The position numbers were made by a program, and so were the translations under genes. Shown piece by piece: positions 1 through 6,424 of a stretch of 6,424 nt of DNA. The stretch is from a virus. Its lineage: Duplodnaviria > Heunggongvirae > Uroviricota > Caudoviricetes. The stretch is from IMG/VR virus record IMGVR_UViG_2671180366_000012. One strand, 5' to 3'. Positions within the stretch are counted from its first letter, which is position 1, and every line of letters starts with the position of its first letter. Under the pieces are notes generated by a model that saw only the letters and a list, made by a program, of their open reading frames with translations, was not told where the DNA came from and did no database searches.

Positions 1-29
1 AAGTTGGAGTCATTACCCTGGAGCATTTG

Positions 30-2291
30 ATGATCAAGTTATCTGAAAAAGGCGTGTTTCTCGCCAGTAATAACGAAATAATTGCCGAAGAACATTTCAC
101 CGGCGAAATTAAAAAAGAAGAAGCCAAAAAAGGCACTATTGCCTGGTCTATTCTCTCTTCGCATAATACGTCCGGAAATATGGATAAACTTAAAATTAAG
201 TTTGATTCATTAGCCTCTCACGATATTACCTTTGTTGGTATTGTACAGACCGCTAAAGCGTCCGGTATGGAACGTTTCCCGCTGCCGTATGTGCTGACCA
301 ACTGCCATAACTCACTCTGCGCCGTCGGCGGCACTATTAACGGTGATGACCATGTTTTTGGTTTATCGGCGGCCCAGCGTTATGGCGGTATTTTTGTGCC
401 TCCGCATATTGCGGTCATCCATCAATATATGCGTGAGATGATGGCAGGCGGCGGCAAAATGATCCTCGGGTCAGACAGCCACACCCGTTACGGTGCATTA
501 GGGACAATGGCAGTCGGTGAGGGCGGCGGTGAGTTGGTAAAACAGCTGCTTAATGACACCTGGGATATCGACTATCCGGGCGTGGTTGCGGTGCATCTGA
601 CCGGAAAACCTGCGCCGTATGTGGGGCCACAGGATGTGGCGCTGGCTATCATTGGCGCGGTGTTCAAAAACGGTTACGTCAAAAACAAAGTCATGGAGTT
701 CGTTGGACCGGGCGTTAGCGCGCTCTCTACCGATTTCCGTAACAGCGTTGACGTGATGACCACTGAAACGACCTGTTTAAGTTCTGTCTGGCAAACCGAT
801 GAAGAAGTCCATAACTGGCTGGCGCTGCACGGTCGCGGCCAGGATTACTGCCAGCTTAACCCTCAACCGATGGCGTACTACGATGGCTGCATCAGCGTTG
901 ATTTAAGCGCCATCAAACCAATGATTGCGCTGCCGTTCCACCCGAGCAACGTGTATGAAATCGACACACTGAACCAGAACCTGACCGACATTCTGCGTGA
1001 GATTGAAATTGAGTCCGAACGCGTGGCGCACGGTAAAGCCAAACTCTCGCTGCTGGATAAAGTGGAAAATGGTCGCCTGAAAGTGCAGCAGGGGATTATC
1101 GCGGGCTGTTCTGGCGGTAACTACGAAAACGTCATCGCGGCGGCGAATGCACTGCGCGGTCAATCCTGTGGCAATGACACCTTCTCGCTGGCAGTTTACC
1201 CGTCATCACAGCCGGTGTTTATGGATCTCGCCAAAAAAGGTGTGGTAGCAGATTTGATTGGCGCAGGCGCAATCATCAGAACCGCGTTCTGCGGCCCATG
1301 CTTTGGCGCGGGCGATACGCCAATCAACAACGGTTTGAGTATTCGCCACACCACGCGTAACTTCCCGAACCGCGAAGGCTCTAAGCCAGCTAATGGGCAG
1401 ATGTCAGCGGTGGCGTTGATGGACGCTCGTTCTATCGCTGCGACTGCGGCAAACGGTGGCTATTTAACCTCTGCCAGCGAACTTGATTGCTGGGACAACG
1501 TGCCGGAGTACGCCTTCGATGTAACGCCGTATAAAAACCGTGTTTATCAGGGCTTTGTGAAAGGGGCAACTCAGCAACCGCTGATTTACGGGCCGAACAT
1601 TAAAGACTGGCCGGAATTGGGTGCGCTGACTGACAATATCGTCCTGAAAGTGTGCTCGAAGATCCTCGACGAAGTGACCACCACCGACGAACTGATTCCT
1701 TCCGGTGAAACCTCTTCTTATCGTTCAAATCCGATTGGTCTGGCGGAGTTTACCCTGTCTCGCCGCGATCCCGGTTATGTTAGCAGAAGTAAAGCGACTG
1801 CTGAGCTGGAAAATCAGCGTCTGGCGGGGAATGTCAGCGAGCTGACAGAGGTGTTTGCGCGCATTAAGCAGATTGCTGGTCAGGAGCATATTGATCCGCT
1901 GCAAACTGAAATTGGCAGCATGGTCTATGCGGTGAAACCAGGCGATGGTTCTGCGCGTGAACAGGCGGCGAGCTGCCAGCGTGTGATTGGCGGTCTGGCG
2001 AATATTGCCGAGGAGTACGCGACTAAACGCTATCGTTCTAACGTCATCAACTGGGGGATGTTACCGCTGCAAATGGCGGAAGTACCAACCTTTGAAGTGG
2101 GGGATTACATTTACATCCCTAGCATTAAAGCGGCGCTGGATAATCCGGGTACGACGTTTAAAGGTTATGTGATCCATGAAGATGCGCCGGTAACGGAAAT
2201 TACGCTCTATATGGAAAGTCTGACTGCTGAAGAGCGCGAGATTATCAAGGCGGGTAGTTTGATTAACTTCAATAAAAACCGTCAGATGTAA
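30..2291 (+). CDS. ybhJ: Aconitase-family putative hydratase (YbhJ-like), about 753 aa
   Basis: Long uninterrupted ORF; translation matches what I recall of E. coli YbhJ. The ORF track starts at TTG 27, but ATG at 30 sits 6 nt after GGAG (20..23), so ATG 30 is the likelier start. Stop TAA at 2289..2291. Position next to ybhC and the lambda att site matches the K-12 gene order. Confidence 0.88.
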
Positions 2292-2307
2292 AAAGCGCCA
2301 TGTGAAT

Positions 2308-2510
<203 letters not shown>

Positions 2511-2524
2511 ATAGTTAATTGCTC

Positions 2525-3808
2525 TTACTTCTTCGCCTCTGCAACCACTTTACTACCCACGCCGCGGTTATTGTATTCCCACATGCGGTTGTAGTTAGTG
2601 TCATTCAGATTGCGCTGTATTTCGTCGTTATCATCTACGCTGCCGGTATTACCCGCAAACGGACGATTAGAGATCACCGCATCGGCCCACGGTTTAGCCG
2701 TGTTAAAACCTTCGTTGATGGCGCTATCACGGATCACCACCTGACCGTTGGTATTGGCATCAACATCCAGCGAGCGGCCCAGTTGCGCCACACCATCACC
2801 GAAAGCATTGAAACGGCTGTTTACGGCGAGGAAACCGTAGTAAATGTTGGACAGCGTAGCCGGTGCAAACACATACGCTTCTTGCTGAGTACGTGAGTTC
2901 ACCACGCGGAATTCGGTGTTATCGAACACCACTGCGCCGCGACCAGAAACGATATCCACATCCCCTTCAATGTAGCTGTTGGTCACCAGCGTACGCGGCT
3001 GACGATTCGTTTCCAGACGGTTCTGCACACCGCTGTTGGTGACAAAGAAGGTGTTCTGACGACCGAGAATGTTAACGTTGTTAATCTGTACCTGGTCACC
3101 ATCAGTACGCAGTGCCACCGCCGGATGGTTACCTGCATCTACGCTATCGCCCAGCGTGTTTTCGATGGTCAGATTTTGCAGTTGCAGGCCATTGTTTTGT
3201 GACCAGAAGACCGCAGAGCAGAGAACACCGATACTGTCGCTGCGTTTGCTCTGGCAGCTATCGTACATATACCACGCTGGTTTACCTGGCATATATTTGC
3301 CGCGCGGGTTGACGTCGTGACGCCAGTCGGCAGGGCTCATGCCACCATCAAGGGAAAGCCCAATCTTCACATCAATCGGTTTTTCACCTGTACCGTACAG
3401 AGTAATTCCACCCGGAGCGGCAGGGACATATACCGTTCCCTGATACTCACCAGGCATCACGGCAATATACTGGCGCTTGTTGGTACGCTTGATAATTGCC
3501 GCATCTACCGCCGCCTGAATCGTGGTATGCGTTACACCTTGAGTGCCCGCCGGGCCGACAACAAAGTCAGGTTGCGCAGGCAGGGTAATCGGGGAAGGAT
3601 TCCACGCTGCAGCACCTGGTGTCAGGGATGCAAAATAGTGTTGAGCATCGAAATTCTGCGCTTCTTTTGCCGACAGAATCGGGCGAGAAGAGGTACCAGG
3701 CGCGGTTTGATCAGAAGGACGTTGATCGGGCGGGGTTGAGCTACAGGCGGTCAGCGTCACGCCAAAAGCCAATGCCAGCGCCAGACGGGAAACTGAAAAT
3801 GTGTTCAC
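2525..3808 (-). CDS. ybhC: Outer-membrane lipoprotein YbhC (pectin methylesterase-like fold; annotated as acyl-CoA thioesterase), 427 aa
   Basis: ORF on the - strand; N-terminus MNTFSVSRLALALAFGVTLTACSS is a lipoprotein signal peptide with lipobox LTAC. Start is GTG (complement of 3806..3808) with GGAG 6 nt upstream on the - strand. Stop TAA is complement of 2525..2527. Translation matches what I recall of E. coli YbhC. Confidence 0.88.
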   Translation of the reverse strand: MNTFSVSRLALALAFGVTLTACSSTPPDQRPSDQTAPGTSSRPILSAKEAQNFDAQHYFASLTPGAAAWNPSPITLPAQPDFVVGPAGTQGVTHTTIQAAVDAAIIKRTNKRQYIAVMPGEYQGTVYVPAAPGGITLYGTGEKPIDVKIGLSLDGGMSPADWRHDVNPRGKYMPGKPAWYMYDSCQSKRSDSIGVLCSAVFWSQNNGLQLQNLTIENTLGDSVDAGNHPAVALRTDGDQVQINNVNILGRQNTFFVTNSGVQNRLETNRQPRTLVTNSYIEGDVDIVSGRGAVVFDNTEFRVVNSRTQQEAYVFAPATLSNIYYGFLAVNSRFNAFGDGVAQLGRSLDVDANTNGQVVIRDSAINEGFNTAKPWADAVISNRPFAGNTGSVDDNDEIQRNLNDTNYNRMWEYNNRGVGSKVVAEAKK

Positions 3809-3854
3809 AGGTTGCTCCGGGCTATGAAATAGAAAAATGAATCCGTTGAAGCCT

Positions 3855-3869
3855 GCTTTTTTATACTAA
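3855..3869. other. att core (overlap region O) of attL, sequence GCTTTTTTATACTAA
   Basis: Exact 15-bp lambda core. Upstream flank ccgttgaagcct is the bacterial attB arm; downstream flank gttggcattataaaaaagcattgcttatcaatttgttgcaacgaacaggtcactatcagtcaaaataaaatcattatttg is the lambda P' arm as I remember it. Confidence 0.92.
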
Positions 3870-3950
3870 GTTGGCATTATAAAAAAGCATTGCTTATCAA
3901 TTTGTTGCAACGAACAGGTCACTATCAGTCAAAATAAAATCATTATTTGA
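3870..3950. promoter_or_regulatory. P' arm of attL: IHF H' site (3895..3907, tATCAAtttgTTG) and three tandem Int arm-type sites (about 3915..3947)
   Basis: IHF consensus WATCAANNNNTTR is matched at 3895..3907. Arm-type-like repeats caggtcactat / cagtcaaaat / aaatcattat lie at 3915..3947 and overlap the 3' end of int, as in lambda. Confidence 0.65.
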
Positions 3951-5013
3951 TTTCAATTTTGTCCCACTCCCTGCCTCTGTCATCACGATACTGTGATGCC
4001 ATGGTGTCCGACTTATGCCCGAGAAGATGTTGAGCAAACTTATCGCTTATCTGCTTCTCATAGAGTCTTGCAGACAAACTGCGCAACTCGTGAAAGGTAG
4101 GCGGATCCCCTTCGAAGGAAAGACCTGATGCTTTTCGTGCGCGCATAAAATACCTTGATACTGTGCCGGATGAAAGCGGTTCGCGACGAGTAGATGCAAT
4201 TATGGTTTCTCCGCCAAGAATCTCTTTGCATTTATCAAGTGTTTCCTTCATTGATATTCCGAGAGCATCAACATGCAATACTGTTGGGATGGCAATTTTT
4301 ACGCCTGTTTTGCTTTGCTCGACATAAAGATATCCATCTACGATATCAGACCACTTCATTTCGCATAAATCACCAACTCGTTGCCCGGTAACAACAGCCA
4401 GTTCCATTGCAAGTCTGAGCCAACATGGTGATGATTCTGCTGCTTGATAAATTTTCAGGTATTCGTCAGCCGTAAGTCTTGATCTCCTTACCTCTGATTT
4501 TGCTGCGCGAGTGGCAGCGACAGGGTTTGTTGTTATATGGCCTTCAGCTATTGCCTCTCGGAATGCATCGCTCAGTGTTGATCTGATTAACTTGGCTGAC
4601 GCCGCCTTGCCCTCGTCTATGTATCCATTGAGCATTGCCGCAATTTCTTTTGTGGTGATGTCTTCAAGTGGAGCATCAGGCAGACCCCTCCTTATTGCTT
4701 TAATTTTGCTCATGTAATTTATGAGTGTCTTCTGCTTGATTCCTCTGCTGGCCAGGATTTTTTCGTAGCGATCAAGCCATGAATGTAACGTAACGGAATT
4801 ATCACTGTTGATTCTCGCTGTCAGAGGCTTGTGTTTGTGTCCTGAAAATAACTCAATGTTGGCCTGTATAGCTTCAGTGATTGCGATTCGCCTGTCTCTG
4901 CCTAATCCAAACTCTTTACCCGTCCTTGGGTCCCTGTAGCAGTAATATCCATTGTTTCTTATATAAAGGTTAGGGGGTAAATCCCGGCGCTCATGACTTC
5001 GCCTTCTTCCCAT
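3943..5013 (-). CDS. int: Tyrosine recombinase, lambda integrase Int, 356 aa
   Basis: Full-length ORF on the - strand. Translation matches lambda Int as I recall it, including the C-terminal ...HLLGHKSDTMASQYRDDRGREWDKIEIK with the catalytic Tyr 15 residues from the end. An intact BamHI site (ggatcc, 4113..4118) lies inside the gene. Start ATG is complement of 5011..5013. Confidence 0.96.
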   Translation of the reverse strand: MGRRRSHERRDLPPNLYIRNNGYYCYRDPRTGKEFGLGRDRRIAITEAIQANIELFSGHKHKPLTARINSDNSVTLHSWLDRYEKILASRGIKQKTLINYMSKIKAIRRGLPDAPLEDITTKEIAAMLNGYIDEGKAASAKLIRSTLSDAFREAIAEGHITTNPVAATRAAKSEVRRSRLTADEYLKIYQAAESSPCWLRLAMELAVVTGQRVGDLCEMKWSDIVDGYLYVEQSKTGVKIAIPTVLHVDALGISMKETLDKCKEILGGETIIASTRREPLSSGTVSRYFMRARKASGLSFEGDPPTFHELRSLSARLYEKQISDKFAQHLLGHKSDTMASQYRDDRGREWDKIEIK

Positions 5014-5209
5014 TTCTGATCCTCTTCAAAAGGCTACCTGTTACTGGTCGATTTAAGTCAACCTTTACCGCTGATTCGTGGAACAGATACTCTCTTCCAT
5101 CCTTAACCGGAGGAGGGAATATCCTGCACTCGCGTACCCATCGACGAACTGTTTCAAGGCTTCTTGGGCGTCGCTGGCGTGCGTTCCACTCCTGAAGTGT
5201 CAAGTACAT
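4991..5209 (-). CDS. xis: Excisionase Xis, 72 aa
   Basis: ORF MYLTLQEWNARQRRPRSLETVRRWVRECRIFPPPVKDGREYLFHESAVKVDLNRPVTGSLLKRIRNGKKAKS matches lambda Xis. Its 3' end overlaps the int start by 23 nt (4991..5013), as in lambda. Confidence 0.95.
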   Translation of the reverse strand: MYLTLQEWNARQRRPRSLETVRRWVRECRIFPPPVKDGREYLFHESAVKVDLNRPVTGSLLKRIRNGKKAKS

Positions 5210-5221
5210 CGCAAAGTCTCC

Positions 5222-5235
5222 GCAATTACACGCAA
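5222..5235 (-). promoter_or_regulatory. cII-binding direct repeat TTGC-N6-TTGC of the int promoter pI
   Basis: The - strand reads TTGCGTGTAATTGC just upstream of the xis start codon. In lambda this is the cII recognition motif of pI, whose transcript starts inside xis so that Int is made without Xis. Confidence 0.6.
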
Positions 5236-5236
5236 G

Positions 5237-5257
5237 AAAAAACCGCCATCAGGCGGC
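5237..5257 (-). terminator. Short GC hairpin followed by a U-run on the - strand (terminator-like), overlapping the orf55 stop codon
   Basis: The - strand reads GCCGCC-UGAU-GGCGG-UUUUUU: a 5-6 bp stem from 5243..5247 pairing with 5252..5256, followed by six T (complement of A 5237..5242). The stem is short, so termination efficiency is uncertain. Confidence 0.35.
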
Positions 5258-5416
5258 TTGGTGTTCTTTCAGTTCTTCAATTCGAATATTGGTTACGTCT
5301 GCATGTGCTATCTGCGCCCATATCATCCAGTGGTTATAACAGTCGTTGATGTTCTCTGCTTCGATAACCCTGTTGAATGGCTCTCCATTCCATTCACCTG
5401 TGACTCGGAAGTGCAT
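5249..5416 (-). CDS. Small conserved lambda ORF (55 aa) between xis and the accessory region
   Basis: Not in the supplied track (below its length cutoff). The - strand reads ATG...TGA giving MHFRVTGEWNGEPFNRVIEAENINDCYNHWMIWAQIAHADVTNIRIEELKEHQAA. GGAG lies 7 nt upstream of the ATG. Same size and position as the 55-codon ORF I recall after xis in lambda. Confidence 0.65.
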   Translation of the reverse strand: MHFRVTGEWNGEPFNRVIEAENINDCYNHWMIWAQIAHADVTNIRIEELKEHQAA

Positions 5417-5427
5417 TTATCATCTCC

Positions 5428-5454
5428 ATAAAACAAAACTCGCCGTAGCGAGTT
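5428..5454 (-). terminator. Rho-independent terminator-like hairpin for leftward transcription, downstream of the 142-aa gene
   Basis: Perfect 7-bp stem aactcgc (5437..5443) / gcgagtt (5448..5454) with 4-nt loop cgta. On the - strand it is followed by UUUUGUUUU (complement of 5428..5436). Confidence 0.45.
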
Positions 5455-5499
5455 CAGATATAATTTCCACCAAAGGCAGTAGTTGCTTGATGCTAAGAA

Positions 5500-5928
5500 T
5501 TATTCAATATCTATTCCTGTAATATCTTTTATCTTTTTCCTTGCAAAGCCTTTTGCTAGTGATTTTGAAACACTCATAAGTGTACTAATTCCCTCATCCT
5601 TAAAGTTTGTTTTTATAGCTTGCCAGACATCCTTTTGACGTAAGTCAGCAATAAAATCATGCCCTCTTGCTGTCAACCTCAGTGGTACTTCGATCCAACT
5701 ATATCCAACACCTTCCCCTAACGCTTTGGACAATATATGACCGAACCCAGGTTTTCCATCAACCCTGACTATTAATTCGTAGTCACATAATAATCGCATA
5801 TGGAAAATAAAATCTTGGTCATATCTATTAAAGCCATTATCCTCTAGTTCACTAAGCATCGTGTCAGGGCCACGAGTTTTTTCGAATGCGATAAGTAGAT
5901 CTTTTAGATATTGCTGGTCTAATTTCAT
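5500..5928 (-). CDS. Hypothetical protein, 142 aa, AT-rich moron-like gene in the prophage accessory region
   Basis: ORF with strong RBS: the - strand reads GGAGG-cggca-ATG. Composition is conspicuously AT-rich compared with flanking genes. No signal peptide, transmembrane segment or family motif that I recognise. Confidence 0.75.
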   Translation of the reverse strand: MKLDQQYLKDLLIAFEKTRGPDTMLSELEDNGFNRYDQDFIFHMRLLCDYELIVRVDGKPGFGHILSKALGEGVGYSWIEVPLRLTARGHDFIADLRQKDVWQAIKTNFKDEGISTLMSVSKSLAKGFARKKIKDITGIDIE

Positions 5929-5938
5929 TGCCGCCTCC

Positions 5939-5950
5939 GTGACATGTCAC
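5939..5950. promoter_or_regulatory. 12-bp perfect palindrome GTGACATGTCAC between a -10-like TATAAA and the RBS of the 142-aa gene (candidate operator or 5' UTR hairpin)
   Basis: Perfect dyad at 5939..5950 in the 28-bp intergenic spacer. On the - strand the order is TATAAA (complement of 5956..5961), 5 nt, palindrome, GGAGG, ATG. No good -35 hexamer is apparent. Confidence 0.3.
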
Positions 5951-5956
5951 AGAGAT

Positions 5957-6295
5957 TTATATCATTAATTTTGTTTCGTGCCAGCCTTTGGTCACCCAGC
6001 ATTGTGAGTCACCATTACACGGGCATGAATTAACAGGAACTCTCTCGCCGCACTTACCGCACCGTTTTCTGCTGATCGATTTTATACGCCAGCGCACACG
6101 TGCATCATCCTGGCGGCTCAGTAACGCGATGTACTCACCAAACTCGCAAGGCGCACGCCTGAAGCGACGCGTGGCACAGTTACGCTCCAGCATTTCAATT
6201 TCCTGAGCATCAAGTACAAGCTCCAGCTTACGCATACCGGATGATGCTTGCTTGGCTCTCTGATCGGCTTTGTGCTCTGTTGCTGATTTAGCCAT
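5957..6295 (-). CDS. Hypothetical protein, 112 aa, with C-terminal cysteine cluster (possible zinc ribbon)
   Basis: ORF with AGGA 8 nt upstream of the ATG on the - strand. C-terminal region RKRCGKCGERVPVNSCPCNGDSQCW contains CxxC, CxC and a further Cys; the N-terminal half is basic and predicted helical by eye. Composition is near 50% GC, unlike the downstream 142-aa gene. Confidence 0.7.
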   Translation of the reverse strand: MAKSATEHKADQRAKQASSGMRKLELVLDAQEIEMLERNCATRRFRRAPCEFGEYIALLSRQDDARVRWRIKSISRKRCGKCGERVPVNSCPCNGDSQCWVTKGWHETKLMI

Positions 6296-6424
6296 TCTGC
6301 TTTTCCTGCATCAGGAGAAAGACAATCATGGCGGTGATGCTGCCAACTTACTGATTTAGTGTATGATGGTGTTTTTGAGGGGCTCCAGTGGCTTCCACCT
6401 TTCTCTTGTACACATATCCCAGCC

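Follow-up and report, generated by a model that had tools for sequence, protein, structure and literature searches.

The closest described systems are the morons of lambdoid phages and the accessory genes of the lambda exo-xis region. Morons were reportedly defined by Hendrix, Juhala and colleagues, and HK97 gp15 and lambda bor and lom are said to be examples. Among the exo-xis genes, ea8.5 is the most relevant here, and its product is reportedly a homeodomain/zinc-finger hybrid according to published NMR work. The accessory genes of this region, ea8.5 in particular, have been described in several papers (PMC4195576, PMC3824215, PMC8614690), and the region is treated as transcribed from pL (PMC4195576).

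The window, which is the whole stretch of 6,424 nucleotides analysed here, spans a junction between the E. coli chromosome and a lambda-like prophage. Its features are as follows.

27-2291, plus strand: ybhJ, a chromosomal gene
2525-3808, minus strand: ybhC, a chromosomal gene
3855-3869: attL core GCTTTTTTATACTAA, then the P' arm; the prophage is integrated at att-lambda
3943-5013, minus strand: int, lambda-type
4991-5209, minus strand: xis
5240-5259, minus strand: second backbone hairpin with a U-run, the lambda predicted terminator t5 (terminator scan, RNA folding, PMC4195576)
5249-5416, minus strand: lambda orf55 homologue (phrog_676), the backbone gene downstream of the DUF2513 ORF
5426-5455, minus strand: hairpin GAACTCGC-TACG-GCGAGTTT (5455-5436), then the U-run TGTTTTATGG (terminator scan)
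5465-5963, minus strand: segment of ~500 bp foreign to both backbones, made up of a 35-nt 3' tail, the ORF, its RBS, the palindrome and ~10 nt around the ORF112 stop
5500-5928, minus strand: DUF2513/phrog_585 gene, 142 aa, predicted winged-helix protein, AT-rich cargo gene
5934-5938, minus strand: Shine-Dalgarno sequence GGAGG, 5 nt before the ATG (5928-5926), abutting the palindrome
5939-5950: perfect 12-bp palindrome GTGACATGTCAC, linked to the ORF112 3' end and not DUF2513-specific
5956-5961, minus strand: -10-like TATAAA, made of the TA that ends the last ORF112 codon ATA, the TAA stop (5957-5959) and an A
5957-6295, minus strand: ORF112 (phrog_536, 'transcriptional regulator'), ~91% DNA identity to TL-2011b and phiV10
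6334-6424, plus strand: IS1 left end, 38 nt upstream of the ORF112 start

Our comparisons show that the DUF2513 gene is an AT-rich, swappable cargo gene in the variable ea8.5 slot of lambda. Like a lambdoid moron, it is a single extra AT-rich gene that is present or absent between adjacent genes, is followed by a terminator and is intact in prophages. Unlike one, it lies co-oriented inside the early pL operon, no promoter can be shown to be its own, and the surrounding terminator, promoter-like and palindromic sequences belong to the recipient backbone and to the upstream gene. It occupies exactly the place of ea8.5, with the ea22 side on one flank and the t4-orf55-xis-int backbone on the other, and like Ea8.5 its product is a small, non-essential protein of the early region whose fold is of a nucleic-acid-binding type. 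It differs from Ea8.5 in having no sequence similarity to it and a predicted winged helix as its fold, and the ea8.5-specific hairpin t3 is absent beside it.

The 142-aa gene and its protein family

The 142-aa ORF is a real gene under purifying selection. Its product matches Pfam DUF2513 (PF10711) with 42.5 bits (gathering cutoff 29.6) over profile positions 1-100 of 100, and phrog_585 with E = 2.3e-34 over positions 1-127 of 128. There are 99 close homologues across Enterobacterales, all of them single-domain proteins of ~140 aa, and a DUF2513 profile search retrieves ~1,450 clusters at 50% identity. Across 43 aligned DUF2513 sequences 17 columns are invariant. Histidines and aspartates conserved in the protein are H43, D49, D57, H90 and D91, numbered along its full length. 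The dN/dS ratio is 0.07 against a 72%-identical homologue and 0.3-0.7 within E. coli, where there are very few substitutions.

AlphaFold predicts a winged helix (three helices and a four-stranded wing) followed by three further helices, with a pLDDT of 91.4 and a pTM of 0.82. The pI is 5.2 for the acidic winged-helix part and 9.5 for the basic C-terminal helices. The homology and structure searches proposed in the earlier note have in this way yielded both membership of DUF2513/phrog_585 and a confidently predicted fold. Beyond this, a PDB sequence search with the protein returned nothing meaningful (best E = 0.87), Foldseek gave only weak matches in PDB and BFVD (E >= 0.01), NCBIfam gave no match, and PADLOC-DB v2 gave none at E <= 1 for the 142-aa, 112-aa or 55-aa proteins. 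A literature search found no functional report on the DUF2513 family.

Likeness to known winged-helix families is at the level of the fold only, as none of the MarR, PadR and HxlR Pfam families matches the protein at E <= 0.1. It differs from MarR, PadR, HxlR and TubR in sequence (identity of at most 20%, no Pfam match to these families, Foldseek E of 0.04 or weaker) and in its long wing insertion, acidic winged-helix part and three family-specific C-terminal helices. The YjcQ family (PF09639), a prophage-borne winged helix of Firmicutes, is also small and uncharacterised, and several DUF2513 members cross-match to it; the 142-aa protein itself has no YjcQ match at E <= 0.1.

The composition of the ORF sets it apart from its neighbours. 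Its GC content is 36.4% (48/32/29% at the first, second and third codon positions; GC3 28.7%), against 45.1% for int, 49.3% for xis, 45.8% for orf55 and 50.4% for ORF112, and only 0.4% of all 429-bp windows are equally AT-rich. Third positions are G or C in 41 of 143 codons, compared with 266 of 599 in the four phage neighbours (29% vs 44%; Fisher p = 6e-4). When the protein is recoded with the neighbours' codon usage the GC content becomes 45.5%, and therefore ~9 GC points of the ORF are due to codon choice. The earlier note had estimated a GC content in the mid-30s for this gene and ~50% for int and ORF112, and had suggested a GC and codon-usage calculation; the calculation distinguishes the ORF from its flanking genes, and the estimates were right for the ORF and for ORF112 and too high for int. 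The strong RBS that the same note described is present at 5938-5934, and homologous loci keep GGAG, GGGG or AGGAG at this position.

Signals on either side of the gene

The hairpin and U-run that had been noticed downstream of the gene are present at 5455-5436. As RNA, the hairpin folds with -11.9 kcal/mol (z = -3.2). Homology to lambda (97%, by megablast and direct alignment) spans xis, orf55 and the hairpin and continues up to 5464, which corresponds to lambda 29333. The hairpin itself aligns to lambda 29305-29324 with one stem substitution, in the same position upstream of orf55, and in lambda it lies downstream of ea8.5. It is listed as the predicted terminator t4-lambda, with the published sequence TTTTATCTGAACTCGC TACG GCGGGTTTTGTTTTATG (Bloch et al. 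2014, PMC4195576 Table 4), and its termination activity is predicted only; the counterpart of the hairpin at 5259-5240 is listed as t5-lambda (PMC4195576). No terminator-like structure is found in the 35 nt between the DUF2513 stop and 5464. Of 5,426 complete E. coli genomes, 1,216 contain the 44-47 bp that surround t4 and only 168 the DUF2513 gene, and more than 1,000 genomes have the t4 hairpin without the gene. Because lambda homology runs through the hairpin and most genomes with t4 lack the gene, the hairpin is a conserved joint of the lambda backbone beside a variable cargo slot, and the idea of a terminator acquired with the gene has to be given up.

Upstream of the gene, the TATAAA and the palindrome of the earlier note are both there (5961-5956 and 5939-5950). 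The TATAAA is a candidate promoter element for the gene, but it overlaps the ORF112 stop, lacks the final T of a -10 element and lies where a promoter scan found no sigma-70-type match on the minus strand upstream of the DUF2513 ORF. Other loci have ATA-TAG (TATAGT) at this position, or lack the element where the TGA stop is inside the palindrome. The sole -35 candidate at 17 nt, CTGGCA, corresponds to the W-H codons of the conserved ORF112 C-terminus ...GWHETKL. CTGGCA-17-TATAAA (with TG) scores 9/12, its -10 is without the conserved final T, and both hexamers coincide with ORF112 codons. Sister loci carry xTGGCA-17-TATAGT, which the promoter scan does recognise. Rfam has no RNA family in 3800-6424 at E <= 1.

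Taken in one window, the palindrome is not significant, as 51 of 200 shuffles match it with up to two mismatches; its significance comes solely from its conservation across loci. The comparison covered the sequences that flank 125 DUF2513 loci and the ORF112 homologues of annotated phages. Allowing one mismatch, 21 of 24 distinct ORF112 3' ends have GTGACATGTCAC at the stop or directly after it, and it is present in all nine distinct ORF112 loci without DUF2513. It is absent from three ORF112-DUF2513 pairs. The palindrome encloses the ORF112 stop codon TGA in TL-2011b, ZX5, PAT1, Klebsiella phi13.3 and Citrobacter Omnitron, and in the DUF2513-free loci the gene that follows ORF112 varies (terS, a small LexA-box gene, NinB or xis). 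Its presence in ORF112 loci without DUF2513 indicates that the palindrome belongs to ORF112 as a linked 3' element. The core is invariant and does not co-vary, and the symmetry extends to 14 bp in Cronobacter and ZF40 and to 20 bp in Citrobacter phage Omnitron. With this invariant core and outward symmetry, the palindrome looks like a protein-binding site.

Several identities for the palindrome were considered and rejected. Inspected by eye, CTGT-N8-ACGG differs from the LexA core at one position and has no AT-rich centre, and the half-site spacing is wrong for CRP. A conserved RNA hairpin does not fit a core that is invariant and not co-varying, with a minimal stem of 4 bp and an SD-occluding extension that is lost elsewhere. 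An operator for DUF2513 autoregulation was rejected as the primary reading, as the palindrome accompanies ORF112 in DUF2513-free phages. In this variant an RNA hairpin that pairs UCUCUGUGA with UCACGGAGG (-10.8 kcal/mol, z = -1.9) could mask the SD; we give it little weight because other loci do not keep the pairs that lie outside the palindrome.

ORF112 is the last early gene before terS in epsilon15/phiV10-type phages. Its N-terminus is basic and weakly YbfE/RHH-like (7 of 16 members, best E = 0.004, below threshold), and its C-terminal Cys4/His pattern is invariant. It has no relatives in Pfam, or in PDB when searched with the single sequence and with a profile.

Mosaic boundaries and other loci

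Lambda homology stops at 5464 and homology to Uetakevirus-type phages (TL-2011b, phiV10) begins at 5964. The epsilon15/phiV10-type homology covers 5964-6334 at ~91% and includes ORF112. Between 5464 and 5964 only phage Chlobot matches, and it is 100% identical. The homology to Chlobot and AMSHJX01 ends at 6334, and matches beyond that point are annotated 'IS1 family transposase'. The IS1 junction at 6334 is found in only two complete genomes. Strains YJ6 and ETEC6 have the IS1, whereas AMSHJX01 and phage Chlobot are without it. In the source strain IS1 separates ORF112 and DUF2513 from the rest of the pL operon, and both ORFs are intact. The IS1 between the pair and pL may reduce pL-driven expression, yet the gene is intact, an observation that runs against the explanation favoured below.

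In the sampled genomes, the slot upstream of t4 holds an Ea8.5-like or ASCH-domain gene. Cronobacter prophages have the order ORF112, palindrome, SD plus DUF2513, terminator, terS. TL-2011b, ZX5 and PAT1 have ORF112, palindrome, terminator, terS, and their terminator and post-terminator motif are homologous to those of Cronobacter. From these two layouts, the mobile unit is therefore essentially the RBS and the ORF, placed between the palindrome and an existing terminator. The suspicion of a foreign insert in a phage operon is borne out by this presence or absence between genes that are adjacent in related phages. The picture of a moron made of promoter, gene and terminator survives in part: the gene is foreign in composition, swappable and followed by a terminator, but the three parts are not one acquired unit.

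DUF2513 genes occur in many other settings. Citrobacter prophages carry one in the nin region together with a ~35-bp remnant of the ORF112 3' end and the palindrome, which shows descent from an ORF112-linked copy. Other relatives lie before RusA or Q, after replication genes, before terS or in exo-xis, and one stands alone on its strand within an integrative island of Pectobacterium. These contexts have no conserved partner gene in common.

The moron-like traits extend to the family. In nearly all hosts its members are poorer in GC than their flanks by ~10 points; in Cronobacter the GC fraction is 0.46 for DUF2513, 0.57 for the flanks and 0.64 for ORF112, and in every host ORF112 and DUF2513 differ by 14-18 points. 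Of 80 distinct loci, 49% have a terminator-like hairpin in the 120 nt downstream, compared with 7% of control segments. Upstream, 16% of the 80 loci show promoter-like matches, compared with 4% of controls, and many of these matches are the ORF112-derived xTGGCA-17-TATAGT. This family-wide terminator association and modest promoter-like enrichment fit autonomous units, and in this they also run against the favoured explanation.

Among 21 distinct E. coli ORF112-DUF2513 units, which are phylogenetically non-independent, DUF2513 is intact at 142 aa in 20 and is a 143-aa variant in one. ORF112 has nonsense mutations in 11 of the 21, at three different codons, and RefSeq likewise flags it as a pseudogene. 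The low GC of the family, the flanking signals, the intact state of the gene beside a decaying ORF112 and the strain cut off by IS1 argue that DUF2513 is kept on its own, possibly in the prophage state.

Competing explanations and possible roles

On balance we think it probable that the DUF2513 gene is a functional winged-helix cargo gene in the hypervariable ea8.5 slot of the exo-xis region, that it was acquired as an RBS and ORF between an epsilon15/phiV10-type ORF112-palindrome and the pre-existing lambda t4, and that it is expressed from pL. Its orientation is that of the pL operon. On induction or infection it would be co-transcribed leftward with ORF112 in the early pL operon and translated from its own strong SD. 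N-modified polymerase would pass t4 and t5 into xis and int. A transcript without N modification, for example from a weak internal promoter, would stop at t4, and this stop would shield xis and int from stray expression. The protein may be a small winged-helix factor, probably an oligomer, that binds nucleic acid or a protein partner. It would need no fixed partner gene, and its role would lie either in early phage development or in conflict between phage and host or between phages. The acidity of the winged-helix part is unusual for a DNA binder and runs against this explanation.

A classic autonomous moron is a possible alternative that we consider less likely. In such a unit a weak promoter of the extended -10 type (TGATATAAA, preceded at 17 nt by CTGGCA) would drive transcription in the repressed prophage as far as t4, and the product would benefit the lysogen through exclusion or defence. 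The foreign composition of the ORF is what this predicts, and so is its survival: 20 of the 21 E. coli units have it intact, whereas ORF112 has acquired at least three independent nonsense mutations, and it is intact where IS1 cuts off pL. Sister loci have a version of the promoter recognised by the scan, and a subgroup of 45-50% identity has its own conserved TGTGATAAT-like motif, but here the -10 is without its final T, both hexamers are explained by ORF112 coding (W-H codons, Ile-stop) and no minus-strand promoter was found in the scan. Terminators follow 49% of family members, but the one in this locus belongs to the backbone and was not acquired with DUF2513. The lone gene on its own strand in the Pectobacterium island, the TIR fusions and the PDC-M65 neighbour described below would suit a moron with a defensive function; against the moron reading, there is no PADLOC match, and dN/dS within E. 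coli is 0.3-0.7 with few substitutions.

We regard as improbable an obligatory two-gene module in which ORF112, as an RHH/zinc-ribbon regulator, would bind the palindrome and control DUF2513 through the abutting RBS. Each of the two genes is common on its own, about half of the E. coli units have ORF112 as a pseudogene, three ORF112-DUF2513 pairs are without the palindrome, and the GC content of the two genes differs by 14-18 points in every host. Such a module would explain why the two genes, separated by the same 27-28 nt, are found together in E. coli, Cronobacter, Yersinia-type and other loci and have diverged roughly in parallel, and why the palindrome has an invariant core whose flanks sometimes extend the symmetry (14 bp in Cronobacter/ZF40, 20 bp in Omnitron). 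The RNA hairpin that could occlude the SD in this window (-10.8 kcal/mol) would also suit it, but the SD-occluding extension is not conserved elsewhere and z is only -1.9.

Finally, a chance ORF or a decaying functionless remnant, for which the dN/dS within E. coli is not far from neutrality and to which AT-richness lends nothing specific since long ORFs are rarer, not commoner, in AT-rich DNA, is already refuted by conservation, given ~1,450 family clusters at 50% identity, a fold predicted with confidence, a dN/dS of 0.07 at longer range and 17 invariant columns in 43 sequences.

Hints about function come from fusions and from one neighbour. P0129 has a full-length DUF2513 module N-terminal to a CAP12/Pycsar-type TIR (E = 8e-21), and in P0241 the module, likewise N-terminal, is fused to TIR_2 (E = 3e-19). 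The 142-aa protein shares the module with these TIR effectors (full length in P0129) and differs from them in having neither a TIR nor another effector domain. Such fusions are rare, with 2-3 among the 150 best cluster representatives. The lone Pectobacterium copy diverges from an adjoining PADLOC candidate pair, PDC-M65A/B. The fusions and the defence-island neighbour hint at a role in phage-host conflict. Alternatively, by analogy with exo-xis genes that act as regulators of early development (PMC3824215, PMC4195576), DUF2513 could be a non-orthologous replacement for Ea8.5, a small regulator of early development.

It is tempting to speculate further, at a level that we think unlikely to be correct. 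The stand-alone DUF2513 proteins of temperate phages might be a free version of the N-terminal recognition module of some TIR effectors, with a role in phage-host or phage-phage conflict either as a lysogen-protecting exclusion protein or as a decoy that blocks effectors. Separately, GTGACATGTCAC might be an undescribed operator or docking site that marks a hotspot of cargo insertion shared by epsilon15-like and lambda-like phages.

The locus also bears on how such genes are read. The picture of promoter, gene and terminator drawn from a single sequence can combine parts of three mosaic modules, and only comparison with related phages separates them. The palindrome linked to ORF112 is a conserved, unexplained, regulatory-looking element, and both it and the TIR fusions are worth following up. 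If the prophage expresses the DUF2513 gene and the lysogen is thereby protected, this would be a first function for a large family (~1,450 clusters; 168 of 5,426 complete E. coli genomes) and would add a very small, single-gene member to the systems of phage conflict.

The ORF112 palindrome and the cargo beyond it

The features of the window that bear on ORF112 (phrog_536, annotated as a transcriptional regulator), the DUF2513 gene and their surroundings are these:

2315-2509: two tandem REP/BIME-like repeat copies between ybhJ and ybhC
3855-3869: lambda att core GCTTTTTTATACTAA, then P'-arm sequence
5500-5928 (-): DUF2513 gene
5765-5794 (+): promoter-like CTGACT-18-AATAAT, 9/12, antisense within the DUF2513 gene
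5939-5950: perfect palindrome GTGACATGTCAC
5957-6295 (-): ORF112
6334-6424: IS1 left inverted-repeat end, inserted 38 nt ahead of the start codon of ORF112

The palindrome GTGACATGTCAC accompanies the 3′ end of ORF112 as a constant appendage in temperate phages of at least 7 genera, those of the epsilon15/phiV10 type among them (L139 1486-1497; also L148-L153), and the TGA stop of ORF112 usually lies inside this palindrome. In Citrobacter phage Omnitron, its symmetry is extended to a 20-bp perfect palindrome. Sequence conservation stops directly after GTGACATGTCAC, and what lies beyond is varied cargo. Klebsiella phage ST512-KPC3phi13.3 (L149) has an 85-aa ORF inserted between the palindrome and terS. 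A perfect LexA-box-like sequence, TACTGTTTAAATATACAGTA, lies upstream of this ORF (about 1075-1113), which suggests an SOS-regulated cargo gene occupying the same hotspot.

A DUF2513 subgroup at 45-50% identity has its own, different conserved motif about 35-60 nt before the start (L018, L020, L022, L023, L025, L129-L137). Its two parts are an inverted repeat, GGCATTCAC..GTGCC, and, after it, TGTGATAATGCTAAATTA, a sequence similar to an extended -10 promoter. The antisense promoter-like sequence within the window's DUF2513 gene is probably a chance match, as the DNA there is AT-rich.

Decay and IS1 insertion around ORF112

Among 21 distinct E. coli ORF112-DUF2513 units, 11 have an ORF112 inactivated by a nonsense mutation (codon 40, 56 or 79), while their DUF2513 is intact. 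The loci are L074, L076, L081, L086, L088, L090-L092, L094, L096 and L065; L157 3040-3378 belongs to the same observation.

The window's IS1 cuts ORF112-DUF2513 off from the rest of the early leftward (pL) operon, and just two complete genomes of E. coli share this junction: YJ6 (NZ_AP023235) and ETEC6 (NZ_CP041627). In another genome, L059 (IMGVR_UViG_2713897074_000004), an IS1 end sits ~60 nt before DUF2513 begins, exactly between the GGAGG of that gene and the palindrome position. IS1 has hit this short region twice, independently.

The predicted lambda terminators and the attachment site

At lambda 29294-29368 (L002 2716-2790), the hairpin t3, specific to ea8.5, directly adjoins t4, the hairpin of the backbone. 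Together they form terminator-like structures in tandem (-24.7 kcal/mol, z = -5.9), and the mosaic boundary is located between the two. Positions 3855-3869 of the window are the attL junction, so the prophage occupies the classical att-lambda site, beside ybhC. The REP/BIME-like copies are spaced 92-93 bp apart and are 89-97% identical.

Possible links of DUF2513 to defence genes

In rare fusions (P0129, P0241 and, weakly, P0196), an N-terminal DUF2513 module is joined to TIR domains of the CAP12/Pycsar type and TIR_2. In Pectobacterium (CP139172.1; L146 1288-4661), a lone DUF2513 gene adjoins, in divergent orientation, PDC-M65A/B, a PADLOC candidate defence pair (E = 2e-119 and 6e-45), on an island that also has tyrosine recombinases.

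Follow-up and report, generated by a model that had tools for sequence, protein, structure and literature searches.

The DNA considered here, a stretch of 6,424 nucleotides referred to below as the window, is a junction between the E. coli chromosome and a prophage at the lambda attB site adjoining ybhC, and it raises the question of where its lambda-like sequence ends, what lies beyond, and which kind of event brought the two together. The initial annotation had followed lambda-like sequence through a 55-codon open reading frame and the hairpin at 5437-5454, and had placed a probable mosaic breakpoint towards novel cargo in the interval 5455-5499. The elements to the left of that point, and the joint itself, are the following:

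27-2291, plus strand: ybhJ, chromosomal
2525-3808, minus strand: ybhC, chromosomal, with a REP cluster between ybhJ and ybhC
3855-3869, no strand: attL core GCTTTTTTATACTAA, left end of the prophage, equal to the lambda att core at 27724-27738; the alignment to lambda starts here
3943-5013, minus strand: int, lambda-type integrase, 99.7% identical to lambda (3 mismatches in 1071 nt)
4991-5209, minus strand: xis, excisionase, 96.9% identical to lambda over the 196 nt outside the overlap with int
5240-5259, minus strand: terminator-like hairpin between xis and orf55 (terminator scan), in the place of t'-I of phage 434
5249-5416, minus strand: orf55, a lambda gene of 55 codons and unknown function (phrog_676, E=1.7e-39), 96.4% identical to lambda 29118-29285
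5426-5455, minus strand: hairpin 1 and its U-tract, terminator-like in a leftward (pL-direction) transcript (terminator scan and RNA fold)
5461-5464, no strand: mosaic joint, from the base-by-base comparison with lambda

The product of int is annotated as an integrase in lambda, in phage Chlobot and in E. coli strain YJ6 (NZ_AP023235), the last of which is identical to the window over 1-6397 save for three SNPs, and orf55 is the last lambda-like gene before the joint. On the chromosomal side, the Rfam family naRNA4 (RF02564) was matched at 2386-2456 on the plus strand, within the REP/BIME cluster between ybhJ and ybhC, with 60.7 bits against a gathering threshold of 59.5.

Comparison of the whole window with the complete lambda genome by blastn gave a sole alignment, between window 3855-5464 and lambda 27724-29333, ungapped and with 98.94% identity over 1610 nt, and the same gapless alignment (98.9%) was recovered by megablast in a database of 50,697 phage records. 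Both the 55-codon frame and the hairpin at 5437-5454 are real and shared with lambda. In the ungapped register, successive 50-nt bins up to 5460 hold 50, 46, 48 and 49 identical positions, while those from 5461 on hold 15, 14, 17 and 11, which is the random level; the fall from 49/50 in 5411-5460 to 15/50 in 5461-5510 bears out the loss of the lambda match right after the hairpin that had been noted. Base by base, the unbroken match ends at 5460, position 5461 is a mismatch, the AAT at 5462-5464 matches, and the random level follows. The alignments to phages 434, HK106 and mEp332 stop at 5460, and that to lambda at 5464. The most parsimonious position of the joint is 5460/5461, at the left edge of the interval proposed, and as the AAT could belong to either side it may lie as far as 5464/5465. 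Past the joint there is no lambda match, so that identity to lambda is interrupted in 5455-6424: with 5461-6424 as query against the lambda genome, the best blastn E-value was 0.14 and tblastx returned nothing at E<=0.01. From the joint it is 6 nt back to the hairpin at 5437-5454 and 39 nt on to the DUF2513 stop codon, and the open reading frames on both sides are full length.

Hairpin 1 is located just upstream of the orf55 ribosome-binding site and is the last element held in common with lambda. The terminator scan called a minus-strand site at 5455-5436, with 8 pairs followed by TGTTTTATGG, and the 8-pair stem with 4 G-C pairs, followed by UGUUUUAU on the minus strand, corresponds to a predicted intrinsic terminator; its RNA fold has -13.8 kcal/mol and z=-3.5. 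Scanning IMG/VR for the orf55 leader yielded at least 120 contigs, 118 of which were long enough to be analysed. Position 5440 is polymorphic among these listed contigs (T in 66, C in 52), and the two variants give A-U or G.U in the minus-strand RNA and, for C, a C.A mismatch on the plus strand; since pairing is kept only on the minus strand, this indicates that hairpin 1 matters on the leftward transcript. A second hairpin, GATAAAAGAAATCCCCGCGAGTGCGAGGATTGTTA, annotated as terminator t-L4 in the phage 434 record M60848, is retained in 95 of the 118 listed contigs, whose sequences beyond it fall into about seven cargo groups. The joint of the window, TTCAGATA followed directly by TAATTTCC, removes t-L4 and is carried by 12 of the listed contigs, and the other 11 have different joints within about 20 nt. 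The spacer of about 40 nt upstream of orf55 is a recurrent module boundary, with at least six distinct joints. An exchange joint at a terminator or gene boundary, as had been suggested, agrees with the int-xis-orf55 block meeting non-lambda DNA past hairpin 1; the boundary is of that type, but it is not at the usual site, since the 95 listed relatives diverge after t-L4. The lineage of the window broke between the tandem hairpins and lost t-L4, which leaves hairpin 1 as the only terminator-like structure ahead of orf55.

To the right of the joint, the window holds these elements:

5465-5499, minus strand: 3' untranslated tail of DUF2513, occupying the place of the t-L4 hairpin of lambda and 434
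5500-5928, minus strand: DUF2513 protein of 142 aa (Pfam DUF2513, PF10711; phrog_585), modelled as a winged helix with C-terminal helices
5940-5951, no strand: GTGACATGTCAC, a perfect palindrome of 12 bp, one base upstream of GGAGG, the DUF2513 ribosome-binding site
5957-6295, minus strand: protein of 112 aa with a Cys-rich C-terminus, phrog_536 'transcriptional regulator' (E=7e-48)
6333-6397, plus strand: left end of an IS1 (identity to IS1 ends 97-98%), which cuts the cargo block

The frame at 5500-5928 matches the Pfam DUF2513 profile over positions 1-100 of 100 with 42.5 bits (cut-off 29.6). Its 99 homologues are named DUF2513 or have that Pfam domain and are all uncharacterised; the named ones come from Enterobacterales such as Citrobacter, Serratia, Yersinia, Cronobacter and Pantoea, with distant relatives in other phyla. 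An AlphaFold model built from a 37-sequence alignment (pLDDT 92.9, pTM 0.83) predicts a winged-helix domain with a C-terminal helical extension, for which a Foldseek search returned nothing significant and a sequence search of the PDB nothing below E=0.87. In the literature searched, DUF2513 was mentioned in a single paper, on an unrelated topic. For the 112-aa protein, NCBIfam gave only a sub-threshold 'LexA regulated protein' match (16.8 bits, cut-off 62), and none of the PADLOC defence models matched orf55, DUF2513 or this protein. The two genes are neighbours, again 28 nt apart, in Cronobacter prophages as well, where they precede the small terminase gene and the proteins of the pair are 62-64% identical to those of the window (62.5% for the phrog_536 neighbour); the cargo therefore starts with a two-gene unit that moves between phage slots, and the Cronobacter pairing argues that the pair is old. 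At the DNA level, the phrog_536 gene is about 91% identical from 5964 on to the podophages TL-2011b and phiV10, which are devoid of the DUF2513 gene.

Absent from lambda, as the term 'novel cargo' had implied, this DNA is not new to the databases. Phage Chlobot (PP925838), an isolate from puddle water, matches 3855-6334 at 100% but for a single SNP, at 4430. Of the 5,426 complete E. coli genomes, 141 have 80% or more of 5200-6334, a span that includes the joint, and 184 carry at least part of 5461-5960. The cargo is already present in public annotated records, in Chlobot and under the PGAP names 'DUF2513 domain-containing protein' and 'hypothetical protein'. Annotations conflict over 5957-6435 (8103-8581 in Chlobot, L002), where PGAP calls the single 112-aa frame, which has full-length phrog_536 support, and the Chlobot record has instead a 46-aa 'transcriptional regulator' and an overlapping 105-aa 'UmuD-like protein'.

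The far end of the non-lambda segment is invisible in the window because IS1 cuts it at 6333, so that only the first 870 bp can be seen. In the relatives without this interruption, E. coli AMSHJX01 and phage Chlobot, homology to lambda returns, with 97% identity, at lambda 30094 within ea22, which means that lambda 29334-30093 (760 bp), comprising t-L4, ea8.5 and the 3' portion of ea22, is missing, and that 1,990 bp stand in its place. The left and right joints share no 8-mer, and there is consequently no sign of transposition; neither terminal inverted repeats nor a target-site duplication, the marks of an IS or transposon, were found, and the IS1 at 6333 lies away from the joint. By this sequence comparison, what took place is the replacement of a segment, not an insertion. 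The locus combines a step-like change in identity, a position at a gene and terminator boundary, homology resuming further on, and modules that occur in other combinations, namely the orf55 leader with about seven other cargo groups, the phrog_536 gene in TL-2011b and phiV10, and the phrog_536-DUF2513 pair in Cronobacter, all of which characterize mosaic joints.

We therefore consider it very probable, from these alignments, that 5455-5499 holds a historical recombination seam, that is, a mosaic joint of modular exchange in a lambda-like prophage. Recombination between two lambda-like genomes would be the most likely history, having placed to the left of 5460 a lambda-type attL-int-xis-orf55 module with its leader hairpin, and to the right an accessory block running in the same leftward direction. 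Such a joint would persist because it damaged no gene, lying as it does in non-coding DNA, with the retained hairpin on one side and the incoming gene's stop codon on the other. Either homologous exchange within a short stretch common to both genomes or illegitimate recombination may have produced it, and a search for the donor of the cargo did not find one: the 33 IMG/VR contigs that match the left end of the cargo all have the orf55 leader on its left. The different contexts of the cargo seen in some E. coli genomes (H176-H181) turned out to be independent IS1 insertions and not other joints. From the cargo through to int, every gene is read leftward, and the promoter scan found no minus-strand promoter upstream of 5928, from which we infer that the cargo would be transcribed as exo-xis is in lambda, from pL in the early leftward operon under N antitermination.

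An alternative that we regard as very unlikely is that a mobile element or 'moron' was inserted into otherwise intact lambda-type sequence, 5461 being one end of the insertion. Morons are lone accessory genes that have entered between conserved genes of a phage. A later insertion would also fit the fact that 5461-5963 is occupied by one gene and is AT-rich (37.4% GC, versus 45.7% on the left and 50.7% on the right), a base composition that differs from its neighbours, as in morons, and DUF2513 is dispensable in related phages, given that DNA identity to TL-2011b and phiV10 starts only at 5964 and DUF2513 can thus be absent beside phrog_536; in addition, IS1 is found in the cargo block three times, in different strains. 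However, lambda is not resumed where it was left off, with the 760 bp gone, and the joints lack the common 8-mer of a repeat or duplication. Unlike morons, the DUF2513 gene has no minus-strand promoter or terminator of its own according to the consensus scan, a weak test in which its nearest terminator is the shared hairpin 1, and it accompanies phrog_536 in other genera, the pair being kept in Cronobacter.

Still less likely, in our opinion, is that the break is explained by some functional element residing in 5455-5499 itself, be it a promoter, a small RNA or a recombination site. The joint does give the plus strand a perfect TATAAT (5459-5464), but this hexamer lacks an acceptable -35 partner, and neither promoter nor terminator was called in 5455-5499 by the consensus scan. 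Rfam, run over the whole window, matched naRNA4 alone and nothing near the joint, and folding of the minus strand over 5417-5505 falls short of significance (z=-1.7), with hairpin 1 as the sole stable hairpin of the centroid. The stretch is simply the tail after the DUF2513 stop codon; in all of 33 IMG/VR loci and of 184 E. coli genomes, 5465-5499 accompanies that gene. The joint is a scar without function of its own, and not a device.

The two remaining explanations have almost no probability left. That the discontinuity is an assembly chimera or a sequencing artefact might be thought of because the last 27 nt (6398-6424) are unmatched after the IS1 repeat and could be a draft contig end, but a chimera at 5461 is ruled out by independent assemblies, as the same 5460/5461 joint is present in an isolated phage and in the 141 complete genomes, from unrelated hosts and countries. 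That the DNA to the right of 5461 is homologous to lambda ea8.5 and ea22 and has diverged in place beyond recognition found no support, although Ea22 is known for its high diversity (PMC7093339), and is excluded by the step-like profile, in which identity drops from 98% to random within five bases, with no similarity by tblastx and with different protein families (DUF2513/phrog_585 and phrog_536).

The recombination seam is readily placed among known systems. Mosaic module boundaries in lambda-like phages are a general concept of the classical literature, and at those of lambda, 434, HK97 and HK022 near-identity changes to unrelated sequence at a gene or terminator boundary while modules are shared in different ways, which is also the case here; a literature search on modular exchange in lambdoid phages and 434 returned no paper. 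The closest worked example is the int-xis-ORF55 region of the 434 record, which has the same orf55 island with the flanking t'-I and t-L4 annotated. In 434, in lambda and in the 95 listed relatives divergence begins after t-L4, whereas the joint of the window is about 30 nt nearer orf55. With respect to the lambda exo-xis region, the cargo occupies the same slot between xis and exo, in leftward orientation and with small accessory genes, but DUF2513, phrog_536 and further genes replace ea8.5 and part of ea22. In the literature, exo-xis comprises early-expressed, dispensable genes that modulate the lysis-lysogeny decision; in the passages of a report on that region (PMC8614690), the ea22-xis interval is its non-conserved part, and ea8.5 and orf55 are unique to lambda among the phages compared; DUF2513, phrog_536 and the further cargo genes are not discussed in those passages. 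Chlobot follows the same course as the window, from the att core through the joint to the cargo up to 6334, but it is intact, without IS1, and has different ORF calls over 5957-6435. The feature is of a known kind, and all that is mildly new is the deletion of t-L4, the existence of at least six joints in the orf55 spacer, and a conserved palindrome upstream of DUF2513. The result sets the exact edge of the lambda-identical segment, which matters little beyond correct annotation, and it flags DUF2513 as an uncharacterised winged-helix family that is a common passenger of enterobacterial temperate phages; the view of phage mosaicism is unchanged by this joint.

A second mosaic boundary is found on the other side of orf55, at the hairpin between xis and orf55 (5229-5259). 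Identity to HK97 stops at 5246, and phage 434 has an additional ORF114 between t'-I and ORF55. Three IMG/VR loci (L047, L141 and L025) have orf55 and the cargo block beside other int modules, their sequence being common with the window only from 5229/5233 on and the int to the left being different or 76% identical. Since both sides of orf55 are boundaries, the gene and its two flanking hairpins make up a conserved island between variable regions, and this island could supply the homology that lets int-xis and accessory modules reassort. Divergence from lambda is uneven within the left block: the untranslated stretch between att and int and the spacer between xis and orf55 are both 100% identical, compared with 99.7% for int, 96.9% for xis and 96.4% for orf55. 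This unevenness suggests further, older exchange points within the 'lambda-identical' part of 3943-5460.

The palindrome GTGACATGTCAC may serve as an operator or in translational control. Chance alone would give about 1.6 such palindromes per 6.4 kb, so that only its conservation carries weight: the core TGACAT(G/C)TCA recurs ahead of DUF2513 in Cronobacter, Enterobacter mori, Yersinia frederiksenii and Serratia, with different flanking spacers. It is not a general feature of DUF2513 genes, being absent upstream of homologues with 50% identity or less. In Serratia prophages (L151-L153, 4921-5000) the gene upstream of DUF2513 is unrelated, and a remnant resembling the 3' end of phrog_536 (GGCTGGCATGAGACAAAATT) precedes the palindrome, which points to another mosaic joint, probably inside the phrog_536 gene. 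One might speculate that phrog_536, DUF2513 and the palindrome form a self-regulated module of two DNA-binding proteins moving between slots of temperate phages, although we hold this idea to be doubtful; if true, the module would confer a selectable trait on the lysogen or on the phage, such as control over lysis versus lysogeny or the ability to exclude other phages. Equally tentatively, the loss of t-L4 in this lineage could alter the amount of early leftward transcription reaching orf55, xis and int.

With regard to the right end of the window, Chlobot and AMSHJX01 run uninterrupted across 6334/6335, and YJ6 has the same IS1 insertion as the window; beyond it YJ6 carries the lysozyme gene rrrD, a lysis protein and trkG, and not the exo-xis genes of the uninterrupted relatives. 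The IS1 at 6333 lies in a region called a partial 'DNA repair protein' by PGAP and 'UmuD-like' by the annotators of Chlobot. The last 27 nt at 6398-6424 (CACCTTTCTCTTGTACACATATCCCAGCC) come after just 65 nt or so of IS1 and are not part of it; they had no match in the 5,426 complete E. coli genomes, where a low-complexity filter may have contributed to the miss, nor in GTDB representatives, IMG/VR and JGI metagenomes, and they are possibly an unreliable contig end at a repeat. Lastly, IS1 has entered the cargo block independently in at least three lineages, near 5493 in NCTC9040, near 5942 (inside the palindrome) in 99-3165, and at 6333 in the window and YJ6, and these three events suggest a local target preference of IS1 in this AT-rich block.

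Follow-up and report, generated by a model that had tools for sequence, protein, structure and literature searches.

Two widespread hypothetical genes in the xis-proximal slot of a lambda-like prophage: independently distributed accessory genes with predicted DNA-binding folds

Genes in lambda-like phages' exo-xis region are poorly understood and have been reported to influence the lysis–lysogeny decision. An expression-tuning role has been proposed for proteins of this region such as Ea8.5, Orf63, Orf73 and phi24B Gp05 (PMC8614690). The xis-proximal slot of the region is variable and holds predicted transcription-factor-like proteins, including a winged-helix protein of phi24B (PMC8614690). 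In lambda, the slot is occupied by ea8.5, whose product is a homeodomain-like/zinc-finger hybrid (PDB 2M7A), followed by ea22. Two other genes, ORF142 and ORF112, take this place in the E. coli prophage described here and join the poorly understood exo-xis genes. The exact proteins that they encode are each found on at least 1000 public contigs, and the analysis provides folds and family names for two very common "hypothetical" prophage genes, which are described as separate mobile modules and not as a system.

The window (the whole stretch of DNA analysed, 6,424 nucleotides) begins with the E. coli host genes ybhJ (27–2291, plus strand) and ybhC (2525–3808, minus strand), and the left end of a lambda-type prophage lies beyond ybhC. 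The lambda att core, GCTTTTTTATACTAA (3855–3869, aligned to lambda 27724–27738), forms the left prophage junction, and identity to lambda starts here; the prophage is integrated at attB-lambda, adjoining ybhC. The minus strand then carries int (3943–5013; 356 aa, with DNA ~99% identical to lambda int), xis (4991–5209; 72 aa, aligned to lambda and matching Pfam Exc PF07825 with E 3.9e-41) and orf55 (5249–5416; 55 codons, a homologue of lambdap35 in phrog_676). A GC-rich, terminator-like hairpin with a T-run on the same strand (5436–5455) is common to lambda and is the last conserved element before a mosaic breakpoint. In an alignment to the lambda reference, window positions 3855–5465 correspond to lambda 27724–29330 with ~99% identity, and homology ends abruptly at ~5466; the initial annotation had recognised the lambda layout from the att core through int and xis to the 55-codon ORF, and the alignment confirms it. 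Beyond the breakpoint, where lambda continues with ea8.5 and ea22, the window instead carries ORF142 (5500–5928, minus strand; 36% GC, WP_000762731.1) and ORF112 (5957–6295, minus strand; 50% GC, pI 9.5, WP_001129736.1), which are separated by a 28-nt spacer and co-oriented with int and xis. The two ORFs of 142 and 112 aa between 5500 and 6295 had been placed with exact coordinates and on the correct strand, and both are intact genes. The lambda alignment, BLASTP and hhalign agree with the earlier statement that they differ from ea8.5 and ea22, and the lambda alignment and the literature bear out their assignment to a variable xis-proximal accessory slot, without characterised function.

ORF142 starts with ATG, has a GGAGG Shine–Dalgarno sequence 6 nt upstream, and has 99 homologues (46–96% identity) whose named source organisms are all Enterobacterales and among which its length and its N-terminus, MK[IL][DN]Q, are conserved. 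For ORF112, which likewise starts with ATG, a word-indexed search returned 394 matches, again with conserved N-terminus and length. By the Nei–Gojobori method, ORF142 has pN of 0.17–0.39 against pS of 0.71–0.87, with synonymous sites saturated, and ORF112 has dN/dS of 0.16–0.27 against its homologues from phiV10, TL-2011b, Salmonella and ZF40. Judged from these sequence comparisons, ORF142 and ORF112 are real, intact genes under purifying selection, beyond chance ORFs.

Both proteins belong to catalogued families. ORF142 matches Pfam DUF2513 (PF10711) with 42.5 bits, above the curated gathering cut-off of 29.6, with residues 2–115 on model positions 1–100 of 100, and PF10711 is present in all 99 homologues except two fragments. 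It also matches phrog_585, a PHROG without known function, and is an ordinary member of both families, from which it shows no difference; RefSeq names the exact protein "DUF2513 domain-containing protein". ORF112 matches phrog_536 (E 7.3e-48; residues 1–111 on profile positions 2–114 of 115), whose label "transcriptional regulator" is a predicted annotation. Within PHROG 536, it is 62–87% identical to phiV10 p55, epsilon15 gp49 and ZF40 gp22. A Pfam search found no match for ORF112, and on public contigs the protein carries the name "hypothetical protein". Its family is small, since an exhaustive search of 1.84 billion representatives yielded only 104 representative clusters at 50% identity. 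The literature search found no functional account of DUF2513/PF10711, WP_000762731.1, WP_001129736.1, the two PHROG families or epsilon15 gp49.

In the AlphaFold2 monomer model of ORF142, which is confident (mean pLDDT 93, pTM 0.83; 37 homologues in the alignment), three helices and a beta-hairpin wing come first and three C-terminal helices after them. ORF142 is thus modelled as a MarR/PadR-like winged helix-turn-helix protein with three additional helices at its C-terminus. Although this fold is common to the MarR, PadR and HxlR regulators, ORF142 shares only 9–21% sequence identity with them, matches none of the Pfam MarR, PadR and HxlR models, and reaches a whole-chain Foldseek TM-score of only ~0.4. 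Its wing, unlike theirs, holds a variable insertion (residues 62–80), and its three C-terminal helices are unlike the MarR dimerisation helices. The sole other Pfam match of ORF142 is a sub-threshold one to wHTH-PRTase_assc, an NCBIfam search gave no match, and searches of PDB sequences, whether by single sequence or by profile, returned nothing meaningful for ORF142 or ORF112. Kinship of ORF142 with the phi24B exo-xis proteins Gp05 (a winged-helix protein) and vb_24B_2c was rejected, the matches being not significant. The pI of ORF142 is 6.3, near neutral, which is atypical for a strongly DNA-binding protein and counts against its reading as a DNA-binding regulator.

The alignment of ORF112 relatives shows a basic N-terminus (RKaaQRaR) and a conserved core (ELxL...E..mL...C..RRpgr.pY...EY..lLIrqD). 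Cys79 and Cys82 are invariant, Cys99 is nearly invariant, and a fourth cysteine is found at position 91/93. The structural model (pLDDT 88) has a helix at residues 5–19, an extended segment at 20–29, helices at 30–43 and 52–74, a knuckle and a final helix. The protein is predicted to consist of an N-terminal basic helix, a core that is tentatively ribbon-helix-helix (RHH)-like, and a C-terminal four-cysteine zinc ribbon. In the CopG/Arc/MetJ RHH proteins the elements follow the order tentatively read in the ORF112 model, from extended segment to helix A to helix B, but ORF112 possesses the N-terminal basic helix and the zinc ribbon in addition and, unlike RHH antitoxins, has no partner toxin. 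No RHH sequence model reached threshold with ORF112: single family members gave RHH_5 (E 0.013), RepB-RCR_reg (0.028) and RHH_1 (0.071), all below threshold, and NCBIfam YbfE (NF008671) scored a sub-threshold 16.8 bits with a cut-off of 62. In hhalign, CopG aligned with E 0.046 in the expected strand/helix-A register. No description of a combination of RHH-like unit and zinc ribbon of this type was found.

The closest parallel in the same genomic slot is Ea8.5, which like ORF112 is a small protein that joins a DNA-binding-like helical unit to a zinc-binding C-terminus (PMC8614690). Homology between the two was nonetheless rejected, as BLASTP produced no alignment and hhalign gave a probability of 0.2%; in addition, the N-terminal fold is homeodomain-like in Ea8.5, whereas that of ORF112 is predicted to be RHH-like. 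ORF112 and Ea8.5 are analogues by position, not homologues.

The ORF112 allele in the window has Phe45, Arg46, Cys50 and Ser60, where Pro, Gly, Tyr and Ile stand in the common allele and in most relatives, with Tyr50 in at least 90%. These are point substitutions without a frameshift, and phage Chlobot has the identical allele; because they deviate at conserved positions, the activity of the protein may be altered. The Chlobot record (PP925838; L001 6558–7036, L002 6929–7036) annotates ORF112 merely as a 46-aa C-terminal fragment, beside an overlapping "UmuD-like protein" in another frame. In RefSeq genomes, the intact 112-aa ORF112 follows a truncated "DNA repair protein" pseudogene, the mark of a recombination junction immediately upstream of ORF112.

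The two genes are distributed independently. The two-gene segment was matched in 674 of 5426 complete E. coli genomes, and both genes were present in 142 of the 674. Partial matches, as seen in 60 sampled rows, were mostly to ORF112 alone, at ~91% DNA identity and adjoining ASCH-domain or NinX genes, and the inspected cases with the DUF2513 gene alone were IS1-mediated truncations of the same prophage. Relatives of ORF112 occur in ~12% of complete E. coli genomes and also in epsilon15-like, lambdoid and P2-like phages. Among phage records, ORF112 is present in 55, ORF142 in 2, and both in 1, that of Chlobot. A set of 74 viral contigs from IMG/VR, which covers close ORF112 relatives only, carries ORF112 throughout; downstream of it, 36 contigs have a 224-aa protein, 23 a 75-aa protein and 12 ORF142, so that both genes are found on 12 contigs. 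By its position in TL-2011b, the 224-aa neighbour is most likely the small terminase subunit. ORF142 takes the downstream position only beside ORF112 alleles that match the window's with an identity of at least 97%. For the DUF2513 relatives, neighbours were clustered by taking two ORFs on each side at 42 loci from different species; no common neighbour family emerged, and the largest neighbour cluster had 2 members. The DUF2513 genes of Serratia and Klebsiella lie near int, in the nin region, or between the lysis genes and terminase, among unrelated neighbours, and the Serratia neighbours are coiled-coil proteins that look Ea22-like by eye and are not relatives of ORF112.

ORF142 and ORF112 also differ in GC content, as given above. 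From 5964, which lies at the 3' end of the coding sequence of ORF112, the DNA is homologous to that of phiV10 and TL-2011b, and therefore a module boundary is placed in the 28-nt spacer. In terms of sequence and distribution, ORF142 and ORF112 are two independently acquired single-gene modules and not a functional cassette, and their pairing is one successful near-identical E. coli haplotype, not a conserved system. The locus is an instance of ordinary lambdoid mosaicism, with two widespread hypothetical proteins whose predicted DNA-binding folds are standard ones.

ORF112 homologues are found at several places in other phages. In epsilon15-like phages (phiV10, TL-2011b, L092 and 35 other IMG/VR loci), the homologue is the last early gene and immediately precedes the small terminase gene, from which 41 nt separate it in L092 and 121 nt in TL-2011b. 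The slot directly upstream of the small terminase is a frequent home of late-gene regulators. In lambdoid Salmonella prophages and in ZF40, the homologue belongs to the nin region and comes before NinB and Q. The P2-like Yersinia phage vB_YenM_42.18 (L019 3594–6760) has a relative with 37% identity between the replication gene gpA and an 873-aa SMC-like ORF, a location that we take to correspond to the old/tin variable region of P2. A prophage segment running from orf55 through the DUF2513 gene and ORF112 to orf60a is present on plasmid pECO-cbb3 (NZ_CP026206, 4783–8224), and 14 plasmid places on large E. coli plasmids carry the orf55 to orf60a segment, interrupted by IS110, IS5 and IS26.

A 20-bp imperfect palindrome with the core GTGACATGTCAC lies between ORF142 and ORF112 (5935–5954). 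In RNA form, it can fold into a 9-bp hairpin that takes in the GGAGG Shine–Dalgarno sequence of ORF142 (−10.8 kcal/mol; z −1.25, not significant). Ahead of a Serratia DUF2513 gene (71% identical; L006 3975–3995) stands a similar sequence, GTGACATCTCACGGAGG, and the palindrome belongs to the ORF142 module. No regulatory role is claimed for it, as the hairpin is statistically unremarkable and the palindrome is conserved in close relatives only. In strain FMU073332, an IS1-mediated truncation junction lies inside the palindrome.

The last part of the window is an IS1 terminal inverted repeat (6335–6424, with its start at ~6333–6335) that matches the IS1 ends of thousands of records and had been missed in the initial annotation. 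This IS1 end, ~38 nt upstream of the start codon of ORF112, truncates the prophage and replaces the rest of the pL operon. The junction was placed by a three-way alignment of the window, an intact prophage and the IS1 junction of E. coli YJ6; the same junction also occurs in ETEC6. The last ~27 nt of the window (from ~6398) diverge from the IS1 of YJ6 and ETEC6 and are unmatched in complete E. coli genomes; they could represent a different IS1 variant or a solo end. In the intact prophage of E. coli AMSHJX01, the region upstream of ORF112 holds the truncated "DNA repair protein" fragment, a 204-aa ORF and an ea22-like fragment, and further upstream come a TraR/DksA gene, orf63, orf60a, exo, bet, gam, kil and cIII.

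No sigma-70-like promoter was found on the minus strand of the window or of the intact prophage locus, and an Rfam search gave no match across the ORF142/ORF112 region. After ORF142 comes the terminator-like hairpin that lambda also has, and the two genes have no terminator of their own. Their co-orientation with int and xis, the lack of a promoter of their own and the shared hairpin after ORF142 place ORF142 and ORF112 in the pL delayed-early operon. This position fits a role in infection or induction better than one in the resting lysogen. The copies in the window have lost their native promoter because IS1 replaced everything upstream.

As two single-gene accessory modules in the xis-proximal variable part of a lambda-like exo-xis region, ORF142 and ORF112 would, in an intact phage, be made as delayed-early proteins from pL after infection or induction. 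The reading with the best support is that they would then bind DNA (or RNA) and so adjust phage or host gene expression during early development. From the predicted folds and the operon position, and by analogy with other exo-xis genes, we infer nucleic-acid binding and a regulatory role; that the two proteins are early-expressed nucleic-acid-binding regulators has, in our estimate, about an even chance of being correct. Proteins other than transcription factors also have winged-helix and RHH folds; antitoxins, partition proteins and anti-defence regulators are examples. It seems rather improbable that, among the single-gene accessory factors of phages, one or both proteins form a new functional class. 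Under such a reading, ORF112 could control late or packaging genes or counter host defence, an idea drawn from its place immediately before the small terminase gene of epsilon15-like phages, and the DUF2513 protein could be a host-takeover or anti-defence factor. If either gene did regulate phage development or counter host immunity, the finding would apply to many prophages at once, but such a role is no likelier here than for any uncharacterised early gene.

Where the copies in the window are concerned, both genes are probably poorly expressed or silent passengers, since IS1 removed pL and the sequences upstream. That they are inert relics of a decaying prophage without current function in this genome is possible, if doubtful. 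The replacement of everything upstream of ORF112, including pL and N, would be in keeping with it, as would the independent IS1 truncations known for the same prophage and the substitutions of the ORF112 allele at conserved positions; yet both ORFs are intact, the isolated phage Chlobot carries identical alleles, transcription could read out of IS1, and the argument concerns expression in this strain and not the activity of the proteins. A silent state here is plausible, and it is compatible with the regulator reading. Exclusion, defence or anti-defence cargo, directed against competing phages or host immunity, is an unlikely role for one or both genes. The slot is a swappable accessory one, and both genes are known from other accessory positions (the nin region, the lysis–terminase interval, and after gpA in the P2-like Yersinia phage); ORF142 is AT-rich, as are many recently acquired genes, and early production from pL would suit anti-defence. 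Against this, ORF142, ORF112 and orf55 matched none of the 5027 models of PADLOC-DB v2 at E ≤ 1, both structural models look like simple DNA-binding modules and show neither an enzymatic nor a membrane domain, there is no promoter of their own for expression in a lysogen, and there are no conserved partner genes. A literature search on lambdoid defence hotspots turned up nothing on ORF142 or ORF112. The initial annotation had proposed a two-gene cassette of no known family as a candidate for an exclusion, defence or anti-defence function. What holds of it is that uncharacterised accessory genes occupy the slot it indicated. The families, in contrast, are catalogued (DUF2513 and phrog_585 for ORF142, phrog_536 for ORF112, with both proteins in RefSeq), the cassette gives way to a pairing confined to one near-identical haplotype of two genes with unlike GC content, and nothing points to defence, as there is no PADLOC match, the predicted folds are ordinary DNA-binding ones, and neither a promoter nor a terminator of their own is present.

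Two further readings concern ORF112 in particular. It could, like Orf73 from this region, be a TraR/DksA-like factor whose zinc finger binds RNA polymerase, given that positions 49–110 of its family profile align with TraR residues 6–66 and that a CxxCG...P motif is common to ORF112 and phi24B Orf73. We consider this very improbable: the match has an E-value of 0.38 and an hhalign probability of 5.5%, neither significant, and a true TraR/DksA protein is already encoded by the intact prophage. The hallmarks listed for TraR/DksA C4 zinc fingers (PMC8614690) are absent: on inspection of the family alignment, the aligned position lacks the acidic N-terminal DxxDxA motif, and the equivalent helix is internal, after the RHH-like unit. 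A TraR- or Orf73-like assignment was therefore not retained, the CxxCG motif being the sole common feature. Least probable of all is a type II toxin–antitoxin pair, with ORF112 as RHH antitoxin upstream of ORF142 as toxin. The best structural matches of ORF112 are indeed the RHH antitoxins TacA, ParD, MazE and FitA, and the gene order and 28-nt spacing resemble a toxin–antitoxin operon, but gene distribution largely refutes the pair. Most E. coli genomes with ORF112, and 54 of the 55 phage records, lack ORF142, which follows ORF112 only in the haplotype of at least 97% identity among the 74 viral contigs, DUF2513 relatives have no conserved neighbour, and the DUF2513 gene survives alone after IS1 deletion of ORF112. 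The modelled fold of ORF142 is, moreover, a winged helix and no toxin fold.

On the host side of the window, the ybhJ–ybhC intergenic region (2315–2509) contains tandem REP/BIME-type repeats with 65-nt and 35-nt units at a spacing of 92–93 nt. Positions 2386–2456 match Rfam naRNA4 (RF02564) with 60.7 bits, barely over the gathering score, and the repeats give rise to spurious ORFs with repeated peptide sequences.

Follow-up and report, generated by a model that had tools for sequence, protein, structure and literature searches.

The epsilon15/phiV10 group of phages (genus Uetakevirus) includes serotype-converting phages of Salmonella and E. coli O157. To our knowledge, the control of late genes and of operon boundaries in this group is essentially uncharacterised. 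The element described here, a short palindrome (dyad) at the 3' ends of genes for one phage protein family, p112, bears likenesses to several described systems. In sequence it resembles matS, a 13-bp site with the consensus GTGAC[AG]N[TC]GTCAC (PMC3603311, PMC3116907). MatP recognises matS through half-sites of the form GTGAC(A/G), as are found in the dyad (PMC3603311, PMC7394560), and phage genomes avoid matS (PMC3603311). Both elements are palindromes with identical GTGACA half-sites, conserved arms, and a degenerate centre, but they differ in length (12 bp for the dyad) and in distribution, matS being scattered over the E. coli Ter macrodomain whereas the dyad lies at gene ends by terminators. 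The SlmA-binding site GTGAGTACTCAC is likewise a 12-bp palindrome and agrees with the dyad in its outer four bases at either end, but it has G5 and a pyrimidine at position 6 where the dyad has C5 and A6 (PMC3020112).

Other likenesses are of arrangement rather than sequence. The operators of ribbon-helix-helix (RHH) proteins (Arc, Mnt, CopG, MetJ, and YbfE-like proteins) are short symmetric sites for small dimeric proteins encoded nearby; the classical ones overlap the promoter of their own operon, whereas the dyad is found at a gene 3' end and at other operon ends, and its centre is its least conserved part. Lambda-type nut (boxB) and Q-binding elements are, like the dyad, short dyads upstream of terminators in phage operons, and the placement of the dyad after the last early gene and before the terminator ahead of the packaging genes is nut-like. 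Unlike them, the dyad has no boxA and no accompanying N or Q homologue, and it would present a 4-nt self-complementary loop instead of a GNRA-like pentaloop. The operators of the epsilon15 repressor are repeated palindromes in the same genomes, one of them in the same interval between p112 and terS, but their sequence is unrelated (curated sites ATTACC-N5-GGTAAT; NC_004775.2) and they stand at the 5' ends of operons while the dyads stand at 3' ends. An identity with these operators was rejected.

The palindrome and its setting

The stretch of DNA analysed here (the window, 6,424 nucleotides) contains the left end of a lambdoid prophage. Its features are as follows.

Adjoining the left end of the prophage, at the lambda attachment site: ybhJ-like and ybhC genes (E. 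coli)
3943-5013, minus strand: int, prophage gene
4991-5209, minus strand: xis, prophage gene
5249-5416, minus strand: 55-aa ORF, prophage gene
5436-5455, minus strand: intrinsic-terminator-like hairpin and T-run, 3' of the DUF2513 gene, closing the unit p112 - dyad - DUF2513
5500-5928, minus strand: 142-aa DUF2513 gene (Pfam PF10711, E = 9e-11)
5933-5937, minus strand: GGAGG, Shine-Dalgarno (SD) sequence of the DUF2513 gene, read from the sequence; abuts the dyad, 5 nt before the ATG
5939-5950: perfect 12-bp dyad GTGACATGTCAC, with the core GTGA-N4-TCAC and CATG preferred at the centre
5938-5951: extended 14-bp element YGTGACATGTCACR, whose outermost bases on the coding strand here are T...G
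5957-6295, minus strand: p112, 112-aa gene (PHROG 536, E = 7e-48)
6328-6395, plus strand: terminal fragment of IS1 (inverted-repeat end, about 66 bp), 97% identical to the IS1 ends in P1

The initial annotation pointed to a perfect 12-bp palindrome in a 28-bp spacer, and both are there: GTGACATGTCAC occupies 5939-5950 within the spacer 5929-5956, which runs from the TAA stop of p112 to the ATG of DUF2513, the two genes being on the minus strand. On the coding strand the order is ATA TAA atctct GTGACATGTCAC GGAGG cggca ATG, and the dyad is followed by GGAGGCGGCA. Within 6.4 kb such a palindrome is at chance level: the window has one, where 500 dinucleotide shuffles averaged 1.78 and 83% of them held at least one. 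Further copies, which the initial annotation had thought worth seeking elsewhere, are lacking in the rest of the window with up to two mismatches allowed, and phage Chlobot has a single copy in 46.5 kb. The significance of the dyad thus derives from its conservation and recurrence in other genomes and not from window statistics, and a chance origin is rejected on comparative grounds only. We infer from sequence all that is said below about the function of the element.

Chlobot is the intact relative of this prophage, 100% identical over window positions 5400-6334; in this lambdoid phage the genes stand uninterrupted in the leftward operon. The IS1 fragment, 33 bp upstream of the p112 start, breaks the native upstream sequence; where the window has the IS1 end, Chlobot continues into a UmuD-like remnant. 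The p112-dyad-DUF2513 unit is present in 141 complete E. coli genomes, and more than 500 others match the p112 part only, with homology stopping at about window position 5964, from which it follows that the spacer is a junction between modules. No match was found in the PADLOC defence-system library for p112, DUF2513, or the 55-aa ORF.

A dyad between a promoter and a ribosome-binding site would be a natural operator, and the initial annotation placed it beside a "-10-like" hexamer. That hexamer consists of the last Ile/Val codon of p112 and its stop codon, and it is missing in phiV10-type relatives. A consensus sigma-70 scan of 3800-6424, which weak promoters could escape, called no minus-strand promoter near 5930-6000. 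The accompanying proposal of a site for a dimeric regulator fared better in one respect: the strict sequence and twofold symmetry of the dyad fit a dimer, but no promoter is predicted beside it.

A LexA (SOS) box, which the annotation had itself called remote, has a negligible probability. The sequence CCGT-N8-ACAG does occur on the plus strand, at 5937-5952, and can be read over the dyad on the coding strand as CTGT-N8-ACGG, but the conserved CAG is changed to CGG. The LexA-type spacer GACATGTC is, as had been stated, not AT-rich (50% GC), and the flanks responsible for the likeness differ from relative to relative. The pattern CTGT-N8-ACAG has no match in the window. True LexA boxes of the same phage group read CTGTTTAAATATACAG or CTGTATAAATATACAG, and those lying a few bases 3' of the dyad in some relatives (TACTGTTTAAATATACAGTA) look quite different from it. 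The broken CAG, the composition of the spacer, the unconserved flanks, and the absence of a promoter from the scan were the grounds for rejecting this identity.

The dyad is conserved at the ends of p112 genes

To survey p112 loci we used two scans of viral contigs with p112 protein alignments, the dyad playing no part in finding the loci. Among the matches listed were 141 usable loci with 80 distinct 3' contexts, a number that counts distinct contexts and not independent lineages, the contig sets being rich in close relatives. The dyad was perfect in 55 of the 80 contexts, had one change in 9 and two changes in 3, and was lacking in 13; it persists at p112 ends down to about 45% protein identity. 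Counted from the end of the stop codon, its start lies at -4 nt in 49 contexts, so that the TGA is inside the dyad, and at +2, +5, or +6 in the others, a range that takes in the window, where the dyad starts 6 nt after the TAA.

The pattern of variation is narrow. All variants in the survey alter positions 5-8, and the arms GTGA and TCAC are invariant. The preceding base is T or C in 56/56 contexts and the following base G or A in 54/56, while beyond this 14-bp core consistent pairing did not rise above that in slid controls. The centre is self-complementary in most copies (the would-be loop is palindromic in 69% of contexts), and the commonest variant faces either way with respect to p112, four times as GTGACCTGTCAC and three times as its reverse complement GTGACAGGTCAC. 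No covariation was seen between residues of the p112 beta-strand and variants of the dyad centre. The 12 nt on the 3' side take 38 different forms among 55 contexts, which means that similarity from phage to phage ends exactly at the edge of the dyad.

The dyad is found with p112 whether or not DUF2513 follows. The p112 genes of TL-2011b, phiV10, epsilon15, and ZF40 have no DUF2513 gene downstream and still have it: it overlaps the stop codon in TL-2011b and phiV10 (ata GTG TGA CAT GTC AC), and in Pectobacterium phage ZF40 (62% identity) it reads TGTGACATGTCACA and lies 2 nt after the stop. Pantoea phage AH07 (55% identity) has GTGACCTGTCAC over the stop. Farther out, an Aeromonas homologue with 31% identity has only the degenerate ATGACATGGCAC, and a Yersinia myovirus homologue with 37% identity has no dyad. 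The initial annotation had treated the dyad as an element of the 142-aa gene, an assignment at odds with its presence after p112 genes without DUF2513 and at other operon ends.

The same conclusion is reached from the side of DUF2513, relatives of which were collected by protein similarity from bacterial genomes and viral contigs. In loci with a p112 homologue upstream, GTGACATGTCAC or a one-change variant is retained in the spacer while the adjoining bases differ; such loci, with 47-75% protein identity, come from Enterobacter, Yersinia, Serratia-like, and other lineages. In one of them (L125) the dyad is beside the p112 stop and the DUF2513 start is about 70 nt further on, and in most DUF2513-linked relatives purine-rich SD-like sequences stand 3' of the dyad. 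More distant DUF2513 genes without p112 have no dyad; upstream of them a different inverted repeat, AGGCA-N9-TGCCT, occurs at a promoter-like sequence. In three loci (L009, L094, and L096) only a remnant of p112, about 30-40 nt long, is left and the dyad is kept beside DUF2513, and in some sister E. coli prophages p112 has an internal stop and the dyad is kept; these losses of p112 may be recent. In epsilon15-like prophages, DUF2513 is located between p112 and terS. By these comparisons we regard the dyad as a conserved, selected element that follows the end of p112 genes and is not part of the DUF2513 gene or its ribosome-binding site. It arrived in the lambdoid prophage with the p112 cassette, and DUF2513 is a cassette inserted 3' of the dyad, between it and the terminator.

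Control of the 142-aa gene by an operator at a promoter in the spacer, or autoregulation by DUF2513, is very improbable in the light of these data. Between the dyad and the DUF2513 ATG there are 10 bp, the p112 end in this lineage offers a weak CTGGCA-17-TATAAA, and DUF2513 has the look of a regulator: its confident AF2 model (pLDDT 92) has a predicted winged-helix fold, and the best Foldseek matches are to MarR/PadR/HxlR-type regulators, all with E >= 0.12. Yet no promoter was called in the spacer, the TATAAA does not have the conserved T at its last position and is not found in phiV10-type relatives, two to three dyads occur in epsilon15-like phages without DUF2513, and the DUF2513 genes that do have their own promoter carry the other inverted repeat.

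Recurrence in complete genomes and beside terminators

Complete phage genomes contain up to three perfect dyads, with one copy in Chlobot, two in TL-2011b, one in Citrobacter phage Omnitron (which has two more with one mismatch each), and three each in Klebsiella phage Kp4865-1, HEMP4, and epsilon15, against an expectation of 0.0024 per 40 kb. The perfect dyad is absent from two P22-like Salmonella phages that do not carry p112. In epsilon15, the first copy is at the stop of gp49, the p112 homologue, which closes the rightward early operon ahead of terS; the second is at the stop of gp18, with which the long structural operon ends; and the third is between terL and the convergent gp50. Both gp49 and gp18 end in a TGA inside the dyad, in the same register, and curated rho-independent terminators follow these two dyads at 39646-39672 and 19531-19556, respectively.

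An intrinsic terminator lies 0-41 nt downstream of 10 of the 13 perfect copies in the six complete genomes, on one strand only and past the gene end. In Chlobot and in the window, no terminator occurs within about 40 nt downstream; in both, the DUF2513 gene separates the dyad from its terminator (at 5455-5436 in the window). The other exceptions belong to Kp4865-1, where a LexA-controlled promoter follows one copy and a second copy lies inside a gene.

A scan of viral contigs for the exact TGTGACATGTCACG returned the same classes of position. In it, one unit of terminator plus dyad was joined to at least six unrelated sequences, and at least 9 of 19 copies away from p112 ends were on contigs that also bear a p112 gene. 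Some intragenic matches to the 14-mer (in RDMS or VTCH codons, at the N-terminus of a Q-like gene, and in the codons of a Zn-finger CxxC) and iteron-like arrays in GC-rich phages were judged unrelated or coincidental. The apparent end of the phiV10 genome inside a dyad was also set aside, since the record just breaks off behind the final stop codon. Among the papers searched, none with the exact 12-mer turned up; the ZX5 paper deals with other regulators.

The main rival to recognition of the DNA is an RNA hairpin (Y-GUGA / CAUG loop / UCAC-R) between the stop codon and the terminator or the next cistron. It might serve as a nut-like site for a read-through factor, possibly bound by the Arg/Lys-rich N-terminal helix of p112, in processing or stability of the message, or as part of a terminator. 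We consider it unlikely, with observations on both sides. Gene end, dyad, and terminator always come in this order along the direction of transcription, variation falls only at would-be loop positions, and the C10 to T change of phiV10 keeps a G-U pair on the sense strand. One divergent p112 clade has CCGTGA-NNNN-TCACGG and a T-run, like a small intrinsic terminator with a variable loop; it alone combines a GC-rich stem of at least 5 bp with a U-run (CCGTGAnnnnTCACGGcttttt), and it also shows CCGTGAnnnnTCACGG followed by T-rich sequence. At the dyad in the window no intrinsic terminator was called and there is no T-run, so that identity was rejected for the element itself, and a T-run is missing after most copies elsewhere.

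The hairpin envisaged by the initial annotation, which would mask the 142-aa message, can form in the window, where the stem extends to 9 bp over the SD at -10.8 kcal/mol, but the SD-covering part is specific to this lineage and not conserved elsewhere. The core stem is weak (4-5 bp), and the window fold is no better than that of shuffled sequences (z = -1.28). No compensatory changes were seen in the arms, and the flanks are Y...R pairs, never R...Y. A palindromic loop is not required by RNA folding, and no Rfam family matches the dyad region. The occurrence of the commonest variant in both orientations, together with the self-complementary centre, suggests that recognition of the duplex fits the data better than recognition of an RNA loop.

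The breaks in homology raise the further question of whether the dyad is a recombination linker, a microhomology or cleavage site at module boundaries with little or no regulatory role. Homology among phages breaks exactly at its edge, as the diversity of the following 12-mers illustrates, and one terminator-plus-dyad unit has at least six unrelated partners. The DUF2513 cassette, a umuD'-like cassette, and a small ORF each begin right after the dyad, and relics of the p112 3' end are attached to it in L009 and L094 and probably in the second copy of TL-2011b. Against this, an exchange of the RecA type needs more than 12 bp, the dyad has no consistent link to a recombinase or nuclease, and the inserted cassettes carry one dyad and not two flanking ones. 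Nor should a passive joint keep every base across about 45-100% protein identity while its non-coding neighbours drift. We judge a linker role of this kind to be decidedly unlikely.

A site for a host nucleoid protein (MatP, SlmA, or similar), serving as a phage decoy or to tether or organise DNA, is more improbable still. The dyad is matS (e.g., GTGACAGTGTCAC) minus its central base (PMC3603311, PMC7394560, PMC3116907), and it shares with the SlmA site the outer GTGA..TCAC and the 12-bp length (PMC3020112). But matS is strictly 13 bp, and its pattern had no match in the window or in eight phage genomes, and an identity as matS was rejected. An SlmA site was rejected as well, since SlmA requires G5 and a pyrimidine at position 6: changes at position 5 impair its binding, and position 6 prefers a pyrimidine (PMC3020112). 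A host protein would also leave unexplained the tight linkage to one phage gene and the proximity to terminators.

p112 and a model for the ends of transcription units

PHROG 536, the family of epsilon15 gp49 and phiV10 gp55, is annotated "transcriptional regulator." In the family alignment, p112 has a conserved basic N-terminal helix, MAKSAAERKAAQRARQ, then KLELxLDxQELEML and a second helix, and a Cys-rich C-terminus, CGKCG-x7-CPC-x5-CW-x4-GWH (CxxC-x8-CxC-x5-C). Residues 9-48 match the NCBIfam model PRK11675 (YbfE, "LexA regulated protein") weakly, with E = 0.007, and similarly weak matches to the YbfE model were obtained for 5 of 11 diverse family members (E = 0.004-0.007). YbfE is a CopG-type RHH protein. 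MatP too has an RHH domain, as p112 may, but p112 and MatP have no detectable homology, and a comparison by hhalign was negative. No Pfam domain and no PDB sequence or profile match was found for p112. Its AF2 monomer (pLDDT 58; coil at 20-29, helices at 30-43 and 52-76, of low confidence) gave nothing meaningful in Foldseek; so poor a monomer model might be as expected of an obligate dimer. That p112 is an RHH protein, a dimer whose chains each have an N-terminal beta strand and then two helices, is plausible but not established.

The dyad is conserved, recurs in a defined position relative to stop codons and terminators, and is linked to p112. Its strict conservation, its symmetry including the centre, the Y...R flanks, the occurrence of one variant in both orientations, and the defined recurrence together point to recognition of duplex DNA by a symmetric protein. 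The most likely binding protein, and our prime candidate, is p112 itself, since the linkage reaches unrelated types of phage (lambdoid phages, ZF40, and AH07). The position of the dyad between stop codon and terminator at unit ends suggests control of polymerase there. We therefore favour, with a rough probability of 0.4, a model in which the dyad is a DNA site for a dimeric protein, p112 being the candidate, that marks the ends of transcription units and, at this locus, tunes read-through into DUF2513.

According to this model, p112, once made, would occupy the dyads and alter the behaviour of RNA polymerase at the end of the unit, acting as a roadblock or termination aid or as a loading point for a read-through factor. 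In the window, the bound protein would sit 10 bp ahead of the start codon of DUF2513, and it would throttle or gate transcription reading on from p112 into that gene. In the parent lineage, the epsilon15-like podoviruses, further dyads stand at other unit ends, just ahead of intrinsic terminators. That p112 binds the dyad, that DNA is the target, and which direction the effect takes are points that we infer from the comparisons above.

Several observations count against binding of DNA by p112. The centre of the dyad is its least constrained part, whereas a single RHH dimer normally reads the dyad centre. The dyad is kept beside relics of p112 and beside interrupted p112 genes, and 13 of the 80 p112 ends are without it. 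The constant order of gene, dyad, and terminator would also be expected of an RNA element, and Chlobot, the intact relative, has only one copy. In the present prophage the dyad may be an inherited passenger rather than an element in active use, given the IS1 fragment upstream of p112 and the sister prophages in which p112 has an internal stop.

A broader reading, possible but doubtful, is that p112 and the dyads form an undescribed system of operon-end control in epsilon15-like temperate phages. A small YbfE-like protein with a Cys-rich tail, the product of the last early gene, would bind the dyads, as DNA or as nascent RNA, and switch termination, for instance to let the early operon run on into the packaging genes or to insulate convergent units, and the dyads would double as joints at which cassettes are swapped.

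For this window alone the consequence is modest. The wider interest is in the tie between a conserved dyad and one gene family, which offers a concrete pair of one protein and one 14-bp site. The near-identity of the dyad to matS also bears on the avoidance of true matS by prophages. If p112 binds the dyad, this would assign a function to a PHROG that has hundreds of members and account for the joining of unrelated cassettes at exactly this place.

RNA stem and rearrangements around the 112-aa gene

On the minus strand of the window (5915-5975), the RNA stem of the conserved 12-bp palindrome (the dyad) is lengthened to 9 bp by its flanking bases, UCUCU ... GGAGG, and in this form, at -10.8 kcal/mol, it covers the Shine-Dalgarno sequence of the 142-aa DUF2513 gene. 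This extension is restricted to the window's lineage and is missing from the others.

The 112-aa gene of PHROG 536 (p112) starts 33 bp downstream of an IS1 end fragment, and past window position 6395 the similarity to IS1 stops. E. coli E1433 has an IS1, oriented as in the window, that directly adjoins the GGAGG of DUF2513, and the dyad and p112 are gone; an adjacent deletion mediated by IS1 would account for this arrangement. Some E. coli lambdoid prophages have a p112 gene that is interrupted by a stop at codon 40 (RN*ATRR) and flagged as a pseudogene by PGAP; the dyad and DUF2513 there are nonetheless intact. The epsilon15-like phage TL-2011b has a second dyad, located past ant with a terminator directly adjoining it, and the 22 nt preceding this dyad, ggatgtgcaaaacgaaactatc, are similar to the 3' end of a p112 gene, as if left over from a former copy.

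Window 6328-6395 (entry also gives L004 3013-3080): IS1 end fragment, about 66 bp
L280 to L285; L007 and L008 (H37/H38): p112 with internal stop
L138 32240-32320: second dyad of TL-2011b

UmuD-like sequences and a LexA box beside the dyad

In the phage Chlobot, an intact relative of the window's prophage, the deposited annotation of L001 4558-5036 comprises a 47-aa "transcriptional regulator" and, overlapping it in a different frame, a 106-aa "UmuD-like protein." These calls look wrong, because the conserved 112-aa open reading frame is missing from that annotation. A UmuD-like remnant lies just 5' of p112 in Chlobot and in AMSHJX01, another intact relative. In several epsilon15-like phages, from Klebsiella and enterobacterial sets, the dyad is immediately followed by a promoter of the form TTGACT-N17-TACTGT, and a perfect LexA box, TACTGTTTAAATATACAGTA, overlaps this promoter. 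The product of the gene that the promoter drives begins MGFPSPA... and looks like a pre-cleaved UmuD' homologue.

L139, about 12710-12760: promoter and LexA box after the dyad
L143, L144, L161, L172, L360, L389: the same, 5-7 nt past the dyad

The 14-mer and its half-sites in other settings

The exact 14-mer (the dyad plus one base on each side) also occurs in coding sequence. A Q-like antiterminator gene opens with it, as ATG CGT GAC ATG TCA CAG (MRDMSQ), and it encodes ..RDMS.. about 20 codons short of the ends of genes whose product resembles YdaT. Three of the contigs with such copies carry diverged p112 genes. The intragenic copies may be functional or may be coincidental. In GC-rich viral contigs (64-68% GC), TGTCACG/CGTGACA half-sites of either orientation are packed into dense arrays. 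They resemble origin iterons, those of L208 and L179 appear to lie within the linker of a replication-initiator-type gene, and the arrays probably have no relation to p112.

L148, L153, L158, L210: 14-mer at Q-like gene start
L157, L165, L166, L173, L192: 14-mer within YdaT-like gene
L160 10760-10860; L208 1885-1960; L179 755-800; L189 3140-3185: half-site arrays

DUF2513 genes without p112

Distant DUF2513 genes that lack p112 have another common upstream element, ggcattcacTGAGTGCCTGtGATAATgctaaatta, consisting of a -10-like GATAAT with an imperfect inverted repeat, AGGCA-N9-TGCCT, over it. Such an element could reflect autoregulation by the DUF2513 protein, a predicted winged helix.

L015, L019 to L022, L128 to L131: ggcattcacTGAGTGCCTGtGATAATgctaaatta, roughly 30-70 nt before DUF2513 begins

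Follow-up and report, generated by a model that had tools for sequence, protein, structure and literature searches.

A gene for a small protein with a dense cluster of cysteines, found at the left end of a lambdoid prophage, raises the question of what kind of protein it encodes and what that protein might act upon. The window, by which we mean the whole stretch of 6424 nt analysed here (IMG/VR record IMGVR_UViG_2671180366_000012), consists of E. coli chromosome and then, at the lambda attachment site, the left end of a lambdoid prophage. The genes ybhJ (27–2291, plus strand) and ybhC (2525–3808, minus strand) are followed by int (3943–5013), xis (4991–5209), an ORF of 55 aa (orf55, 5249–5416), a DUF2513 gene of 142 aa (5500–5928) and the gene for the 112 aa protein (5957–6295), to which the DUF2513 gene lies downstream, all on the minus strand. 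The end of an IS1-family element (6333–6424, plus strand) begins 37 bp upstream of the ATG of the 112 aa gene. Between ybhJ and ybhC, at about 2300–2480, repeated units are accompanied by the same peptide strings in ORFs on both strands and resemble REP/BIME-type elements; Tandem Repeats Finder gave no hits for these repeats.

The window is near-identical to lambda across int, xis and orf55 up to about position 5460, where the homology breaks, and the DUF2513 and 112 aa genes occupy the slot of lambda ea8.5 in the exo-xis region. The breakpoint, at about 5436–5460, is a module boundary in this region. It lies just past a T-run hairpin (5436–5455, minus strand), which in lambda follows ea8.5. 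The DUF2513 protein shows weak similarity to a winged-helix family and had no defence-system match.

The 112 aa ORF starts with an ATG, is preceded at a distance of 8–11 nt by an AGGA-type ribosome-binding site read from the sequence (AGGAAAAG, 6300–6307, minus strand), and encodes 23 lysine and arginine residues versus 14 aspartates and glutamates. Its product, labelled in RefSeq as a hypothetical protein (WP_001129736.1), belongs to the epsilon15 gp49/N15 gp46 family, PHROG 536, and matches the PHROG profile end to end (E 7.3e-48; residues 1–111 versus profile positions 2–114 of 115). The family is small, with 394 homologues of the 112 aa protein, 104 cluster representatives at 50 % identity among 1.8 billion proteins, and members in 55 phage records. 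The copy in the plaque-forming phage Chlobot is 100 % identical to the window protein, and at 70–87 % identity the family provides the last early gene of epsilon15-like podoviruses (epsilon15 gp49, itself 70 % identical, phiV10 and TL-2011b gp20). Genes of ZF40, AH07, P2-like Yersinia phages and Aeromonas phages follow at 31–62 % identity, and N15 gp46 was recognized as a member from the epsilon15 annotation and a tblastn match. Purifying selection acts on the epsilon15-like copies (dN/dS = 0.13).

The preliminary description of this DNA, made from the letters alone, had called the ORF and its cysteine cluster. Both are real: the number of homologues and representatives, the cysteine pattern kept in 158 of 172 family sequences and the dN/dS of the epsilon15-like copies place the gene beyond chance. 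The ORF is a genuine conserved small gene of temperate enterobacterial phages, encoding an accessory protein. No family was assigned when the protein and 35 family members were compared with Pfam, NCBIfam and PADLOC, sequence searches of the PDB with the single protein and with a profile found nothing significant (the best match was TraR at E 0.47), and a literature search for WP_001129736.1 found no match. PHROG 536 is thus already catalogued yet uncharacterized, without a Pfam model or a solved relative.

The fold of the protein was approached by modelling and profile comparison. An AlphaFold2 model built with an alignment (mean pLDDT 90.7) consists of a helix at residues 5–19, an extended segment at 20–29, a helix at 30–43, a long helix at 52–74, a knuckle-like loop at 77–99 and a final helix at 100–108. 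In an hhalign comparison, the family profile aligned to E. coli YbfE with a probability of 93.8 % (E 1.7e-7; residues 8–70, 58 columns). The strand–helix–helix topology that characterizes the ribbon-helix-helix (RHH; CopG/Arc/MetJ) superfamily is present in the model, and the profile similarity is to an accepted RHH protein; the Pfam models RHH_1, RHH_5 and RepB-RCR_reg gave faint matches, each with single members only. On the model and the independent YbfE alignment, we assign the N-terminal two-thirds of the protein to an RHH domain of the YbfE type that carries a basic arm. The predicted arm (residues 5–19; 6239–6283, minus strand) is supported by the model helix, by the alignment (consensus RKxxQRxR, with R13 nearly invariant) and by YbfE residues 37–50. 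The predicted core (residues 20–74; 6074–6238, minus strand) comprises a strand at about 22–28, a helix at 30–43, a five-residue loop insertion and the long helix at 52–74. The N-terminal half had been described as charged and helical-looking, and it can now be given a known fold.

YbfE is a LexA-regulated RHH protein of E. coli of unknown function. It resembles the phage family in its basic arm, its RHH core and the strand motif [RK]x-EL-x-L, but it lacks the cysteine module, and the phage family has the five-residue insertion between the two helices. The 112 aa protein scored 16.8 bits against the YbfE equivalog model (NCBIfam NF008671), whose cut-off is 62 bits. Nucleic-acid binding is likely, and the part that probably reads DNA is the RHH domain, not the cysteine cluster or the adjoining basic stretch. 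The earlier suggestion of a zinc-binding, nucleic-acid-binding factor was largely right in kind, with the qualifications that the DNA-binding part has a known fold and that four of the cysteines count.

The window protein has cysteines at residues 40, 50, 79, 82, 91, 93 and 99. The five clustered residues had been placed in the C-terminal 25 residues of the protein; they occupy a stretch of 21 residues (CGKCGERVPVNSCPCNGDSQC, residues 79–99) that ends 13 residues before the C-terminus, and they are preceded, as had been described, by the basic stretch RWRIKSISRKR (residues 68–78). In an alignment of 35 sequences (25–69 % identity), C79 and C82 are present in every sequence and C99 in nearly all, and when the C-terminal region was re-aligned with 32 sequences, leaving out three aberrant sequences of that set, C79, C82, P87, C91 and C99 were all invariant. 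The invariance of the four cysteines reaches homologues down to about 27 % identity. The pattern C-x2-C-x6-10-C-x7-9-C, with the spacing C-x2-C-x8-C-x7-C in the window protein, was scored in family sequences of at least 95 aa, among which the exceptions are mostly frameshifted, truncated or fused gene calls. By contrast, C93 (of the 'CPC'), C40 and C50 are not conserved; C93 is specific to its lineage, and the position of C50 is occupied by a nearly invariant tyrosine in the family. The five-cysteine cluster proposed as a metal site thus reduces to four. Poor conservation of the cysteines would have counted against such a site, as would membership of a well-known family with non-metal-binding cysteines, and no such family claimed the protein in searches with the 35 members.

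We read the invariant C79, C82, C91 and C99 as marking a structural metal site of the Cys4 type; most likely they hold one zinc ion and stabilize a small knob. This putative Cys4 module spans residues 77–112 (5960–6067, minus strand), as delimited by the alignments and the model, and includes the invariant P87 and the C-terminal helix (100–108). A separate model of residues 50–112 (pLDDT 81) had no significant structural neighbour. Lambda Ea8.5, a hybrid of homeodomain and zinc finger, fills the same exo-xis slot and likewise joins a small fold of DNA-binding type to a zinc module (PMC8614690), but its fold is a homeodomain where the 112 aa protein has the RHH domain, and homology between the two was rejected (hhalign 0.2 %).

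A candidate target for such a protein came from comparing the sequences past the stop codon across gene contexts, which revealed a perfect 12 bp palindrome of the form GTGAC-NN-GTCAC. In the window it reads GTGACATGTCAC (5939–5950), lies 7 bp past the stop codon of the 112 aa gene, as in the lambdoid lineage generally, and abuts the GGAGG ribosome-binding site of the next gene. In epsilon15 and the epsilon15-like phages the palindrome includes the TGA stop, with the centre AT in the epsilon15-like phages. It also includes the stop codon in AH07 (centre CT), in N15 (centre TG) and in a locus whose protein is only about 30 % identical (L091, centre AG), and in ZF40 it lies 3 bp beyond the stop (TGTGACATGTCACA). 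The palindrome is therefore linked to the stop codon in at least seven contexts (lambdoid, epsilon15-like, epsilon15, ZF40, AH07, N15 and L091), which differ in their neighbouring genes and in which protein identity falls to about 30 %. Homology between contexts ends right past the palindrome.

Other arrangements were seen among the remaining loci that were fetched, all with the palindrome within a few kb of the gene. In L094–L097, it lies 3–15 bp 5′ of the family gene; L098 has two palindromes and a Yersinia phage has one; and in L092 and L093 two palindromes, 23 bp apart, lie 2.1 kb 3′ of the gene, resembling the dimer-of-dimers operators of classical RHH regulators. In 34 epsilon15-like loci, a second copy is found 2.2–2.45 kb downstream, past the large terminase gene, which places terS–terL between the two sites. 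The arms of the palindrome are constant, the centre varies between genomes, and all copies within N15, epsilon15, ZF40 and L092 have the same centre. Constant arms with a genome-specific centre are easier to reconcile with a symmetric reader encoded by the phage than with an RNA stem.

The palindrome is far more frequent in the carrier genomes than expected. Whole-genome counts were three each in epsilon15, N15 and ZF40 and two in AH07, versus about 0.04 expected in each, and none of 100 dinucleotide-preserving shuffles reached three. Of the five carrier genomes examined in complete form, four hold two or three copies; the lambdoid phage Chlobot has a single one, adjacent to the gene. When the arms were held fixed and the spacer was varied from 0 to 8 nt across 263 kb, the 2 nt spacer gave 21 matches versus none or one for every other spacer. 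Of 80 loci found through the lambda-type integrase, 10 include the family gene, and each of these has a single site; the other 70, which lack the gene, are free of sites over 797 kb. IMG/VR was also scanned without bias for the 14-mer TGTGACATGTCACA; this returned 120 loci, of which 32 contain the family gene. A literature search for the 12-mer found no paper containing the sequence in the searchable library.

The palindrome thus lies beside the gene or within a few kb of it in most phage lineages examined, and this tight linkage of the family gene to a matS-like 12 bp palindrome is what is new here. The linkage is strong, but it is not exclusive, as one complete phage without the gene carries the palindrome twice.

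We also considered where the sites fall relative to genes. Of 193 distinct site contexts, a set that includes chance matches from the 14-mer scan and was scored by crude ORF calling, 20 % overlap the 3′ end of an ORF (3.4 % of random positions), 15 % lie between convergent ORFs (2.6 %) and only 34 % lie inside ORFs (77.5 %). Divergent, promoter-type regions were not enriched in the same set (3.1 % versus 2.1 %), so a role as classical operators is not supported. In epsilon15, two of the three sites have annotated terminators within 3–22 bp downstream. The sites look like elements of transcription-unit ends rather than classical operators. With Arc, Mnt, CopG, omega and ParG the family shares the RHH fold and an expected dimeric reading of DNA, but it adds the Cys4 module, and its sites lie at gene 3′ ends or between convergent genes.

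A search for promoter or operator repeats upstream of the gene in Chlobot turned up a terminator hairpin and a umuD-like remnant but no convincing candidate. This decayed umuD-like frame lies directly upstream of the 112 aa gene and runs into it in another frame (Chlobot 17009–17326, equivalent to L001 4861–5178; also L027 3723–4178); it has lost the catalytic serine motif and is truncated at UmuD residue 103. In the GenBank record of Chlobot, the frame is labelled 'UmuD-like protein' and the 112 aa gene is cut to a 46 aa 'transcriptional regulator', which looks like a mis-annotation.

The half-sites of the palindrome recall a host element. E. coli matS (GTGACATTGTCAC, GTGAC-RNY-GTCAC, 13 bp) is bound by the RHH-containing protein MatP, has its outer four base pairs in common with the SlmA site, and is strictly avoided by prophages (PMC3116907, PMC3603311, PMC8669397). 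The matS site has a 3 nt centre whereas the 12 bp phage site has a 2 nt centre, and by its letters the phage palindrome corresponds to matS minus one central base. At the 3 nt spacing of matS, 263 kb of carrier genomes gave no match. MatP, the organizer of the Ter macrodomain, is built from a four-helix bundle and a coiled coil; the AlphaFold2 model of the 112 aa protein shows neither, and identity with MatP was rejected (hhalign 0.2 %, no sequence similarity). No copy of the palindrome lies near ybfE. The SopB centromeres of N15 are GTGCGACCnnGGTCGCAC (PMC7205306) and so do not account for the palindrome. Readings as a LexA box or a CRP site were rejected by inspection against the consensus spacings of these sites.

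The genes around the family differ from one phage type to another. In 41 IMG/VR loci of the epsilon15 type, the small terminase gene follows directly 3′ of the family gene, and in 35 loci of the lambdoid type the DUF2513 gene comes after it and a gene for a 204 aa secreted protein before it. The family gene comes after DNA methyltransferases in ZF40, after an HNH endonuclease and just before xis in AH07, after a P2-type gpA in Yersinia phages, and within the block after Q in N15; distant members lie near integrases, holins or terminases. Some of these regions carry other accessory genes. In the Yersinia phage vB_YenM_42.18 (L005 4642–7260), an 872 aa protein with a PHP-like N-terminus, annotated 'Smc', is encoded downstream of the family gene and may be defence-type cargo at a P2 hotspot. 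Genes with the Acb2/Tad1 hairpin domain of the anti-CBASS/anti-Thoeris family share accessory regions with distant family members (L091 1667–2050; L094 2506–2760 and 4904–5158).

We hypothesize, at roughly even confidence, that the 112 aa protein is a dimeric RHH–Cys4 protein whose site is GTGAC-NN-GTCAC and that it regulates at transcription-unit ends or bridges sites. Binding of the palindrome by the protein is our leading hypothesis, and the symmetry of the candidate site is consistent with a dimeric reader. In the mechanism that we propose, the basic arm and RHH domain would dimerize and read DNA through a two-stranded β-ribbon, and the Cys4 module would hold zinc and stabilize the knob, which may link dimers. 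The dimer would bind the palindrome beside the gene and, in most of the carrier genomes examined, at a few other places, mainly at transcription-unit ends. Acting there as a roadblock, insulator or repressor, the bound protein could control passage into the following gene or module, or it could bridge distant sites. A general role as late-gene activator is unlikely, given that N15, ZF40, AH07 and Chlobot already have Q-type antiterminators, with the epsilon15-like phages as a possible exception.

Several alternatives to this RHH–Cys4 reader were weighed against the same evidence. That the protein contacts RNA polymerase, as TraR and lambda Orf73 do, rather than binding DNA, strikes us as highly improbable. 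Residues 51–112 gave the weak profile match to TraR reported above (PDB 6n57_M), the order of elements is that of TraR (a long helix, CxxCGxxxP, a cysteine and a C-terminal helix, the cysteine falling 16–18 residues later at the start of that helix, as also in DksA and Orf73), and the exo-xis region is also the home of Orf73 (PMC8614690). However, the CxxC-x17-CxxC spacing of TraR/DksA (PF01258) is absent, as the preliminary description had already recognized, none of the 35 members matched the Pfam model, and hhalign gave only 16.7 % to TraR, so identity with TraR/DksA was rejected. The fourth TraR cysteine is replaced by threonine, an additional central cysteine is conserved, and the acidic N-terminal tip and the ExxRK after the cysteines, hallmarks of TraR/DksA (PMC8614690), are lacking in a protein whose N-terminus is basic. 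The long helix that matches TraR is, moreover, helix B of the RHH domain, and Chlobot has a separate DksA/TraR-like gene. We consider it quite unlikely, too, that the protein is an RHH antitoxin paired with DUF2513, or that the palindrome is an RNA hairpin hiding the DUF2513 ribosome-binding site. DUF2513 is constantly paired with the 112 aa gene, but in the lambdoid lineage only. The downstream gene is different in every other lineage (terS, xis, gp47, NinB and others), and the lack of a conserved protein partner across lineages argues against a toxin–antitoxin pair, as does the absence of any PADLOC or toxin-family match. The window palindrome and its flanks could fold over the DUF2513 ribosome-binding site, but no better than shuffled sequences (z = −1.28); any RNA fold would leave the conserved fifth and eighth bases in its loop, unpaired, and the N15 sites occur in both orientations relative to transcription.

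A more serious alternative, to which we assign a modest probability, accepts the RHH regulator but supposes that the palindrome is read by another host or phage factor, or is a joint of module exchange, with the gene merely adjacent. The phage SaltyDalty, with a complete genome of 36.9 kb, contains two GTGAC-NN-GTCAC palindromes (L305 15420 and 18870) and no family member even at E≤10; one site overlaps the stop of a cro-like gene, the other is inside a Q-like gene, and relatives of SaltyDalty retain both palindromes with varying centres. Similarly, 19 of the 88 loci from the 14-mer scan that have no gene in view carry at least two sites, versus about 0.8 expected. In one gene-less locus, L228, the palindromes at 2532 and 4755 fall in frame within separate ORFs and encode 'CDMSQ' in both. 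From the SaltyDalty pair and the gene-less multi-site loci, it follows that something else can also use or maintain the palindrome sequence. The break of homology directly past the palindrome is what would be expected of a recombination joint, and the palindrome has the same half-sites as matS, to which the host protein MatP binds (PMC3116907, PMC8669397). Against this, the palindrome is within 15 bp of the family gene in eight or more contexts whose neighbouring genes are unrelated; neither a generic joint nor a host site explains this recurrence. The centre is genome-specific in two phages of E. coli (TG in N15, AT in epsilon15-like phages), which would be unexpected of a single host reader. 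The absence of matS spacing and of any site in the 797 kb of lambdoid DNA without the gene also speaks against this alternative.

The copy in the window requires separate consideration. The IS1 element severs the gene from the phage early promoter and upstream transcription unit; its insA is directed away from the 112 aa gene, and is divergent or frameshifted. In strain YJ6, lysis genes (rrrD) come immediately after the IS1, which points to a deletion or rearrangement mediated by IS1; on this evidence the prophage is rearranged or truncated. The window allele departs from the family consensus at five conserved positions (P45F, G46R, Y50C, I60S and G69W), among them the nearly invariant tyrosine. 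Premature stops are present in 18 of 37 lambdoid IMG/VR copies, 17 of them a change from TGT to TGA at codon 40, and the dN/dS of the stop-bearing copies is about 1, counts and ratios that come from loci which are not phylogenetically independent. The codon 40 change (e.g. in L027) sits on several different haplotypes, some copies also having C99Y or G80R, and the downstream palindrome is intact in all 17 copies with it. The window copy is probably poorly expressed or decaying. It may even be a non-functional relic, the unexpressed and decaying remnant of a defective lambdoid prophage whose family might function in active phages, a possibility that we take seriously but lean against. The ORF is intact and identical to that of plaque-forming Chlobot, and intact lambdoid alleles have a dN/dS of 0.29, on few differences. 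The palindrome and the DUF2513 gene are retained at this locus. A relic in the window would concern this copy and not the family, and is compatible with the RHH–Cys4 hypothesis.

Members of the family are common among the temperate phages that infect E. coli, Salmonella, Klebsiella, Pectobacterium, Yersinia and Aeromonas, where they are currently annotated as 'hypothetical' or, without evidence, as 'transcriptional regulator', and at least one phage genome has been deposited with the gene wrongly split. Its link to the 12 bp palindrome offers a testable pair of protein and site in the poorly understood exo-xis and nin-type early or accessory regions. The similarity to matS raises the question of why phages that strictly avoid matS would keep a matS-like site one base shorter. 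By analogy with MatP/matS or ParB/parS, gene and palindrome could form an undescribed site-specific DNA system of phages, bridging or insulating segments via the zinc module, although we think this improbable. Such a system, with host half-sites at a spacing that MatP should not read, might also serve interference with, or evasion of, the host chromosome-organizing machinery (MatP/MukBEF). If the pairing is true, it would define a compact RHH and Cys4 DNA-binding module together with a new cis element for phage annotation, and could explain some of the module boundaries in phage mosaics.
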